A stretch of DNA of 64,000 nt from Candidatus Bathyarchaeota archaeon. GTDB lineage: Archaea > Thermoproteota > Bathyarchaeia > Bathyarchaeales > Bathycorpusculaceae. The DNA is taken from contig OY970280.1 of NCBI GenBank assembly GCA_963715865.1, positions 1,472,001 to 1,536,000 on the forward strand, given 5' to 3'. Positions 1-64,000 of this stretch are shown here, piece by piece. Numbering within the stretch: position 1 is the stretch's first letter; the number at the start of each line of letters is the position of its first letter. A program made the translations under genes and the position numbers. Below the pieces are notes generated by a model. It saw only the letters and a program-made list of their open reading frames with translations, was not told the origin of the DNA and made no database searches.

Positions 1-591
1 CCTGTAAGGGTTAATGTCCGCCACAACAATGTTCCCGACGCCTTTAAACTTTGCAAGTTGAGCATGTAAGATTCCAGATATGCCGCTTCCAATAATCAAC
101 AGCGAGTCATCTTTTTTCAGGTTAGCTAACCGTTGACCACGAGAAACACATGCAAGAGGCTCAATGAATGTGCCTTCTTCAAAAGACATGTCGTCTGGCA
201 GCTTGTACACGCCGAAATCAACGTTTATTTTTGGCACGCGAATGTACTGTGCAAAGCCGCCTGGGTAATAATTTGTTGTGTGCAGTGTCTGGCAGGCTGT
301 GTGGTGTCCTCTCTGGCAGTAACGGCATTGGTTGCAGGGTACATGGTGTGAAACGAAGACTCTGTCGCCGACTTTGAGGCTGGTAACTTTGCTGCCGACT
401 TTATCGATGACCCCTGTGGCTTCGTGACCCAGCACGCGCGGAGCCTTAGGCACACGGTACCATTCAATAACGTCGCTGCCGCAGATGCCGCTCGCCATAA
501 CCTTCAACAATGCTTCGTCCTCGCCGATTTGCGGGATAGGCATTTCTTCAATGCGAACGTCATGGTTGTTGTAGTAGACTGCGGCAAGCAA
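1..591 (-). CDS. Zn-dependent alcohol/polyol dehydrogenase (MDR family), 3' end truncated by window edge
   Basis: Absent from the ORF track; manual translation from TTG at 591: MLAAVYYNNHDVRIEEMP...GICGSD...LGHEATG...GDRV...PCNQCRYCQRGHHTAC...EPLAC...IIGSGISG (catalytic Zn, structural Cys4 and Rossmann motifs); GGTGA RBS-like sequence upstream. Confidence 0.9.
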   Translation of the reverse strand, partial: MLAAVYYNNHDVRIEEMPIPQIGEDEALLKVMASGICGSDVIEWYRVPKAPRVLGHEATGVIDKVGSKVTSLKVGDRVFVSHHVPCNQCRYCQRGHHTACQTLHTTNYYPGGFAQYIRVPKINVDFGVYKLPDDMSFEEGTFIEPLACVSRGQRLANLKKDDSLLIIGSGISGILHAQLAKFKGVGNIVVADINPYR

Positions 592-621
592 GAGGCTTCA
601 CCAAGAAAAATAAGTGCTCGG

Positions 622-1419
622 TTAAGCTTTGCCGGCTTTTACCTGATTAAACAGGTCGAGTGCTTCTTGCGGCGTGTAGTTATCATGGACTATGGCTCTA
701 ATTGCTCTGATGGCGGCTACTGGATTCTCGGTTTGCCAAATGTTCCTACCCAAGTTAACGCCTATAGCTCCTTTCTGCATGCCATCGTAGACGAAGTCAA
801 ATACTTCTTTTTGCGTTTCAGTTTTTGGTCCGCCTGCAATTACCACTGGCACCGGGCAACCGTCAACGACTTTTTCAAAGTTTTCTTTGCAGTAGTAGGT
901 TTTGACTACTCGTGCGCCGATTTCGGCTGAAACTCGGGCAACTAACGCTAAGTAGCGGGCTTCTCGTTTTTCCAGTTCTTTTCCCACGGAAGTTACAGCC
1001 ATAACGGGTATGCCGTAATCTTCACATTCGTCAACGAGTTTGGCTAGGTTGCTGAGGCTTTTGTTCTCATATTTTGTGCCGACAAACACGGACATTGAAA
1101 CTGCCATGGCATTTAATCTTAGGATTTCTTGGATGGATGTCACTATGCTCTCGTTTGCTAAGTCTTCCCCAACCACTGTTACAGCACCTGAAACTCGCAT
1201 TATGATTGGTTTCTCGATGGCTGGGTCAATGCAGTTTCTCAAAACCCCGCGCGTTAGCATGATTGCGTCAGCGTATTGATAGATGGGCTTGATTGTTTCT
1301 CCAGGCTTCTCAAGACAGTGTGTTGGTCCTTGGAAGTATCCGTGGTCAATAGGTAAAAAGAGGGCTTTACCATCTTTTTGGATAAGTCGGCTTAACCTGT
1401 TTTTCATTCCCCATTCCAT
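622..1419 (-). CDS. lsrF: Class I aldolase/thiolase, LsrF-like (DeoC/FbaB family)
   Basis: MEWGMKNRLSR, PIDHG, VKTYY (Schiff-base Lys), AGG and GRNIWQ motifs typical of the LsrF subfamily. Confidence 0.8.
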   Translation of the reverse strand: MEWGMKNRLSRLIQKDGKALFLPIDHGYFQGPTHCLEKPGETIKPIYQYADAIMLTRGVLRNCIDPAIEKPIIMRVSGAVTVVGEDLANESIVTSIQEILRLNAMAVSMSVFVGTKYENKSLSNLAKLVDECEDYGIPVMAVTSVGKELEKREARYLALVARVSAEIGARVVKTYYCKENFEKVVDGCPVPVVIAGGPKTETQKEVFDFVYDGMQKGAIGVNLGRNIWQTENPVAAIRAIRAIVHDNYTPQEALDLFNQVKAGKA

Positions 1420-1542
1420 AGTTATTTCTCCTCGGAACCTTTTGGTTTCAGAATTAAATAACCTTTCCGATACTACCGCAAAGAAGCTTCGATTAAGGGC
1501 AATGTAAGATTATGCGAGCCTTTTTTTTACGGATTGTTGCCT

Positions 1543-2244
1543 TTAACGTGTTTTGTCATTTATTGAGTCGATTACTTCTCTAAGTTCTTCTCTTTGAGTG
1601 TGCCATTCAAAAGAATGAGGCAAACCGATGAGTTCAGCGGTCAGTATCTTAAGCTCTGGGGGCAGGAAGACTTGATATTCTCTTGCAGTTTGAACAAACT
1701 TAAAACCAGCGTTTTTCACGGATTGAAACAACTTTCTCTTTTCATCATCCGTGAGTGAACCATAATAGGGAGGGCTTTCTTTTCCCCACATGTTATCAAA
1801 TTGTATTCCGGGTCCATAACTGAAAATAGAGACTCCAACGTCAACCGCTTTATCCAATCTTGTCTTTTCCGATTTAATGTACTCCGTTATTTTTTCAACA
1901 CTGTTATTAGATGACAAGGCTTTCCAATTCTCATGCATGTGGATACCGACAACATGGTTATGTGACATAGCATTTTTCAATACTTCTTTGTGCTTTTCGG
2001 CAAAATATGGAAATGCTAAAAACATCCCTCTTGCCTGGTTTCTTTCCAGTATCTGCAGCACTTTGCTTACAGTTCGATCAATGACTCCAGGTGAGACTTT
2101 AACGTCGATTTCGTCGAGAGCTCTAGTGTTAGACGGACCACTCCATTCAGGATTAGGAATGATTCGTTCGCCCCACTCTGTGGTGAAGCCGACTTCCATA
2201 TGTGCGAAGAAGAATTTTCCGCTAATCGATTGATTTTGTTCCAT
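1543..2244 (-). CDS. Putative polysaccharide deacetylase/NodB-like protein
   Basis: 233 aa; GIHMHE His pair and FSYG motif resemble carbohydrate esterase 4 fold; the start overlaps the upstream gene end. Confidence 0.45.
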   Translation of the reverse strand: MEQNQSISGKFFFAHMEVGFTTEWGERIIPNPEWSGPSNTRALDEIDVKVSPGVIDRTVSKVLQILERNQARGMFLAFPYFAEKHKEVLKNAMSHNHVVGIHMHENWKALSSNNSVEKITEYIKSEKTRLDKAVDVGVSIFSYGPGIQFDNMWGKESPPYYGSLTDDEKRKLFQSVKNAGFKFVQTAREYQVFLPPELKILTAELIGLPHSFEWHTQREELREVIDSINDKTR

Positions 2245-2632
2245 TTGTTATCCCTTCGCCCTGTTCTTGACTTGTTCTGCTTTTCTTAAAATGATTAATT
2301 GCAGTTTCAACTACTTCGTTTCTGTCACGATAGTTTCCTGCCTTAACTTGCTGGTCAATCCATTCAACGAGCCCATTGTCTATGTTAGCTAAAACAGTTT
2401 GCTCATTCTTTTTTAATTTTGAGTTAACTAAGAGGATATAGCCTTTCTCTATGAGCCAGTGATGAAACTGCCAAGTAGTATATAGACACCCGCTACTGCA
2501 TTTTTGCCTTGTCTGCTCATAAGCCGCAGAGCCTTCTGTCAGCTTGTTTAGCTGCATCTGGATTGGGCATTGAACAGCTTTGCAGAATTCTCTGCGCTTA
2601 TACTCAACATATCCGTCTGGAGTCATTTTCAT
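2222..2632 (-). CDS. Cys/His metal-binding domain fused to C-terminal ribbon-helix-helix domain, putative regulator
   Basis: N-terminal C-x4-C...C-x3-C and HH; C-terminal TVLANIDNGLVEWIDQQVKAGNYRDRNEVVETAI matches RHH strand-helix-helix pattern. Confidence 0.55.
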   Translation of the reverse strand: MKMTPDGYVEYKRREFCKAVQCPIQMQLNKLTEGSAAYEQTRQKCSSGCLYTTWQFHHWLIEKGYILLVNSKLKKNEQTVLANIDNGLVEWIDQQVKAGNYRDRNEVVETAINHFKKSRTSQEQGEGITNGTKSID

Positions 2633-2723
2633 CGGTGGCTTACTGCTCGTTTAGACTTAATAAGCCTTGTTTTTCTGGAAGCTGTCAAGTTGACGGTTTG
2701 TGTTTTTGTTGTTTATTGACTTT

Positions 2724-2842
2724 TTTACTACGTACATGGGCTAAAGCACGGGAAACTTTACTACGTACAAGCCAAGGGTCTTAGGATGTACGTAGTATAA
2801 CTTGGAACTATCGATAAGAGAGCCTTAGGATGTACGTAGTAA
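2724..2842. repeat. Four copies of TACTACGTACA, two forward and two inverted
   Basis: TTTACTACGTACA at 2724-2736 and 2757-2769; CTTAGGATGTACGTAGTA at 2780-2797 and 2824-2841. Confidence 0.9.
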
Positions 2843-2928
2843 GCTACCAACCCAAAAGTTTACAGAACCAAAACAGGAAAAACTTAAATGCGAAATGAAT
2901 CTGCATTTGATTATTTAATGACGTTTGT

Positions 2929-3702
2929 TTATGGCAGTTTTTTTCCGCAGTTTTTGCAATAAGCAGCGTTTACATTGTTTGCCATTCCGCAGTTAAGACA
3001 AAACTTGATTTGTGTTGTGATAGTCGGTGCCGTCGGCATAGGTGAGTAGGGTTTTGGCTTAAGCGCGTTAAATCCTGATGCTGCAAAAATCCAACCGACC
3101 CAAGAAACAATCGGTATGAACACACCAATTAAGATTAGCAATCCGGCGGTGTCAAAACTGTGAACCCCAGATTTCTCTGCAAGCTTGTTAAACGCACGTT
3201 TGTAAAGTAAAGCGCTAACTACTCCAATAGCAATAGCTACGGCAAATACAACTATTAAAGCGATAATGAAGGTCCAGACGAAGGAAGAAGCGGCTGTTGG
3301 AGTACTTACTACAGTATTCATTAGAGTCGATGCTATAACAGCGAACAGTATTGCGACTAAAACGACCGCTCCCACTATGCTTATGACTAAAGAATACATT
3401 ATATTTCTGAAAATTATAGGTTCATTATAGTATTGACTTAACTCGTGCATAGCAACAATAAACAGGATTAGTCCAACGAAACTTATTATCCCAACCGCGA
3501 CAAATGCGATCCATATTATTCCGAAGGAAAGAAAAGGGAAGCCAGAGGGTATTGGTGTGCTTCCTCTGCCTGTAATTGCATTGGTAATGGTGGAGATTAA
3601 GGAAAAAAGGAAAAATTCATATAACGCGACTGTAACGATTGGCACTATTACGGTTATTATGCTGGCTGTTAGACCTAATTTTCTGCCTGATTCAAGCGAC
3701 AT
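2929..3702 (-). CDS. DUF996-like membrane protein with C-terminal zinc ribbon
   Basis: Several TM segments; MHELSQYYNEPIIFRN and FNKLAEKSGVHSFDTAG motifs; C-terminal CLNC...CKNC. Confidence 0.75.
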   Translation of the reverse strand: MSLESGRKLGLTASIITVIVPIVTVALYEFFLFSLISTITNAITGRGSTPIPSGFPFLSFGIIWIAFVAVGIISFVGLILFIVAMHELSQYYNEPIIFRNIMYSLVISIVGAVVLVAILFAVIASTLMNTVVSTPTAASSFVWTFIIALIVVFAVAIAIGVVSALLYKRAFNKLAEKSGVHSFDTAGLLILIGVFIPIVSWVGWIFAASGFNALKPKPYSPMPTAPTITTQIKFCLNCGMANNVNAAYCKNCGKKLP

Positions 3703-3995
3703 ACTGCCCCTCAGATGCTATTTTATAGCGACTTAGGAATAAGCTTTGCGCAAGCATCAAACTGCATAAATCAAGCGTTAACTTTTAGGTAAGGCTATTC
3801 TTTTCATAGCTCTCATCTGCATTCTGTCCTAGCGGAAGTTGCTATTAAATCTCCCCAGAGAACAATCTGTTCCGCTTAAAGAACAGCCTCAGCCATCAAC
3901 AAAATAAATTCGCTGCATCAATCTTCAAGTTTTAGGACAATGATGGCTTGTAAGGTTTAATAGGCAATTTGCTTGAATCTTTGGCTTAGCGGTGG

Positions 3996-5282
3996 TTGCA
4001 AGTGCAAGTGCAGGAACATAGGAAGCTGAAGCGTTCAATCGGCTTGTGGAGTGCAGTCGCCATTAACGTGGGCGCAATCATAGGCGGCGGAATCTTCGTT
4101 GTCACAGGCATTGTCGCAGGCTACGCTGGCTCAGCACTTGTCATATCAATGATTATCGCTGGGATTATCGCGTTTATCACGGCGACAAGCTTTGCAAAGC
4201 TCACGTCTTGGCAGCCTGTTGAAGGAAGCGTCTACGAGTATGGACGCCAATTGATTTCGCCGTTTTCAGGGTTTTTGGCTGGTTGGATGTGGATAGTAGC
4301 TAACACTTTTACTGGGGCTGCGGTTTCTCTTGGATTCGCCTATTACTTAACAGCAGCTTTCCCCGGTTTACCAAGCAACTTGATTGCTGCTGCTTTGTGT
4401 TTGGGTTTTACCGCTTTGAATTTGGTTGGTGCTAAAGAATCAGCAGGAGTCAACAATATTTTTGTAAGCATTAAGCTTGCTGTGCTGGCGTTTTTCGTGC
4501 TTTTCGGCGCTTTACATTGGAACGCTGGAAATTTTATTCCTTTTCAGCCTTTATCCAGCGGTGTTCTTTACGGGTCCTTTTTCATCTTCTTCGCGTACGG
4601 CGGCTTTGCCAGGGTGGCCGTGGTTGCAGAAGAAGTGAAAGATGCCAAGCGAAACGTGCCTAAAGCCATGCTTTTGTCGCTGGGTATTTCGATGATTGTG
4701 TACGTTCTGGTCGGGATAATCGCAGTTGGATTGTTGAAGCCTGTTGCACTTGCTGGTTCAGGTTCTCCCTTAACTGCGGCTATGAGTGTCACAGGTAACT
4801 CGTTTGCAGTTCAGATCGTGTCTGTTGGCGGTTTGGTGGCTACTGCGAGCGTTTTGCTTACGGCGATTTTGGGCGTTTCAAGGATGGCTTATTCGATGGC
4901 TCGCCGAAACGATTTGCCCTCTGCTTTGGCTCGGCTGCATAACAAGTTTTGCACGCCTTATTATGCGATTTTGGCTGCTGGCGTTTTGATGGCTGTTTTG
5001 GTGTTGTTTGTGGATTTGACAAGAGTGGTTGCGATTAGCACGTTTGCGCTTCTCTTTAATTATTCAATTACTAATATTGCGGCTTTCAAACTGAAAAGTG
5101 ACCATAAGCGGCATAAGGTTATGCCATTGCTGGGACTGGCAACGTGCATAATGCTGTTAGCGTTTATCCTTTTAGCTTCAACACAAGCATGGCTAATCGG
5201 TGTAGTTTTCCTAGTTGCTGGAGCGGTTTATTATGCAGTGAGAAAAAGGTTGAGACAACCAGATGAGAAAAAGACGATTTAG
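3996..5282 (+). CDS. APC family amino acid permease
   Basis: GAIIGGGIF TM1 motif, AEEVKDAKRNVPKA, about 12 TM segments. Confidence 0.92.
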   Translation: MQVQVQEHRKLKRSIGLWSAVAINVGAIIGGGIFVVTGIVAGYAGSALVISMIIAGIIAFITATSFAKLTSWQPVEGSVYEYGRQLISPFSGFLAGWMWIVANTFTGAAVSLGFAYYLTAAFPGLPSNLIAAALCLGFTALNLVGAKESAGVNNIFVSIKLAVLAFFVLFGALHWNAGNFIPFQPLSSGVLYGSFFIFFAYGGFARVAVVAEEVKDAKRNVPKAMLLSLGISMIVYVLVGIIAVGLLKPVALAGSGSPLTAAMSVTGNSFAVQIVSVGGLVATASVLLTAILGVSRMAYSMARRNDLPSALARLHNKFCTPYYAILAAGVLMAVLVLFVDLTRVVAISTFALLFNYSITNIAAFKLKSDHKRHKVMPLLGLATCIMLLAFILLASTQAWLIGVVFLVAGAVYYAVRKRLRQPDEKKTI

Positions 5283-5330
5283 ACTGCGATAAGGATTTTA
5301 AGGTTCAATAAGGTTTACTGTTAGGAAAAA

Positions 5331-6056
5331 ATGCCAATGCCAATTAAAGCAGTTTTATTTGACATGTTCGATACGCTTATGCTGATTGAGAAGAATCATG
5401 AGTTTTATAGTCCTTCGTTAATGAGAATGTACAAGTACCTAAAGAAAAAGGGCGTAGATGTCTCCTTTGATACGTTCGAAAAAGCGTACGTTAAAGCTCG
5501 TGACGAGCTCTACGCTAAGGCAGATGCAAATTTTGAGGAGCCACACTTCAACGTTCGGGTTTCTGATACGCTGAGAAGTTTAGGCTATGATTATGATGTT
5601 TCCAGTCCTATTGTGGCTGCGGCAACAGAGGAGTTTTGTGAAGAATTCATGACTTATGTTCGCTTAGACGAAAATGCTGAAGCAATGCTGAGAAGTTTGC
5701 GTGGGAAATACAAACTGGGAATAATCTCTAATTTTGCTATCCCCGAATGCGTGTATAAACTGCTCAAAAACCATGGCTTAGATAAACTGTTTGATGTGAT
5801 TGTGATTTCTGGAGCAGTGAACAAGCGAAAACCTAGCCCCGAAATTTTCAAGAGCACTTTGAAGGCGCTGGGTGTTTCTGCGTCTGAAACGGTTTTTGTA
5901 GGCGACACTGTTGATGCGGATATTGAAGGGGCTAAAGCGGTCGGCATGAAAGCCGTATACATTGAGCGGCGTGTCCAGAAAGAAGTTGAGAATGTTCGTC
6001 CGGACCAAACCATAAAGAGTCTTAGTGAACTTTCGTTGGCGCTTGAACGTTTCTAG
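5331..6056 (+). CDS. HAD-superfamily hydrolase
   Basis: FDMFDT motif I, ISN, KP, GDTVDADI motifs. Confidence 0.9.
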   Translation: MPMPIKAVLFDMFDTLMLIEKNHEFYSPSLMRMYKYLKKKGVDVSFDTFEKAYVKARDELYAKADANFEEPHFNVRVSDTLRSLGYDYDVSSPIVAAATEEFCEEFMTYVRLDENAEAMLRSLRGKYKLGIISNFAIPECVYKLLKNHGLDKLFDVIVISGAVNKRKPSPEIFKSTLKALGVSASETVFVGDTVDADIEGAKAVGMKAVYIERRVQKEVENVRPDQTIKSLSELSLALERF

Positions 6057-6064
6057 AGTAAGTA

Positions 6065-6346
6065 TTAGGTTTTGAGATGGTATAGAGGAATCTTGTCTTT
6101 GTTTCCGTTACTGCTTGTTTTTAGCAGTTTGGTTAATTCGTTGTGCCTTTGAAGAAAATCCAAGCCTTTTTCAGTGACAACGTAAACTTCTTTGCCTTCA
6201 ATATTAGTTTGGTTTATAAGATTGTTGTTTAGCATGAATTTTAGGTAATCATTCAGCTGGGTAAAACTTAGATTTGCCTTATACATTATCTGTGTTTTCA
6301 GAATGCCTACTTTCGCAATTTTAAGTATTTCCGTCATTATATCCAT
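6065..6346 (-). CDS. Small winged-helix DNA-binding protein (archaeal HTH_45/DUF4364-like)
   Basis: DIMTEIL...KTQIMYKANLSFTQLNDYLKFM...YVVTEKGLDFL; true start may lie slightly upstream. Confidence 0.8.
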   Translation of the reverse strand: MDIMTEILKIAKVGILKTQIMYKANLSFTQLNDYLKFMLNNNLINQTNIEGKEVYVVTEKGLDFLQRHNELTKLLKTSSNGNKDKIPLYHLKT

Positions 6347-6513
6347 TGTGTCTCTTCTTTTGGATTTAGCGCTTAAAATTTTCCTTTCACTTCTAGGATA
6401 GTGTATCTTATCAATTAACTTTTAAGTCTTTAGTAACACCACTGCATGCTGAGGACAAAAAAACACAGAAAACCTTTATTGCTCAGCGAGAAAAACAACA
6501 AATGTGAAACAAC

Positions 6514-7011
6514 ATGCTGATAGGCGTAATCGCGGACACGCATGACAATTTGCCTCTTGTAGAAAAAGCAGTGAAATACCTAAATGACCAAAAAGTAGGC
6601 TTAGTGCTTCACGCAGGCGATTATGTTGCAGGTTTCGTTATCCCAAAATTCAAACAGCTAAACTGCAAACTCATCGGCGTCTTCGGCAACAACGACGGAG
6701 ACCACGAACTCTTAAAGAAACGGTTCAGCGAAACCACCAACTGCACAATCCACGACCATTTTGCAGCAGTAGAAGTGGAAGGCTACAGAATCGCGTTGTT
6801 GCACGGAGAAGAAACCGAACTGCTAAATGCGATAATAAATAGCGGATATTTTAACGCTGTAATCCATGGTCACTCACACGTCAAAAGCGTTGAAAAGAAA
6901 GGAAAAACCCTTGCCATCAACCCTGGAGAACTCTGCGGATACCTAACAGGCAAATCCACAATCGCCATACTAGACACCCAAAAGCATGAAGCAAAAATAA
7001 TAGAACTCTAA
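6514..7011 (+). CDS. Metallophosphoesterase (YfcE/MJ0936 family)
   Basis: DTHDN, HAGD, GNND, HG and GHSH motifs. Confidence 0.9.
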   Translation: MLIGVIADTHDNLPLVEKAVKYLNDQKVGLVLHAGDYVAGFVIPKFKQLNCKLIGVFGNNDGDHELLKKRFSETTNCTIHDHFAAVEVEGYRIALLHGEETELLNAIINSGYFNAVIHGHSHVKSVEKKGKTLAINPGELCGYLTGKSTIAILDTQKHEAKIIEL

Positions 7012-7418
7012 CCTCTGCCTCTAGCTCTCGGTGACCTACCCCCTCCCTTATAACAAAGTTGTTCTAAGCGTGTTATTTCATAAAGTAATATTTTCAACGT
7101 TTAAATCGTAAAATAATTTCTTATAATAATTAGGTCATTTACTATTCTGGCAGTATATGTTTGGTAGTCTTAAGTATGTTGAATACCTTTAGTATCCCAC
7201 CTAACTTTTAAAATTTAGAGTAAAGCGGTAGATATTGAAATTTTCCTTATTTTAGCGAAAATATTTTAGATTAAATCTGGGCTATCCGCTAGCTTTTTTA
7301 AGATATTAGCTTTCAATAAATACACGAATCTTAAGCAATCCGCATAAGACTGAACCCACCAATAGCTAACTGTTCCACAATAAGGGTGATTTGACTTAAA
7401 GTTGTTAACAACTGTTTT

Positions 7419-7574
7419 TTATTGTTCTTTCAGAGGTTTGTAAATAACTACTAATTCCTTCGATGGCTCATTTTTTAGTGCGTAGCTATATTTTTCTGCA
7501 ATTGTTTTAAGACACTTTAAACTTTCTGTATCAAGGAATACTTTCAGGTCATCAGCGTCTGGAGGCATAAGCAT
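7419..7574 (-). CDS. Hypothetical small protein, 51 aa
   Basis: Manual translation MLMPPDADDLKVFLDTESLKCLKTIAEKYSYALKNEPSKELVVIYKPLKEQ; GAGGAG RBS-like sequence upstream; below ORF-track cutoff. Confidence 0.4.
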   Translation of the reverse strand: MLMPPDADDLKVFLDTESLKCLKTIAEKYSYALKNEPSKELVVIYKPLKEQ

Positions 7575-7639
7575 AATGGCATCTCCTCTTAGGCACCAAC
7601 AAATTTGAAAATAAGCATTATTATGCGGGCATTGATTTT

Positions 7640-9538
7640 TTAGTTTGAAGGGTGGTTTTCTGCAGTAAGCGGTAATTCTATAATGAACTTTGTTCCTTTG
7701 CCTTCTTCACTTTCAAAGCTTACTTTGCCATTTAAGCCTTCGACAAGTCGCTTAATAACAGCTAAACCTAAGCCTTGACCCTTCGATTTAGTAGTAAACA
7801 ATGGCTTAAACAAGTTAGGCTTGACTTCTTCTGGAATACCTACCCCAGTGTCTTTAACGCTTATTATTGCCTTGTCTTTTTTTGTATGTGCTTCAATTGT
7901 CAGTTTGCCTTCATTTGGCATGGCTTGTATTGCATTAACGATAAGGTTTGTTAGTACGCGCCTAATAAAAGTAGCTTCAGTATTGAGAAGCAAGTTTTCA
8001 TCAGCAATTATTTGAGTTGTTATCTTCTCGGGAACATTGGCTACTATGAGTGTGCTATATATTAGGTCTTTAAGGTTTAATTTTTCAATGTTTGGTTTTA
8101 GGGGTCTTGTGTAGTCTTGCAAGTCACTAACAATTTTGTTTATATAAGTGATATTTTCATCGATTGCATCAAGGTTCTCTTGCATAGCTTGCCTGTTCTC
8201 GCCTTCAGGTATGCCTTTGAGGTCTTCTTTTAACAAGTACAAATCACCAGTAATAGCTTGCAATGGATTGCGAATATCATGTCCAACCATGCCTGCTGTT
8301 TGGCCAATTGTCGCCATACGTTCAGAGTCTTTAAGCTGCTTAGTTCGCTCCTCAACTAAGGTCTCTAAATTCTTAGCGTATTCTTCAAGCTGAGCCTGAA
8401 TCTTCTTCCACTCTGTAACATCGCGCACTCCACCTATAATGCGAGTAACTTTTCCTTGTTGATTCTTTACCATTTTTACAGTATCATGGACAATAATGTA
8501 GTCGCCTTGTTTGCACCGAATACGATACTCAAACAACGTGTCAGTAGCCGTCTCAATAGCTTTGTTTAGTTTAGCCTCGATGGCAAGCCTATCATCTGGA
8601 TGTATTTGGCTCATCCGCCAATCGTTTGTGATAAGAGGCTTCTCGTCTGGCTTATACCCTAAAAGCTCCATTCCTCTAGAAACGGAAATGATGTCTTTCT
8701 CAATATCAAACTCATAAACCAAAAATTTAGCAACCTCAGCTACAAGCCTAAACCGTTCCTCACTCTCAACCAATTCCTTCTCAGCTGTCTTACGCTCAGT
8801 GATGTCTACGTTTGTTTCAAAGATTTCCCCAATTTTACCTTGCACATTGCTTGTAGCAAGCCATCGACTGTCAACTATTATTTCACGTCCAAACTTGTTT
8901 TGGTGGATTTTTTCTCCAGACCAACGTCCATTACAATTAAGTTTATTGAGAATTTCTTCGTATGGTTCTGGGAATTTGGTCTTTAAAAGCAAACGACTTT
9001 TCCGCCCTATGGCTTCCTCTTTTGTCCAACCGTAGAGACTCTGTGCTCCTTGACTCCAGAAAGTTATGGTATCATCTATTTTCTTCACAATTATTGCATC
9101 TGGGCTAAGGTCGATTAAAGAAACTTGCTTTTTTAGGGTTTCTTCAGCTTTCTTGCGCTCAGTTATGTCTTCAAATATGCCTACTGCTGCTACTACCTCA
9201 CCTTTTTTATCCCTAATTGGTGTGGCAGAGGCAAAGACAATTACTCTTGAGCTGTCTGGGCGTTCTATAATTAAATCGTCTTTTGCTTCTTCTCCAGTTA
9301 GAAGTGCTTTGCTTGCAGGAAGCTTCTCAGGCGGATAAACTTCACCGTTTAGAGTTAGTAGCTTCATTAGTTTTGTCGAGTGGTTTGGCATTTCAAGTCC
9401 ACATGGGTCAACTCCGTAAAGCTCGATTGCACGGTTATTTACATAAGATACTTTGCCGTTTTCTTTTTCAATAACAACAACGCCAGCAGGAATAGCTTTT
9501 AAAATAGTCTCTAAAGCGACTCTGCGTAATTTTTGCAT
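7640..9538 (-). CDS. Multi-PAS sensor histidine kinase
   Basis: Three PAS/PAC-like repeats; H-box GHDIRNPLQ, N-box NAIQAM, DTGVGI, FTTKSKGQGLGL. Confidence 0.92.
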   Translation of the reverse strand: MQKLRRVALETILKAIPAGVVVIEKENGKVSYVNNRAIELYGVDPCGLEMPNHSTKLMKLLTLNGEVYPPEKLPASKALLTGEEAKDDLIIERPDSSRVIVFASATPIRDKKGEVVAAVGIFEDITERKKAEETLKKQVSLIDLSPDAIIVKKIDDTITFWSQGAQSLYGWTKEEAIGRKSRLLLKTKFPEPYEEILNKLNCNGRWSGEKIHQNKFGREIIVDSRWLATSNVQGKIGEIFETNVDITERKTAEKELVESEERFRLVAEVAKFLVYEFDIEKDIISVSRGMELLGYKPDEKPLITNDWRMSQIHPDDRLAIEAKLNKAIETATDTLFEYRIRCKQGDYIIVHDTVKMVKNQQGKVTRIIGGVRDVTEWKKIQAQLEEYAKNLETLVEERTKQLKDSERMATIGQTAGMVGHDIRNPLQAITGDLYLLKEDLKGIPEGENRQAMQENLDAIDENITYINKIVSDLQDYTRPLKPNIEKLNLKDLIYSTLIVANVPEKITTQIIADENLLLNTEATFIRRVLTNLIVNAIQAMPNEGKLTIEAHTKKDKAIISVKDTGVGIPEEVKPNLFKPLFTTKSKGQGLGLAVIKRLVEGLNGKVSFESEEGKGTKFIIELPLTAENHPSN

Positions 9539-9595
9539 AGACTACTAACCCTACTTCTGTTTTACTTGCCTTTGAATTTTTTTGGGTTGTTATCT

Positions 9596-9647
9596 GTTAA
9601 ATGTTAATTGAATCAGTTGAAGTTAAATGTTAATTGAATCAGTTGAA
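9596..9647 (+). repeat. Perfect 26-bp tandem duplication
   Basis: GTTAAATGTTAATTGAATCAGTTGAA at 9596-9621 and 9622-9647. Confidence 0.95.
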
Positions 9648-9778
9648 CTAAGCTTTACTAGGTTTTGTAATATATAAATAATTTTGAAAAAATTTAGCCT
9701 AAAGTTGAACAACTACTTGAAGCCATGTGTTAATATGACAACTTACTAAACTCTCAAATTTTTGACCTTGTTATTAAC

Positions 9779-9964
9779 TTAATTAGCCTTAAGGATATAG
9801 AAGGTTTCCACCGCACATCGGCACTCAAGCGGAAATTTCTTTTGTATATACATTAGTTCAATCCCACAAAGAAAACAGAAATAAATTTGGCGTTTTTGGA
9901 CAGTGCTTGAAGCGCCTCCAATTGGCTTGCCACAAGCGTCGCATGGTCTGGATAAATCGAGCAT
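9779..9964 (-). CDS. Hypothetical small Cys-rich (zinc-finger-like) protein
   Basis: CDAC...CFLC pairs in 61 aa. Confidence 0.4.
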   Translation of the reverse strand: MLDLSRPCDACGKPIGGASSTVQKRQIYFCFLCGIELMYIQKKFPLECRCAVETFYILKAN

Positions 9965-10004
9965 AAAACCAGCTTTTGATAATGTGAAGCAGGCTTATTC
10001 GAAG

Positions 10005-10241
10005 TTACTTTTTGAATATAGAAAGGAAACTATTGTTACGCTTGCTTGGCAGTTCGATTTCTTTAGGGGTGATAAACATCTTAAAAGCTTCTGGAATACT
10101 TTCTTTGAATTTTGCGTTAATTATAAAATGCCCTTGGCAAGAGGTTAAGTCGGTTACTTCAAATTTCGTAATTATAATTTCTCCTTTTATTGATGGCTTA
10201 CCTAACAAATAACTTACTGTACTATTTATAGAATCAACCAA
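10005..10241 (-). CDS. Hypothetical protein, 78 aa
   Basis: ORF co-oriented with and just downstream of moaA; no recognised motif. Confidence 0.4.
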   Translation of the reverse strand: MVDSINSTVSYLLGKPSIKGEIIITKFEVTDLTSCQGHFIINAKFKESIPEAFKMFITPKEIELPSKRNNSFLSIFKK

Positions 10242-10284
10242 TGGTAGAACTTAAAATTGGATGTACTGGCCAAGCAATTTTGCG

Positions 10285-11217
10285 TTAACTGCTCTTGTTA
10301 TAGGGCTCTCTAAGCGAATTGGTTTGGAGGAATAGTTGTTTTAGCTGTTCGTCGTTTGCACCTTGGCGTATTGGGGTTAGTATGTCGGTGAGGTTGTCGT
10401 TTCTCATGAGGCACGGTTTCAGTTTCCCGTCGCTTGTGACACGCATTCGTGTGCAATGCATGCAAAAATCGCTGTTCTCAATCGGATGCACCACCTCAAC
10501 TGTCACGTTTGGTAAGTGGTAGATTAAGCGGTTATGCATGAACGGTCTCTTCTCAATCGTAACAGCCTTCCCGCGCAACATATCTTCCTGCTCATCTAAG
10601 CTTCGGTGATGCGTCGAGTAGTAGGCGTTACCGACATTTATGGGGTCAAGCTCTATGAGTTGAAGCACCACGCCAGTTTGCCGCGCGTACTCTATCATGT
10701 CTGGAACGTCGCCCACGTTCACGCCTTTTAGAAGAACCATGTTGAGTTTAACTGGGCAGAAACCAGCTTCAACGGCTGCTTTGACTCCTGCTAATGCGTC
10801 TTCAAGTTTTCCGCCTGCTAACTTGCGATATGTCTCCGCATTTAAAGTGGGCAAACTAATGTTCACACGCTTCAATCCGCCTTCACGTAACTCCTTAGCC
10901 ATGCCTCCGAGCAGGAGACCATTAGTGGTTAACGACAAATCCCTCAAGCCAGGCACCGAAGCTATTCCCGAAATGATTTCAGGAAGGTCTTTGCGCATGA
11001 GCGGTTCTCCGCCTGTCAATTTTACCCGTGAAATGCCTAAGCCGACGGCTATTTTAGCTATGCGCACGATTTCTTCAACTGTCATTTTCTCTGCGGAACG
11101 GTTTGCTCGTTTCACTTCGCCTTCCCTGTGGCAGTATACGCAGCGATTGTTGCACCGCTGGGTAATCGATATCCTCAGGTTAAGCAGGGGTCTGCCGCAA
11201 TTGTCTGTTAAACTCAT
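10285..11217 (-). CDS. moaA: GTP 3',8-cyclase (Mo/W cofactor synthesis)
   Basis: LRISITQRCNNRCVYCH radical SAM motif, TGGEP, C-terminal FCMHCTRMRVTSDGKLKPC cluster. Confidence 0.95.
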   Translation of the reverse strand: MSLTDNCGRPLLNLRISITQRCNNRCVYCHREGEVKRANRSAEKMTVEEIVRIAKIAVGLGISRVKLTGGEPLMRKDLPEIISGIASVPGLRDLSLTTNGLLLGGMAKELREGGLKRVNISLPTLNAETYRKLAGGKLEDALAGVKAAVEAGFCPVKLNMVLLKGVNVGDVPDMIEYARQTGVVLQLIELDPINVGNAYYSTHHRSLDEQEDMLRGKAVTIEKRPFMHNRLIYHLPNVTVEVVHPIENSDFCMHCTRMRVTSDGKLKPCLMRNDNLTDILTPIRQGANDEQLKQLFLQTNSLREPYNKSS

Positions 11218-11220
11218 TCG

Positions 11221-11755
11221 TTATTCCCGCGCGTGCTTAACGATGTGAGGAGCCTCGGGCAAAATAAGCATTTCTACCGCAACTCGCACAGCATCAGGGG
11301 AACCTGGGATACAAAACAACGCTTTGCCCTTAGCCACCCCAGCCGCGGCACGCGACAAAACCGCTGCAGAGCCAACTCGGTCAAAACTTATACGCCTAAA
11401 AAACTCGCCAAAACCAGGCAAGGTTTTCTCAAAGAAGGGCGAAACCGTTTCAATCGTAACATCTGTCGGCGTGATGCCTGTGCCTCCGGAAAAGATGGCA
11501 ACGTCCAAGTCGGGCATGCTCAGTGCCTGCTTAACAGCGTCAGAAATCATTGCTTTATCGTCTGCAATTATTTTTTTGAACAGGACGTTGTGTCCAGCGT
11601 TTCTAAGCAAATCAACTAATGTGTCGCCTGCCAACATCACTAACTGCCGTTTCGCCTTGCTCAACGAGCTTGTACCGTGAAGTGCTGCAGATGTAAATGC
11701 CGAAATTCAATGTTTTAGGCGCCTTAGCCTTATGCGCTTTAGAGCTTTCACTCAT
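11221..11755 (-). CDS. moaB: Molybdenum cofactor biosynthesis protein B, split by a one-base insertion near 11631
   Basis: N-terminus MSESSKAHKAKAPKTLNFGIYICSTSRY from ATG 11755 is in a different frame from the remainder (SGGTG, TPTDVT, PGFGEFFR, PGSP); removing one C of CC at 11631-11632 gives SDVAGDTL. Confidence 0.88.
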
Positions 11756-11762
11756 AACGAAG

Positions 11763-12201
11763 TTACACCTGCTTAAACTTGCGCACAACATGAATATTCT
11801 CAATCGCTGTGGAAGGATACTGTCCAGCAGCGTCTTTTTCATACTGCTTTGTCATGTCCCAAACAGTCAACAGAGCCACGGAAACAGCGGTTAACGCTTC
11901 CATTTCTACTCCGGTCTGCGCTTTAGTCTTAACTGTGGCTGTAGCTTCAACCGTGCCCTTATCAGATACTTTTACGTCTACTTCCACATTTGTTAACGGC
12001 AGCGGGTGGCAAAGAGGAATCAGACTCGCTTGTCTTCTTAGCTGCAAGTACACCAGCAATTTTCGCCGTGTAAAGCGGGTCGCCTTTAGCGATTTTTCCA
12101 GTCTTGATTAAATTAATTGTTTCAGCCTTCAACTTTATAGTTCCAGTTGCGGTTGCTTCCCTGAAAATTTCCGCCTTGCCTGAAACATCAACCATCGCCA
12201 T
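11763..12201 (-). CDS. moaC: Cyclic pyranopterin monophosphate synthase, split by a one-base insertion near 12030
   Basis: MVDVSGK...[12 protein letters not shown] then LIPLCHPL...GVEMEALT...DMTK in another frame; removing one base at 12030-12031 joins them. Confidence 0.9.
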
Positions 12202-12213
12202 ACTTTATTCACC

Positions 12214-12480
12214 TTACTTACTCTGTTCCCACACTTCTATTAGGTTTTGCACAGCTTTAGCTTTCGCTGAGCCCTCGTTAAACCTGTACATTCGAACCCG
12301 ACCGTAAACGCGTTCCTGTAAAATTCCTTCAGCCTCTAAAACCTTCAAGTTCTCAGCAGTCGATGCAAAATTAGCGTTGATTCTGCGAGCAACATCCGTA
12401 ATATTAAGCGAACCTAAATTATAGATAAGTTTTAAGATTTTCATCCGAAGCTTCGATGAAAAAACCTCTTCCAACTCCAT
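12214..12480 (-). CDS. ArsR-like winged-helix protein
   Basis: VFSSKLRMKIL...LNITDVARR...LKVLEAEGIL...GRVRMY; 7 bp downstream of cdc6. Confidence 0.75.
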   Translation of the reverse strand: MELEEVFSSKLRMKILKLIYNLGSLNITDVARRINANFASTAENLKVLEAEGILQERVYGRVRMYRFNEGSAKAKAVQNLIEVWEQSK

Positions 12481-12487
12481 AACTGCT

Positions 12488-13678
12488 TCACGCTCTTCCT
12501 TTTTCTACTTCTAATGAGGCACTTAATTCTTTCTCCAACTCAAACGCTGGAATAGAAGGCAAAGAAACCTGCGTTGACCTCCCACGTACAGTAGAAGTCG
12601 CCACCACAGTCTTCAAAATGCCCAGCGACGAGAGAAACTGGGCATGATTCCACACTTGCGTGTGACTATTCGGTTTCTCACCGAACTCTTCGCAAACAAC
12701 AGCATAAGTCTTCTCAACTTCAGACAATGAAGCGTAAGCCTGCTCATTCTCCTTAAAGTAACGCGCTACCGCAAGCAAAAACAGTTTTTCATGCAAACCA
12801 AGGCCAGCCAACTCACTTCGTCGTAAACCTGGAATAATGCTGGAAACAGCCATCCGCACACATTCAGGCTCAACCAAACCCGCATCTGCTGCATCAGCAT
12901 ATTTCCCAGCCCGCCACAACAACTCTATCCCAAAGCGGGCATTTCCAGTTTCAGTAAAAGCCAACTCCGATATCAGGTCAACAACGTCTTCCTGAACGGT
13001 TCCCAACTCAAACGCCATGGAAACACGGTCACTTAAGATGTCAACAAGCTGAGCATTGCCGTAACATTCTAAACTAATGATGCTGTGCTGAAGAGTGCTT
13101 CTTGCGCTTGCATCCAACTGCTCTATCGCTTTCAAATCACGCAAAATAAAAATAAACGACAACCTTTGCGGCTTGTCTAACCGCATCTCCTGCAAGCGCG
13201 TCAGCTTGTAAACGGCATCTGAGCCTTCCTTTTCAATGAGACTATCAAACTCGTCCAATGCCAGTATCATAAAGGTATTATCTTCATCTAAAACTTGCAT
13301 TAGCGTTGAGAAGACTTCTTCTACAGAATAACCACGAGCTGGATAATTAGGGCGGAAAACGGTGACGACATGATGCAAAATCGGCTGGAGACTACCGCGG
13401 TATTCTCGGCAGTTAACATGCACATAGCGGAATTTTATGGCTCGCTTGTTAGCTTCTGAAGTGATGCTCGCCCCGAAATGTTGGGCAAGAACCGTTTTTC
13501 CAGTGCCCACGTCGCCAGTTATGATAACTCGCTGAGCCATCTTTTCTGGACAGCGAAGAATGAAACTGAAGAATTCCATTAGCAAGCGGTGTTCTTTTTC
13601 TCTGTGAGGCAGCTGTTGCGGAATGTAGTTTATGTCAAGCTTAGCCTCATCTTTGAACACGCTTTGATGCAACGGCAA
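12488..13678 (-). CDS. cdc6: Orc1/Cdc6 family replication initiator
   Basis: YIPQQLPHRE, Walker A GDVGTGKT, HVNC, Walker B LDEFD, GNARFGIELL, C-terminal winged helix. Confidence 0.92.
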   Translation of the reverse strand: MPLHQSVFKDEAKLDINYIPQQLPHREKEHRLLMEFFSFILRCPEKMAQRVIITGDVGTGKTVLAQHFGASITSEANKRAIKFRYVHVNCREYRGSLQPILHHVVTVFRPNYPARGYSVEEVFSTLMQVLDEDNTFMILALDEFDSLIEKEGSDAVYKLTRLQEMRLDKPQRLSFIFILRDLKAIEQLDASARSTLQHSIISLECYGNAQLVDILSDRVSMAFELGTVQEDVVDLISELAFTETGNARFGIELLWRAGKYADAADAGLVEPECVRMAVSSIIPGLRRSELAGLGLHEKLFLLAVARYFKENEQAYASLSEVEKTYAVVCEEFGEKPNSHTQVWNHAQFLSSLGILKTVVATSTVRGRSTQVSLPSIPAFELEKELSASLEVEKGRA

Positions 13679-13749
13679 ATTTTATTCCTCAGCGAATGAA
13701 GATTTTTCTTTTCAATATAACACTATGTTTTGAAACAAAAGCCTAATAA

Positions 13750-14346
13750 ATGCATTCTGCAATCCTTATGTTCCGACACGACATGATACCCAAATGCTTC
13801 TTTCTAACAAAAGGAGTCGGCAAACATAAAGAGCAACTCCAATCTTTTGAATTAGCCCTAAGAGATGCAGGCATACAACAATGCAACTTAGTAAGCGTTT
13901 CAAGCATCGTTCCTCCTGGATGCGAACAACTTCCAAGGGAGAAAGGCTTGAAAATGGTGCAGCCCGGCGAAATCACCTTTGTAGTCATAGCTAGAAACTC
14001 AACCAACGAACCGCACAGGCTTGTCGCATCATCCATCGGCATAGCTATCCCATCAGGCAAAAACCAGTACGGCTACCTCTCAGAACACCACTCGTTTGGG
14101 CAAACTGACGAGGCAGCAGGCGATTACGCTGAGGATTTAGCAGCAACAATGCTTGCAACAACCATGGGCATCCAATTTGACCCTGAAACCGCATGGGACG
14201 AGCGCAAACAACTCTTCAAAACCACGGGGCTAATCATCAAAACAGCCAACATAACCCAGTCAGCAGCAGGAGACAAAAACGGCTTATGGACAACAACCGT
14301 GGCCGCAGCCGTTTTCTGCCGAGAAAACAACAAGCCAAAAGAATAA
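13750..14346 (+). CDS. pdaD: Pyruvoyl-dependent arginine decarboxylase
   Basis: [21 protein letters not shown] (self-cleavage SS), GYLSEHH; start may be 13768 or 13783. Confidence 0.9.
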
Positions 14347-14607
14347 TCTGCGATTTTTTCACTTTTGCCATATAACAACAAAGCTGTTTACAAGCATACA
14401 AAGACTTGTTGAAAAGCCGCTTACCCGAAAGGGACCCCCTCATTTTGCTACTTAAACTACCCAGCTAAATGCTTCCGCTATAGGGTATACTTTTTGATAG
14501 AAAAATTCACTAACAAAAATGACCCTCCCTCGTTTTTTAGACAGCAATTCACTATCAAAAAAGACAACCTTCCACAAAGAATAACTATTTTCCAAAGTTA
14601 TGTTTAG

Positions 14608-15147
14608 CTACTTTTTTAGGTTCTGGTAGCTTTTCATCGCTGACACAACGATTTGTTTAGCTTCTTCAGCGTTTTTCCAGCCCTTAACTTTAGCCCACTT
14701 ATGCGGTTCCAGCCGCTTGTATGTTGCAAAGAATTCTTGAATTTCTGTCAATTGGTGTTTATGAACATCCGTTATGTCCATGTATCCTTCAAATCGCGCG
14801 TCATTTACAAGAACGGAAAGAATCTTCGGGTCAATTCCTTCCTCATCTTCGATGATTAATGCGCCGATTACTCTGACTTTAGCAATCGACCCAACCTCTA
14901 AGGGTTCATAACTAAGCGTCATTATATCCAATGGGTCGCCATCTTGAAACCATGTTTGTGGAACAAAACCGTATTCAACTGGAAAAACTACTGACGAAGG
15001 AATTATGCGGTCTAATACGAAAGCTTCCCAGTCAGACTTGTACTCGTACTTGTCTCTGGAGCCGCTCATCACTTCAATAACCATGTTTAACAGTTCTGGC
15101 GGATTATCGCCCGCTGGAATTTGCTTCCAAAAATTCAATGTTTCCAC
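14608..15147 (-). CDS. ppa: Soluble family I inorganic pyrophosphatase
   Basis: KYEY, DRI, YGFVPQT, DGDPLD, D.KI motifs. Confidence 0.93.
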   Translation of the reverse strand: METLNFWKQIPAGDNPPELLNMVIEVMSGSRDKYEYKSDWEAFVLDRIIPSSVVFPVEYGFVPQTWFQDGDPLDIMTLSYEPLEVGSIAKVRVIGALIIEDEEGIDPKILSVLVNDARFEGYMDITDVHKHQLTEIQEFFATYKRLEPHKWAKVKGWKNAEEAKQIVVSAMKSYQNLKK

Positions 15148-15205
15148 TCCTTCATGGCAAAAGGAACAACTAAAATTTAAGCTTTATTAGAGCATTAAGC
15201 AGGCG

Positions 15206-15994
15206 CTAGGTTTTTTCTTTAAAGAAGGCTTCTAACCGTGAATTCTCTGCTTTCTTTAGCACTTCTGCGCATTTCTTAGGGTCCAGCGCTTTAAACTCCA
15301 AACCCATGGTCACCAGTAACCTTTGCACGTCTTTGCCCAAGCTTGGCGCTACAAGCACTCCGCGTAGTTCACGGTTTGCTTTCTCCTTAACCGCATCGAT
15401 GTACCGTGCAAGCTGCAGCACAGCTTCTTTTCCAGCCGTTTTCCGCTTAACCTCAACAACAACCAATTTTCCATCCTTGTCCACGCCATAAATGTCCACA
15501 AAGCCTGGCTCAACTTTTTTCTCGTAACTAATTGGTTTGAAGCCTTCCTCTAAAAGCGCGGGCTTAAGGAGAATCGCCCGGTGCATGTCTTCTTCGCTTG
15601 CGTAAAGCAGAAACTCGCCTGAATCATTTAGGCTTAACGCTGAAACCACAAGCACGTTACTAAAGGTGACTTTCACGTTTTCTCTTGGCTTCTGCCTGAC
15701 CGCGTGAACTTCAAGACTGTTTTCGTCGGCTTTGACATGGAAGATGCTTCCTGAAGGCTGCCAGTTGACTGGTTCATAGCCGACTGGGCGGTGAACAAGA
15801 AGCGAACCGTCAGCTTTGATGATTAAAATACGTTCGCCAGGCTCAAGAGTTGAGCTTGCCCTGCCAACGTAATGTACGTGGCATGTGCCTGCGATGATGA
15901 GTGTTCTTCTTTGGGCGAAGGCTTTTTCGATTAGCTTGGCGGCTTCCGTAAGTGTTGGTTCTGTTAGAACTGAGAGTTTGTTTGTTGCCTGCAA
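15206..15994 (-). CDS. nucS: Mismatch-specific endonuclease NucS/EndoMS
   Basis: Y.GRASS.L..GERILIIKADGSLLVH, PVNWQP, VDI...VVEVKR, QLARY. Confidence 0.92.
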   Translation of the reverse strand: MQATNKLSVLTEPTLTEAAKLIEKAFAQRRTLIIAGTCHVHYVGRASSTLEPGERILIIKADGSLLVHRPVGYEPVNWQPSGSIFHVKADENSLEVHAVRQKPRENVKVTFSNVLVVSALSLNDSGEFLLYASEEDMHRAILLKPALLEEGFKPISYEKKVEPGFVDIYGVDKDGKLVVVEVKRKTAGKEAVLQLARYIDAVKEKANRELRGVLVAPSLGKDVQRLLVTMGLEFKALDPKKCAEVLKKAENSRLEAFFKEKT

Positions 15995-16201
15995 TTTTGT
16001 TTTCAGCCAAGTACTTTAGTCCGGTCTTGGGTACATAAAACTATTGAAAATGCGCTCTATTGAGCCATTGTTTGCGGCTGCTTCTTATATAATCAATCAG
16101 CCCATGTTAATTTATGCGTAGCATTCATAATCATGACGAAAAGTATTAAATATCCAGTCTGTTAAACGGCAGTATTAAATTTCCGATTCCAAAGAGGAGA
16201 A

Positions 16202-18448
16202 ATGGAGGAAGGGAAAATGGGTGGCGAACTGTTATTTACTGAGCAAATGGGACTTTACGCCGTTATAGGCGTTGCAGTTGCTGCGCTCGTATATGCCGTT
16301 ATACTTGCAAGGCAAGTTTTCAAGGAACCGACTGGCTCGGGCAAAGTAAAAGAAGTCTGGGGCGGCATTAAAGCTGGCGCGAATGCCTATTTGCGAACGC
16401 AGTTAAGGTCAGTAGTGATTTTCATAGGTATCTTGGGCATTTTCCTTTACCTCTCTGCAGCACTCGCAAGCTACCCCTTCTCCATAACAATTGGAAGAGT
16501 TGGAGCGTTTTTATTGGGTTCCTTCTTCTCAGCAATGGTCGGCTACATCGGCATGAACATGGCTGTTCAAGGAAACATACGTGTTTCCGAAGCCGCAAAG
16601 AAAGGTTTTCGCGGAGCCCTTAAAATCGCATACCGCACAGGCACAATCACAGGAATGCTAACAGATGGCTTAGGTCTGCTTGGTGGAACGATAATTTTTC
16701 TGATTTTCTTGCGTAATGCTCCCGAGGTTTTATTGGGTTTTGGATTCGGAGGGACACTGTTAGCGTTGTTCATGCGTGTGGGCGGCGGAATCTACACTAA
16801 AGCCGCAGATGTAGGTGCAGACTTGGTGGGGAAAGTTGAGAAAGGAATCCCAGAGGATGATCCTCGAAACGCCGCGGTAGTGGCTGACCTTGTAGGGGAT
16901 AACGTTGGTGACTGCGCGGGTATGGCAGCAGACATCTTCGAATCCTATGAGGTAACAATGGTTGCTGCTTTGCTATTAGGCTTGGCCATCACGCCGTTTA
17001 ATTTTAAATGGATTGTTTTTCCTCTTCTAGCACGGGGAATAGGCATTATAAGCACGATTGTTGGAACTTACTTGGTTTCTCTTTGGCCTGATAAAATAAC
17101 CAAGGGCGATGCCTTCAAAGCGATGGATCTTTCGTATGACGTTTCAAGCGTGATTTCAACAGCCGGCTTTCTTGCCTTAGCGATATTTTATGTTCAAGAT
17201 ATTCGCGTGTTTATAGCCGTGACCATGGGCATTATTTTAGCCATTAGTTTCAACAAGCTTGCGAATTATTTCACAAGCCCTAACCAAAGCCCCACTACTA
17301 GAGTGGCAGCTTCAACCAAAACTGGAACGGCAACAGCGATTCTGCGTGGTCTTGCATTGGGTTTTGAAAGTACGGTGTGGACTGCCCTTGTAATAGCGCT
17401 TACTATCGTTGTTTCTGTCCTCGTCTTTAGTGGTGCAGGCGTCGTCTTTGCCATGTATGGTGTTGCCCTTGCGGGCATAGGCATGTTAACGCTTACTGGA
17501 AACAACATTGCCATGGACACCTTTGGCCCAATCGCAGATAACGCTAATGGGATAGGTGAAATGGCTGGGCTTGAAGAAGGTCCTCGGCAGATACTGGCTG
17601 ACCTTGACTCGGCAGGCAACACAACAAAAGCCGTAACCAAAGCCATAGCCATAGCCTCAGCAGTTTTAGCTGCCGTGTCACTGTTTGCCGCGTTCACAGA
17701 AGCAGTTCCAGGGTTGAAACTTGACATAGCTGCTGACCCAATGGTTTTTGTGGGTCTCTTGATTGGTGCTGCCCTTCCATTCTTATTCAGCTTCATCTCC
17801 ATCCGAGCGGTAAGTAGAGCAGCGGAAAAAATTATTGAGGAGGTTAGGGAGCAGTTCCGAATTCCAGGTGTAATGGAGGGTAAGCGGCTTCCTGACTACG
17901 CTAGAGTGGTTAAGATTTGCACCTCAGCTGCTCAACGGGAGCTTGCAAGCTTAGCCATAATTGCCATACTTTCGCCGTTGCTGGTTGGGTCGTTGTTGGA
18001 TTCATCTGCGTGGGGTGGCTTCTTGGCGGGGGTCATCTTGACAGGTCAGCTGCTGGCGGTTTTCATGGCAAACTCGGGTGGCGCTTGGGATAATGCGAAG
18101 AAGAAGATTGAAGATGGCTACTATGGTGGCAAGGGTTCGGAAGAGCATAAGGCTTCGGTTCAATGCGACACTGTTGGTGACCCGTTGAAGGATACGGCTG
18201 GTCCATCGTTGAATCCAATGATAAAAGTGATAAACCTGATTTCGCTACTCTTTGCGCCAGTGATATTGAAGCTTAAGAATATGGCAATTTACCAAATTCC
18301 AGGCACTGAAGTAAGAATACCTGTGGTTTCAATGATTGTTTCCGTAATCTTAGCAGTCATCATCGCAGCTGCAATTTTGTACAGCAAAAGAGAAAAATTT
18401 GAAGAACCAGAAAAACCAAACAAGAAAATCAACGAAAAACCAACTTAG
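16202..18448 (+). CDS. hppA: Membrane-integral pyrophosphatase, K+-independent signature
   Basis: GGGIYTKAADVGADLVGKVE, DNVGDCAG, DTFGPIADNA, GNTTKA, GDPLKDTAGP. Confidence 0.95.
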   Translation: MEEGKMGGELLFTEQMGLYAVIGVAVAALVYAVILARQVFKEPTGSGKVKEVWGGIKAGANAYLRTQLRSVVIFIGILGIFLYLSAALASYPFSITIGRVGAFLLGSFFSAMVGYIGMNMAVQGNIRVSEAAKKGFRGALKIAYRTGTITGMLTDGLGLLGGTIIFLIFLRNAPEVLLGFGFGGTLLALFMRVGGGIYTKAADVGADLVGKVEKGIPEDDPRNAAVVADLVGDNVGDCAGMAADIFESYEVTMVAALLLGLAITPFNFKWIVFPLLARGIGIISTIVGTYLVSLWPDKITKGDAFKAMDLSYDVSSVISTAGFLALAIFYVQDIRVFIAVTMGIILAISFNKLANYFTSPNQSPTTRVAASTKTGTATAILRGLALGFESTVWTALVIALTIVVSVLVFSGAGVVFAMYGVALAGIGMLTLTGNNIAMDTFGPIADNANGIGEMAGLEEGPRQILADLDSAGNTTKAVTKAIAIASAVLAAVSLFAAFTEAVPGLKLDIAADPMVFVGLLIGAALPFLFSFISIRAVSRAAEKIIEEVREQFRIPGVMEGKRLPDYARVVKICTSAAQRELASLAIIAILSPLLVGSLLDSSAWGGFLAGVILTGQLLAVFMANSGGAWDNAKKKIEDGYYGGKGSEEHKASVQCDTVGDPLKDTAGPSLNPMIKVINLISLLFAPVILKLKNMAIYQIPGTEVRIPVVSMIVSVILAVIIAAAILYSKREKFEEPEKPNKKINEKPT

Positions 18449-18550
18449 TCATCAAATCTTGGGTGTTGCTCTATTCGCTAATTAGCGATTTTACACCCAA
18501 ATCCTTTAGAAGCTACCTTTCACAAAAAAGGTATCAATAAGTGAATCGCA

Positions 18551-19111
18551 GTGAAAAAGTGGAGCCAGAAACGGTCAGTGATGCGGCGTTATGACTTAAC
18601 CTCGCAGATGTACAATCAACGGTATGCTGAAGAGCAAGAAGCCAAGTACAAAGCTGCCCTTGAAGGCTTGCGCAACAGCGTAAATGTTGATAGCGCTGTT
18701 TTGGATGTTGGATGTGGCACAGGACTCTTTTTCAACCATGTTGCCGCTCAAGCGAATATGGTAGTGGGCGTTGACGTTTCACGCAAACTACTGCTTAAGG
18801 CTAAAGAGCAAGCGGGCGCTTTGCAGAACGTTTCGGTTTTGCAGGCTGATGCTGACTACTTGCCTTTTCGAGACGCGTTTTTTGATGCTGTTTTCGCGTT
18901 TACGGTACTTCAGAACATGCCCAAGCCCTCTAAAACATTAAACGAGTTAAAGCGTGTTGTCAAGCTTGGCGGCAGGGTTGTGGTGACTGGGTTGAAGAAG
19001 GCTTTTCCGCTGGACAAATTCATGGATGTTCTTGAAGGCTCTGGTTTAAGCGTGGTTTCTTTTGTGGATAATGAAGATTTGAAGTGTTATGTTGCTGTGC
19101 TAGCCGCTTAG
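18551..19111 (+). CDS. Class I SAM-dependent methyltransferase
   Basis: VLDVGCGTG, GVDVS, ADADYLPFRDAFFD. Confidence 0.85.
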   Translation: MKKWSQKRSVMRRYDLTSQMYNQRYAEEQEAKYKAALEGLRNSVNVDSAVLDVGCGTGLFFNHVAAQANMVVGVDVSRKLLLKAKEQAGALQNVSVLQADADYLPFRDAFFDAVFAFTVLQNMPKPSKTLNELKRVVKLGGRVVVTGLKKAFPLDKFMDVLEGSGLSVVSFVDNEDLKCYVAVLAA

Positions 19112-19336
19112 CATTTGCGTCCGCTACTGCGCCCCGTGTTTTTTAACATCAAAAAAGCGGTATTAAGCGTGTAAGCGCCAACAAAAAGATAGCTTTCTTT
19201 GCATTAACAAAATAGCATAGCGAAAATGATTCAACCATGCAGGTCATGGGAATAATCAGCACCAACATGTCAAATTGTTTTAATAATACGCTTTTCAATA
19301 GATACGACGCTCCAATGTAGAGGCAAAGAAACCTTA

Positions 19337-21262
19337 ATGCTAATCCAAGAAGTTATACTTGAAAACTTCATGAGTTACGAGTACGCTAGAGTACCGTTTA
19401 AACCTGGCGTAAACGTGATTGGTGGACCCAACGGAGCAGGAAAATCCTCACTGCTGCTGGCAATATCTGTTGCCTTGGGACAATCATACACGGAACGCTC
19501 AAGAAAACTCAGCGATTTAATCCGCTGGGGAAAAGACCAAGCGCGAGTAACGCTCATTTTAGATAACAGCAAAATGGGAAACAAACGCCCAGTACCAAAA
19601 TATCTAAAAGACCAACTGTTCCTAACCCGCGTGTTGCGCCGTGACGGCAAATACGGGTTTGAACTTGAAAACCGAGCCGTCGGCAAACAAGATGTTGAAA
19701 GGTTACTCGGCAGGTTCGGCGTTGACCCAGACAACATGCTCATCATCATGCACCAGAACATGGTTGAACAATTCACCGTGTTGAGCAATACAGAAAAACT
19801 ACGCATGGTTGAAGAAGCAGTCGGCTTAGAACCTTTCCGCGAAAACGTCCTGCAAGCAAAAACAAAACTTATGCGAATTCTCACACAAGAAGAATCCGTA
19901 AGCAAACTTTTAGAGTCAGCACAGCAAACGCTCAATTACTGGCGTGAACAATACGAAAAATACCAAGAAAAAAAGCAACTGCAGATTAAACGGAGATTTT
20001 TGGACCGCGAATTAACTTGGGCAGAAGTTGAAAGACGCGAAAGCATAGTTAAAAGTTTACAATCAAACCTGAACAAAAACCAAGAAGCGCTTAGCAAAAT
20101 CGAAGAGGAAAAACAAGCCATAATTACCCAACTAAACAATCAGCAGAACCAGCAGGAAACACTGAAAAAAGAAGCCAGGACAGTTTTTGATGAACGATTA
20201 AGCCTTGAACACGAAATCGCTCAAAACCAATCCACACAGTCACTGATTGGACAGTTGCTTGAAGAAACACAAGTGCTGGAGCAAGCAATCCAGAACAGCA
20301 AAGGCCAACTTAAGCTGCTTAGAAACGAAAACCTTAAAGAAATGCTGAAAAACTCACAGCAGCAAATCTCCAAGGCAAACGAGCAAGTCAAAGAGAACCA
20401 AGCAAAAATGCTCAATCTGGAAGAATCAGCTGACAAGGTTACAGGCGAAGTGTTAGAGAAACGGGTAAACCTTGCCCTGCTTGAGTATAAGCGAGCAAAC
20501 GCAATTGTCAACCTAAAAGACATTGAAAAATCGCTAAAGGAAGCCCAAGAAAACTTAAAGACAACATTTCTTAATGCGGAACAGTCTGGTGAACGAATAG
20601 CAGTTTTAAAAAGCGCTTCTGAAATCCAAGATGAAATCAGCTTAACAGGTGGACACTTAGCAGCACTTGCCGACGTTTCAGAAGACATAGAACGCCAGTA
20701 CGAATCCTACTCGAAACTTTACTTAGAGCTGAAGGAAAAAGCACAACTTGTAGCTGAAAACCGCGAGAAAACCCTCGAAGAAGTCAAAATCAGAATGCAA
20801 GCATGGCGAACAGTCATGCAAAACCTGCTTGACCGAGTGAACTTGGAATACCAGAAAATCATGAGACAAACCTTAGCAGCAGGCGAAGTGCAACTATCAA
20901 ATGCTCAAGACATTGAAACTGCTGGATTAGAAATACTCGTTGGCTTCAAAGGCGGAAAACCAGTAGCATTAGACGCTTACACGCAAAGCGGCGGCGAAAG
21001 AACCACAGCAACCATGAGTTTTCTCTTAGCCTTGCAGCAGCATGTACGCTCACCATTCCGAGCAGTAGACGAATATGATATTCACATGGACCCGAAAAAC
21101 CGCGAAATGATTGCAAAAATCCTTCTTTCCATTATTAAAGATGCAAACGCTCAATACGTGGTAATCACTCCAAGCCAAATCACCTTTGCCCAGCAAAACG
21201 CTAACGTCATTACGGTTCAGAATATTGAAGGAAAATCAGTTGTTCGTGAGGTGGCGGCATAA
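19337..21262 (+). CDS. Short SMC-family ATPase (SMC5/6-like motifs; coalescin/ASRP-type)
   Basis: ENFMSY, Walker A GPNGAGKS, Q-loop HQN, about 330 aa mostly coiled coil, QSGGER signature, Walker B/D-loop PFRAVDEYDIHMD; 641 aa. Confidence 0.88.
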   Translation: MLIQEVILENFMSYEYARVPFKPGVNVIGGPNGAGKSSLLLAISVALGQSYTERSRKLSDLIRWGKDQARVTLILDNSKMGNKRPVPKYLKDQLFLTRVLRRDGKYGFELENRAVGKQDVERLLGRFGVDPDNMLIIMHQNMVEQFTVLSNTEKLRMVEEAVGLEPFRENVLQAKTKLMRILTQEESVSKLLESAQQTLNYWREQYEKYQEKKQLQIKRRFLDRELTWAEVERRESIVKSLQSNLNKNQEALSKIEEEKQAIITQLNNQQNQQETLKKEARTVFDERLSLEHEIAQNQSTQSLIGQLLEETQVLEQAIQNSKGQLKLLRNENLKEMLKNSQQQISKANEQVKENQAKMLNLEESADKVTGEVLEKRVNLALLEYKRANAIVNLKDIEKSLKEAQENLKTTFLNAEQSGERIAVLKSASEIQDEISLTGGHLAALADVSEDIERQYESYSKLYLELKEKAQLVAENREKTLEEVKIRMQAWRTVMQNLLDRVNLEYQKIMRQTLAAGEVQLSNAQDIETAGLEILVGFKGGKPVALDAYTQSGGERTTATMSFLLALQQHVRSPFRAVDEYDIHMDPKNREMIAKILLSIIKDANAQYVVITPSQITFAQQNANVITVQNIEGKSVVREVAA

Positions 21263-22089
21263 TGCAGTCAACGAAAGAACCCAAGAAACTAGGCAGAGAA
21301 AGACTTGAACGCATAATTGAAATGTGTATTGTCATAGAAAACCACACTGTAGACCCTTTCACGCTAAATATTGACGAAATAATCAAAGTAGTCAAAGAGT
21401 ATTTTCCGCACTGGCAAAACCCTGACGAGTTAAAACTAGACGCTGAAACGCTTCACCATTTAGCTTCAGTTATTAAATTGCAAAGTGAATGGGTGAAACA
21501 GAGATCAACTTCGCTTTACACTGACCCGTTTCTTTTAGAAGAAAAAATCCTGCAAATAGGCAAGCAAGAGATGGTTAATGTTTTTCTTAAGGCGTGGCAT
21601 CCACTAATCGAGTTTGAACAGATTAGCCTTAACAGTTTGGCGCAGGGATTGCTCTATTGGGAAGCGTTGGCTCCTCTTGGCGAACGATGGAAAGACCTTG
21701 ATGTTTCTGAGGTTTCAATGGGTTTTGCAAGCAGAGATGAATTGATTAAGCAAGGAGTTTTAGGCGATAGGGAGTTTTCTGAGGAATTGAATTGTTACTG
21801 GCAAGAACTCAGAGATTGCGTTGCCAAGAAAGGACAAGATGGCAAAATCCAATATTGGGATTTTATTGGCGCTGACACTTACGAAGAAACAGTTCAAAGA
21901 GCTTTCTTAACGAGTTTTTTGGTTACTTATGGCTACGCAACGTTGGAGATTGACAGGTTAGAAGAGCAAGTTTTCATTAAACCCTTCGATAAACAGAAAA
22001 CGGAAATTTTAACGCAACAGTCAACATCGGTTCCCATTGCCGTCTCATTTGAAGATTGGCAGAAATGGAAAAGAGGCGAATTAGATTGA
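21262..22089 (+). CDS. Kleisin-like protein (ScpA/Nse4-like)
   Basis: N-terminal DPFTLNIDEIIKVVKEY...LASVIKLQSEWV and C-terminal WDFI...EETVQRAFLTSFLVTYGYATLE...VFIKP resemble ScpA N- and C-domains; TAATG overlap with SMC stop. Confidence 0.6.
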   Translation: MQSTKEPKKLGRERLERIIEMCIVIENHTVDPFTLNIDEIIKVVKEYFPHWQNPDELKLDAETLHHLASVIKLQSEWVKQRSTSLYTDPFLLEEKILQIGKQEMVNVFLKAWHPLIEFEQISLNSLAQGLLYWEALAPLGERWKDLDVSEVSMGFASRDELIKQGVLGDREFSEELNCYWQELRDCVAKKGQDGKIQYWDFIGADTYEETVQRAFLTSFLVTYGYATLEIDRLEEQVFIKPFDKQKTEILTQQSTSVPIAVSFEDWQKWKRGELD

Positions 22090-22703
22090 GCAAGAAAAAA
22101 GGCGTTTACGGTAGCAAAGTGAAGAAGACAACGCAGATGCTCTTCTACAAGCGACACCAAAAACCAGGCGTTAAAGGTTGGGAACTACGCAAAGCGTTAG
22201 GTTCAGATTACCCTAAAGTGCTTGATTTACTTGATGATTACTTGAAACCGCTGGATTTGCAGGTTAAAACTGTTTTTGAAGAAGAGAAAACTCCAGAGAA
22301 GCCAACGTTAGAGGAGCTTGATAAGGCAAGGTTCTATGTTGCTTTGCGTGGCGATTTGCCTGTTAAGGATAAACTGCTGGGTTGGCGCATTGACGATTTA
22401 GCAGGCTTAGCCATAACAATCTCTTTCATAATCAGCAAGAAAGGGCAAGTAGCACGCAAAGACGTTGAAAAACTGCTCAGCGAGAAGATGCCGAACTGGA
22501 AAGTTGGCTTAAACATTGACAGGTACATTCGCTACGGCTACTTAACGCAAGATGATAATGGTCAATTGTTTCTGGATTGGAGAACAAGGGCAGAAGTGGA
22601 CCAAAAAGCGCTTATCAACATGCTGCTGTCAACTGACGCACAAAAAGCAGAAACCGCTGAACCTAAGGAAGAAGAACCTCAAGAACAAGAAAACGAGCAA
22701 TAG
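22086..22703 (+). CDS. Tandem winged-helix KITE-like protein (MAGE/Nse3/ScpB-like)
   Basis: LDDYLKPLDLQVKTV, GLAITISFIISKKGQV...DRYIRYGYL resemble MAGE WH-A/WH-B; TTG at 22086 overlaps kleisin TGA (TTGA); ORF track starts at 22056. Confidence 0.5.
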   Translation: MSKKKGVYGSKVKKTTQMLFYKRHQKPGVKGWELRKALGSDYPKVLDLLDDYLKPLDLQVKTVFEEEKTPEKPTLEELDKARFYVALRGDLPVKDKLLGWRIDDLAGLAITISFIISKKGQVARKDVEKLLSEKMPNWKVGLNIDRYIRYGYLTQDDNGQLFLDWRTRAEVDQKALINMLLSTDAQKAETAEPKEEEPQEQENEQ

Positions 22704-22818
22704 CTTCTTTGACTCGCACCATTAGCTCATCCAGAGTCTTTGCCTGCGTATGACACCCAGGAAGCTCAGGAACAGAGGCAACAAGGTATCCTGCCTCATC
22801 ATTTTCAACAACAAGCAA
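22663..22818 (-). pseudogene. HicB-like antitoxin remnant
   Basis: VVENDEAGYLVASVPELPGCHTQAKTLDELMVRVKEAI is a HicB N-domain; no clean start, C-terminus runs antisense into the KITE gene, no hicA adjacent. Confidence 0.65.
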
Positions 22819-22959
22819 CGAACTGACAATAAAAGCTTGTCCCGAATTAATCGGTAAATGCTTCCCATGTTCAGGCGTGATAATCAAAAATTGATAACCT
22901 AATAGATTAGCCACATCTAGCAAAACGTTTCATCGCCTAGTCAGCCAGTTACGAACTGC

Positions 22960-23397
22960 TTAGGTGATACTAACGTTCTGAATGTCGAAATACCTTTTTG
23001 CTAAAAAGCGCAGACGTTCGGCGTTTTTGCCGTTCTTGCCTATGGCGACGCCCTTGTCTTTCGGGTTGACGGTTATGACTGCCATCTTTTTGCCATCTGT
23101 TCGCTCGGTAACGCGTATCTCTCTGACTGCTGCTGGCTTTAGGGCGTTTTTCATGAATTGAACTGGGTCTTCGCTGTACTCGATGATTTCATGTTTTTTG
23201 CCTGTCATTCGCTCGAGTGTGTGGATGTTTCTGCCGCCTTTTCCTATGGCTACGCCCACTTGGCCTTGGTTGACGATGAATATTGCTCGTTCCTGTTCCT
23301 CATCGATTATGCAGTCTTTCACGCTGGCGCCGCTTACGCTTTCAAACAAAGCGATGTATCGCATTTCGTCGCAGGTGATTTTTATGCCGGTTGTCAG
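22960..23397 (-). CDS. nusA: Archaeal NusA-like KH-domain transcription factor
   Basis: MRYIALFES, GVAIGKGG and GVAIGKNG KH motifs; frame extends to CTG at 23397 preceded by GGAGG. Confidence 0.93.
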   Translation of the reverse strand: MTTGIKITCDEMRYIALFESVSGASVKDCIIDEEQERAIFIVNQGQVGVAIGKGGRNIHTLERMTGKKHEIIEYSEDPVQFMKNALKPAAVREIRVTERTDGKKMAVITVNPKDKGVAIGKNGKNAERLRFLAKRYFDIQNVSIT

Positions 23398-23413
23398 TTT
23401 TTTTCCTCCATTT

Positions 23414-23725
23414 TTATTCTTTAATTTCTTCTGTTATTTTGAGAATTTCTGAGTCCCCGGCTTCTCTTATGCTTAATGCTGATATAATAAAGAGTTTTTT
23501 GCAGACTTCCGCTAAATCCATTGAGCCACCTTTGTATGTTATCACGGGGACTTTAGAGATTTCACCATAGTATTCTATCTGTTCTTTTATGTCTTTTGGA
23601 CAGTTAGAGGCTAAAACTATCATCTTAGCCTTGCCAGTTTTAGCGTTTTGCAATGCAACATTGGATCCGAAAGATACTTTGCCAGTTTTCACTGCTGTCG
23701 CTAACGCTTTATCTATATCTATCAT
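23414..23725 (-). CDS. rpl30e: 50S ribosomal protein L30e
   Basis: ALATAVKTGKVSFGS, KAKMIVLASNCP; canonical position between rpoA and nusA. Confidence 0.93.
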   Translation of the reverse strand: MIDIDKALATAVKTGKVSFGSNVALQNAKTGKAKMIVLASNCPKDIKEQIEYYGEISKVPVITYKGGSMDLAEVCKKLFIISALSIREAGDSEILKITEEIKE

Positions 23726-26700
23726 GCTTCTGTTTTTCCTCCTTGTTTTACTTGCTTTTCAAACGTTGACATATACAACTCAACTAAGCCTGTGCCGATC
23801 GGTATCGACTGCCCGACTATAACGTTTTCTGTTACACCTGCCAACGGGTCAATTTCACCTTTCACCGCTGCTTCAACAATGTTAGGCACTGTAATTTCGA
23901 ATGCCGCTCGAGCTAAAACACTTGCTTTCTTGCCGCTAATGCCGTGCCTGCCAATCTGCTGCACATCACCTGTTGTAGTCATCATGTCTGCTACGAGCAT
24001 GACATGGCGTACATCAACATCTAAGCCTTGGTCCTCCAAGACGCCTTTTGCCTCGTTGACTAACGCGTTTCTTGAAGCTTCCACACCGAGAGTTTTAGCT
24101 ATTTCGTGAATGTTGTTGGTGGTTGTTCGTGAAGTGTCTACACCTTTAACCTCTAAGACTTTAGATAGGTTGGAGCCGTCAGTTCGTATTACCCATTCTC
24201 CGTGTTCTTCAGTAACCAGCACACGTTTAATGTCGGGTACACCTTTAACTTGAAAACTTGGAATCTTGGTTAGCAGTCTCTTTAGTTGTTCAGCTTTTTT
24301 CGGCTTAATCTGCACTGTATCATCAGTAACTGTAACAGTTGCGTTTTGCAATTCCATCCGTTCTTTTAGCTCATCCATTGTTATGGCTCTGTCTTCCATC
24401 ATTGACTTGTTTAATTCAATAACGATTTCCTCGCGCACAGGGTCTTCGTAGATTGCTGAAGCCAAGTCTTCTACAGAAGTGTAAATTATGTTTCGAGCGA
24501 TTTCCACTGCGCTCTCTTTGTTCTTCGCATGTTCGCCATTTAAGTAGATGGCCATGATTGGCGTTGAAGGAATCCTGCGTGCATCAACAATTTCAATGAG
24601 TCTTGGCAAGCCTAAGGTGACGTTTTGTTCTTTGACACCAGCATAGTGGAAGGTTCTAAGAGTCATTTGAGTGCCTGGTTCACCTATTGATTGAGCAGCA
24701 ACGATTCCAACTGCTTCACCTGGCTCCATTAAAGCACGCTTATACTGCTCAGCAGTCAAAGTTGCGGCTTTTTCAACACCTTTCTTGGTAAGTTTGTTCT
24801 TTGCGAAGTTTTGTTTAAGCTGATTCATCAAAATCGGCGTAAGCTGCTTCTCAACACCTTTCAACTGTTTCTTGATGTCCTCTGGAGATGCTGGTTCACC
24901 TTTTTCTTCGCCGATTTTTATTTGGTCAATGAGTCGGCTTACGTTTACTGCTTTGCCGTGGTCGCTTTTAGCTGGGTCAACACCGTCTTCGCCATACCTG
25001 AACTGGATGATGTCGCCTGCTGAATCACGTACTGTGCTGTCGTATTCAAGACGGATGTGTTCAAGCGCGTTGATTAGCCTTCGCTGCATGTAACCGCTTT
25101 GTTGTGTGCGGACGGCTGTGTCAACTAGGCCTTCTCTGCCACCCATAGCGTGGAAGAAGAATTCAATCGCATCCAAGCCTGTCTGGTAAGAATTGTAGAC
25201 GAAGCCTCTTGCTCTTGGACTTGGGTCGCCATCAACAAAGTGCGGTAACGCTCTTCCTGCGTAGCCCCTTAGGATACGTTTGCCTCGCACTGATTGTTGT
25301 CCAACGCAAGCAGCCATTTGACCAATGTTTAAGCTTGAGCCTCTTGCGCCGGTTCTTGTCATGACGATGCCTGCGTTTTCTAGTGTGAAGTCTTCGTCTG
25401 CTATTTTGCCTGCTTCATCTCTGGCTGTGGCAAGTTCGTGCATGACGTAGATTTCGAAGGATTCCTCTAAGGTTTGTCCTGGCAAGCGTGGTAATTTTCC
25501 GTTGCGGTAGTTTTCGATGTGTTCATCGATTTTCTTTTGGATGCGTTCCATTGTTTTTGCTATGCGGTTGCGGGCTCTCGGCGAGAGAACTAGTTGGTCG
25601 TAGGTGTAGCTGAAGCCTCGCATTGAAATGAATAGCTTTAGCAAGTGAGTTATCTTATTGAGGAATTCTCGTCCTGCTTGGGTGCCGTAATCTTTGATAA
25701 TTCTGTGAAGGAGACTTTCGGATTGCTCAGCACCGATTGAACGCCTATCAATGATGCCTGAAACTAACTGGCCATTTTTGACCACTACGTAAGCGTCGTG
25801 CTTGCACTCTTCTTCTTCACATTTAGTGCAGCCTTGACAAATATTGGCTTTCAAAACGTAATTCAACGTTTTCGGCAGAAATAGGCTGAATATTTGTTTG
25901 CCTGACCACATGGGTTGCGGCGTCTTAATTTCTGGTTCTGGCAGTTCCTCAACGTATCCTGTTGTAGTTAGCAGCCTGTTAACCTCGCCTCTTGTCAAGT
26001 AGTTTCCTTTTCGAGTAAAATAATAGGCACTTGTGATAAAGTCCCTTATAGCACCGATAATGGGTCCGCCAAATCTGGGCGAGAGGATTTGGTCTTGAAC
26101 CTGCATTAGAAGGAGTGCTTCTGTTCGTGCTTCTTCACTTTGTGGAACGTGAAGGTTCATTTCGTCGCCGTCAAAGTCAGCGTTGTAAGGTGGGCAAACA
26201 CATAGGTGCAGGCGGAAAGTCTTGTATGGCAAAACCCGTACGTAATGAGCCATGATGGACATGCGGTGAAGTGAAGGCTGCCGGTTAAAGATTGCAATAT
26301 CACCGTTCTTGAGGTGCCGTTCAACTACGAACCCTAACTCTACTGCTTCAGCGATTTTGGTTCGGTCAACAACGAATTCTAGCCTTATGCGCTTGCCATC
26401 TGGCCTAATAATGTATAATGCGCCAGGATAGTTTTCTGGACCGTTAACTACGAGTTTCTTCATTTCCTCAATATTCCATGCAGTAACTTTTTCTGGCACA
26501 GATAACCGCATGGCAATATCCTGCGGAACACCAACCTCGTTAATGTCAAGGTTCGGGTCGGGAGAAATGACCGTGCGTGCTGAAAAGTCAACTCGTTTGC
26601 CTGAAAGGTTGCTTCTGAAGCGACCTTCCTTTCCCTTGAGCCTTTGCGAGAGAGTTTTTAATGCTCTGCCACTGCGGTGTCTTGCCGGCGGAATGCCTGA

Positions 26701-27555
26701 GGCTTCATTGTTAAAGTATGTAGTAACATGGTACTGTAAAAGCTCAGATAGGTCTTGAATGATGAGTGTAGGTGCACCTGCGTCCATGTTTTCCTTCAAG
26801 CGCTGATTGATGCGGATAATGTCTACTAGCTTATGGGTTAAATCGTCTTCTGAACGGATACCTGATTCTAAAGTGATGGATGGACGAACATAAACTGGCG
26901 GTACAGGCAAAACCTGCAGAACCATCCATTCTGGGCGTGCAACTTTCGGGTTGAAACCCAAAATTTCAAGGTCCTCGTCTGAGACGCGTTCAAGTCTTTC
27001 ACGAATCATGCTGGGTGTCAATGGCTCGGAGCCTGCTTCAGTCTGCTCAATAAACTTGGTTGGCTTCTCAAAAGTAATCTTGTACTGAACCGCTGCGCAG
27101 TAGGGGCACTGTTTTGCTTTAATTTCAGTCATTATTTCCTTGTAAACTTCATCTGGAATTGTGCCTAAAAGCTCGTTGAGCCGTTCAATTCGAGCACGCG
27201 CCTTCTTATCGGCATCTTCAGATAAAAGTATGCGGCCACAACTACGGCAGGTGGCTTTTAGAAGGTCAAAAATAATTTTGGTAAATTCTATATGTACGAT
27301 TGGTACGGCTAATTCGATGTGTCCAAAGTGGCCTGGGCAGCGGATAGCGGTGTTGCCACAGGTTTTGCAGCGCTGCCTTGGCTCGAGTGTGCCTAATCTG
27401 CCATCCATTAAGCCAGCAGTGATGGGTGCGCCGTCTTCGTCATAGGTGTCGGGGGCTTGGATTTCAACGACTGATTGTTTACGGAGGTCTTTGGGTGAAA
27501 TTAAACCGAATGAAATTTCATCAACTATTTTATGGATTAATTCTTCCGTTGACAT
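23722..27555 (-). CDS. rpoA: RNA polymerase largest subunit, A' and A'' fused
   Basis: CPGHFGHI, RFRSNLSGKRVD, NADFDGDEMN active site, continuing in frame into AAQSIGEPGTQMTLRTFH (A''). Confidence 0.97.
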   Translation of the reverse strand: MSTEELIHKIVDEISFGLISPKDLRKQSVVEIQAPDTYDEDGAPITAGLMDGRLGTLEPRQRCKTCGNTAIRCPGHFGHIELAVPIVHIEFTKIIFDLLKATCRSCGRILLSEDADKKARARIERLNELLGTIPDEVYKEIMTEIKAKQCPYCAAVQYKITFEKPTKFIEQTEAGSEPLTPSMIRERLERVSDEDLEILGFNPKVARPEWMVLQVLPVPPVYVRPSITLESGIRSEDDLTHKLVDIIRINQRLKENMDAGAPTLIIQDLSELLQYHVTTYFNNEASGIPPARHRSGRALKTLSQRLKGKEGRFRSNLSGKRVDFSARTVISPDPNLDINEVGVPQDIAMRLSVPEKVTAWNIEEMKKLVVNGPENYPGALYIIRPDGKRIRLEFVVDRTKIAEAVELGFVVERHLKNGDIAIFNRQPSLHRMSIMAHYVRVLPYKTFRLHLCVCPPYNADFDGDEMNLHVPQSEEARTEALLLMQVQDQILSPRFGGPIIGAIRDFITSAYYFTRKGNYLTRGEVNRLLTTTGYVEELPEPEIKTPQPMWSGKQIFSLFLPKTLNYVLKANICQGCTKCEEEECKHDAYVVVKNGQLVSGIIDRRSIGAEQSESLLHRIIKDYGTQAGREFLNKITHLLKLFISMRGFSYTYDQLVLSPRARNRIAKTMERIQKKIDEHIENYRNGKLPRLPGQTLEESFEIYVMHELATARDEAGKIADEDFTLENAGIVMTRTGARGSSLNIGQMAACVGQQSVRGKRILRGYAGRALPHFVDGDPSPRARGFVYNSYQTGLDAIEFFFHAMGGREGLVDTAVRTQQSGYMQRRLINALEHIRLEYDSTVRDSAGDIIQFRYGEDGVDPAKSDHGKAVNVSRLIDQIKIGEEKGEPASPEDIKKQLKGVEKQLTPILMNQLKQNFAKNKLTKKGVEKAATLTAEQYKRALMEPGEAVGIVAAQSIGEPGTQMTLRTFHYAGVKEQNVTLGLPRLIEIVDARRIPSTPIMAIYLNGEHAKNKESAVEIARNIIYTSVEDLASAIYEDPVREEIVIELNKSMMEDRAITMDELKERMELQNATVTVTDDTVQIKPKKAEQLKRLLTKIPSFQVKGVPDIKRVLVTEEHGEWVIRTDGSNLSKVLEVKGVDTSRTTTNNIHEIAKTLGVEASRNALVNEAKGVLEDQGLDVDVRHVMLVADMMTTTGDVQQIGRHGISGKKASVLARAAFEITVPNIVEAAVKGEIDPLAGVTENVIVGQSIPIGTGLVELYMSTFEKQVKQGGKTEA

Positions 27556-27556
27556 G

Positions 27557-30500
27557 TTATGCCTTCTCCTTGAGTCTCAATTTAGGTGTAATACACAAGC
27601 TTTGAAGCTCCTGCAACAGAAGCTTGAAAGCGTACGAGACGATTACGGGTGAAATCTTTGCTTTTTCATCACATATTCTGCAGACGTAGCGTCTTTGTTT
27701 CATGTCGAAGTAAGCGATTTGGCCACAGTTCTCGCATATGTAGAGCGTGTACTTGTCTGATTCTTCCAGCAATCTGTCTCTGAGCAGCATGGCAGCGCCG
27801 TGACCGATGAGGCAGTCTCGCTCCATTTCTCCGAATCTGAGACCGCCGCCTCTGGCTCTGCCCTCAGTGGGTTGCCTTGTTAACATCTGAACTTGACCGC
27901 GAGCTCTTGCGTGTATTTTGTCAGCAACCATGTGATGAAGTTTCTGGTAGTAGACTATGCCGACGAAGATGTCTGTGACGAACTTCTCGCCTGTAGTGCC
28001 GTTGTAGAAGACTTCGCTTCCAGTGTGGCTGAAGCCGAGTTTTACAAGGCTCTTGCGTATTTCATCAGGACCTTCGTTGGAGAATGGTGTGCCGTCTGCG
28101 GGTTTGCCTCTTGCCGCTGCAGCTTTTCCAGCGAGAGATTCGATGAATTGACCGATGGTCATTCTTGAGGGTATAGCGTGAGGGTTGATTATTATGTCCG
28201 GCACGATGCCTTCTTCAGTGAACGGCATGTCTTCTTGCGGCACGATTAAGCCTATTACTCCTTTTTGTCCGTGGCGTGAAGCAAATTTGTCGCCAAGTTC
28301 TGGAACTCGCTGGTCGCGGACTCTTACTTTGACAAGTTGGCTGCCTTCGCCTGATGCGGTTATGAATATTCCGTCCACGATGCCTGTTTCTGAAGGACGC
28401 ATGTCAACTGAAGTGTCACGCATTGATGGACCTTTCACTTCAAATTCTTTGTATTCTTCCAGGAATCTGGGTGGACTAATTCTTCCGATTAAAACGTCTC
28501 CGCCGACAACTTGTGATTCTAAACTGATAATTCCGTCAGGTTCCAAAAGCCTGTAATATTGTTCGCCGCGGTAACCGCGGGTTCCTGGTTCTGGAACGGT
28601 GAACTTGTCTTTTAATCCACCTAGGTACTGTCGGCATTCAGCTTCATAAATTCGGTAGAATGTGGATCTGGATAAGCCACGTTCTATGGATGCTTTGTTG
28701 AAGATTAAGGCGTCTTCCATGTTGTAGCCTTCGAAGCTGAGCACGGCGACGACGCAGTTTTGTCCTGTGGGGCGTTGCTTGTAACCCATGACTTCCATTA
28801 GTTCCGTTTCAACCATTGGCACTTGCGGGTAGTGTAGTATGTGTGAGCGTGAGTCGACTCGGTGGTGGAAGTTGGTGCAATAAACGCCCAGCGCTTGTTT
28901 AGCCATAGCCGCTTGGTATGAGTTACGAGGCGACTGGTTGTGTTCTGGATACGGGATTGTTGAAGCGCAAATTCCAAGAATCGTGTAAGTGGCTATTTCC
29001 ACATGAGTGTTTTGAGGGTTAATGGCGTCAAATGATAAGGCGATGTATGCGTTTTCTTCTTCTTCAGCGTCCAAATACTCAACTAAACCATTCTTGACTA
29101 CGTCTTCCCAAGTCCACTCGCCTAAACCGATCTTTTCAAAATGTTTAGACTGAAGTTTTGGAACTCCATTCTCAACAATTATGAGTGGGCGCCTAACTCT
29201 GCCTTCGTCGCAGTTAGCATGCACTTCTTCGGTTTCAGTTTGCTTTTTTGAGAAGTATGTTATGTTTACTTCGGTTGAGATTTCTCCAGCTCTTCTTTTC
29301 TCTCGGAAAGACTTCACCATTTCCAGCGGGTTATTGCCGTAGCCAATGATGTTTCCGTCAACGAAAACTTTGGCTCCTGAAATACGTAAATCGCGGCTGG
29401 CTTCTGATGCTGGAACAGTGCCCATTTCAAAAAGTAATTGCTTAACTCTATCAGGATTTACGCCAACGGCGATGGAAGCTGAAAGTGCTAAGTTTTTGAC
29501 TAAGCCACAGTTAGAGCCTTCCGGAGTCTCGTTAGGACACAAGCGTCCCCAATGGGTTGGGTGTAAGTCTCTGGCTTCGAAGTTAGGTTGGCTTCTGCTT
29601 AATGGCGACTGAAGCCTACGCAAGTGGCTTAGGGTTGAAATGTAGTTTGTTCGGTCTAAAAGCTGAGTGATGCCGACTCTGCCTCTTCCCCAGTTGCCAG
29701 TTGCCAACGCATGCTGAAAACGTTCAGTTATTATGCCTGGGCGAACTGCGGCTGAAACGTTTATGATTGGCCCTTTAACGCCTATGCGTTCAAGTTGGTA
29801 TTTTATGTCTCTTGTTAAGTTTCTGAATGATACACGGAAGAGGTCTGCGAGAAGTGGACCACCAAGACGCAAACGTTTGTTCTTGAAATGATCTTTGTCG
29901 TCAGGTTGCCTTCTACCCGTTTTCAGCTGTAAAACTCTGTAAGCCATTTCGCCGAGGAAAATTGCTTTTTCCTTGCGGTTTTTTTCACTTCTGCCTAAGT
30001 GTGGCAAGAAGTTCTTGTCAAGTGCTGTCTCGGCTTTTTGTAGGCGGTACTCTTCAACTTGTCCATGGGCTACACGGTTCCCAATGAATAGGATTGCGTC
30101 AGCAGGTGAGTCTACACCTATGGCTTTTTCAAATGAAGCGGCTAATTGGGTTTGCATTTCGCTGTCAAGTGAGACGGATTCTGCAATGTCTTTGTCTTTT
30201 TCCAAGCTCAGCGCGCGCATTATGACGACAAATGGGATTTCTGTTGGCACTCCTGGCATGGTGACGTAGATGGCGTCGTCTGATTTGAGTTTGAGTTCAA
30301 TTCTTGCCCTGAAGCCTACGGTGGTTGAGAAAATTTTTGCTTGATAAACTGGCGAGGTTCCTTTCTCGTCTATGTCTACTATTACACGGTTAGGTGCCAA
30401 GTCTTCCATGGCAACAATGACTCGTTCAGAACCGTTAACAATAAAGTATCCGCCTTGGTCATCAGGGTCTTCTCCTGCAACAATAAGTTCTTCCTTTGAA

Positions 30501-30922
30501 AGCTGGGATAGGAAACATAGTTTTGATTTAAGCATAACAGGGATGTTTCCAATAAAAACGAGTTCAGTGTCCTGTTCCCGTCCATCGATGACAGGCGTCA
30601 TTTCCAAAGCTATGGGTGCCGAGTACGCTAAATTGCGCAGTCGGGCTTCCATTGGGTAAATTTCATGCTTTGTACCGTCCACTTCAGTTACATATGGTCC
30701 GGTTATTCTTGATTGGGGGTCGATTACCCAGATTTGTCCGAGTTTCACTTTGTATGGGCTTTCTGGAACTTCAATGGGGATTTCTGCAACTTCATCAACT
30801 ACTTCTTGTAAGCCATGATCAATGAATTCATTGTAACTGTCAAGGTGTTGGCGTACTAGGCCTTTTTCATTGAAAAAAGTTTTCAATAAATGATGGATAT
30901 CTTCTTTTTGTATAACGGTCAA
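27557..30922 (-). CDS. rpoB: RNA polymerase subunit B (unsplit)
   Basis: GYFIVNGSERV, ETPEGSNCGLVKNL, GDKFASRHGQKG, GLRFGEMERD. Confidence 0.97.
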   Translation of the reverse strand: MTVIQKEDIHHLLKTFFNEKGLVRQHLDSYNEFIDHGLQEVVDEVAEIPIEVPESPYKVKLGQIWVIDPQSRITGPYVTEVDGTKHEIYPMEARLRNLAYSAPIALEMTPVIDGREQDTELVFIGNIPVMLKSKLCFLSQLSKEELIVAGEDPDDQGGYFIVNGSERVIVAMEDLAPNRVIVDIDEKGTSPVYQAKIFSTTVGFRARIELKLKSDDAIYVTMPGVPTEIPFVVIMRALSLEKDKDIAESVSLDSEMQTQLAASFEKAIGVDSPADAILFIGNRVAHGQVEEYRLQKAETALDKNFLPHLGRSEKNRKEKAIFLGEMAYRVLQLKTGRRQPDDKDHFKNKRLRLGGPLLADLFRVSFRNLTRDIKYQLERIGVKGPIINVSAAVRPGIITERFQHALATGNWGRGRVGITQLLDRTNYISTLSHLRRLQSPLSRSQPNFEARDLHPTHWGRLCPNETPEGSNCGLVKNLALSASIAVGVNPDRVKQLLFEMGTVPASEASRDLRISGAKVFVDGNIIGYGNNPLEMVKSFREKRRAGEISTEVNITYFSKKQTETEEVHANCDEGRVRRPLIIVENGVPKLQSKHFEKIGLGEWTWEDVVKNGLVEYLDAEEEENAYIALSFDAINPQNTHVEIATYTILGICASTIPYPEHNQSPRNSYQAAMAKQALGVYCTNFHHRVDSRSHILHYPQVPMVETELMEVMGYKQRPTGQNCVVAVLSFEGYNMEDALIFNKASIERGLSRSTFYRIYEAECRQYLGGLKDKFTVPEPGTRGYRGEQYYRLLEPDGIISLESQVVGGDVLIGRISPPRFLEEYKEFEVKGPSMRDTSVDMRPSETGIVDGIFITASGEGSQLVKVRVRDQRVPELGDKFASRHGQKGVIGLIVPQEDMPFTEEGIVPDIIINPHAIPSRMTIGQFIESLAGKAAAARGKPADGTPFSNEGPDEIRKSLVKLGFSHTGSEVFYNGTTGEKFVTDIFVGIVYYQKLHHMVADKIHARARGQVQMLTRQPTEGRARGGGLRFGEMERDCLIGHGAAMLLRDRLLEESDKYTLYICENCGQIAYFDMKQRRYVCRICDEKAKISPVIVSYAFKLLLQELQSLCITPKLRLKEKA

Positions 30923-31626
30923 TTTTTCAGTTCTCCTTCTCCATAAATTTTAGGTGACGATATTTGTGATTTGTTAAGCTTGTTCCTTTCAAACTTTCGA
31001 CTCCTTTTATACTGGATCATCATCCAAATTGAAAAAGGGTTCTCCTAACTTTTCTAAGAGCACAAACACATGCTACATAGCTTGCTAATAAACTTTGTTA
31101 TCCATATTGCTTCTAAATTGAGGTCTGCTAAACTTTCATAGAGTCACTGCTTAGAAAAATCTTTTCATGGATGCGTTGCATGAAGCAAAACCTAAAACAC
31201 CACAAAAAAACCGCTGTAACCTGCAAATAGCATACCACTCGGTTTAACTAAGCTTAAGAAACATGAGAAAACGCTTTTTCACTAAACAAACGCTGGAAGT
31301 TTAACCTTTTCCCGTTTTAGATTCGCCGTTTTCTGTGAGGTTAGATTGAAAAATGTAACTTGAAAAGAAAAATATTTTTTAGACTTTAGCGTTATTTTCA
31401 AGCTTCTTTTAACCAACAGAGATTGCCTTGATTGTTCTTTCCCGTCACGCATATACATTGTTACTAGTCACGCACGTTCATAGTTATATGTCAACGTATG
31501 CTGCACATGGATTAATGCATCCTTCAGAAAAAAGTAGCAAATGGATAGGAACTTAATTGATTGTTGAGTAATAAAAATTTATTTTTGGCAATTACTATAA
31601 TAGTAAACAAAATTAAGGCGATAAAA

Positions 31627-31954
31627 ATGCAACTACATCGTAAAGATTCCAAAGATGCAGAAGAATACGCCGCCAGAGGACCATTCGCAAGCATATTTGG
31701 CGGACCAGCGGCGCGCCTGCTCGACCAAGCCCTAATCGTTGGAAACATGGAACAAACCATAACTATTTTGGCAGAATCAACAAACCTGTCCTACAAGACA
31801 ACCAAAACAGCACTTGAGAAACTTAAAAATAGGCTTTGTTGCCCAGACAAGAAAAATAGGAAACGCCCAAGCATACAAATTCCTCATCGAAAACCACCTC
31901 AGCGGATTACTGGCATGCGGCGCAGAATTCCAACGAAACCGAACAGACATCTAA
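31627..31954 (+). CDS. Small winged-helix protein, frameshifted at A-run 31825-31829
   Basis: GPFASIFGGPAARLLD...LAESTNLSYKTTKTALEKL continues as KIGFVAQTRKIGNAQAYKF (wing) only after a frame change in the A5 run. Confidence 0.6.
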
Positions 31955-31979
31955 AAAATTGGGAATCTTAACTTTGCTT

Positions 31980-32870
31980 TTAGCGTTTGATTATCTGCAC
32001 GTCAGTCGCCATATTGACTTTGCTATTGCCTATTTTTTTGCTTATGATCGGTAGCAGGTTTTGGTCTGTCTCATACCCGATGCTGTTACGTTCGTTTTGC
32101 ATGGCTACTTTTGCCGTTGTCCCTGAGCCAAGGAACGGGTCTAGTACGATGTCACTTTTGATGCTGAACATTTTGATAAGGCGGTTGGCAATTTCGTCTG
32201 GGTAGGCTGCGGTTCTTCTCTCAAGCTGGCTTGCGGTTTGGCGTGTTCCCTTCAGAGCCCAGATTTGGCTGAACCACTCGTCACGCTGATGCTTTGTGAA
32301 GGCGCTGTCGTAACGTTTTGGGTCGTGGGGTTGGAATTTGCGGAGGTTGCCTTTTCTGAAAAGCAGGATGAATTCGCAGTCGAGAGTGACGTAGGCGTTT
32401 GGGGGGAGGAAGCCGGAGCCTAGAAAAGCGCCTTTTCCCTTGTATTTTGGTTTTGTCGTGGGTTTCTTCCATAAAATGTAGGGCAGTGTGGTGAAGCCGA
32501 TTTTTTCGCAAATCTCCGTTATCCTAGAGTGGTTGGGGTAAAGCTGGAATTTGCCGTTTACTGTTCGTGTTGCGTCTCCGATGTTTATGCATGCTATGCC
32601 GCCGTCAGCGAGGACTCGGAAGGTTTCCTGCCAAACCTTAGCCAAATAATCATGCATGGCATCGTAGATTTGCGTCACGGTTTCTTCTTGGCAGTCTGCG
32701 TTCAGCTTTTGCCATAGCTCTGCTATTTTTGGGTCTGCTTTGGCGAAAAGAGCGTCCCACATTTTTATCATGGGGTAAGGAGGCGAAGTCACCATTAATT
32801 GGACGCTGCCGTCGGCGAGTTCGGGCATTTGTTGGCTGTTGCCAAGTATTATTTTGTGCTGGGTTAGCAT
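31980..32870 (-). CDS. Site-specific DNA methyltransferase (N4-C/N6-A, beta motif order), orphan
   Basis: VTSPPY (motif IV) precedes DPFLGSGTT (motif I); no endonuclease neighbour. Confidence 0.9.
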   Translation of the reverse strand: MLTQHKIILGNSQQMPELADGSVQLMVTSPPYPMIKMWDALFAKADPKIAELWQKLNADCQEETVTQIYDAMHDYLAKVWQETFRVLADGGIACINIGDATRTVNGKFQLYPNHSRITEICEKIGFTTLPYILWKKPTTKPKYKGKGAFLGSGFLPPNAYVTLDCEFILLFRKGNLRKFQPHDPKRYDSAFTKHQRDEWFSQIWALKGTRQTASQLERRTAAYPDEIANRLIKMFSIKSDIVLDPFLGSGTTAKVAMQNERNSIGYETDQNLLPIISKKIGNSKVNMATDVQIIKR

Positions 32871-33006
32871 GCGTGTTCCTTTATGTATCGTTGAAGCAGC
32901 GTTTTTACTTTTGCGGTGTACCGGGAAACGATTAATGAGCTAGAATCAAATAATGGGCAAACCCAAAATAACTCAGCCGAGTTTAATCTAACTAAAGGCG
33001 AAACGA

Positions 33007-34794
33007 ATGACTAACACGGAACAGGAAGTTACCTGGGACCTGACGGAGCTTTTCCCCAGTATCAACGACGCTTCCGTCGAAAAAGCAATTGATGAAACAA
33101 AAGTTTTGGCGGACGTTTTCGAGAAGGCATACCGAGGAAAAATAGCCGTCCTTGACCCAGCCAATCTGCTACGGTGCCTCCGAGAACTGGAGACTTTCGA
33201 AGCTAAGCTGGGCGACATATCGCTTTTTGCAGACCTGTCTTTCTCAGCTAACATGACGCTGCCCCAGACGCAGGCGCTCTACGACAAGGTAAGCAAGCTT
33301 GAGGCACAACTGGGTAAGCAGCTAGCTTTCTTTTCGCTGGAGTTGGGCGCACTCGTGAAAGCCAAGCCCGAACTGATTGCGGAGACAGCATTGGCTGGGT
33401 ACCGGCATATGCTGGAGCGTATGCAACGGCGCGTAGCCCACCAGCTGACGGAAGTGGAGGAGCAGCTCATCATCGAAAAGGATCAGTTCGGCGTCCAAGC
33501 TTGGGAGGAACTACAGAGCAAATGGCTCAACACCTGCATGTTCGACGTTGTTGTCCTGGGCGAAAAAAAGACGCTTAGTTACGGCGAAGCCAACGGGTTA
33601 ATGCCTCACCCCGATAGAGCAACAAGGGAATCCGCGAACCGCGCGATTTACAGCTTGCTTGGCAGAGACGGCGAAATCTTCGCTTCAGCCCTTCGCAGTA
33701 TCTGTAACGACTGGGTCACCGTTTCCCAGCGCAGAAAATACGCATCGCCTATGGAGTCAAGCCTCATAAGCAATGATACCGAACAGGCAATAGTTGACAA
33801 TCTGCTACGGGCAATAGAGGACAACGCGGACACATATCGCCGCTATCTCAAACTCAAAGCTAAACTGATGGGACTGCCGTTGCTTGGTAACCATGACATC
33901 GTTGCACCCTTGCCTCATGCGCCGGAACAAAAGTTTACGTTTGAGAAAGCCAAAAGCCTGATTACGAGGGCGTACAGCCGCTTCTACCCTGAATACGCAA
34001 CTGCAGTCAAAGACATGTTTGCCAGACGACACATCGACGCTTCACCCAGGTTTGGCAAGCGAAACGGAGCCTTCAATGCTGACTGGTACACCGGCAAATC
34101 TGCTTTCATACTTCAAAGCTTCACTGGGTCGCTGAACGACGTTTATACATTGGCGCATGAACTTGGACATTCCACACATGACTATTACGCTTCACGGAAG
34201 CAGCCCCTGATGAACATGACCATCCCAGCCATAGTGGGTGAGACAGGATCTATCTTCGGCGAACTTCTCCTAACAGACCTCCTTCTAAGCGAAACAAAAT
34301 CGGATGAAGAACGAACAGCAGTATTATGTCTAGTTCTGGATGAGGCAGGAATGACGACTTTCCAAGTAACCGCTCGTGTTTGGTTCGAGCAGGCACTTTA
34401 CGCGTCAATTCAGCAAGGCGAATATCTGGATTACAAGACCATCTGCAGGCACTGGACCAAAGCGCGGGACCGCATCTACGGCGACGCAGTCACGTGGTTC
34501 CCTGAAATGGAAGCCGAATGGACCATGAAACCGCACTATTACATGGCGAACTACCGCTTCTACAACTATCCTTATGTTTACGCCCAAATGTTCGTATATG
34601 CCCTGTACGAACGATACCTGCAGGAGGGCAAGGCGTTTGTGCCTAAGCTGGAGAAGGCGTTATCAGCCGGCAGCAGCGTGTCGCCGCTGGAAATCGGCAA
34701 AATCGTCGGCTTAGATGTGGCAGCACCTGACTTCTGGAAAGGCGGCTTAAAGGTGTTTGAACGCTTCTTAGTTGACTTGGAAAAAATCGTCTGA
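33007..34794 (+). CDS. pepF: Oligoendopeptidase F (M3B)
   Basis: WDLTELF, TLAHELGH zincin motif, PHYYMANYRFYNYPY. Confidence 0.9.
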   Translation: MTNTEQEVTWDLTELFPSINDASVEKAIDETKVLADVFEKAYRGKIAVLDPANLLRCLRELETFEAKLGDISLFADLSFSANMTLPQTQALYDKVSKLEAQLGKQLAFFSLELGALVKAKPELIAETALAGYRHMLERMQRRVAHQLTEVEEQLIIEKDQFGVQAWEELQSKWLNTCMFDVVVLGEKKTLSYGEANGLMPHPDRATRESANRAIYSLLGRDGEIFASALRSICNDWVTVSQRRKYASPMESSLISNDTEQAIVDNLLRAIEDNADTYRRYLKLKAKLMGLPLLGNHDIVAPLPHAPEQKFTFEKAKSLITRAYSRFYPEYATAVKDMFARRHIDASPRFGKRNGAFNADWYTGKSAFILQSFTGSLNDVYTLAHELGHSTHDYYASRKQPLMNMTIPAIVGETGSIFGELLLTDLLLSETKSDEERTAVLCLVLDEAGMTTFQVTARVWFEQALYASIQQGEYLDYKTICRHWTKARDRIYGDAVTWFPEMEAEWTMKPHYYMANYRFYNYPYVYAQMFVYALYERYLQEGKAFVPKLEKALSAGSSVSPLEIGKIVGLDVAAPDFWKGGLKVFERFLVDLEKIV

Positions 34795-34862
34795 GGCTGA
34801 GTAAAGAATGGCAAATGATTAATAAGAAAGAAAACGGAAAAGTCTGTAGCCTGTAAATGTGT

Positions 34863-35018
34863 GCAGCGGTAACCAAGCCAGGTCAAAGGTGAAAGAGCGC
34901 GCATCGCAGTGCGTTCCACTAAGGACTCAAGATCAGATCGTTTGGCCTGTAATGGGCCTCTAGATGGGATATCCTTTCCCGTAGGGGTTCGCAGGTTCGA
35001 ATCCTGCCCGCTGCACCA
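34863..35018 (+). tRNA. tRNA-Leu(CAA) with two introns (28/29: 34894-34922; 37/38: 34932-34970), CCA encoded
   Basis: Acceptor GCAGCGG/CCGCTGC, spliced anticodon arm AAGGA-CTCAAGA-TCCTT, long variable arm, GGTTCGAATCC T-loop; both introns fold into bulge-helix-bulge. Confidence 0.88.
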
Positions 35019-35184
35019 AACAAAAACTCCAAAGATACGCTCGTTTTAAGCAGTTTTTCGCTATTTAGACGCTGTGAATATTGCTCTAATTCTGCGGTAT
35101 TTTGCAATTTTCACTATCTTCCGTTTCTGTGTTCGCAGAGCCCTCTCAGGTTATCGTCTTCCCACGTACGAGCAGACAATTTTG

Positions 35185-36066
35185 TCAGCTTGTAGAAGTT
35201 ATTTTTCCCAGCAGACCCATAAACCAGTCAGTTGCGTACCCTGCAAGAAAACACACTATTAATGGAACTACTAAGTTTGTCGCTGTTCCACTTTGGGTCG
35301 CAGTTTGAGTGACAGTTTGATTAGTGCCTATTTGAGTAATGGTAGTTGTAGTGATGGTTTGATTAACAGCTTGATTAAGTACAAACTGACCTTGAGATAT
35401 GTTGAGTAGCCCAGCCTGTATCAAGAGAAAAGCTATGAATCCAAAAGCAAAACTTACAGGAAGAATAACTACATACCATAATCTTTTGTAAGCAGTTATC
35501 ATGCAATCATCCTTGTAGTCTTTCACTACCCCTACAAAAATTTGAACAGAAGCCCCAATAACAGCTACCAAAGACGCCCAAACAGGCACAGCCATTATCG
35601 TTGAACCACCAAAGTATTTTATAGCGATAAAAGAGACAATCAGTCCTACGGCAGCAGTCAAAATGGGAACAATACCCCAAATAGATATTAAATAATTCCA
35701 CCGATATCGACGTCTTAACGCGCTGACTAATATACTCAGGTTGTTCTTGACTTTGATCAGACGATCTTGGGCATCAACCAAATCTTGTTTTTCTGAAAAA
35801 CTCTTATTGGCTGATATTAATTCTTCTTCGACCTCATCTGCCTTAAGCCCCTTCACTTTAACCTCGTTAACCTCGTTAACATGTTGTTTGTATGCTACGC
35901 TTAACTGGTTCTCCAGTCTTTTCATTTGCCCTTTTGTCTCAGCTTTTGTCCAAACCAGCCTATCATCAGGAAGCGCAAATTTTTCTTCTGCTGGTTTTTT
36001 GTCTTTCTCCTGAGAAGATGGAGAAATTGACTTTTTTTGAGCTGCCTTTTTTTCTTCGGCTGTCAT
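35185..36066 (-). CDS. Uncharacterised multi-pass membrane protein with charged N-terminal domain
   Basis: Lys/Glu-rich helical N-terminus, 4-5 TM segments, Thr-rich loop, C-terminal FLAGYATDWF; ORF track starts at 36078. Confidence 0.7.
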   Translation of the reverse strand: MTAEEKKAAQKKSISPSSQEKDKKPAEEKFALPDDRLVWTKAETKGQMKRLENQLSVAYKQHVNEVNEVKVKGLKADEVEEELISANKSFSEKQDLVDAQDRLIKVKNNLSILVSALRRRYRWNYLISIWGIVPILTAAVGLIVSFIAIKYFGGSTIMAVPVWASLVAVIGASVQIFVGVVKDYKDDCMITAYKRLWYVVILPVSFAFGFIAFLLIQAGLLNISQGQFVLNQAVNQTITTTTITQIGTNQTVTQTATQSGTATNLVVPLIVCFLAGYATDWFMGLLGKITSTS

Positions 36067-36301
36067 AAAAACCCACATTTCTTAGTCTTTAATTCAATTT
36101 ACCTTATAATTTTTGCTACTTGAGCGCTAAGCGCGCTTTCTATTTATGCAATAAGGTAAACGAAAACCTCGAGAAACCTTACTTTTAGGAGAATTCACAT
36201 TCTGCAAAGCCCAGTGCACAAAACGTAAATGCCCTTGACTCTAAGTTTTCGAAAACAAGATTAATTACATAATTGCATATTCTATTAATGAGGCGTGTTA
36301 G

Positions 36302-36511
36302 TTGACAGAAACCATCTCGATTCCCTTGCCTTTACTGAAAGAGCTCTATGAGCATTTTGACCGGATAGAAGAAATTCTAGCCACTCTTGAAGAGCTTTCT
36401 GACAAAAAAGGATTAAAAAGAATCGAAAAAAGCCTTGAAGAATACAAGAAAAAAGAATACATCACCGTATCAAGTCCTGAAAAAATAAGAGAAGCTCTCA
36501 TGTTGGCTTAA
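36302..36511 (+). CDS. Putative type II antitoxin-like protein (RelB-like C-terminus)
   Basis: LATLEELSDKKGLKRIEKSLEEYKK resembles archaeal antitoxin C-termini; no intact toxin downstream. Confidence 0.5.
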   Translation: MTETISIPLPLLKELYEHFDRIEEILATLEELSDKKGLKRIEKSLEEYKKKEYITVSSPEKIREALMLA

Positions 36512-36634
36512 GAAAATCAATTTACGAATAGCGGGCCTAAATTGGTTATACCCTGTCCGCTTTACCAAACACTCATCAGAAAAGTTAAGCGCTAGCCGAT
36601 TTTCTTTAGTCAGAGGTGTAGCTGTTATTTTCTG

Positions 36635-37438
36635 TTAGAAGCCTAAGAGCGCCAAAATTATCAGGGCAATTCCAAGGGCAAAGGTGTACAGAGCGAAGTA
36701 ATGGAACTTTTTGCTTAACACAAGCTTTTTCACAAGCACGATGGCTAAGTAGCCTGCAACCATCGCAAGCACCACAGCCACTAGAAGATTTAGTGGACTG
36801 ACGCCGACGCCTTGAGAAACCAAGCTTCCTCGCTCTAGGTAGGCTTCGACGCCTAAATCCCCTATTATGGCGGGAATGGAGAGCAAGAATGAGAACTTGA
36901 ACACCATTTCCCGCTTGACGCCTTGCAACAGACCAGTGGATATTGTTGAACCGCTTCTTGAAAGTCCTGGAAAACTCGCGGCTCCTTGAGTAGCGCCCAT
37001 GACAAGCGCCTTGCGGTATGAAACTTGAGCTTGGTTTTCTTTGCCGAATTTGGAGAAAAACAGTAGTGCGGCGCCGACTAGAAAAGTGATTCCCATAATT
37101 AGGAATGTTTGATAATTGTCCGCCAGAAACTTGTCGTAGAGTATGCCAATTATGCCAGTGGGGATTGAAGCAACCACGATTAAGGGGATAAATCGGCCGT
37201 ACTCTGAATGGAAATCCAGATGCACCAGTGCAGTGAGAATGACTTTGATGTCATGCCTAAAGTAGAATATTACAACCGCAAGCGTGCCAATGTGTAAAAA
37301 CACGTTAAAGAGCGGTGTTGCTTGAAAACCCAAGAAATACTCAGCAATTTTCAGATGAGCAGTGCTAGAGATAGGTAGCCACTCTGCTAAGCCTTGAATC
37401 AAACCGAGGATTATTGTTATGAGTAATTGGTCAATCAA
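36635..37438 (-). CDS. uppP: Undecaprenyl-diphosphate phosphatase family (BacA/UppP)
   Basis: QGLAEWLPISSTAH, LHIGT, PGLSRSGSTI, FSFLLSIP. Confidence 0.92.
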   Translation of the reverse strand: MIDQLLITIILGLIQGLAEWLPISSTAHLKIAEYFLGFQATPLFNVFLHIGTLAVVIFYFRHDIKVILTALVHLDFHSEYGRFIPLIVVASIPTGIIGILYDKFLADNYQTFLIMGITFLVGAALLFFSKFGKENQAQVSYRKALVMGATQGAASFPGLSRSGSTISTGLLQGVKREMVFKFSFLLSIPAIIGDLGVEAYLERGSLVSQGVGVSPLNLLVAVVLAMVAGYLAIVLVKKLVLSKKFHYFALYTFALGIALIILALLGF

Positions 37439-37645
37439 ACGCTGGGCACCTGCAAATGTTAATTATGGTTGCTAAGTTAACATATTCTTATTAATAGCTT
37501 TTCCAAAAATGTTACTTTCCGTGCCGAGATTGATGACATACAGGTTTTAGGGTTTTTATTGTTGGGTTGTTACAGTCACATAGCTTTAAAAATCATACAT
37601 CAACTAGAAAACTTGTTTTTCCATGAACTAAGTGGAGGTGGTATT

Positions 37646-37786
37646 TTGGAATCTAAAAAATCCAAAATTCCTGAGCCGAAAATGACACCTAAAGGCAAAT
37701 TCCGATGCACCGCTGATAATAAAGAATATGATACAAGAAAAGACTATGATGAACATTGCCGGGAAGAACATGCAGGCGGCTGGTAA
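37646..37786 (+). CDS. Small C2H2-like zinc-finger protein, 46 aa
   Basis: GGAGGTG RBS then TTG; F-R-C-x2-D-x12-H-x4-H. Confidence 0.55.
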   Translation: MESKKSKIPEPKMTPKGKFRCTADNKEYDTRKDYDEHCREEHAGGW

Positions 37787-37854
37787 AATAAACAATAAGA
37801 AAATGGAATAAAATTGAGCGGAGGGCTTGCCCTTTTTTGCTACTTGCTTTCTTT

Positions 37855-38343
37855 TTATTTTGATTCTTGGAAGAGCTTCTTGATTGCGCTGATTCTTGCT
37901 TTCTGCGCCAGCACATCGCTTGTAACTACTGTTAATGCTTCTTCAGGGCACCATTTGACGCATTGCGGCTCGCCTTTATCTTTGCAAAGGTCGCAAACGT
38001 AAACTACTTTGGTTTCTGGATGCAGCATTATAGCGCCGTAATCGCATGCTTCGATGCACCAGCCACAACCGTTGCATTTGTCTTTGTCAAGAATTATTGT
38101 TCCTGTTTCTTCTGATTGTGTAAGCGCGTCTCGTGGGCAAGCTGCTACGCAGGCTGGGTCTTCGCAGAGTCTGCATGTAACCGCCATGTTGGCTAACTGG
38201 TTAATGCGCACAACGCGGATGCGTGACTTGAGTGGGTTGAAGGCTTTCTCCTTTGTGAATGAGCAAGCGTACTCGCATATTTGGCAGCCGACGCATTTTT
38301 CTGGGTCAGCGGAAACGAATTTTCTTTCGTGAATCTTTACCAT
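37855..38343 (-). CDS. 4Fe-4S dicluster ferredoxin-like subunit associated with AOR
   Basis: CVGCQICEYAC, CRLCEDPAC..ACP, CNGCGWCIEAC, CDLC...C..WCP. Confidence 0.92.
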   Translation of the reverse strand: MVKIHERKFVSADPEKCVGCQICEYACSFTKEKAFNPLKSRIRVVRINQLANMAVTCRLCEDPACVAACPRDALTQSEETGTIILDKDKCNGCGWCIEACDYGAIMLHPETKVVYVCDLCKDKGEPQCVKWCPEEALTVVTSDVLAQKARISAIKKLFQESK

Positions 38344-38347
38344 TTTT

Positions 38348-40204
38348 TTACGCTTCTTTTCCTTCTGTTATGCTTGATAAATCTTCCATGCCGAGCTTGT
38401 TGAGCTGAGATTTTGTAGGTATACCGTCAAGTGTCCATCCGCGTGATTGGTAATAATCATCCAGTAGTAAGTCAAGTTCATCTTGGGTTACCATGGCGCC
38501 TTTTGCTGGACCATCATCAGGGATTGGCTGGTTCATCACTTTCCATGGTAACGTGTCATCTTTGCGGCTTAATCCTTCTCTGAGGTTAATTAGCCGTGCA
38601 AGGGTGTTTATTCGTTCGCCTGCAGCGCTAAGTTCTTCAGGTGTCATCTCGTATCCAGTCACGAGCGTGTAGAGTTTTGCCATGTCAGCTAGTTCCTTGT
38701 ACAGCGTGCCTTTGGCATTCTTGCAGACAATGAGTGAATCAATCAATGCGTAAACATTTTCTGAATCTTTAACCAGTTTACCGCGACCCTTCTCAGCCTT
38801 CAAACGGTCAACTTTACCCGTCATGTCTAATGCATAAGCGCCGCTTCGGTTATGGTCTGCTCCTCGGAAGGAAACAGCAAAGCCTAACGCTGCTGTTTTA
38901 AGGCATCGTAAATCATAGCCTGTGACTTCCAAGCCCTTAATGTTTTGAGCAAGTTTATCGGAGCCTTTGCCGATTTTTTCTGCGGCTACTTTTACGCCGT
39001 CAGCGAGAACATCGCCGATTCCTTCTCGTTTGCCTATTTTCTCTATGAGTTGTATGAGTGCTTCTGCGTTGCCAAAGTGAGCATCAATTCCGCCAAGGTC
39101 CTCGTGTGACAGGATGCCGGTTTCATGGCAGTCCATTACGAAACTTACGGTTACGCCTGTGCTTGTTGCGTCTAATCCGTAATAGTTGCAGAGTTCAGCG
39201 GCTTTTATTATTGCGTCAAGTTTATCTATGCCACAGTTCGGCCCCAACGCCCACAAATTATCATATTCCATTCGTGCCATAGTTCCCTTATAGGGCCCTT
39301 CGCGAACTACAGCTTCGTGTTCGCATCGCATGGCGCATGAGTTACAAGCGATTATTTTTGCAATGTACCGTTCGTTTAATGCTTCTCCGCTTACTTTTTC
39401 AGCGTTCTCAAAATGAGCGTTATTGTAGTTGCGTGTGGGCATGCAGTACAAAGCGTTTTGAATCATGACGTTTTCTGCTGTTCCTAAAGTTCGGTATTTC
39501 TGGGCTGCTGGTCCCTTCATTCTTTCATGGAATTCTTTCACCATTTCCATAAATTCGTCCGGCTTGGCGACGATAATGTCGTGGGTTCCTCGGACAGCGA
39601 TGGCTTTGAGGTTCTTAGAACCCATAACCGCTCCTAAACCTGTTCTTCCAGCAGCACGAGTTTTCTCGTTAATTATGCTGGCTATTTTCGATAATTTTTC
39701 ACCGGCTAAACCGATAGATGCTACACGAACGTAATAATCGCCAACCTCGTCTTTAATCGCATCTTCAGTTTCAGATGGCGATTTGCCCCAAATGCTTGCA
39801 GCATCAAGTAATTGGACTGAATCATCATCAATCCATAAGTAAACAGGCCTTTCCGCTTTCCCAGTTAAAACAACTGCATCATATCCAGCTCTTTTTAATT
39901 CTGCTCCAAAAGTGCCGTGACTTACTGCTTCTCCGACACCGTTGGTGGCTGGTGATTTTGATATGAATGCGTGTCCGTTGCCGCCTGTGGGAAACATTGT
40001 TCCTGAAACTGGACCAAGAGCTAGAACAAGCGGGTTTTCAGGGTCAAATGCGTCGACGCCTGCTTTCGAATTGGCTAGCCAAAGTTTCATGCCTATGCCT
40101 ATGCCGCCAATGTATTTTCTGGCGATTTCTTCGTTTAGTTTTTCTGCACGGGTTTTGCCTGTGGTTAAATCGACGTATAGGATTCTTCCTGCATAACCGA
40201 GCAA
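38348..40204 (-). CDS. aor: Tungsten-dependent aldehyde:ferredoxin oxidoreductase family
   Basis: GYAGRILYVDL, RAAGRTGLGAVMGSKNLKAI, C..C.MRC, EYD, GLDATSTG. Confidence 0.92.
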   Translation of the reverse strand: MLGYAGRILYVDLTTGKTRAEKLNEEIARKYIGGIGIGMKLWLANSKAGVDAFDPENPLVLALGPVSGTMFPTGGNGHAFISKSPATNGVGEAVSHGTFGAELKRAGYDAVVLTGKAERPVYLWIDDDSVQLLDAASIWGKSPSETEDAIKDEVGDYYVRVASIGLAGEKLSKIASIINEKTRAAGRTGLGAVMGSKNLKAIAVRGTHDIIVAKPDEFMEMVKEFHERMKGPAAQKYRTLGTAENVMIQNALYCMPTRNYNNAHFENAEKVSGEALNERYIAKIIACNSCAMRCEHEAVVREGPYKGTMARMEYDNLWALGPNCGIDKLDAIIKAAELCNYYGLDATSTGVTVSFVMDCHETGILSHEDLGGIDAHFGNAEALIQLIEKIGKREGIGDVLADGVKVAAEKIGKGSDKLAQNIKGLEVTGYDLRCLKTAALGFAVSFRGADHNRSGAYALDMTGKVDRLKAEKGRGKLVKDSENVYALIDSLIVCKNAKGTLYKELADMAKLYTLVTGYEMTPEELSAAGERINTLARLINLREGLSRKDDTLPWKVMNQPIPDDGPAKGAMVTQDELDLLLDDYYQSRGWTLDGIPTKSQLNKLGMEDLSSITEGKEA

Positions 40205-40439
40205 ACCTTTTCCTCCATGTGAATTTAAAGTTATTAGTCAGTTGAAAAGTATATTAACTTAATGGGTTCTAACTTGGAAAATTCATGCGCTTAAATGGCG
40301 CTTTTTGCTTGCCGTCATATATGATGAAGCATAACGGTTTTTTGGCCTGTCGCAGGCTAAAACTACAGTCAAGTAAAGAAAAAAGATATGAGACGCTTCA
40401 ATTAATTTCATACACAAGCGCGATAGTAAGGTTTGAAAA

Positions 40440-40727
40440 ATGAGAATTAAAGTTCATTACATAAGTTTGGTCAAAAGCTTTACAAAAACAAGCCAAGATG
40501 AATTCGACCTAAAAGAAGCTGCCCTGCTATCAGATGCGCTGTACAAAGTCGCCGATAAATATGGAAAACCGTTCACCCAAGAAGTTTACGACCCGAATCA
40601 TAAAGAGATGAAATCAACCTTCGTAGCCATGGTGAACGGCGTCTTAATGGACCAATTAAAAGGCATTAATACACCATTAAAAGATGGCGACAGCATAATC
40701 CTCATGTCTCTCATGACAGGCGGATAA
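40440..40727 (+). CDS. moaD: MoaD/ThiS/SAMP ubiquitin-like sulfur carrier
   Basis: Beta-grasp size, VNG, LKDGD and C-terminal GG; divergent from aor. Confidence 0.8.
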   Translation: MRIKVHYISLVKSFTKTSQDEFDLKEAALLSDALYKVADKYGKPFTQEVYDPNHKEMKSTFVAMVNGVLMDQLKGINTPLKDGDSIILMSLMTGG

Positions 40728-40730
40728 AAA

Positions 40731-41360
40731 CTGTCTAAAAATGAAAAACCCAAAACCGTCTACTGGCTAGATAACAAGCTTTACCTAAACATAACCAATC
40801 AATGCTCGAACTGCTGCTTTTTCTGCCTCAAACGCTATAGGCATGGCGTCGGCGGTTTCAACCTTAAACTATCTCAGGAGCCAAACATAGCCCAGATTAC
40901 GAGTGAGCTCGGCGAAGTTTTGAACATGAGAAGTTGGGATGAATTGGTTTTCTGCGGTTTCGGCGAGCCAACGGAGAGGCTTGATGTTTTGTTGGAGGTT
41001 GTGCGGTGGACAAGGCAGCATTACGGTAGACCACTGCAAATCCGCGTGAACACGAACGGGCATGGCTACGTGCTTAATCCAGGCAGGGATGTGGCGGCAG
41101 AGTTGAAGGCGGCTGGCGTTGACAAGGTAAGCGTCAGCTTAAACGCTGGCGATAGTGAAACCTACATGGAGATTTGCAAGCCAACTTTCGCCGGTGCCTA
41201 CGAAGCAGTGATTGATTTCATACAAAAAGCCAAGCCTGTGCTCCAAGTCGAGGTTACGGCGGTAAGAATGCCAGAAGTAGACATAGCGAAGGCGCAGGCT
41301 GTTGTCGACGGGTTAGGTGTTGAGTTTAGGGTTAGAGAGTACATTCCATGCTTCTACTAA
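40731..41360 (+). CDS. Radical SAM protein (TatD-associated type)
   Basis: Open frame from CTG 40731: YLNITNQCSNCCFFC (CxxxCxxC), VFCGFGEPT, RVNTNGHG, SVSLNA; the ORF track starts at 40920 and misses the motif. Confidence 0.85.
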   Translation: MSKNEKPKTVYWLDNKLYLNITNQCSNCCFFCLKRYRHGVGGFNLKLSQEPNIAQITSELGEVLNMRSWDELVFCGFGEPTERLDVLLEVVRWTRQHYGRPLQIRVNTNGHGYVLNPGRDVAAELKAAGVDKVSVSLNAGDSETYMEICKPTFAGAYEAVIDFIQKAKPVLQVEVTAVRMPEVDIAKAQAVVDGLGVEFRVREYIPCFY

Positions 41361-41778
41361 CTACGATGTCACAGGTAAATTGTGGTTTAACGCTTAATTT
41401 ATGATGGAAAGATTGCATGAGCAGCGAAAACGTTTTAAATGGAAACATGTCCAAGCCCTATGCTGGAGATAATAATTTGAAAAAAACTCCGCTCTTCGAG
41501 TTCGAAGTGCCCAGCTACAGAAAACGCCCAGTCGGACTCGCAGCAAATCATAAACAATCAAGGTAAAGAAATACTTGAGGCGCATCAAGCCTAAGTGTTG
41601 CTCAAGTTAGCTGTTTTGCTCAAACTTTTGCGGAAAATTGTTTTTCTTTTCAAGCAAACCAACGTCACAAAGAAAACTGCTATTATTAGCGCTGGTAATG
41701 TCCGCTGGAATGGTAAAACATATATTAATTAGTTGTTAACGAAATACTTCTTAATAGTGCTGAACGAGGAATAAAAAT

Positions 41779-42780
41779 TTGGTTTCTCTAAGAGCATTAG
41801 CCCCATCATTAACAAGAATAACAATTGCTGGAGCCGTAGGTGCTGCTTTGCATGTCGGTCAAGGCGACTGCGACTTAATCGACGCAAACGCCGTTCAATA
41901 TTCAAGAGCAGTCCTTGCCCAAACAGATGTTGAAGGAGAAGTAATCTGCTGCGAAGGACCCAAAGACAATGCACCATCATTTGGATATAGAGAAAAAGTG
42001 GGAACAGGCGGAGGACCCAAAGTAGAGTTCATTATTGACCCGGTTGACGGAACCACAGCTGCCAGCAAAGGCAGAAAAGACGCGATATCTGCATTGGCGT
42101 GTGCACCAGCAGGATGCTTCCAAGTTTTACCCGACGATGGCTACTACTTCAAAATTGCCACAGACTACCATTCCATAGGCAAAATATCCATGGACATGTC
42201 AATTGAAGAAATCGTGCGTACAGTGGCCCGCGAAAAAGGTGTCCCCGTATCCAACTTTACCGTTATCATGCTGGAACGCGATAGACACGCTGAAATGCTG
42301 AAAACTCTCAGAAAACTCGGCGTAAGAATCATACTTATTCCAGACGGCGACATTGCTGGCGCAGTAGTCTCATGCATTCCAGAATCAGGTGTTGACTTGC
42401 TTTTAGGTGCAGGTGCTGGTCCAGAAGCCACCATTGCCGCTACAGCCGTAAAGTGCCTTGGCGGAACAATGCTTGTTAAGGTTTGGCGAGAAAAAGACGA
42501 CTCGGCAAGAATGGAACGCCTAAAAAAAGAAGGAGTAGACATAGACAAAACTTACAGCCAAGATGAACTGGCAAAAGGCAAAGAGCTCGTGTTTGCGGCT
42601 TCAGGCGTTACAAAAGGAGAACTTTTAGATGGCGTACGCTTGATTCCTGAAGGCGCAGTTGTGCATTCTATTTGCATGAGGTTGCCAAGCGGAACGATAG
42701 AGAAGTCGGAAACAACGCTGCGTTTTAAGGGACACCCTGTGTATGAGCAGTTTGCCGTGAAAAAAACTCTTAAAGCATAA
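41779..42780 (+). CDS. glpX: Fructose-1,6-bisphosphatase class II
   Basis: EG.KDNAP, IDPVDGT, RDRH, DGDIAGA, GAGPEA, FAASGVT.G.LLDGV. Confidence 0.88.
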   Translation: MVSLRALAPSLTRITIAGAVGAALHVGQGDCDLIDANAVQYSRAVLAQTDVEGEVICCEGPKDNAPSFGYREKVGTGGGPKVEFIIDPVDGTTAASKGRKDAISALACAPAGCFQVLPDDGYYFKIATDYHSIGKISMDMSIEEIVRTVAREKGVPVSNFTVIMLERDRHAEMLKTLRKLGVRIILIPDGDIAGAVVSCIPESGVDLLLGAGAGPEATIAATAVKCLGGTMLVKVWREKDDSARMERLKKEGVDIDKTYSQDELAKGKELVFAASGVTKGELLDGVRLIPEGAVVHSICMRLPSGTIEKSETTLRFKGHPVYEQFAVKKTLKA

Positions 42781-42851
42781 AATTGCGCTTCTAGTTCCAA
42801 ATTGCTTTTTTCCAAGTTTAGCATTAACATTAAAGTAATTGGTTTTAAAAA

Positions 42852-44808
42852 TTGAACGAAAAAACCTGCATAGAAAAGCCAAAGCAAAAAGAAACAGCAG
42901 AACATGGAAAAAAACGTGTAATGATTTCTTTTGCCGTTTTACTAGGCTTAACTGTTGTTATAGGTGGTCTGCTTGACTTTTTCTTTGCAGGAGTTTCCCT
43001 TGGCTTTATCATACCAATTATAAACGTTAAAGCAACTCTCAGTGCGATTTTGTATTATGTTTCGGTTCTTTTTGCTTCCATGTACATTGGCGTAATGGGT
43101 CTGAGAGAGCTGTTTGTTGAAAGAAGATTTTCAGTTGAATTTTTAATGGCTGCCGCAGCATTAGGAGCCTTGTACCTAAATGCACGATTCGAAGCGGCAA
43201 CTGTACTGTTTCTTTATTCTGTCGCCGAGTATTTTGAAGGCTACATTGAGGATAGAGCGCGCCGAACGGTTGAGAAACTATCAAAGTTCATGCCAGACCA
43301 AGCTAGAATCATAGCGGATGGAAACGAAAAGAACGTTAACGTCAACGAAGTCGAGCCCAACATGACTTTGCTTGTGAGACCAGGCGAACGGATACCTTTA
43401 GATGGCAATGTTGTTGAGGGTTTCTCACATGTTGACCAAGCCGTAGTTACTGGTGAATCTGTGCCTGTGACTAAGAAAGTGAACGATTGCGTTTACGCTG
43501 GCACATTAAACATGAGTGGCCCTCTAAAGATTGCTGTCACAAAAAAGGCCAGTGAAACTCTTGTCTCGAGAATTATGGTGCTTGTGGTTGAATCGGGCAA
43601 ACGAAAAGCATCCATAGAAAAACTTGTTGACCGGTTCGCGAAAGTTTACGTTCCAATAGTTGTTGTATTAGCCGTTTTAACCGCTGCTTTGCCACCGTTG
43701 GTGGCTGGCATGTCTTTTAACGTGTGGTTGTACCGTTCGCTTATTCTTCTTGTGGTTTCTTGCCCAAGCGCCTTCATCATTTCTGTTCCCGCAACAGTCT
43801 TTGTAGCGATAACGATTGCGGCTAGAAGAGGAGTAATAATCAAAGGCGGAATCTACGTTGAAAAATTAGCCAAAGTAAAAAGAGTCGTTTTTGACAAAAC
43901 AGGCACATTAACGCTGGGAAGACCAGCCGTTCATGAAGTACGGCTTGTAGAAAGAACTGAAGCAGGAAGCGTTGGCTTACGCTGCTGCACTCGACCAGTT
44001 TTCAAATCACCCCGTCGCTCAAGCCATTGTTAGACGCGCCACGGAAAGAGGCGTTGACCTAAGCAAGTTCAAGGTAACCGATGTCACGGAGGTTCCTGGG
44101 AAAGGCATTGTTGGCAATGTTGACGGGAATTTTGTGGCGGTTGGCAACTTAGAGTTGATGAAAGAGTTCGGTTGTAACTGCAAGGAAGCCTTTGAAATCA
44201 CTGAAAATGACACCCATACTTCAGTTTGTGTTTCTGTCGGTAAAGAAGGGTTGGCTGCAGTTTGCGTTGTGGATCAAGTTAGGGAAGATGCCCTCAAAGC
44301 AGTGAGCGATTTGAAAAAAAACGGCATAAAAACCGCCATGTTAACTGGCGACAGAGCAGAGATTGCCAAGGAAACAGGGGACATCTTAAAGATTGATGAG
44401 GTATACGCGGAACTGTTTCCTGAGGATAAACTGAAATGTATTGAAGAGATGAAGGGTAAAGACGGACTCGTAGCAATGGTCGGCGACGGCGTGAATGATG
44501 CTCCTGCCCTTGCCGCTTCAGACGTTGGCGTCGCCATGGGCGCAGCTGGAGTTGATGTTGCCCTAGAATCCGCGGATGTGGTGTTGGTAAAAGATGAGTT
44601 GGCGCAAATTCCATACCTGATTAAGCTCAGCGATAAAACAATGGGAATAGCTAAGCAAAATATTGCGGCATCACTTGTCATAAAATTAATTTTAGGAGCT
44701 TTAGGAGTATTTGGCGTGACAGGTTTGCTGGCAACTGTGATTGCCGGTGACGATGGGGTTACAATGCTCCTTTTGCTAAATTCGTTGCGCCTTGAAAGAA
44801 TAAAATAG
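42852..44808 (+). CDS. Heavy-metal P1B-type ATPase (ZntA/CadA-like), split by a one-base insertion at 43960-43961
   Basis: TGES, SCPS, DKTGT in the first frame; HP, TGD, GDGVNDAPAL in the second; removing one A gives RTEQEALAYAA. Confidence 0.88.
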
Positions 44809-44889
44809 TTTGTTTCGCAGAGTTGACCGAAGACTTCCCTTGTTATTTTATGAAAAATTAATTAAGCGAAAATAATAGTCAGATGAGTC

Positions 44890-45387
44890 ATGCCTAAGAC
44901 TTATCCGAAGACGCATCCTAAAAATACCAAGCCGAAGAAGACTCAGCCTAAGGCTCAACCAAAACCAGTAAGCCTAATGACACGCAAATCTTATTGGATA
45001 ACGCTGACGTCAGTCATACTGGTTTTTACTTTTGTTTATGGATATTTAATGAAAATTTCTGTGGAAAAAGAAGCATTGATATTGGGTAGTATTCTTTTGG
45101 TGATATGCTTTGCATTCTATATAGGGTTTAAACCTTCCACTAGTTACAAAAAGAGAGCAACATTCATTTTTGTTGGAGCATCCATCGTTGGCTTCAGCAT
45201 TTGGGCTGTAATGGTGCTTTCCTTTAACGCAACGGGGATTAACTCGCAAATCGCAAGTTCGATAGGTGACGACTCCTTTGCCATAACAAGTCTAATAATC
45301 TGCTTGACTTTAGGAGCATTCATCGGCGACTTGATAGGCAAAAACAGAGAAGCACTACGGCTTTTTGCTGACAAATTCAGAAACTAG
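44890..45387 (+). CDS. Hypothetical membrane protein (about 4 TM)
   Basis: Basic N-terminus followed by four hydrophobic segments. Confidence 0.65.
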   Translation: MPKTYPKTHPKNTKPKKTQPKAQPKPVSLMTRKSYWITLTSVILVFTFVYGYLMKISVEKEALILGSILLVICFAFYIGFKPSTSYKKRATFIFVGASIVGFSIWAVMVLSFNATGINSQIASSIGDDSFAITSLIICLTLGAFIGDLIGKNREALRLFADKFRN

Positions 45388-45512
45388 CTTGCCTTTCTCT
45401 GCGTCTTGAAAGGATAAAATAACTGCTTTTAGGCTATATTCTGCCACAGAAACTTTAAGAGCACAATCAGTTAGCATCTTTTCAAAACACATTAAGCAAG
45501 GACAGACCTGCA

Positions 45513-46391
45513 TTGAAATTTGGAATAATGACGCGGAACATGGAAGCATGGAGCAGCACGCAAGTTCGGGAAGCCCTAACTAAACGAGGCATCCCATACG
45601 AATGCTTCACTTTTCCCAAACTGGTCGCAAGGCTCGCGTACAAACCCTACTTCAAAGTTAACGGCACCAGCATCCTTGACGATTTAGATGCACTTATTAT
45701 CCGTCCAATTGGGCGCGGTTCACTTGAGGAACTGGTTTTCCGAATGGACATGCTCTACAAACTTGAACGCCAAGGCTTCTACATGGTGAATCCGCCAACC
45801 GCAATTGAACACTGTGTCGATAAATATGATATTTTAGCCATCCTTGAGGACGAAGGCGTTCCTGTACCACGTACATTAGCCACTGAAAGCGTAAACGAAG
45901 CGCTAAAGGCTTTTTCTGAACTAGGCGGCGACATCGTGGTTAAACCAATTTTCGGTTCCAGAGGACAAGGCGCAACACGCATAGTTGACGCAGACATCGC
46001 CGACACTGTTTTCAAAGCAATAACCTTCCATCACGGCGTAATCTACATGCAAGAATTCGTACCTCACGGGCACTCTGATATACGTGCATTCATAATAGAT
46101 AGCCGAGTAGTCGCATCCATGCGCCGCGTAGCTGAAGGCTGGAAAACCAATTACAGTCGAGGAGCCAAACCAGCACCAGCAAAAATCAGCAAAGAATTCG
46201 AAGAATTAGCCATAAAATCAGCAAAGGCTGTGGGCTGCAAAATCGCGGGCGTAGACATCCTGGAAGGACCAGAAGGACCACGCATCGTAGACGTAAACAG
46301 TCAGCCTGGATGGAAAGGTTTGCAGGCGGTAACGAAAGTCAACATTGCCGAAGAAATAGTTAACTTTATGTTATCTGAATTGAAAAAGTAA
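45513..46391 (+). CDS. RimK/MptN-like ATP-grasp amino acid ligase
   Basis: VVKPIFGSRGQG, YMQEFV, DIRAF, WKTNYSRG, GVDI, DVNSQPG. Confidence 0.85.
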   Translation: MKFGIMTRNMEAWSSTQVREALTKRGIPYECFTFPKLVARLAYKPYFKVNGTSILDDLDALIIRPIGRGSLEELVFRMDMLYKLERQGFYMVNPPTAIEHCVDKYDILAILEDEGVPVPRTLATESVNEALKAFSELGGDIVVKPIFGSRGQGATRIVDADIADTVFKAITFHHGVIYMQEFVPHGHSDIRAFIIDSRVVASMRRVAEGWKTNYSRGAKPAPAKISKEFEELAIKSAKAVGCKIAGVDILEGPEGPRIVDVNSQPGWKGLQAVTKVNIAEEIVNFMLSELKK

Positions 46392-46393
46392 AC

Positions 46394-47393
46394 CTATTTT
46401 CCAGAAAGAATCAATGTGTAAGGGTCGTCGGCAACCTGTGGAAAAGGCGCTTCTTTTCCCGTTTTAATTAGAACGCGTTCTTTATTTTCCGTGAATTCAC
46501 CCAAAAAGCAGGCCGAAAGTCCGTTCTTGCTCAATGTGGCTTTGACTTTTTCTTGAGCTTGAGCATCAACCGCCGCCAAGATTGTGCCTGTTGAAGACAT
46601 CGCCAACACCTGATTATCATTAAACTTAAAGTAATCTTGCAAAGCTAACATTTCCTTGCAAACCGGTATTTTTTCCCAATTCACCCTAAAGCCCACTTTT
46701 GATGCTTCAGCCAACTCGTTTAGCGCTGCTACGAATCCTCCTTCTGTAGCATCATGCATGGCATGGACACCGCTTATTTCAGCCAGTTGCAAGGCTTCCT
46801 TTACGCAACTTTGCATGCGAACCTGATTAGAAAGTTTTTCTTGCTGCTCAGCTCCGAAGAGTTTTTGCGCTAGCGCCTTGTGAGTTAACGAGAAATTTGT
46901 GATTGTTTCTAAACCAAGCGGCTTAGTGCATAATATTAGGTCTCCTGGCTTAGCGTTTCCGGGCGTAATCAACTTTTCTGGTTGTACCGATTCCATAAAC
47001 AGTTGCGACGCCAAGCAAATCTGAAAGGCTATCATACATGCCTGTGTGTCCTCGAACGATAGCTATGTCCAATTCGTCTGCTGCCTCGCATGTTTGCTTC
47101 ATTATTTTTTGGAAAGTTGCTGGTTTAGTTGATTTTGGTCCCAAGAGGTTAATGGTGCAGAATTCTGGTTTGGCTCCGGATAGCGCAACGTCTGAAGCTG
47201 CGTAATTGATTAGTAGCCAACCGAACCATTCTTCTGGGACGCCAGTGCATGGGTCAGTCGCTACTACTACGTACTTGCCATCTAAGAGGTGAACGCCTGA
47301 ATCGTAGCCAACCATGGGCGGAATAATAACTCGCGAATCCTTCTTTATGCAGCTTAAGAGCGTCTTCAGTTCTTTGTTAGGTAGTTTTCCCAT
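46394..47393 (-). CDS. PurM-like/AIR synthase-related protein (HypE/ThiL superfamily), split by a one-base insertion near 46987
   Basis: MGKLP, GYDSGV, ATDP, NYAASDVA, VRGHT; second frame LCTKPLGLE, HAMHDATEGG; frames join as GIVQPEKLITP after deleting one base. Confidence 0.8.
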
Positions 47394-47406
47394 GTTTCCG
47401 TAAACC

Positions 47407-47964
47407 TTACATGTAAATGTTTAGTGTCTTGCTTTTTTGCAGTAGGAAAATTGCAAATGCACAGATTATAATGCTTGGCACCATGTAGATTGCGTTATAT
47501 GATGCGGAGTAAACGACTGGGCTCATACCTGCTGGTGCGTACTGGGGAAAATAGATGACACCTGAAACGAAGTGAGATATGAAACGGCCTGTCCCACCAA
47601 CAACGACGCCGACAACCGGGCCAACAACTTTAAGTTTTCGGAAGAACCCGGCAAGTCCAAGGCAAGCGAACGCCAATGGATAATCAAGGATAAATTGAGC
47701 AGGATTAACAACGAAAGGCTCAATCGCAAGGTCAACCACGCCAAGCACGGCGCCTGCAAATATGCCTATTTTTGGTCCTCTTCTAAGCGCCAGCCAAAAG
47801 ATAGGCACCATCCCAAGGTTAATTGAGCCCCCTTGAGGCAGGCTGAAGAAGGAGTGGCTAACCAGAGCTAATGCTCCTGCCATTGCAACAAATACAATTA
47901 TTTCTGCAAGTATCTTGGTTGAGAAAATATTATTATTTTTAGTCGGTTCAGTTTGATGTTTCAC
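47407..47964 (-). CDS. thiT: ECF transporter S-component for thiamine
   Basis: PQGGSINLGMVP, QFILDY, HFVSGVIYF..YAP.G...YS..YN; TPP riboswitch directly upstream. Confidence 0.9.
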   Translation of the reverse strand: MKHQTEPTKNNNIFSTKILAEIIVFVAMAGALALVSHSFFSLPQGGSINLGMVPIFWLALRRGPKIGIFAGAVLGVVDLAIEPFVVNPAQFILDYPLAFACLGLAGFFRKLKVVGPVVGVVVGGTGRFISHFVSGVIYFPQYAPAGMSPVVYSASYNAIYMVPSIIICAFAIFLLQKSKTLNIYM

Positions 47965-47970
47965 TTTTTT

Positions 47971-48061
47971 TCCCTCCGCCAGTATTATCTGGTTCAGGTT
48001 CTAAGGGTCGACAGCACATTAGCCGTCCTCTCAGCCGGGTCATTTTCCCAGCTCCCCGAGA
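47971..48061 (-). ncRNA. TPP riboswitch
   Basis: Minus strand reads TCTCGGGGAGC...GGCTGAGAGG...GACCCTTAGAACCTGAACCAGATAATACTGGCGGAGGGA, carrying the CUGAGA, ACCUGA, AUAAU and 3' GGGA hallmarks. Confidence 0.92.
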
Positions 48062-48129
48062 CCTTATTGATGGGATAATGTTTTTAGGTTATATTTTAGT
48101 TTTCCTACCGTCAACAATAACGAGTAGGA

Positions 48130-50602
48130 TTGATTAACATGCAGCCTATGCCTAAAGAATACAACTTTGCAGAAATAGAACGAAAATGGCAGCAGAAATG
48201 GGAAGAAATGGGTATCTACCATTACGACTGGAACGACAAAAAACGCGTTCCCTACAGCATAGACACTCCACCGCCCTATCCGTCAGGCGAATTGCACATG
48301 GGCAACGTTTTGAACTGGACCTACTTTGACATGGTAGCACGATACAAACGCATGCAAGGCTTCAACGTGCTCTTCCCGCAAGGCTGGGACTGCCATGGCT
48401 TAGGCATAGAAATCCAAGTTGAAAAAACACATAACATACGCAAACGTGACGTTCCGCCAGACCAGTTCCGCAAGTGGTGCATGGAGCTGGTGGAAAAATA
48501 CATTGCCATGATGAAAGAAGGCATTCTCAAGCTGGGCTGCAGCATAGATTGGACAACAGAGTACCGCACAATGGATCCAGATTACTGGAGACGCACGCAA
48601 TTAAGCTTCATTTTGCTCTACAAAAAAGGCTACATGTACCAGGGCACGCACCCAGTGAACTGGTGCCCCAGAGACGAAACCGCCATCGCGGATGCTGAAG
48701 TAGATTATCAGAAACGCGAAGGCATACTGCATTACATCCGTTTCCCATTCGAGGGCACAGGCGAGTACGCGTTAATCGCAACTTCCAGACCAGAGTTTAT
48801 TCCTGCATGCGTCGCCATCGAAGTCAATCCCAAATGACGAGCGATACAGCAAGTACGTTGGCAAAAAAATCGTTGTACCAATAGTCAACCGTTCCGTGAC
48901 GGTCATCGCTGACGAATGCGTTGATCCCGCCTTTGGCACTGGAGTAGTCATGATATGCACCTACGGCGACAAAGAAGACGTTAAAACAGTCATCAAGCAC
49001 AAGCTTCCCGTCATAATGCTTCTCACCGAAAATGGACGCATTAACGAGAACGGCGGCAAATACGCTGGCTTAACAATAAACCAAGCACGAGCAGCCATAG
49101 TTGAAGACCTCACGGCAGCTGGGTTGCTTGAGAAAACCGAGAAAATCATGCAGGAAGTAGGCGTTTGTGACCGCTGCAAGACTCACGTGGAAATCCTTGA
49201 GCGAAAACAATGGTTCATGAACACCCGCAAATTAACCGACGCCGTAGAAAAGACAGCGAACGAGATAGCTTGGTATCCTGATTACATGAAAAACCGCTTA
49301 ATCGACTGGGCAAAATCGCTCGATTGGGACTGGGTAATAAGCCGCCAACGTCTTTTTGCCACACCGATTCCAGTTTGGTACTGCAAAAACTGCGGCGAGC
49401 TAATCCTAGCCGAAGAGGACTGGGTTCCAATAGACCCAAAACTGGAGAACCCACGCATAAACAAGTGCCCAAAATGCGGCGGCAAAGAGTTCACTGGCGA
49501 ACAAGACGTTTTCGACACCTGGATGGATTCATCAATAACATGCGCTGTTCATGCTGGCTGGCCTGACAGGGCAGATTGGAAGCATCTTTTCCCAGCGGAC
49601 GTTCATCCCTCAGGCACCGATATAATCAGGACTTGGGCGTATTACTTGATGGTTCGGCACTTGGCGCTTTTTGATGAGAAGCCGTTCAAGAGTTGTCTTA
49701 TCAACGGCATGGTTCTAGGTTCTGATGGCAGAAAGATGAGCAAATCGCTGAAGAATTATGCTGCTGCGCCTGAAGTGCTAAACAAGAACGGAGCCGATGC
49801 TACTCGCCAATGGGCCGCTGGTGGTGGAGCAACAGGCTCCGACATTCCGTATCGTGCTCAGGATGTGGAGTATGGCAGGCGTTTCTTGGTTAAGTTGTGG
49901 AATGTTTCAGGTTTCACGAGTAAACTCTTAGCTGACTATGAGCCTAGTGTACAGGCTGATTTGGAGCTTCAGCCGCTAGACAAGTGGATTATTAGCAAAG
50001 CCGAAAACTTAACAAAAAAGGTGACCGAGGCTTTTGAAAAATGCCAGTTTAACATTGCTGTTGAAGATATCCGAAATTTCACATGGCACGTTTTCTGCGA
50101 CTATTACGTTGAAGCAGTGAAAGATAGGCTTTACAATCCTGACTTGCATGGTCAAGCGAAACGGTTGGCAGCTCAGTACACACTCTACGAGGTTCTCTAC
50201 CGCGTGTTGCAGTTGCTGGCGCCTGTTACTCCACATTTGACTGAAGAAATTTACCAGCACATGTTTGCAGAAAACAAGGGCTTTGAAAGCTTGCAGATTT
50301 CGCCCTGGCCCCAGTTCAATTCGGCACTTGTGAATGAAGAAGCAGAGAAGAACGGTGACTTGATTATTGCTGTTATCAGCGAAGTGCGGCATGATAAGGC
50401 AGAGAAGAAGTTGCCTCTTAATGCGCCAGTTAAAAACTTAATCATTTACGCTGGCAGTGATGAGAACGCGAAAGTTATCCATTCAGGCAGCGCAGACATT
50501 GCTGGAACCTTAAAGGTTGCAAACATCCAAGTTCTCCCTGAAAAGCGGTCTGAAGGACGTCAAGTCAGTCCTTATGACGTTTACATCAGAGCGGAATATT
50601 AA
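48130..50602 (+). CDS. valS: Valine--tRNA ligase, split by a one-base insertion at 48832-48834
   Basis: DTPPP, HMGN, GWDCHG, DWVISRQR, KMSKS; removing one A gives NPNDERY. Confidence 0.93.
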
Positions 50603-50612
50603 GGTGCAAAGC

Positions 50613-51365
50613 ATGACCGAAAACAAAGAAAAAAAGAAAGTGGGACTGATAGGTTGCGGCGCAATTGGCACTGTACTAGCAGAAGCTATCGAACGAAAAC
50701 TAGTAGTCTGCGACGAGTTGGTTGTTTACGACTTTGACGCTTCAAAAGCGCAGAAGCTCAAGAGCACACTCAATTTTCCTGTCACAATTGTTGAAAGCGT
50801 TGATGAATTGCTTGCTTTAAAGCCCAAGGTTATTGTGGAAGCTGCGTCGCAGCAGGCAGCTAAAGATTATGTTCCAAAAGTTGTTTCTGCAGGAATCGAG
50901 CTAATTGTAATGAGTACAGGCGCATTGTTAAGTTTGAATGTTGATTTAAGTAGGGTTCATGTTCCTTCAGGTGCTATCGGCGGCTTAGATGCACTTTCCA
51001 GCGCGGCTTTAGCTGGGATTAACGAGGTAGTTTTGACTTCACGCAAGAATCCGAAAGCTTTAGAGACTGACAACAAAGAAGAAAAAATTGTTTACGAGGG
51101 CTATGCTGAAGAAGCCGCTAGGCTGTTTCCAAGGGAAATGAATGTTGCCGCCACTTTAGCGTTAACTGTTAAACCAGCCAAAGTGAAAGTACGAGTGGTT
51201 TCTGATCCGTCGGTTAAACGAAACACCCACGAGATTCAAGTTAAATGGCGGTTCGGTGAAATGTTTTTGCGTTTTGCGAACGATCCTCACCCTGAGAATC
51301 CACGTACAAGCGCATTGGCTGCATGGTCTGCCATTAAATTATTGCAGTCTCTTTTGAAAACTTAA
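50613..51365 (+). CDS. nadX: L-aspartate dehydrogenase family
   Basis: GLIGCGAIG, VEAAS, MSTGAL, PSGAIGGLD, TSRKNP, FP..MNVAA, NPRTS.LAA; ATG 50613 lies 11 bp after the valS stop. Confidence 0.85.
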   Translation: MTENKEKKKVGLIGCGAIGTVLAEAIERKLVVCDELVVYDFDASKAQKLKSTLNFPVTIVESVDELLALKPKVIVEAASQQAAKDYVPKVVSAGIELIVMSTGALLSLNVDLSRVHVPSGAIGGLDALSSAALAGINEVVLTSRKNPKALETDNKEEKIVYEGYAEEAARLFPREMNVAATLALTVKPAKVKVRVVSDPSVKRNTHEIQVKWRFGEMFLRFANDPHPENPRTSALAAWSAIKLLQSLLKT

Positions 51366-51412
51366 TGCTAACATGATTGAAAATTAAAGATAAAGAAAAA
51401 AGGAAAAATGGT

Positions 51413-52639
51413 TTATTCAGTTTTTTCTTCACTGGATTCTTCTGCTTCTGTTTCGGCTGCGGCTTCTTCTGCGGCTGCTTCCGTATGCGCCCCCTGAGGC
51501 GCTTCTAAAGGGTGGGCCTGCGGTATGGCCTCCTCCACTATTACCGGCTCGATAACTGGCTCAATTACTGGTTCAACTGTTGCCTGCGTCGGCGCTTCTT
51601 CTGGGATGACCTCTAAAACTTCGTTTTCAACCTCAACTGCTGGCTGTTCTGGCGCTGGCTCAGCGATTACTTCAGTCGGAGTAACGTTTGCTGTTTCAGC
51701 TTCATCTGCTGGTTGTTCTGGCGGTGCTGCTTCTGGAGCTGCTGCTTCCATGTTTATGGCTGGTTCTTGTGGCGTTGTCTCGGTTATTGCTGGCTCTTGA
51801 GGGGCAATTTCAGGTGTTGGTTCATTTATTACTTGTATTTCTGGTTCTGGGGGAGCAATTGGAGCAGTCTCTACTGGAGTAATCTCGACGGGTGGAGTCT
51901 CAGCTGGGGCAACTTCAACTGGAGCGGTTTCCACTGGTGTATTTTCGATTGTCGCGGTTTCGATTGGGGCTGGAGCAGTTTCTACTGGGGTTGCTTCTAC
52001 TGGAGCAGTTTCTATAGGAGCGCTTTCAACTGGGGCTGCTTCTGCTTTTGCAGTTTCAACTGGAATCTCAACTGGAGCAGTTTCAACAGGAGCGGGCTCT
52101 GCTGGCGATGTTTCTACTACAGTTTCAACTGGGGCTGCTTCGACTGGAACCTCCACCGGGGTTGGTTCAACTGGCGCTGGTTGTGCAACTTCAGCTTCGA
52201 TGATGGGAACAACTGGTTCTGGGGCTGCTGGCGCTTGTATTGATGGTGCTGTTGGGCTTAGTTGGTTTGCGGCTTGTTTTATTACGTTTAGTTCGTTTCT
52301 AGTTGTTTCTAGTCCAGTTGTGAGAAGGTTCATTTCCCGCTGATAAATTTCCTCATCGATTTCTCCTACTACGTGTTGAATCTCATAGTTAGCAAGAAGT
52401 GTTTCTAATGTTTTAATCTGGTTTTCTAGTTCTTCGGTTTTTACTTGCATTCTTTCAACTAGTTCTTTCTGTTGTTTTTCGATTTCGACGATTGCTGCAC
52501 CGATGTCGCTGTTAAAAGAGTCGCGTGTTGCCTGAGAAATTTTGCCAGTTTCAAAAAGGTTGTCTAACGCTTTCTTCTTTTTCTTAGCTATTTCGTATTC
52601 TTCATTTAATCGTTTAAATGTATATTTCCATGAAATCAA
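51413..52639 (-). CDS. CdvA-like coiled-coil protein with long Pro/Glu/Ala/Thr-rich acidic tail
   Basis: KKKKALDNLFETGKISQATRD...ETLLANYEIQHVVGEIDEEIY resembles the CdvA coiled coil; GGTG RBS then TTG at 52639. Confidence 0.65.
   Translation of the reverse strand: MISWKYTFKRLNEEYEIAKKKKKALDNLFETGKISQATRDSFNSDIGAAIVEIEKQQKELVERMQVKTEELENQIKTLETLLANYEIQHVVGEIDEEIYQREMNLLTTGLETTRNELNVIKQAANQLSPTAPSIQAPAAPEPVVPIIEAEVAQPAPVEPTPVEVPVEAAPVETVVETSPAEPAPVETAPVEIPVETAKAEAAPVESAPIETAPVEATPVETAPAPIETATIENTPVETAPVEVAPAETPPVEITPVETAPIAPPEPEIQVINEPTPEIAPQEPAITETTPQEPAINMEAAAPEAAPPEQPADEAETANVTPTEVIAEPAPEQPAVEVENEVLEVIPEEAPTQATVEPVIEPVIEPVIVEEAIPQAHPLEAPQGAHTEAAAEEAAAETEAEESSEEKTE
51850..52190 (-). repeat. 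Degenerate 15-bp coding repeat (P-V/I-E-T-A pentapeptide)
   Basis: Repeated PVETA/PIETA/PVESA units; DNA units like ACTGGAGCAGTTTC on the + strand. Confidence 0.8.
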
Positions 52640-53031
52640 TTTTAAGGCACCGTACCTTTTTAGCGTAAAAGAAGAGATAACGTTTGTTAACATGCGCATA
52701 TATCGCTAACTATTAAAAATGGCTACTGAAGCAGCGTAATGGAAATTTTGCATTAAAATTTCATACTGTTTCTACGTGTTTATGTATATGAAAATTGAAA
52801 ATTTTTTAGACTTTACTTAAAGCCAATGACATTTCCATGTAAATTATTGCATATCCGTTGCCGTGCGATGGCATAATATTTGAAAATGCGTCTATTGTCA
52901 ATTGACTTGTACGAGAGGCTTGTTAGTGCATATTCGTTTATTTTGTTTATACTTTTCTGATTCTGTTATAACATACTATTCTAAATCCGAATAAATCTTA
53001 TATATCTAAACACGAATAAACAATAACGAGC

Positions 53032-53400
53032 GTGCAAAGCATGGTAGCATTAACAATTACAGTTAACGGTGAAAAATCAGAAGCAAAAATAATAAAAAAA
53101 ATGCATGAAAGAGTAATCAAAAGCTTCATGGACACAATAATAATGGCCGAATTACAAAACGGACCCATAAGTGGATACGACGCAATATCATACATACATA
53201 ACAAGTTCGGCTTCCTAGTCAGTTCAGGCACAGTTTACTCACTTCTATACTCTCTTGAAAGAAACGGCCTAGTCGAAGGAACATGGTTTGAAAGAAAAAG
53301 AGTCTACAAACTCACCGAAAAAGGCGCAAAAACCATCGAAACAATACTTAACTCTCAGGATAAAATCAAAGGTTTCATGACAATGATCCTAAAAGCATAA
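53032..53400 (+). CDS. PadR-family winged-helix regulator
   Basis: SGYDAI, SSGTVYSLLYSLERNGLV, RVYKLTEKG. Confidence 0.85.
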   Translation: MQSMVALTITVNGEKSEAKIIKKMHERVIKSFMDTIIMAELQNGPISGYDAISYIHNKFGFLVSSGTVYSLLYSLERNGLVEGTWFERKRVYKLTEKGAKTIETILNSQDKIKGFMTMILKA

Positions 53401-53492
53401 ACAATCCATTAACCTATTTCTTTTTATCACTATTTCAATCGAAATGCTAAAAAACCCCTTCTCATTTTCCTATAGCCACAACAAATTCGAGC

Positions 53493-53567
53493 GGGTCCGT
53501 AGCTCAGTCAGGCTAGAGCACCGGACTTTTAATCCGGGGGTCGCGGGTTCAATTCCCGTCGGACCCG
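53493..53567 (+). tRNA. tRNA-Lys(TTT), no intron, CCA not encoded
   Basis: Acceptor GGGTCCG/CGGACCC, anticodon arm CCGGA-CTTTTAA-TCCGG, T-arm GCGGG-TTCAATT-CCCGT. Confidence 0.95.
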
Positions 53568-53568
53568 C
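53541..53568 (+). repeat. attL-like direct repeat (tRNA-Lys 3' end)
   Basis: TCGCGGGTTCAATTCCCGTCGGACCCGC. Confidence 0.9.
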
Positions 53569-53634
53569 CTTTTCCCGAGGTTCAACAACTTTATAAGCTC
53601 GAACAGCCTTATTTTCCGCGTAGGAGGATAAATC

Positions 53635-54984
53635 TTGCCCTATAAGGGGTTGGAGAGCCTAAACATAAAAGAAAACTGCGTCGCAAAGTGGGCAGACGAC
53701 CTAAGCCCCAAAACCGCGCGCAACTACGTATACTACTTCTTGCGCTACCTCCAATGGTGCAAGCAAAAGAAACTTTGGGCTTCAGCCGCCGACATGCTAA
53801 AAGACTACGGCGAACTCTCTGCAAACGAGAAATACAGGCATCTTGACGCCCTAATAGAATACGTCAAAACCAGAGGAACAGGCACAAGCGATAAGAGACA
53901 CTTCTATTTCGCGGCGAAGAGCTTTTACGCCTATCACAGGCTCCCGCTTCCCGAACCCTCCAAAAGCGAACTATCAAGGATGTTCAGGCCTTCGGAAAAC
54001 GACAAGAGAAAAGCCATAGAAACGCCTCCCCTAATGCTGGACGAGGTTCGGAAACTGATCATGAACGTCAGGCACCCCTACAAAGCAGCGTTGATGACCA
54101 TCCTTCAGAGTGCAATGGGGCTTGAAGAGTTCGAAGAGTTCAACCTTGCGGGATGGAGAAAAGCCGTTAAGAATCTCGATGCGTCCGAGCCGTTGAGGAT
54201 CGACCTTTACAGAGAGAAGACAAGCAAGACCCAGGTCAAGAAGTACTACACTTGGATAGGGCGAGACGCAAAAGAGCTGCTAAAAGAGTGGCTCCTCATA
54301 AGGCCGGAAAACTCCAGGAACGACGCGTTATTTCAGGTGTACAATAAGAATGTTGGAGAGTTTGTTCCGTTGAGCGGAAGGGGACTTTCTGACTGCGTTA
54401 GGGAAACAGCTAAGAGGATTGGACTGATAAAGCCTAACCAGCTTAGGAGGTATCACGTTCATGCTCATGAGTTCCGGGATCTCTTCAAGAGCCTTTGCAC
54501 TCTGAGCGGGGTAAATCCGTTGGCTAGCGAATTTTTCATGGGGCACGACATTGACAAGCTGGGGTATGATAAGTCGCCACAGTACGACGAATCGTGGTTC
54601 AAGAGGGAGTACTTGAAAATCGAGCCCAAGCTGAATATTCTTTCGAATCCTTCTGGTGCAAATATTGAGGAAAAGATGGATCAAATGAGAAGAGACATGG
54701 TGCAAGCCGCCATCGGAAAGTTTGCTGAGGCGTTTGGGATAGACCCGATCAGGGTAAAGGTGGAGAAGCAGAAGGAGCTTGGGAGAGAACTGAAGCCGGA
54801 AGAGGAAATACAAGCGCTGCAATTAGCAATTAAGAAGGCGAGGGAAAATGACACCTCTCATAATGGGGATAACGATCCCAAGAAGATCATAGGAGAGGAT
54901 GAACTGGAGAAACATCTGCTTGAAGGGTGGGATGTGCAGATGACTTTGCCAAGCGGAAAAATCTTGGTGAAAAAGCTAAACTAG
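53635..54984 (+). CDS. Tyrosine recombinase/integrase
   Basis: SPKTARNY N-domain, REKT, HEFR, MGH, downstream Tyr candidates (YDKSPQY); 67 bp from tRNA end. Confidence 0.85.
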   Translation: MPYKGLESLNIKENCVAKWADDLSPKTARNYVYYFLRYLQWCKQKKLWASAADMLKDYGELSANEKYRHLDALIEYVKTRGTGTSDKRHFYFAAKSFYAYHRLPLPEPSKSELSRMFRPSENDKRKAIETPPLMLDEVRKLIMNVRHPYKAALMTILQSAMGLEEFEEFNLAGWRKAVKNLDASEPLRIDLYREKTSKTQVKKYYTWIGRDAKELLKEWLLIRPENSRNDALFQVYNKNVGEFVPLSGRGLSDCVRETAKRIGLIKPNQLRRYHVHAHEFRDLFKSLCTLSGVNPLASEFFMGHDIDKLGYDKSPQYDESWFKREYLKIEPKLNILSNPSGANIEEKMDQMRRDMVQAAIGKFAEAFGIDPIRVKVEKQKELGRELKPEEEIQALQLAIKKARENDTSHNGDNDPKKIIGEDELEKHLLEGWDVQMTLPSGKILVKKLN

Positions 54985-55104
54985 GGCAAATGAGATTGAC
55001 ATAAAGGCTCTCCATTTCAACATAGCAACCCTATCGGTTCCTAATACTAAGTAACTCAAAGTTGTAGACAAGTTTTAAATCTATTAGTTCAGAAATCTAA
55101 TGAT

Positions 55105-55368
55105 ATGCCAGAAAGAAATAAATCCCCACCAGACTGGAAACTTTGCGAAACCGCAAAAAGCATCGAATATCAAGGGCAAGGTTGCTTTGTAGCGCCCACT
55201 GGAAGGGGATCCGATTTCGTTGCGGTGTGTCCCGACAGAAAGCCAACGCTTGTTGAAGTAAAAAAGGGATATGGGGCGTTAAGTAAACTTCAAAGAGAAA
55301 CAAGAGATTTAGCGCTGACAAGTGGTTTTGACTACAAAGTCGAATTGCTTAACTCAAGACTGCCCTAA
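55105..55368 (+). CDS. Small PD-(D/E)XK nuclease, VRR-NUC/Hjc-like
   Basis: SDFVA...LVEVK...LSKLQ...GFDYKV. Confidence 0.6.
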   Translation: MPERNKSPPDWKLCETAKSIEYQGQGCFVAPTGRGSDFVAVCPDRKPTLVEVKKGYGALSKLQRETRDLALTSGFDYKVELLNSRLP

Positions 55369-55423
55369 ACGTATTGGAGGCATGCCAAGCGTAGGTAAAA
55401 TCGAAATCCATCCTTTTGCCTCC

Positions 55424-55999
55424 CTAGAGGTTAAGAATCCTCACCTTGTAGCCTTCAGCATTCAGTTTCTCGAACTTAGCCTTCTGGTCAGCCTCATCTT
55501 TGCATTCGATTACAAGCTCATAGCTCTCAGGCACAAGGCTGGAGCCTTCATGTGGACCCCCTAAGTCTTCCGGCAGCTTCTCTCCAACGGCTGAGAGCAA
55601 TGCCTGCAAATCATCCCTTTCCCCAGCCTGGATAATTCGGGTAAACTCTTCAATGTTTAACTCGTGGCTGTGTTTGCCCTTGAGCTTGTTTAAAATCTGC
55701 CTGAGCATTCGCCTATCCACATCAGAAACAGGTAACCGCAATACTGGAGCGAAAAACTCTTTATGAGCAATGCAAACTTGCGCACGTTGTTCGCCGTCTG
55801 CAAAAACTCCGTTTTTATTGGCAATGATAGGATAGGTCCAACCGTACTTTTGAAGGCTATGCCAGACTTGCTCCTGCTGCTTTGCAGTCATCTTGTTGGG
55901 GTTCTGCTCATCAGTTTTCAATAGTCGGATGTCTTCAAGCAGAGGCAGATAAGCTGAAGGAATATTGAGGGTTGTTTTCTTTTCAGCCAAGATAGCCAT
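55424..55999 (-). CDS. ParB/Srx N-terminal domain protein
   Basis: NPNKM...SLQKYGWTYPIIAN...ADGEQR...NKLKG; ORF track starts at 56053. Confidence 0.7.
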   Translation of the reverse strand: MAILAEKKTTLNIPSAYLPLLEDIRLLKTDEQNPNKMTAKQQEQVWHSLQKYGWTYPIIANKNGVFADGEQRAQVCIAHKEFFAPVLRLPVSDVDRRMLRQILNKLKGKHSHELNIEEFTRIIQAGERDDLQALLSAVGEKLPEDLGGPHEGSSLVPESYELVIECKDEADQKAKFEKLNAEGYKVRILNL

Positions 56000-56097
56000 C
56001 GATAAAAAGTAAATTCTGGGTCGGAGAAAAAGGCTGTTGTTATACTTTAACAACCATTATTAACACGGGCTACCTAGCAAGTAAAAGGGAATATATC

Positions 56098-56250
56098 ATG
56101 CGGAAGCACCCAGTAAGCATAGCTCTATCAAACCGCATATTGCAAAAGATAGACCAAGAAGCCGCAGGGCAAAAAAGGTCAAGAAGTGACTGGGTGGAAC
56201 TGCATTTCGAAGAAGTCTTCTCAAAGAAGGAAAACTCAAGCAATAGCTAA
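56098..56250 (+). CDS. Ribbon-helix-helix (CopG-like) protein, 50 aa
   Basis: Manual translation MRKHPVSIALSNRILQKIDQEAAGQKRSRSDWVELHFEEVFSKKENSSNS; below ORF-track cutoff; divergent from the ParB-N gene. Confidence 0.7.
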   Translation: MRKHPVSIALSNRILQKIDQEAAGQKRSRSDWVELHFEEVFSKKENSSNS

Positions 56251-56446
56251 TAAGTGATGTTATTACTTGGTTTTCAATTATAGGTTTGCTGAGGCCCTGG
56301 CACAACTTATAGGAGAAAAGAAAATGCAACTATCACGATCTATAGCGACATATTTAATTTTAACCAGAGCCCTCTCAGCCCCTATCTCTTCTCAATTGCT
56401 TTTTAAGACTAAAAAAGGGGAAAATGGAATTTTTGGCTGTGCATTT

Positions 56447-59059
56447 TTATGGTCGTTTTCTAAGCGATAAGATTGCTAGTAAAGCAAAGCCGATGATTAT
56501 TACAGCAATTATGGCAATGACAGCAGGAACAAAGTACATGTCAGCAGCAGATTGCGGAAGAGGTGTAGCTGGGATTGGTGTTGCCGCTGGCGCGCTAGCG
56601 TAGAAGGCTGTTGCAGCTGACGATGAATAGTAGGATTGTGTGCCTGCAAAGCTTGCAATGACAGTGTAGTTGCCTGGGATATCCGGTGTCCAAGTTAAAC
56701 TGTAGGTTCCATAGACATTGCTTGTGGTGGTGCCGATAGTTCTGTAGTTGCCGTTAGAGTCAACGACGCTTATCGTAACTGGAACTCCGGTTGTGTTGGT
56801 TGGCATTGGCTGCTGCTCGTAAACGTATTCCATCCATGCGGTTTGGCTTGCGTCAGATACGGCTGGAAGACCGTTTGGAAAGTTCATTGCTACTGCATTT
56901 TGTTGTGAGCCGGCTGAGATGTCGGTAACTGTACCTGTTATCGTTACTGGTGTAGAGGTTGTTACGCCAATGTTAGGTGCTGTAACGGTCGTTTTGCTGG
57001 GTCCCATACCGAAAGCGTATAGTTGGTTGTCATAGGAATTTTCCGTTATCATGATGCCGTCTGAGATAGGGAGAGTACAGTAAGCTCCATTCCCGTCGCC
57101 GTCAAAGTCCAATATATTAAATACTAGCTGTCCAGTGGTGGCGTTTATAGCGTATAGCTCAGATCCTTTATACACTGGGGGAGTATAGCTGTGACCTGAT
57201 ACGACATAAACCATTCCATTAGCAACGAGTGCATCCGCGCTCAAAGACCAAAGAGGATAATTACCGTAGGGAACGTCATAGCCGGCGGGTCCAGTGCTCC
57301 AAAACCAGTTGAGAGCGCCTGTAGTAAGGTTATAGCAGTACACAGCTCCGCTTAGGCTCCATGTGTAAAAGTTACCGTAAGCGATAATCCCTAAACCACG
57401 GTCAAAATAACCCCATGCGTTTGTGTAGGTTGTGGAGGGCTGAGTTGGACCCCATAGCTGGTTCCCTGTAAGTATGCTATAGCCACTCCAACTCTGCAAC
57501 TGTTCATTGTATTCAGTGTAGATTCCGTTCCCCGCAGGACCCATATATATGGTTGTCCATGGTGTTATCGTTCGATTAGTTATCCAAAGCTGTTGTCCAG
57601 TTGTTAGACTGTAGCCTGCTTCAATTCTCCAACCCTCTGTAGCGTGACCGGCGGTTTCTGGCGCTGTCATTTGCATAAGTACTACCCCGGAGGCATTATC
57701 AATTTCGGAAATTCCTAAGCTGATCTGTGCGCCTTCATAAGTAGTGGCCACGGGCACGCTCCATTGGTTTCCTCCCGCCCAGTCAATAGTCGCTCCTTGA
57801 GGAGGCCGCCAAATCTCTGCAGAGCTATAAACCGTATAAGTGTTATACTTTGTTGATCCTGCTGCGATACACAGGCTTGCGTTCCACATAGTCAACTGAC
57901 CTCCTGAAACCCTGTAACTTAGCAGTTCCCCTTGTGGACCATCCACGATTGTACCAGGAGTTGCATTTGCGATGTTAAGTATCCACTGTCCTGTCATAGC
58001 TTCATACATTGACCACAAAGTGGCATTTGGTAGTGCAATGAATCCTGTTGGCATTGTACCCCCAGGGTATGTAAATAGGTATGTGTGGGCTCCGTACTGG
58101 TCTCCTGTTATGAAATTGTATACCATGCCGTATGCTAGTATTCCGTTGGTGTTCTCAGTCCATAACGTTTGTCCAGTTTGTAGGTTAACAGCGGTCAAAG
58201 GTCCTGGGTTGTTCCAAGCCCCTGGAAATTGATTGTAGTAAAGTATGCCATTGATGATTATTGGCGTCGCAAATTTTGTTTCGTACGCTGCTCCTGTCGC
58301 GTAGAGACTTGTACTGGTCGAGCCAAATTCTCCTCCAATTTGGCCTCCGAAAGCTATCGGCTTCGTCCATATTATGTGACCAGTGGTCGGCCCCGTGGTA
58401 TATGGTCTGTAGTTTCCGAGGCTAAAAGTTTCTGCCGTACCAAGCCAGTTTCCGCTGATTATGGACCATTCTCTGTTCATTGAATTTATTGGGCGTGTCC
58501 AGTAAGCAGTTGGAAGCGGAGCTGCCGGCGTGGTTGGAATTGGCTCCTCTTGTACGGTGAGTGTCACTACGTTGCTGGTGCTGGCTAAATAAGTATCGTT
58601 GACATAATCGATATACCTATTAGATTGCATAGTAGCGGTGATATAGGGGTAGGGATTCTCGTTAGTTGCGGTTTGTTGAGGGAAGTGACCAACGAAAGTG
58701 TAGTTGCCGACTTGATCGACCACTAACGAAGTCCATGTTCCTCCCGTAGGGTCAGAAGTTAACGGCCCTAGGGTTTCAGGGGTTCCGTCGGGCTTCGTAA
58801 CTGTCACTGTCATATTATGCCACCTATCCCCCCACTGGCCTTCCGCTGTTGGCGGCACACTATCTATCCAAAAGTTAACGTATGCGGTTTGACCGACTCC
58901 TACGGGGTTAGGATCTACATTGAGAAATGCGTATGTTAGAATCTGCCATGGAGGCGTATGTGCACTAGCACTTGGTATTAGTGTCATTGAAGCTGACATT
59001 GAAATTGTTAAGAGTATAGCAATCGAAATAGCTGCAATTTTATTTTTTAGCGTTTTCAT
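56447..59059 (-). CDS. Secreted, C-terminally anchored PQQ-like beta-propeller protein
   Basis: N-terminal signal peptide, repeated A.N..TG..LW units, C-terminal TM helix ending RKRP. Confidence 0.8.
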   Translation of the reverse strand: MKTLKNKIAAISIAILLTISMSASMTLIPSASAHTPPWQILTYAFLNVDPNPVGVGQTAYVNFWIDSVPPTAEGQWGDRWHNMTVTVTKPDGTPETLGPLTSDPTGGTWTSLVVDQVGNYTFVGHFPQQTATNENPYPYITATMQSNRYIDYVNDTYLASTSNVVTLTVQEEPIPTTPAAPLPTAYWTRPINSMNREWSIISGNWLGTAETFSLGNYRPYTTGPTTGHIIWTKPIAFGGQIGGEFGSTSTSLYATGAAYETKFATPIIINGILYYNQFPGAWNNPGPLTAVNLQTGQTLWTENTNGILAYGMVYNFITGDQYGAHTYLFTYPGGTMPTGFIALPNATLWSMYEAMTGQWILNIANATPGTIVDGPQGELLSYRVSGGQLTMWNASLCIAAGSTKYNTYTVYSSAEIWRPPQGATIDWAGGNQWSVPVATTYEGAQISLGISEIDNASGVVLMQMTAPETAGHATEGWRIEAGYSLTTGQQLWITNRTITPWTTIYMGPAGNGIYTEYNEQLQSWSGYSILTGNQLWGPTQPSTTYTNAWGYFDRGLGIIAYGNFYTWSLSGAVYCYNLTTGALNWFWSTGPAGYDVPYGNYPLWSLSADALVANGMVYVVSGHSYTPPVYKGSELYAINATTGQLVFNILDFDGDGNGAYCTLPISDGIMITENSYDNQLYAFGMGPSKTTVTAPNIGVTTSTPVTITGTVTDISAGSQQNAVAMNFPNGLPAVSDASQTAWMEYVYEQQPMPTNTTGVPVTISVVDSNGNYRTIGTTTSNVYGTYSLTWTPDIPGNYTVIASFAGTQSYYSSSAATAFYASAPAATPIPATPLPQSAADMYFVPAVIAIIAVIIIGFALLAILSLRKRP

Positions 59060-59200
59060 TTTGTTTTCTTCTTCCTATAATTTTATTTCCGTAAATTAGG
59101 ATGCACAGATACGCCTAATAAGCCCTGTTAGGAAGCTGCTAGACTGACAATGGCAAAAATTTATAAATGAAATGAATAATAAGTTTAAAAAGGGACCTCT

Positions 59201-60043
59201 ATGACGTGGGCAGTGGATGAGGTCAAAAAACTGGCTCATGAAGTACTGACAGAATTAGGGCTTACAACAACTCAAGCAAGAGTCTACTTTTCACTCTGCC
59301 AAGTAGGGATTTCTACGGCGAATGCGATCTCAAAAGAATCTGGCATAGCCCGCCAAGACATTTACCGAGTCCTAACCGAACTGGAAGAAATGGATTTTGT
59401 TGAAAAAACCATAACTAAACCCGTTATGTTTGAACCTGTGCCTTTGGAAGAAACCATCGACGTTATGATGAAAGAAAGAGCCAAGAAAAGCAGTGAATTG
59501 CAGACAAAAACACATGAATTAGTACAATCGTTCGTGGCGAAAAAGACCAGGCTTATAGCTGAAGAACCGCAATTCGTTTTGATCCCTAAGGGAAGAGCAA
59601 TCCTCCAGAAGGGAAAAGAAACCCTTAGGGCTACTCAGGACAGCATGGATTGCGTTACTTCGTACAAAAGATTTCTTCAAATGATGTTTACCATAAGTGG
59701 AGATATTTTTGAAACATTGAATAGAGGAGTAAAGTTTCGATTCATTTTGGACAAACCTGACGACACAAGAATGCAGTTACCAAAAAATGTTGAAGATTTC
59801 CGCAAAGCCTCGTCTTGCAGCATCAGGTACATATCGCACCCTCCACAAGCTCTAATAGCAATTTACGACAAAAGAGAAGCTCACATCGTAACTTCTCTTT
59901 ATCCAGATTTCAATGGGGCTTCAATGTTGTGGTCAAACAATCCCTCGATCGTCGGGATAATCAAGCATTACTTTGAAACAATCTGGTTCAACCAATCGGA
60001 AGCCTTTGAGAGTTTCGAGGAAAACAGCGCTCAGAATTTCTAG
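59201..60043 (+). CDS. TrmB-family transcriptional regulator
   Basis: LGLTTTQARVY...ISKESGIARQDIYRVLTELEEMDFVEK HTH plus C-terminal effector-like domain. Confidence 0.85.
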   Translation: MTWAVDEVKKLAHEVLTELGLTTTQARVYFSLCQVGISTANAISKESGIARQDIYRVLTELEEMDFVEKTITKPVMFEPVPLEETIDVMMKERAKKSSELQTKTHELVQSFVAKKTRLIAEEPQFVLIPKGRAILQKGKETLRATQDSMDCVTSYKRFLQMMFTISGDIFETLNRGVKFRFILDKPDDTRMQLPKNVEDFRKASSCSIRYISHPPQALIAIYDKREAHIVTSLYPDFNGASMLWSNNPSIVGIIKHYFETIWFNQSEAFESFEENSAQNF

Positions 60044-60419
60044 TCTATTTTCGCTTTCCATCGACACCATGCAAGATGACAAAGAAAGACTTCACTTGAT
60101 AAAATCTCAAAATGAAAAAAATTCCGCGTATGAAAATTCTCCAAGAGCACGGTTGAACTAATCCGAAGGAGTTATTAAGAAACTAAACAAAAACGAGAAA
60201 AAAAATAAGAGGTGAGATTGAGCGGGTGATATCTTCGTTGGGGATCAAATCCCGCCCGGTCCACTTCAACCAGTCTCTAGCTTCTACGCCAGATCAAAGT
60301 TACGCACTAGTTTGAAACAGATAACCAAAGCGTGTTTATTTTTCTGTTGCCAATTTCAATTTCTTTAATACCGACTTCATATTTGCTGTCAATTGTGCTA
60401 CTAAGTTGAACCCGTGATA

Positions 60420-60447
60420 TCGCGGGTTCGATTCCCGTCGGACCCGC
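60420..60447 (+). repeat. attR-like direct repeat
   Basis: TCGCGGGTTCGATTCCCGTCGGACCCGC, identical to 53541-53568 except one A/G in the T-loop. Confidence 0.9.
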
Positions 60448-60616
60448 TTCTTCAGCATTTAGTTGTTCTAAACCTTGCGTGTTAACTGATATTTTCCGTC
60501 AATTTAATTTTCGAAAAAACATTTTTAAGTTTCTTTTCTTTTCCTTCTTTCAAGCAGAATTTCGAGTGCTAACACAAAAGAAAAAGAATAGTTGCGAAAA
60601 AGAATTTAGTGCTTGA

Positions 60617-60817
60617 TTACTTCTTTGGTTTTTCAGGAGCTTTTTCAGACGCCTTTGCAGGAGCCTTCGAGGCAGTGCTTTTTGCTGTTGCTTTGACCGG
60701 TTTCATTGGTTGCTCACAACATACTATTTCGCATGCTTCACATTCACACGGATTTTCAACCATCACAACAAGACCACATTCTTCACACTTATACGCTTCA
60801 CCTTTCTTTTTTACCAA
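60617..60817 (-). CDS. Desulforedoxin-like small metal-binding protein with Lys/Ala-rich tail
   Basis: GGTGA RBS then TTG; YKCEECG.VV...CCEQPM; tail KATAKSTASKAPAKASEKAPEKPKK. Confidence 0.75.
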   Translation of the reverse strand: MVKKKGEAYKCEECGLVVMVENPCECEACEIVCCEQPMKPVKATAKSTASKAPAKASEKAPEKPKK

Positions 60818-61174
60818 AAAATCACCTTCTAAAATACCGCTATAGAATAAACTAGTTTCGAAAAATATAAAAATTTCTATAATTAACAAGTTTCTAATTT
60901 CTGGTTTCAAGAACCTTGATTAGTCGTTACCAACCATGGAAAATACGAATACGTCATGGATGAAAACAGCGACTACGTAAAGTTACTCAAGCAAGTGTAC
61001 GGTGAAAGAGTCAAAATGCCATTCGGATACTTCTCTAAAACAATCAATATCGGATTTTAAACCCAAATTTTTTCTCAATTTTTATTGAATTCTATCAATA
61101 TTAATAAAATATGATGCTTGCTGAAACAAAGCTTATATTTTGAACGGTCGAAATAAACGGCTGAAGGATGGAGT

Positions 61175-61495
61175 ATGAAGGGAGCAATAGTATTCTTAGT
61201 AGTATTTGCTATAGCGGTCGTCATAACATTGGGCAACACGTCAATTCCACCTGGAAAAGCCATTTATCAGGCACTTTTGCCTAACACAGAAGCAGCTTCT
61301 GGCTACTTAGTCGGCGGCACTGTAGATGCAGTGACTCTAATAATTGCGGTTTTCAACGGCGTCATCTACGGATTCGTAGCTTGGCTAGTGTTTACTTTGG
61401 CAACAATGGGCAGAAAGAAACAGCCACAAAACATACAGCAAGTCGTCAACGTTAACGTCGGCGACAAAAAAGACAATGCGCCGCCGTCACCTTAA
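61175..61495 (+). CDS. Hypothetical membrane protein
   Basis: Two hydrophobic segments; GGAG RBS-like sequence upstream. Confidence 0.65.
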   Translation: MKGAIVFLVVFAIAVVITLGNTSIPPGKAIYQALLPNTEAASGYLVGGTVDAVTLIIAVFNGVIYGFVAWLVFTLATMGRKKQPQNIQQVVNVNVGDKKDNAPPSP

Positions 61496-61706
61496 AACTA
61501 AATGGCAAACGAGCTAAAATTTGCCCTAATTTTTTCTATCTAACTAAATCGCTGTATAATTTTCTGGCTCCGTTTTTGCGGGATAGAAAAAGTTATAGCT
61601 TCTGGAAAGATAACTAACTTGTGAATAGATATGCAGTTTTTTACCATAACTGATTGAATCCAGTGTTAAACATAAGGTTCTCGTCGTACCCTTAAACGAT
61701 AAAGAA

Positions 61707-62063
61707 ATGAATACGCTTGTTGGTCAATGCGAAAGATGCATTCCATCAATTTCTGTTTCGTCTTTAGTTCAAAATGGACACCCATATGTTATTGTTGACT
61801 TTGGCGCTGGCGGTTCATGGAAAACAGCCATAGCCCTAGAAGAGGCTTTCGAGGATGGGCATAAAATCGGCGACGAATTGGCAGTTGGAGACGTTTTAAC
61901 AGTAATTTTAACTCCTGAATCTCAAGCGGTAAAAATTTCTAAGGATAAAGTTTACATGAACGTTCCTTTGAAAGAGGTTTTAGCGTTCAGTTTCCTGTAC
62001 ACGGCAGACATGGCGGAGAACTACGCGCTATTTAACATGTACTGGCAGCCGAAAGGCGAATAA
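61707..62063 (+). CDS. Hypothetical protein, 118 aa
   Basis: Clean ORF filling the intergenic space; no recognised family. Confidence 0.55.
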   Translation: MNTLVGQCERCIPSISVSSLVQNGHPYVIVDFGAGGSWKTAIALEEAFEDGHKIGDELAVGDVLTVILTPESQAVKISKDKVYMNVPLKEVLAFSFLYTADMAENYALFNMYWQPKGE

Positions 62064-62070
62064 ACATTTC

Positions 62071-62721
62071 TTAGCGTAGGTAACGCAGAAACCAATCTGT
62101 TGATAGTTTAGCGACTTCTTCAAGTTTGCCTGGTTCCTCAAAAAGGTGAGTAGCGCCCGGAATAATTACGAGCTTTTTTTCAGCGGACATTTGCTCCATC
62201 GCCTGCCTGTTTAGCTCAATCACCACCGTATCCAAACCGCCCACCAACAAAAGAGTCGGCGCCACCACTCTTGCAAGATAATCACCTGCTAGGTCAGGCC
62301 GTCCTCCACGCGAAACCACAGCCGCAATATCGCTTGGAAGCTTTGCAGCCGCAATTAAAGCCGCCGCCGCTCCTGTACTTGCCCCAAAATATCCGAAGAC
62401 TATATTTTTTGTATCTAGGTCTTTATTGAGCCATTCAGTTGCGCCTATCAGGCGCTCAGCGAGTAAGTTGATGTTGAACCTGTATTCTGCTGTTTCTATG
62501 TCTTCTTGGTCTTCTTCATTGGTGAGCAGGTCGAATAGTAATGTTCCGATTCTTGCCTTGTTAAACTGTTTTGCTACGTATTGGTTTCTTGGGCTGAATC
62601 TGCTGCTGCCGCTTCCATGGGCAAATAACACGACGCCTTTAGCGCCGGAAGGAACGGTTAAGTTGCCTTCTACAACTACACTGCCAACGGGAATTCTAAC
62701 AACGGTTTCTTGATGAATCAT
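62071..62721 (-). CDS. Alpha/beta hydrolase (dienelactone hydrolase-like)
   Basis: FAHGSGSSRFSPRN, GYFGASTG, SRGGRPD, GATHLFEE. Confidence 0.85.
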   Translation of the reverse strand: MIHQETVVRIPVGSVVVEGNLTVPSGAKGVVLFAHGSGSSRFSPRNQYVAKQFNKARIGTLLFDLLTNEEDQEDIETAEYRFNINLLAERLIGATEWLNKDLDTKNIVFGYFGASTGAAAALIAAAKLPSDIAAVVSRGGRPDLAGDYLARVVAPTLLLVGGLDTVVIELNRQAMEQMSAEKKLVIIPGATHLFEEPGKLEEVAKLSTDWFLRYLR

Positions 62722-63392
62722 GCCGTCACTATCCCCGCTGGTTTCTCACGACTTTTCTGTTTGCTTTGTTTGAGTAGTTGGATTACTTCTTCGTCGGTAG
62801 TTTGGTTAAAATCCGTGTAGAATTGTCCTATTGCCTGGAAATATTCAGGAGCGTAGAGACAAACGACTCGGTCTGCTTGTTTTTTTAACTCTTTAATGGT
62901 TGAAGGTGGACCAACTGGAACGGCAACGGTAACGGTGCTTGCGCCTCTGTTTTTGACTGAAGCCAAGGCTGCTTTCATAGTTGAGCCTGTAGCTATCCCG
63001 TCATCCACAATAACTACGTCGAGACCTTTTAAGCTGGGATAAGGCTCGTTTTGCCTGTATAATTTTAGCCTGCGCTCGATTTCATGTTTTTGCCGCTCGC
63101 TTTCCGCCTTAATGTAATCCCTTTGGACTCCTATGTACGTGATTAGGTTGTCGTCGAGGATTATGGTTCCGTCCTCGGTCATGGCGCCTATGGCTAATTC
63201 AGGATTGTCAGGTGCTCCAATTTTTCGTGGAATAATAACGTCTAAGGGAAGGCTGAGCGCTTTCGCGATTTCGTAGCCTACAACTACGCCGCCTCTTGGA
63301 ATTGCTAAAACAATCCCGTTTTTTCCATCAAAATCCCTCATGGCTGAAGCCAAGCGTTTTCCAGCTTCAACTCTATCCGAAAAATAAGCCAT
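62718..63392 (-). CDS. Phosphoribosyltransferase-domain protein
   Basis: LAIPRGGV, RKIGAPDNPELAIGA, IVDDGIATG; 4-nt overlap with the hydrolase gene. Confidence 0.88.
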   Translation of the reverse strand: MAYFSDRVEAGKRLASAMRDFDGKNGIVLAIPRGGVVVGYEIAKALSLPLDVIIPRKIGAPDNPELAIGAMTEDGTIILDDNLITYIGVQRDYIKAESERQKHEIERRLKLYRQNEPYPSLKGLDVVIVDDGIATGSTMKAALASVKNRGASTVTVAVPVGPPSTIKELKKQADRVVCLYAPEYFQAIGQFYTDFNQTTDEEVIQLLKQSKQKSREKPAGIVTA

Positions 63393-63505
63393 TTTTTTAT
63401 TCCTCAGAAAATTTACTGTTTGATATAGAGTAGCTTGTAATATAAAAAGTGGTTGACATCATCATTGAGGGGTATACCCCAAAAGAGCACTTGAATTTTG
63501 ACGTG

Positions 63506-64000
63506 TTAGGTTTTCTTGGTTAGCCACAGGTTCTCCTTGTCGAAGGCGAATTCGCTGAACCTTTGAATATAGTAGAGTCTTAGGTATTCGCCTGCAAACT
63601 TTGCTTGGAATGGAAGGTCTTGCGGTGAAAGACGCTTCTTCCTTCTAAGTTGTTCTTTGATGGCGGCTTCCGCAGTTGGATAGTTGAGTAGAAACTCTTT
63701 TCGCTCATTATAAACCGCCAACGTCTGCATTGTCTCATCCACGTAAGACAGGTACTTGGGCAAGTTTTCCATTATTTGGTTAATCGTGCAGTTCGATGGG
63801 TTTGCGAGAGTTTCAGTTGCTTTCTTTAGGCGTTCCCGCAAGGTGGAGTTTTTCTCCCACAAATAATCCTTTGTCGGCAATAAACGCTCAATTGCCTCTT
63901 CCTCGCTAATCAGTTCAGCATACAGCATTGAGAGCACGTCTTTGGAAATCCCGAGGAAAGATTGAATGTCATCTTTCAACGCAATAACATCTACAATGTT
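63506..64000 (-). CDS. Hypothetical protein, 5' end beyond window
   Basis: Frame stays open from 63506 to the window edge. Confidence 0.6.
   Translation of the reverse strand, partial: NIVDVIALKDDIQSFLGISKDVLSMLYAELISEEEAIERLLPTKDYLWEKNSTLRERLKKATETLANPSNCTINQIMENLPKYLSYVDETMQTLAVYNERKEFLLNYPTAEAAIKEQLRRKKRLSPQDLPFQAKFAGEYLRLYYIQRFSEFAFDKENLWLTKKT

What the first reader, a model, noticed from the sequence alone, without database searches (positions are those of the whole stretch)
19337..22703. Candidate archaeal proto-SMC5/6 complex: short SMC + kleisin-like + single MAGE/Nse3-like KITE in one coupled operon
Seen: three genes joined by TAATG (21260-21264) and TTGA (22086-22089) overlaps. Gene 1 is a 641-aa SMC-type ABC ATPase, about half canonical SMC length, with no Cys pair for a Rad50 zinc hook and no obvious globular hinge. 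Its head motifs (ENFMSY, QSGGERT...FLLALQ, PFRAVDEYDIHMD) look like eukaryotic Smc5/Smc6 rather than condensin Smc. Gene 2 has ScpA-like N- and C-terminal kleisin motifs. Gene 3 has a tandem winged-helix layout like MAGE/Nse3. Established: eukaryotic SMC5/6 uses the Nse4 kleisin and Nse1/Nse3 KITEs; Sulfolobus coalescin (ClsN) and Halobacterium Sph are short archaeal SMC relatives usually described without such partners. Inference: a homodimeric SMC-kleisin-KITE complex that could resemble the ancestral state of SMC5/6 and act in chromosome organisation or extrachromosomal DNA restriction.
Basis: partly seen in the sequence, partly recalled or inferred. Interest (0 to 1): 0.88.

Follow-up and report, generated by a model that had tools for sequence, protein, structure and literature searches.

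The report
Hinge-less archaeal Smc5/6-like operon
Three overlapping genes of a Bathyarchaeia archaeon encode the already published archaeal relative of the eukaryotic Smc5/6 chromosome-maintenance complex. Its one under-described trait is that the ATPase has half-length arms and no hinge, which my tree suggests is a secondary loss rather than an ancestral state.

Summary
Three coupled genes (19337-22703, +) encode a 641-aa SMC ATPase, a 275-aa kleisin and a ~205-aa tandem winged-helix KITE.

Identity is well supported:
- The SMC scores higher against yeast and human Smc5/6 than against its own genome's canonical SMC.
- The kleisin matches only Nse4.
- The KITE model's best structural matches are Nse3, Nse1 and MAGE.
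- The gene order is kept in 37 of 40 sampled Thermoproteota loci and in an Asgard genome.

This family is already published (Yoshinaga & Inagaki 2021; van Hooff et al. bioRxiv 2024/25, whose table lists Bathyarchaeia). This scan reported the same operon six times before, in other Bathyarchaeia genomes. It is therefore not a new "proto-SMC5/6".

What the papers I could search do not mention is that the SMC has no hinge. Its arms plus apex span 302 residues with no Pro and no Cys, and the apex is unconserved.

New here:
- Hinge-bearing relatives with the same operon branch outside the short clade, so hinge loss looks derived.
- A stand-alone long paralog with a CxxC motif at the apex is nested within the short clade.
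- In some families no canonical SMC was found.

The function is inferred, not shown.

The parts
19279..19289 (+). TATA-like A/T box (TTTTAATAATA) about 50 nt upstream of the SMC start. A GAGG lies at 19320-19323. This is a putative promoter and ribosome-binding site.
   Evidence: Read directly from the sequence. Inference only; no promoter test was done.
19337..21262 (+). Gene 1: 641-aa SMC5/6-related SMC ATPase (short, hinge-less)
   Evidence: Pfam SMC_N 6e-30. Best PDB sequence hits are Smc5 at 2e-29 and Smc6 at 3e-25. After its own family, the next full-length hits among 1.84e9 representatives are eukaryotic Smc5/6.
19337..19861 (+). N-terminal head half (aa 1-175), with Walker A GPNGAGKS at aa 30-37 (19424-19447) and Q-loop Q140
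   Evidence: These residues are invariant in the 33-sequence alignment A3.
19862..20767 (+). Arms plus apex (aa 176-477). There is no Pro and no Cys. A conserved joint-like spot lies at L222/E225/W228 and A414/G418. The apex, around aa 285-355 (midpoint near G323, about 20300), is unconserved and varies in length.
   Evidence: Conservation profile, residue counts, and no hinge family match.
20768..21259 (+). C-terminal head half (aa 478-641): signature QSGGER (20984-21001), Walker B FRAVDE (21056-21073) and an ITP motif at aa 610-612, in the QY..ITP stretch that aligns with yeast and human Smc5
   Evidence: Alignments to yeast and human Smc5; invariant columns.
21262..22089 (+). Gene 2: 275-aa Nse4-like kleisin. 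N-terminal helical domain at aa 5-111 (21274-21594), low-confidence linker at aa 112-171, and C-terminal winged helix at aa 172-241 (21775-21984).
   Evidence: Pfam Nse4_C hits 17 of 18 orthologs, best 3.4e-7. The profile finds only Nse4/EID3 in the PDB, E about 1e-3. AF2 model. Top Foldseek hits are yeast Nse4 chains.
22086..22703 (+). Gene 3: about 205-aa KITE, with alternative starts at 22056 and 22065. WH1 is aa 3-87, WH2 is aa 102-163, followed by a C-terminal helix and an acidic tail. It has no Cys and therefore no RING.
   Evidence: AF2 pLDDT 82. Foldseek top hits are Nse1 and Nse3, E 4e-5 to 9e-5. VIA-align gives Z 12.3 over 172 residues to 7dg2_C, then MAGE-G1, yeast Nse1/3, JetB and ScpB.

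Best explanation
This is the Bathyarchaeia copy of the published archaeal 'SMC5/6-related' complex: one SMC ATPase, one Nse4-type kleisin and one Nse1/3-type KITE, translated from a tightly coupled operon. It sits in a genome that also has a separate canonical Smc-ScpA-ScpB operon.

Inferred mechanism, by homology with solved Smc5/6, MukBEF and Smc-ScpAB structures:
- Two SMC copies engage their heads on ATP.
- The kleisin N-terminal helices bind one SMC neck and its C-terminal winged helix binds the other SMC's cap.
- A KITE dimer sits on the kleisin middle.
- DNA is clamped on top of the engaged heads, and ATP hydrolysis releases or moves it.

The special trait is shown only at the sequence level. 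The arms are about 150 residues each, roughly 20-22 nm, and end in an unconserved turn with no hinge and no zinc hook. The two SMCs are therefore probably held together only through heads, kleisin and KITEs. That favours a DNA-clamping or bridging role in genome maintenance over a large hinge-closed ring. Phylogeny suggests this short form arose by hinge loss and arm shortening from a hinge-bearing ancestor.
For: SMC identity:
- P0001 scores 106 bits against yeast Smc5 and 88-92 bits against Smc6. It scores 83 bits against Pyrococcus Smc and only 51 bits against its own genome's canonical SMC.
- In 1.84e9 representatives, the hits after the archaeal family are eukaryotic Smc5/6 at 120-135 bits.
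- JGI names some orthologs 'SMC protein 5'.
- The ATPase motifs are invariant across 33 orthologs.

Kleisin: Nse4_C hits 17 of 18 orthologs. The PDB profile finds only Nse4/EID3. The model has a helical N-terminus, a disordered middle and a C-terminal winged helix, and its top fold hits are Nse4.

KITE: a tandem winged-helix model with top hits to Nse3, Nse1 and MAGE-G1, Z 10-12.

Operon conservation:
- 20 of 20 Bathyarchaeia loci and 17 of 20 other Thermoproteota loci keep the order SMC-kleisin-KITE.
- The kleisin is found in 164 of 201 Bathyarchaeia genomes and 140 of 301 Thermoproteota genomes, nearly all-or-none per family.
- The same operon occurs with hinge-bearing SMCs in L184, L185 and Asgard L186.

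Second, canonical operon: SMC of 1183 aa, a ScpA-like protein and ScpB at C1:140.8-145.6 kb.

Hinge-less form:
- In 88 short-form sequences the arms plus apex span 211-344 aa, and none has a CxxC.
- The apex is the least conserved region and is rich in indels.
- There is no SMC_hinge match.

Derived state: in the head tree rooted on 8 canonical SMCs, the SMC5/6-related clade is supported at 100/99. Asgard P0457 (Pfam SMC_hinge, 43.6 bits) is basal. P0421, which has a weak SMC_hinge match, is sister to the short clade at 95/89.

Context: neighbours are housekeeping genes (H+-PPase, NusA, L7Ae-family ribosomal protein, RpoA, RpoB), with no nuclease or mobile-element genes.

Literature: PMC8665677 and bioRxiv 10.1101/2024.01.07.573240.
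Against: No biochemical or genetic data exist for any member, so complex formation, stoichiometry and DNA clamping are inferred from homology and gene order.

The SMC itself was not folded here. 'No hinge' rests on length, composition, conservation and the lack of family matches. A small, unconserved apex contact cannot be excluded.

The KITE has no significant sequence match to Nse1/3; Pfam SMC_Nse1 hits only 2 of 21 orthologs at E 0.02. Its assignment rests on a predicted fold, and JetB, ScpB and MukE score only a few Z units lower.

The tree uses heads only and few hinge-bearing archaeal sequences. It contains one very long branch (P0495). Several key nodes are below the 95/80 mark.
Confidence: 0.85

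Rival explanations
1. Same three-subunit complex, but the two arms do associate at the apex through a weak, sequence-variable coiled-coil contact. It would then form a normal closed SMC-kleisin ring and entrap or extrude DNA like other SMC complexes, only on a smaller scale.
For: All well-studied SMC complexes are dimerised distal to the heads. Arm length varies by paired indels around the apex, as expected if an antiparallel hairpin must be kept. A stand-alone paralog nested in the short clade carries a CxxC at the apex, which suggests that distal dimerisation can matter in this lineage.
Against: Across 88 sequences the apex has no conserved residue, no Cys and no globular insert. No hinge family matches.
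Confidence: 0.3
2. The complex is mainly an immunity or restriction system against plasmids and viruses, working like Wadjet/MksBEFG or like human Smc5/6 on episomal DNA.
For: The KITE model also resembles JetB at Z 9.3. Published work links Smc5/6 and Wadjet to restriction of extrachromosomal DNA (PMC10586767, listed).
Against: No nuclease (JetD/MksG type) or other defence gene lies next to it. PADLOC gives no match for the kleisin or KITE and only generic ABC-ATPase matches for the SMC; JetC scores 37 bits. The operon is single-copy, sits among housekeeping genes, and is distributed nearly all-or-none by family, as for a vertically inherited core gene set. In families f37 and f38 no canonical SMC was found, so there it may be the main SMC complex.
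Confidence: 0.12
3. A Rad50/SbcC-like or other SMC-related repair ATPase (ASRP, arcadin-4, coalescin type) that only superficially resembles Smc5/6.
For: It is short and lacks a hinge, like several SMC-related proteins. NCBIfam gives weak partial hits to Rad50, ASRP and arcadin-4.
Against: All of those hits are far below their cut-offs: ASRP 75 against 300, Rad50 73 against 700, and arcadin-4 51 against 860. SMC_prok_A scores 173 bits and Smc5 106 bits. There is no CxxC and no Mre11 neighbour. A kleisin and a KITE are encoded alongside, and these are not partners of Rad50.
Confidence: 0.03

Closest known systems
Archaeal 'SMC5/6-related' SMC-kleisin-kite complex (Yoshinaga & Inagaki 2021, PMC8665677; van Hooff, Raas, Tromer & Eme, bioRxiv 10.1101/2024.01.07.573240)
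   Same: Same family: an SMC that groups with Smc5/6, an Nse4-related kleisin, an Nse1/3-like kite and a shared operon. It co-exists with a canonical SMC set in TACK archaea, and Bathyarchaeia are listed in their tables.
   Different: Nothing differs at the family level. The papers removed the coiled coils from their alignments, and neither the main text nor the supplements held here discuss arm length or the missing hinge. In their downsampled data only 2 of 9 species had the SMC next to the kleisin. Here 37 of 40 loci have all three genes adjacent.
Eukaryotic Smc5/6 holocomplex (Smc5-Smc6, Nse4, Nse1-Nse3, Nse2, Nse5/6; e.g. PDB 7QCD, 7TVE)
   Same: Head sequence motifs (TQSGGER, PFR.VDE, QY..ITP), the Nse4-type kleisin C-terminal domain, and the tandem winged-helix KITE fold.
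   Different: There is one SMC gene, so a homodimer is expected, and one KITE rather than the Nse1/Nse3 pair. There is no RING (the KITE has no Cys) and no Nse2 or Nse5/6 in the operon. There is no hinge. Arms plus apex span about 300 residues, against about 690 in the eukaryotic proteins.
Prokaryotic Smc-ScpAB
   Same: SMC homodimer + kleisin + KITE architecture, encoded in an operon.
   Different: The genome has its own canonical set elsewhere. The kleisin and KITE here do not match the ScpA or ScpB families. There is no hinge, and the arms are about a third as long.
Engineered Bacillus Smc with shortened arms or with a Rad50 zinc hook in place of the hinge (Bürmann et al. 2017; recalled from memory, not read here)
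   Same: Shows that SMC function can tolerate a changed apex and altered arm length. The natural short form and the CxxC paralogs look like natural counterparts.
   Different: Those are laboratory constructs that still dimerise distally. The protein here has no recognisable dimerisation element.

Membership tests
Archaeal SMC5/6-related complex | SMC heads closer to Smc5/6 than to canonical SMC | tested here: met
   Bit scores are 106 (Smc5), 88-92 (Smc6), 83 (Pyrococcus Smc) and 51 (own canonical SMC). Eukaryotic Smc5/6 are the next hits in the representative library. The head tree separates it from canonical SMC at 100/99.
Archaeal SMC5/6-related complex | Nse4-related kleisin encoded next to it | tested here: met
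   Nse4_C hits 17 of 18 orthologs, though P0002 itself scores 25.0 bits against a cut-off of 26. The PDB profile finds only Nse4/EID3. The top fold hits are Nse4.
Archaeal SMC5/6-related complex | Nse1/3-like kite next to the kleisin | tested here: met
   Met by predicted fold only: Z 12.3 to 7dg2_C, then MAGE-G1 and yeast Nse1/3. Sequence evidence is weak.
Archaeal SMC5/6-related complex | Three genes co-localised and conserved in TACK and Asgard archaea, separate from a canonical SMC set | tested here: met
   for conservation; the canonical operon is shown.
Eukaryotic Smc5/6 holocomplex | Smc5-Smc6 heterodimer joined by hinge domains | tested here: not met
   There is a single SMC gene in the operon, and no SMC_hinge match even at E<=10 on the apex. 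Only 302 residues lie between the heads.
Eukaryotic Smc5/6 holocomplex | Nse1 RING, Nse2 SP-RING and Nse5/6 subunits | tested here: not met
   The KITE has no cysteine. No further conserved same-strand gene lies in the operon. Nse2 and Nse5/6 were not searched genome-wide.
Smc-ScpAB (canonical prokaryotic condensin) | SMC hinge, ScpA kleisin and ScpB kite families | tested here: not met
   P0001-P0003 give no SMC_hinge, SMC_ScpA or SMC_ScpB match at E<=1. The genome's canonical set does match: ScpB at 2e-37 and ScpA at 4e-5.
Rad50/SbcC | CxxC zinc hook at the apex; Mre11/SbcD partner | tested here: not met
   P0001 has no Cys. No nuclease neighbour is present. Rad50 models score at most 73 bits against cut-offs of at least 700.
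Wadjet / MksBEFG | JetC/MksB-type SMC with JetA/B and a JetD/MksG nuclease | tested here: not met
   PADLOC gives JetC at 37 bits only, nothing for the kleisin or KITE, and no nuclease gene is adjacent.
ASRP / arcadin-4 (archaeal SMC-related proteins) | Score above the NCBIfam equivalog cut-off | tested here: not met
   ASRP scores 74.7 against a cut-off of 300, and arcadin-4 scores 50.8 against 860.

The most novel reading that the evidence does not exclude
A large clade of Thermoproteota runs a naturally hinge-less, half-length SMC-kleisin-KITE machine that arose from a hinge-bearing Smc5/6-type ancestor. In some families it is the only SMC complex found. In a few Bathyarchaeia it gave rise to a stand-alone, re-elongated paralog whose apex carries a CxxC motif resembling a Rad50 zinc hook. 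If true, distal dimerisation through a hinge is dispensable for the core job of an Smc5/6-type complex, and nature has repeatedly swapped the apex module.
Probability: 0.45. Interest if true: 0.7.

Novelty: new variant of a known kind. Interest (0 to 1): 0.42.

Why it matters
The identity of the operon adds nothing new, because the archaeal SMC5/6-related complex is published. The architecture may matter. Current models of SMC action (ring entrapment, and loop extrusion with hinge-head cross-talk) assume long arms joined at a hinge. A natural, conserved SMC-kleisin-KITE set with arms of about 20 nm and a bare apex would be a minimal system for testing which activities need the hinge. In some lineages it seems to be the only SMC complex. 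It also cautions against reading the TACK form as the 'ancestral' Smc5/6, because hinge-bearing Asgard and other archaeal relatives with the same operon branch outside it.

Tried and rejected
- **Complex prediction**, two copies of the arm region (A3 residues 200-450): verdict 'no answer', score 0.27 against a mark of 0.42, controls not run. It says nothing for or against apex dimerisation.
- **The search for related loci in genome contigs** with the kleisin alignment returned only close Bathyarchaeia relatives, so it did not reach other phyla.
- **The genome search with L163 as a handle:** the record is not held. I could not check directly whether that genome also has the short operon, so I used the class sample instead.
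- **Pfam on the CxxC region** of the long paralogs found no Rad50 zinc-hook family match, only noise. 'Zinc hook' is therefore a motif-level resemblance only.
- **P0444** was labelled hinge-bearing by eye, from a non-coiled middle region. It has no Pfam hinge match.
- **ESM Atlas:** no model is held for P0001, and the feature neighbours are its own family plus generic SMC_N clusters.
- **H-loop as a diagnostic:** the genome's canonical SMC has ITL rather than ITH at that position. The ITP motif in the stretch that aligns with Smc5 is suggestive, not diagnostic.
- **RNA evidence:** one peat metatranscriptome run holds 5% of the sampled words. When laid, its contigs are from relatives (85-97% identity). 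They cover parts of the SMC and span both gene junctions. Contigs in an RNA library do not prove transcription or a single transcript.
Full report
**What is there.** The window is G000:C1:1472001-1536000 of a closed 2.35-Mb genome. Near-identical database proteins are named Candidatus Bathyarchaeia.

- 19337-21262 (641 aa);
- 21262-22089 (275 aa), joined to the first by a TAATG overlap;
- 22086-22703 (205 aa), joined to the second by a TTGA overlap. In-frame alternative starts lie at 22056 and 22065.

An A/T-rich box and a GAGG precede gene 1. The flanks are housekeeping genes: NucS, two pyrophosphatases and a methyltransferase upstream; NusA-KH, an L7Ae-family ribosomal protein, RpoA and RpoB convergent downstream. 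No nuclease, integrase or defence gene is adjacent.

**Gene 1.** Pfam calls SMC_N at 6e-30. NCBIfam gives its best score to SMC_prok_A (173 bits). Rad50, ASRP, arcadin-4 and RecN models stay far below their cut-offs.

Bit scores rank as follows:

| Target | Bits |
|---|---|
| Yeast Smc5 | 106 |
| Human and yeast Smc6 | 88-92 |
| Pyrococcus Smc | 83 |
| Own genome's canonical 1183-aa SMC | 51 |

An exhaustive phmmer search of 1.84 billion cluster representatives found only 143 proteins at E<=1e-30. After the archaeal family itself, the next full-length hits (120-135 bits, 1036-1144 aa) are eukaryotic. Those that carry names are Smc6 of a chytrid and an insect and Smc5 of a tick. Unnamed or generically named ones come from an oomycete, a yeast and a choanoflagellate.

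Residue-level alignments show shared TQSGGER, PFR.VDE..MDP.N and QY..ITP blocks with Smc5. Walker A, Q-loop, signature and Walker B residues are invariant across 33 orthologs, so this is a working ATPase under selection.

**Gene 2.**
- Pfam Nse4_C matches P0002 at 2e-5 (25.0 bits against a cut-off of 26) and 17 of 18 orthologs, best 3.4e-7.
- A profile of 18 orthologs finds only Nse4 and its human paralog EID3 in the PDB, E about 1e-3, aligned over the C-terminal winged helix.
- The AF2 model (pLDDT 74) has three N-terminal helices, a low-confidence middle and a C-terminal winged helix, which is the kleisin layout.
- Its best Foldseek hits are yeast Nse4 chains, followed by ScpA, Brn1 and Scc1 C-terminal domains.

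**Gene 3.** There is no significant sequence match; SMC_Nse1 hits 2 of 21 orthologs at E 0.02. The AF2 model (pLDDT 82) is a tandem winged helix.
- Foldseek ranks Nse1 and Nse3 of 7DG2 first (E 4e-5 to 9e-5), then MAGE-G1/NSE1 and JetB.
- VIA-align gives Z 12.3 over 172 residues to 7dg2_C and Z 10.3-11.1 to MAGE-G1 and yeast Nse1/3. JetB scores 9.3 and ScpB 9.0.
- The protein has no cysteine and therefore no RING.

**Conservation.**
- The kleisin is found in 164 of 201 sampled Bathyarchaeia genomes, and in 102 of 121 high-quality ones.
- Its profile is found in 140 of 301 Thermoproteota genomes, nearly all-or-none per family: 17/17, 19/19, 11/11 and 10/10 in four families, against 0/50, 0/22 and 0/14 in three others.
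- All 20 Bathyarchaeia loci fetched and 17 of 20 loci from other Thermoproteota families have SMC-kleisin-KITE in the same order.
- The genome also has a canonical operon: an 1183-aa SMC with a hinge-like region, a ScpA-like 234-aa protein and ScpB at C1:140.8-145.6 kb.
- With the canonical SMC as query, nothing was found in families f37 (0/6), f38 and f40, although f37 and f38 carry the short operon. There the short complex may be the only SMC complex.

**Already known.** Yoshinaga & Inagaki 2021 (PMC8665677) defined 80 'SMC5/6-related aSMC' homologs, mostly from TACK archaea and including Bathyarchaeota, as the closest relatives of Smc5+Smc6. van Hooff et al. (bioRxiv 10.1101/2024.01.07.573240) showed that Nse4 groups with TACK and Asgard kleisins. 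They also showed that an Nse1/3-like kite type is archaeal and that many archaea carry two complete SMC complexes in distinct operons. Their Table S3 lists Bathyarchaeia genomes.

This scan has also reported the same operon six times before, in other Bathyarchaeia genomes, with the same reading.

**What the papers do not discuss.** The words hinge, shorter and truncated are not applied to the archaeal proteins in the main text or the supplements held here, and the coiled coils were removed from their alignments.

Features of the SMC between its heads:
- It has 302 residues there, with no Pro and no Cys.
- The apex, about aa 285-355, is the least conserved part and is rich in indels. A joint-like spot (W228, G418) is conserved.
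- In 88 short-form sequences the inter-head region spans 211-344 residues and none has a CxxC.
- For comparison, eukaryotic Smc5/6 have 655-790 residues there and canonical SMC 782-843.
- No hinge family matches.

The representative search also found three other kinds of relative.

1. Hinge-bearing relatives:
   - P0457 (Candidatus Freyarchaeum, Asgard, 835 aa) matches Pfam SMC_hinge at 43.6 bits.
   - P0421 (982 aa) has a weak SMC_hinge match, E 0.0065.
   - P0444 (928 aa) has a globular middle with no family match.
   - All three are followed by homologs of this kleisin and KITE. The E-values are 6e-33 and 1e-30 for L184, 2e-44 and 2e-14 for L185, and 2e-10 and 4e-13 for L186. The Asgard locus also has an AAA gene upstream.

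2. Long relatives of 1016-1047 aa, 36-41% identical, labelled Bathyarchaeota:
   - They carry a C-[DE]-[KR]-C-G-S motif near the arm midpoint.
   - They stand alone, without a kleisin or KITE within 6 kb in two contexts.
   - They occur in 7 of 10 genomes of one Bathyarchaeia family plus one other genome, and all of those genomes also have the kleisin. They are therefore paralogs.

3. A head-domain tree (IQ-TREE, LG+C20, 54 sequences, rooted on eight canonical SMCs):
   - It separates canonical SMC from all the rest at 100/99.
   - It puts the Asgard protein near the base.
   - It groups P0444 with eukaryotic Smc5 and Smc6 at 97/86.
   - It makes P0421 sister to a clade of all short forms at 95/89.
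   - The CxxC forms are nested within that short clade. Forcing the short forms to be monophyletic without them costs 22.7 log-likelihood units (p-AU 0.033, a post hoc test).

The simplest reading is that a hinge was ancestral, that one loss with arm shortening gave the short clade, and that arms later re-elongated with a new CxxC apex in a paralog. Sampling is thin, one branch is very long and several nodes are moderate, so this is a working hypothesis.

**How it probably works.**
- Shown: three conserved, coupled genes with intact ATPase motifs, kleisin and KITE folds, and Smc5/6-type affinities.
- Inferred from solved homologs: ATP-engaged SMC heads, a kleisin bridging one SMC's neck and the other's cap, a KITE dimer on the kleisin, and DNA clamped on the heads.
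- Inferred from sequence: no distal dimerisation element, hence a small clamp or bridge rather than a large hinge-closed ring.

The chromosomal housekeeping context and the vertical distribution argue for genome maintenance rather than a mobile defence module. A role against extrachromosomal DNA cannot be excluded.

**Verdict.** Interest is moderate and lies in the hinge-less architecture and the apex swaps, not in the existence of the operon.

Noticed in passing
Proteins P0380, P0381, P0393 (also P0429, P0430); loci L160, L163, L164-L171: Stand-alone paralogs of this SMC, 1016-1047 aa, occur in a few Bathyarchaeia families. They have about 700 residues between the heads and a C-[DE]-[KR]-C-G-S motif near the arm midpoint, which resembles a Rad50 zinc hook. 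No kleisin or KITE lies nearby. They are nested within the short clade in my tree.
   Followed up: partly
Loci L140, L142, L147, L148, L151-L155, L157, L158; also L184: An Lhr-type helicase of about 950 aa (DEAD, Helicase_C, WH_Lhr, DEAD_assoc) lies just downstream of the operon in 11 of 20 non-Bathyarchaeia Thermoproteota loci, convergent to it. It also lies near the hinge-bearing operon in L184. This is a possible DNA-repair link. It is not present in this window.
   Followed up: partly
Loci L044, L048, L049, L051, L139, L140, L142, L144, L146, L150, L157, L158 (and a fragment in L040): A conserved protein of about 230 aa with no Pfam match is transcribed divergently just upstream of the SMC gene in 13 of 40 loci. 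No homolog was found in this genome by tblastn.
   Followed up: partly
window 23722-27555 (-): RNA polymerase subunit A is one 1277-aa ORF carrying Rpb1 domains 1-5. In most archaea, as I recall, it is split into A' and A''.
   Followed up: no
G000:C1:443211-445298 (-), outside the window: A third SMC_N-type ORF of 695 aa is unrelated to P0001 at the sequence level (8 bits). It may be a short Rad50-like protein. Its neighbours were not examined.
   Followed up: no
Loci L050, L051, L058 (genomes G081, G174, G123): In three assemblies of a single contig each, the SMC gene upstream of the kleisin appears split or truncated (181 aa; 201 + 457 aa; 194 aa). These may be frameshift errors of long-read assemblies or real decay. 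This was not resolved.
   Followed up: no
Families f37 and f38 of the phylum sample (e.g. G205, G212, G219, G206): These genomes carry the short SMC5/6-like operon, but no canonical SMC was found with this genome's canonical SMC as query at E<=1e-30. The short complex may be their only SMC complex.
   Followed up: partly

Follow-up and report, generated by a model that had tools for sequence, protein, structure and literature searches.

In the 64,000-nucleotide stretch of a Candidatus Bathyarchaeota genome analysed here (contig OY970280.1, positions 1,472,001 to 1,536,000; hereafter the window), a spacer of 183 nt separates valS on the plus strand from an ORF of 185 amino acids on the minus strand, raising the question of whether this interval carries an RNA switch and how such a switch would act on the gene behind it. 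The initial annotation had read a complete TPP aptamer on the minus strand of this spacer, and had proposed a check against the corresponding Rfam family. Both hold: a cmscan of the window returned a significant match to RF00059 (TPP) at 47954-48068 on the minus strand, covering the full model (1-105) with 61.2 bits (E value 1.5e-9) against a gathering score of 54.3 bits. Across the 2.35-Mb genome this is the only TPP match. By its setting too the element belongs with RF00059, since aptamer and leader lie in the spacer directly 5' of the minus-strand ORF, which is thiT, a thiamine transport gene. That the match is more than chance follows from the recurrence of the same element in 34 of 36 genomes of the window's genus, together with the covariation of its helices. 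The only other Rfam match in the window is a tRNA gene at 53493-53567 on the plus strand (72.6 bits), whose anticodon loop CUUUUAA suggests tRNA-Lys(UUU).

The aptamer core spans 47971-48057 on the minus strand, as delimited by the RF00059 score and by helix covariation in 85 Bathyarchaeia sequences. P2 is formed by GGG (48057-48055) with CCC (48007-48005) and P2b by 48052-48047 with 48039-48034; J3/2, CUGAGA (48034-48029), then leads into the P3 hairpin GACGGC/UAAUGU/GCUGUC (48027-48010; helix 48027-48022 with 48015-48010). What had been taken for an extra hairpin is the ordinary P3 arm, and CUGAGA, first described as a loop, is in fact a junction. On the other arm, J2/4 (48004-47999) is followed by the ACCUGA motif (47999-47994), P4 pairs CCU (47998-47996) with AGG (47975-47973), P5 pairs 47992-47989 with 47982-47979 around the L5 loop AUAAUA (47988-47983), and GA (47972-47971) closes the core. 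The ligand-contact motifs CUGAGA, ACCUGA, GCG...AGGGA and the UAAU of L5 all occupy their aligned RF00059 positions, with a single mismatch to the consensus in these motifs, an A instead of U at 47993 in the J4/5 bulge. This mismatch, and the fact that the organism imports thiamine without known kinases, could indicate an aptamer that works but responds to a different thiamine-related molecule, be it thiamine, TMP or a precursor. However, the pyrophosphate-arm motifs GCG, AGGGA and ACCUGA are intact, A or C is also found at the same bulge position in bacterial thiT aptamers, and we know of no variant TPP class defined by a U-to-A change in J4/5. We regard such retuning as extremely improbable; as judged from its motifs, the window aptamer would bind TPP.

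In the 85-sequence alignment, pairing reaches 98.6% in P2b, 96.6% in P3 and 100% in P5, with compensatory changes at three, five and one pairs, respectively, and P4 (CCU/AGG) is invariant in all 85 sequences. None of 500 column shuffles matched the observed covariation, and sliding the helix registers dropped pairing to 36-55%. At the level of the class, TPP aptamers were found in 107 of 151 Bathyarchaeia genomes of at least 80% completeness (~71%), representing 48 of 76 genera and up to four copies per genome. A phylum-wide sample gave 31 of 151, and 21 of these 31 matches belong to four families absent from the class-level sample. The survey of thiT leaders suggested at the outset was also carried out, and an aptamer lies immediately upstream at all 41 assessable Bathyarchaeia loci (40 recognised by pattern, the remaining one differing by one substitution in the core; two further contigs were excluded as too short). 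The claim that archaeal riboswitches are rare thus stands for the literature, where surveys count very few and describe archaea as using them sparingly (PMC5473149), and falls for today's genomes, given the class-level count above. At the level of sequence, the element is confirmed as a genuine and conserved TPP riboswitch upstream of thiT, with the Shine-Dalgarno (SD) sequence inside its aptamer.

Several other families of Bathyarchaeia (loci L115, L122, L123, L118, L129, L137, L116 and L133) have TPP aptamers with a strong P1 of 5-7 bp. In these, either the 3' strand of P1 includes the start codon or a GGGAUG resembling an SD, or a longer GC-rich leader follows; no ORF of at least 80 amino acids starts within ~70 nt downstream of these aptamers, and some of the genomes have two to four copies.

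How the window element would reach the ribosome can be read from its 3' end. As initially annotated, GGAGG (47977-47973) sits in the 3' part of the aptamer, 8 nt before the GTG start codon of thiT; the GCG bulge contributes its last G and P4 its 3' strand, and an A-rich spacer (47972-47965) separates it from the GTG at 47964-47962. The 16S rRNA has the 3' end GGAUCACCUCCU, terminating in CCUCCU and thereby providing the anti-SD CCUCC. When occurrences of GGAGG ahead of long ORFs were counted by spacer length over the whole genome, spacers of 6, 7, 8, 9 and 10 nt numbered 9, 22, 16, 23 and 20, other lengths giving 1-3, and the 8 nt found before thiT fall in the middle of this peak. The genome-wide spacing peaks of GGUGA and AGGAG fit the registers expected for one anti-SD. 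The otherwise variable base before AGGGA is G, giving GGAGG, in 64 of 86 Bathyarchaeia aptamers, compared with one of 13 bacterial thiT aptamers, and 47 of those 64 have, 4-12 nt 3' of GGAGG, a start codon that opens at least 100 amino acids. Relatives use ATG, GTG or TTG at the equivalent place, 6-12 nt after GGAGG.

Some related loci depart from this pattern. In three, none of the codons ATG, GTG and TTG follows GGAGG at the expected position (L024 has ACG there, L056 and L059 an AUA-type codon), and L009, L015 and L025 lose the thiT reading frame before codon 20 is passed. Either non-canonical starts or A-run indel errors could account for such cases.

From the aptamer to the first 250 nt of the transcript we saw neither a terminator-like hairpin nor a run of at least five T, and no separate expression platform or sequestor hairpin was found downstream of the aptamer. 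These results bear on the possibility that the aptamer senses TPP but acts mainly on the transcript and less on initiation, through premature termination by the archaeal polymerase or ligand-dependent mRNA decay. Archaeal termination signals are simple T-runs, a TTTT does occur at 47927-47924, ~40 nt into the ORF, and the characterised thiT riboswitch of L. lactis (RSthiT) requires a stretch of U immediately before the start codon, which its authors regard as a possible intrinsic terminator (PMC8862789). Control of the transcript would, however, leave the conserved GGAGG at SD spacing unexplained, and the tail that follows the aptamer is A-rich in all relatives. Together with the missing hairpin and longer T-run, this speaks against such a reading, which we consider unlikely.

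Direct translation attenuation, in contrast, accounts for the ribosome-binding site in the aptamer core, the start codon close behind it and the lack of a terminator or sequestor. This class was described in 2007 by Barrick and Breaker, who noted that the purine-rich 3' region of the TPP aptamer replaces the ribosome-binding site (PMC2258182). The layout being that of their class, the mechanism proposed in the initial annotation, a translational OFF switch by occlusion of the SD, is therefore one already known. It is also the mechanism best supported here, by the anti-SD, the spacing peak and the lack of a terminator or platform. Against it counts the thermodynamic model, in which P4 forms even without ligand, with the AGG of the SD ~50-70% paired. 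On balance, it is likely that a TPP riboswitch of the direct translation attenuation type controls an operon of thiT and a PurM-like gene in this thiamine-auxotrophic member of Bathyarchaeia; the OFF logic of the window switch would follow the same scheme.

Upstream of the aptamer, sequence reading places a BRE-like GGAAAAC at 48105-48099 and a TATA-like TAAAATAT at 48098-48091 on the minus strand. Most of 58 related loci show an A-rich or TATA-like box 35-43 nt upstream of their GGGAGC anchor, and in GC-richer families it is the only AT-rich octamer that stands out. From the usual archaeal TATA-to-TSS distance, the thiT transcript would start at about 48065-48068, and the leader before P2 would therefore be only ~8-11 nt long. 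The covariation of the helices at the RNA level implies that the aptamer is transcribed, and hence that the promoter lies upstream of it. We also asked whether L5 AUAAUA (47988-47983) could be a TATA box inside the element, giving rise to a leaderless thiT transcript; this is unlikely, as it has no BRE, its distance is off by ~5 nt and the aptamer is transcribed. The AT-rich TATA-like box (48089-48105) between the divergent thiT and valS is near-palindromic and might serve both directions.

The P1 pairing first proposed, UCUC (48061-48058) with GGGA (47974-47971), would take G47974 and G47973 from P4 and is rejected because it is incompatible with that invariant helix, whose AGG strand it would use. 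Nor do the sequences support it: the two segments pair in 68.8% of cases over 85 sequences with only one-sided C/U variation, and the leader-SD duplex is no better than with shuffled leaders (z +0.17). In the canonical Rfam register the window has GGUCU facing AAAAA, with 0-1 standard pairs, and shifting this register by 0-2 nt yields at most one or two A-U pairs in the window and in most of the genus; the RF00059 cut-off was passed despite the missing P1. By eye, the leader has no long-range partner in the first 60 nt of the ORF. The unconstrained minimum-energy fold of a longer RNA pairs UCCC (48075-48072) with GGGA, and was set aside because UCCC lies upstream of the predicted TSS; the RNA was refolded from 48068.

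This loss is particular to the window's genus, where P1 measures 0-2 bp and the tail is an A-run. The other families of Bathyarchaeia, and the other genera of the window's own family, keep a P1 of 4-10 bp, which in many cases extends up to or over the start codon. Over the class the P1 columns are 53.9% paired, with compensatory changes only in lineages outside the genus (85 sequences). The near absence of a canonical P1, a helix that normally belongs to the aptamer, could weaken ligand binding, and such a contrast is what one would expect if the genus switch were a decaying relic, in which TPP binding is no longer useful and the purine tract serves as a constitutive ribosome-binding site. Yet all the ligand-contact motifs and every other helix are kept across the 36 species of the genus, compensatory changes continue in P2b, P3 and P5, contrary to what a relic would show, and an SD alone needs 5 nt and not a conserved fold of 90 nt. 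Decay to a relic is, in our judgement, very unlikely.

A candidate anti-sequestor is the 5' leader itself, AAGGUCUC (48058-48065, minus strand), which occupies the position of the P1 5' strand and has no partner in the tail. Within the genus it is kept as AAGGUCUC, AGUUCUY or AGGUAAUUC, each of them complementary to GAACCU, the invariant sequence of J2/4 and the P4 5' strand; the window leader can pair with AGAACCU (48002-47996). Over 57 thiT-type sequences, which are mutually related, the duplex of the leader with J2/4 and the P4 5' strand has a mean dG of -4.3 kcal/mol (z -1.28 against shuffled leaders), compared with z values of about +0.2 for the leader-tail and leader-SD duplexes in the same 57. 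When the window RNA is folded from 48068, forbidding the pairing of GGAGG costs 0.1 kcal/mol. With shuffled leaders the cost rises to 3.6 +/- 1.1 kcal/mol, and one shuffle in 40 was as cheap as the window. The SD-free fold is this cheap because AGGUCU (48064-48059) takes over AG-ACCU (48002-47996). Among the 57 relatives, which are not independent, the mean cost is 1.9 kcal/mol, against 3.6 with a shuffled leader, and the SD-free fold puts the leader on the CCU strand in 39 of them. Two-sided covariation of the leader is impossible because its target strand is invariant, and inspection by eye showed no correlation of the leader sequence with the variable triplet of J2/4.

These folding models suggest, tentatively and at somewhat less than an even chance, that P1 has decayed in the genus and that the leader (AGGUCU/GUUC) pairs with AGAACCU in the ligand-free RNA, so that it would serve as an anti-sequestor and release the SD. 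More doubtful is the fuller proposal that the genus switch, having lost P1, has become a minimal two-state device in which the leader and GGAGG compete for the CCU strand of P4, the platform being the ~8 nt upstream of the aptamer. If this were true, a P1-less two-state layout would be a TPP-switch design that the literature we searched does not describe.

Mechanistically, translation attenuation at this locus would proceed as follows. Transcription from the archaeal BRE/TATA promoter would begin ~10 nt before P2, so the whole 5' UTR would consist of the aptamer, with the GTG 8 nt past an SD formed by the P4 3' strand and the neighbouring G of the pyrophosphate-sensing bulge. With TPP plentiful, the ligand would bridge the P2/P3 and P4/P5 arms and lock P4; with the SD held in this helix and out of reach, the importer would be translated less. 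With TPP scarce, the weak 3-bp P4 would open and a 30S subunit could bind. The leader may add a further step, in that leader and SD would compete for the P4 5' strand and TPP would select the SD-paired state.

The regulated gene (47407-47964, minus strand) encodes ThiT, the 185-amino-acid S component of an ECF transporter for thiamine, with matches to PF09515 (E value 3e-46) and to the TIGR02357 equivalog (147.1 bits, cut-off 108.45). The genome, 97.9% complete and in one contig, has two EcfT genes (PF02361; 124 and 112 bits). Searched for B1 genes, it contained no ThiC and no thiamine pyrophosphokinase (TPK), only a sub-threshold 22-bit fragment of ThiE, and only Rossmann-motif fragments for Thi4. 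The lack of ThiC and TPK, the sub-threshold ThiE and the two EcfT genes together point to import as the source of B1. From its gene content, the organism thus looks auxotrophic for B1 and dependent on ThiT, a situation in which one TPP switch, placed on the importer, makes sense.

Second in the operon is a PurM/AIR-synthase-like gene (46394-47393, minus strand; PF00586 and PF02769 on two overlapping ORFs). In this assembly it is frameshifted after codon 147, around 46950-46990, and it is intact over more than 310 amino acids in four close relatives. It follows thiT directly in 27 of 60 related loci, nearly all of them from the window's genus, and its product scores far below the cut-offs for ThiL, SelD and HypE, which leaves it as an unassigned enzyme of the PurM family, predicted to be under the control of TPP. 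This co-regulated gene may encode the missing thiamine kinase.

The assembly has indel errors near the thiT locus; the A-run spacer between SD and start codon is identical, and of the same length, in an independent assembly (locus L031). Across the spacer, valS (valine-tRNA ligase; 48130-50602, plus strand) is split into ORFs at 48130-48837 and 48896-50602 by a one-base frame change near the CCC/AAA runs at ~48830-48840, after which the reading goes on in frame +1. Because the gene is essential, an assembly indel is the most likely cause. Its true start is probably the ATG at 48148 (MPKEYNFAEIE...).

As to the origin of the system, the reading of the host as a member of Bathyarchaeia proved correct: the nearest ThiT loci come from Candidatus Bathyarchaeia/Bathyarchaeota MAGs, and the 16S rRNA fits the archaeal SSU model. 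In a homologue search with a single protein as query, these nearest loci were from peat, bog and soil MAGs, the best being 97% identical in a peat MAG; outside the archaea, the closest proteins were those of Synergistaceae (38-49% identity) and of Bacillota/Clostridia (~37-44%). A quick maximum-likelihood tree, the phylogeny that had been suggested, groups 47 Bathyarchaeia ThiT proteins in one clan with deep internal divergence (SH-aLRT 91), and the bacterial sister of this clan is a polytomy. Identity of the window aptamer to the bacterial thiT aptamers ranges over 55-68% and singles out none of them, and most forks of the aptamer tree (98 columns) are without resolution. These data are compatible both with a single, old origin of thiT within the class and with an ancient transfer; they demonstrate neither a Firmicutes donor nor a transfer of the switch together with the gene. 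Three contigs with a typical riboswitch-thiT locus of Bathyarchaeia are from records labelled Candidatus Acidoferrum (L016/L032), Limnocylindrales (L050) and Methanocella (L049); the tree places their ThiT proteins within the window's genus, and they are probably mis-binned or mislabelled MAG contigs.

Known TPP switches help to place the element. The thiM riboswitch of E. coli, whose structure is known, acts on translation. The window element resembles it in the TPP-dependent hiding of the SD and in helices P2-P5; thiM, however, has a stable P1 and a separate anti-SD/anti-anti-SD platform downstream of the aptamer, whereas in the window the SD lies inside P4 and the sole candidate switching strand is the 5' leader. 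TPP riboswitches of Thermoplasmatales were reportedly described by Rodionov et al. in 2002 (a study cited in PMC5473149) and likewise lie, in an archaeon, upstream of thiamine-related transporter genes. The window element differs from them in its phylum (Thermoproteota, Bathyarchaeia) and in a far higher prevalence, ~71% of the class sample. Among the closest bacterial homologues (Synergistaceae, Bacillota), thiT leaders carry a true P1 and, wherever the sequence could be read, a hairpin or U-tract platform apart from the aptamer, with its own SD; the window element, in contrast, has virtually no P1 and no separate platform, and its SD is inside the aptamer.

RSthiT of L. lactis also places an ECF ThiT gene under the same aptamer family, but the archaeal element lacks a terminator and abuts the start codon (PMC8862789). 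The TPP class of Barrick and Breaker shares with it the aptamer family, a start codon a few nucleotides downstream and the lack of a separate platform (PMC2258182). The window element differs from that class in its occurrence in Bathyarchaeia with a BRE/TATA promoter, in the variable base before AGGGA, here fixed as G to give a perfect GGAGG, and in the virtual absence of P1 in the genus. The SD-in-aptamer design and its mechanism are thus already known; bacteria have this design, and in Bathyarchaeia it is the norm. Less documented are the prevalence of such switches in this class, the loss of P1 in the genus, and experiments on archaeal TPP switches, of which there were none as of 2021, when a paper named the fluoride switch of Thermococcus as the only validated natural archaeal riboswitch (PMC8241225). 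In the literature searched, no paper dealt with riboswitches of Bathyarchaeota/Bathyarchaeia, and none with TPP switches of archaea.

With promoter, leader of ~10 nt, SD-containing aptamer and start codon following one another, the element is very compact, and it therefore lends itself well to tests of SD-dependent control of translation in archaea; such a switch may also provide a ligand-controlled part for archaeal genetics. The presence of TPP switches in about 71% of the sampled genomes of the class and at every assessable thiT locus indicates that RNA-based sensing of B1 is routine in the physiology of Bathyarchaeia, an abundant, uncultured lineage of sediment and peat, in agreement with the B1 auxotrophy seen in the genome analysed here.
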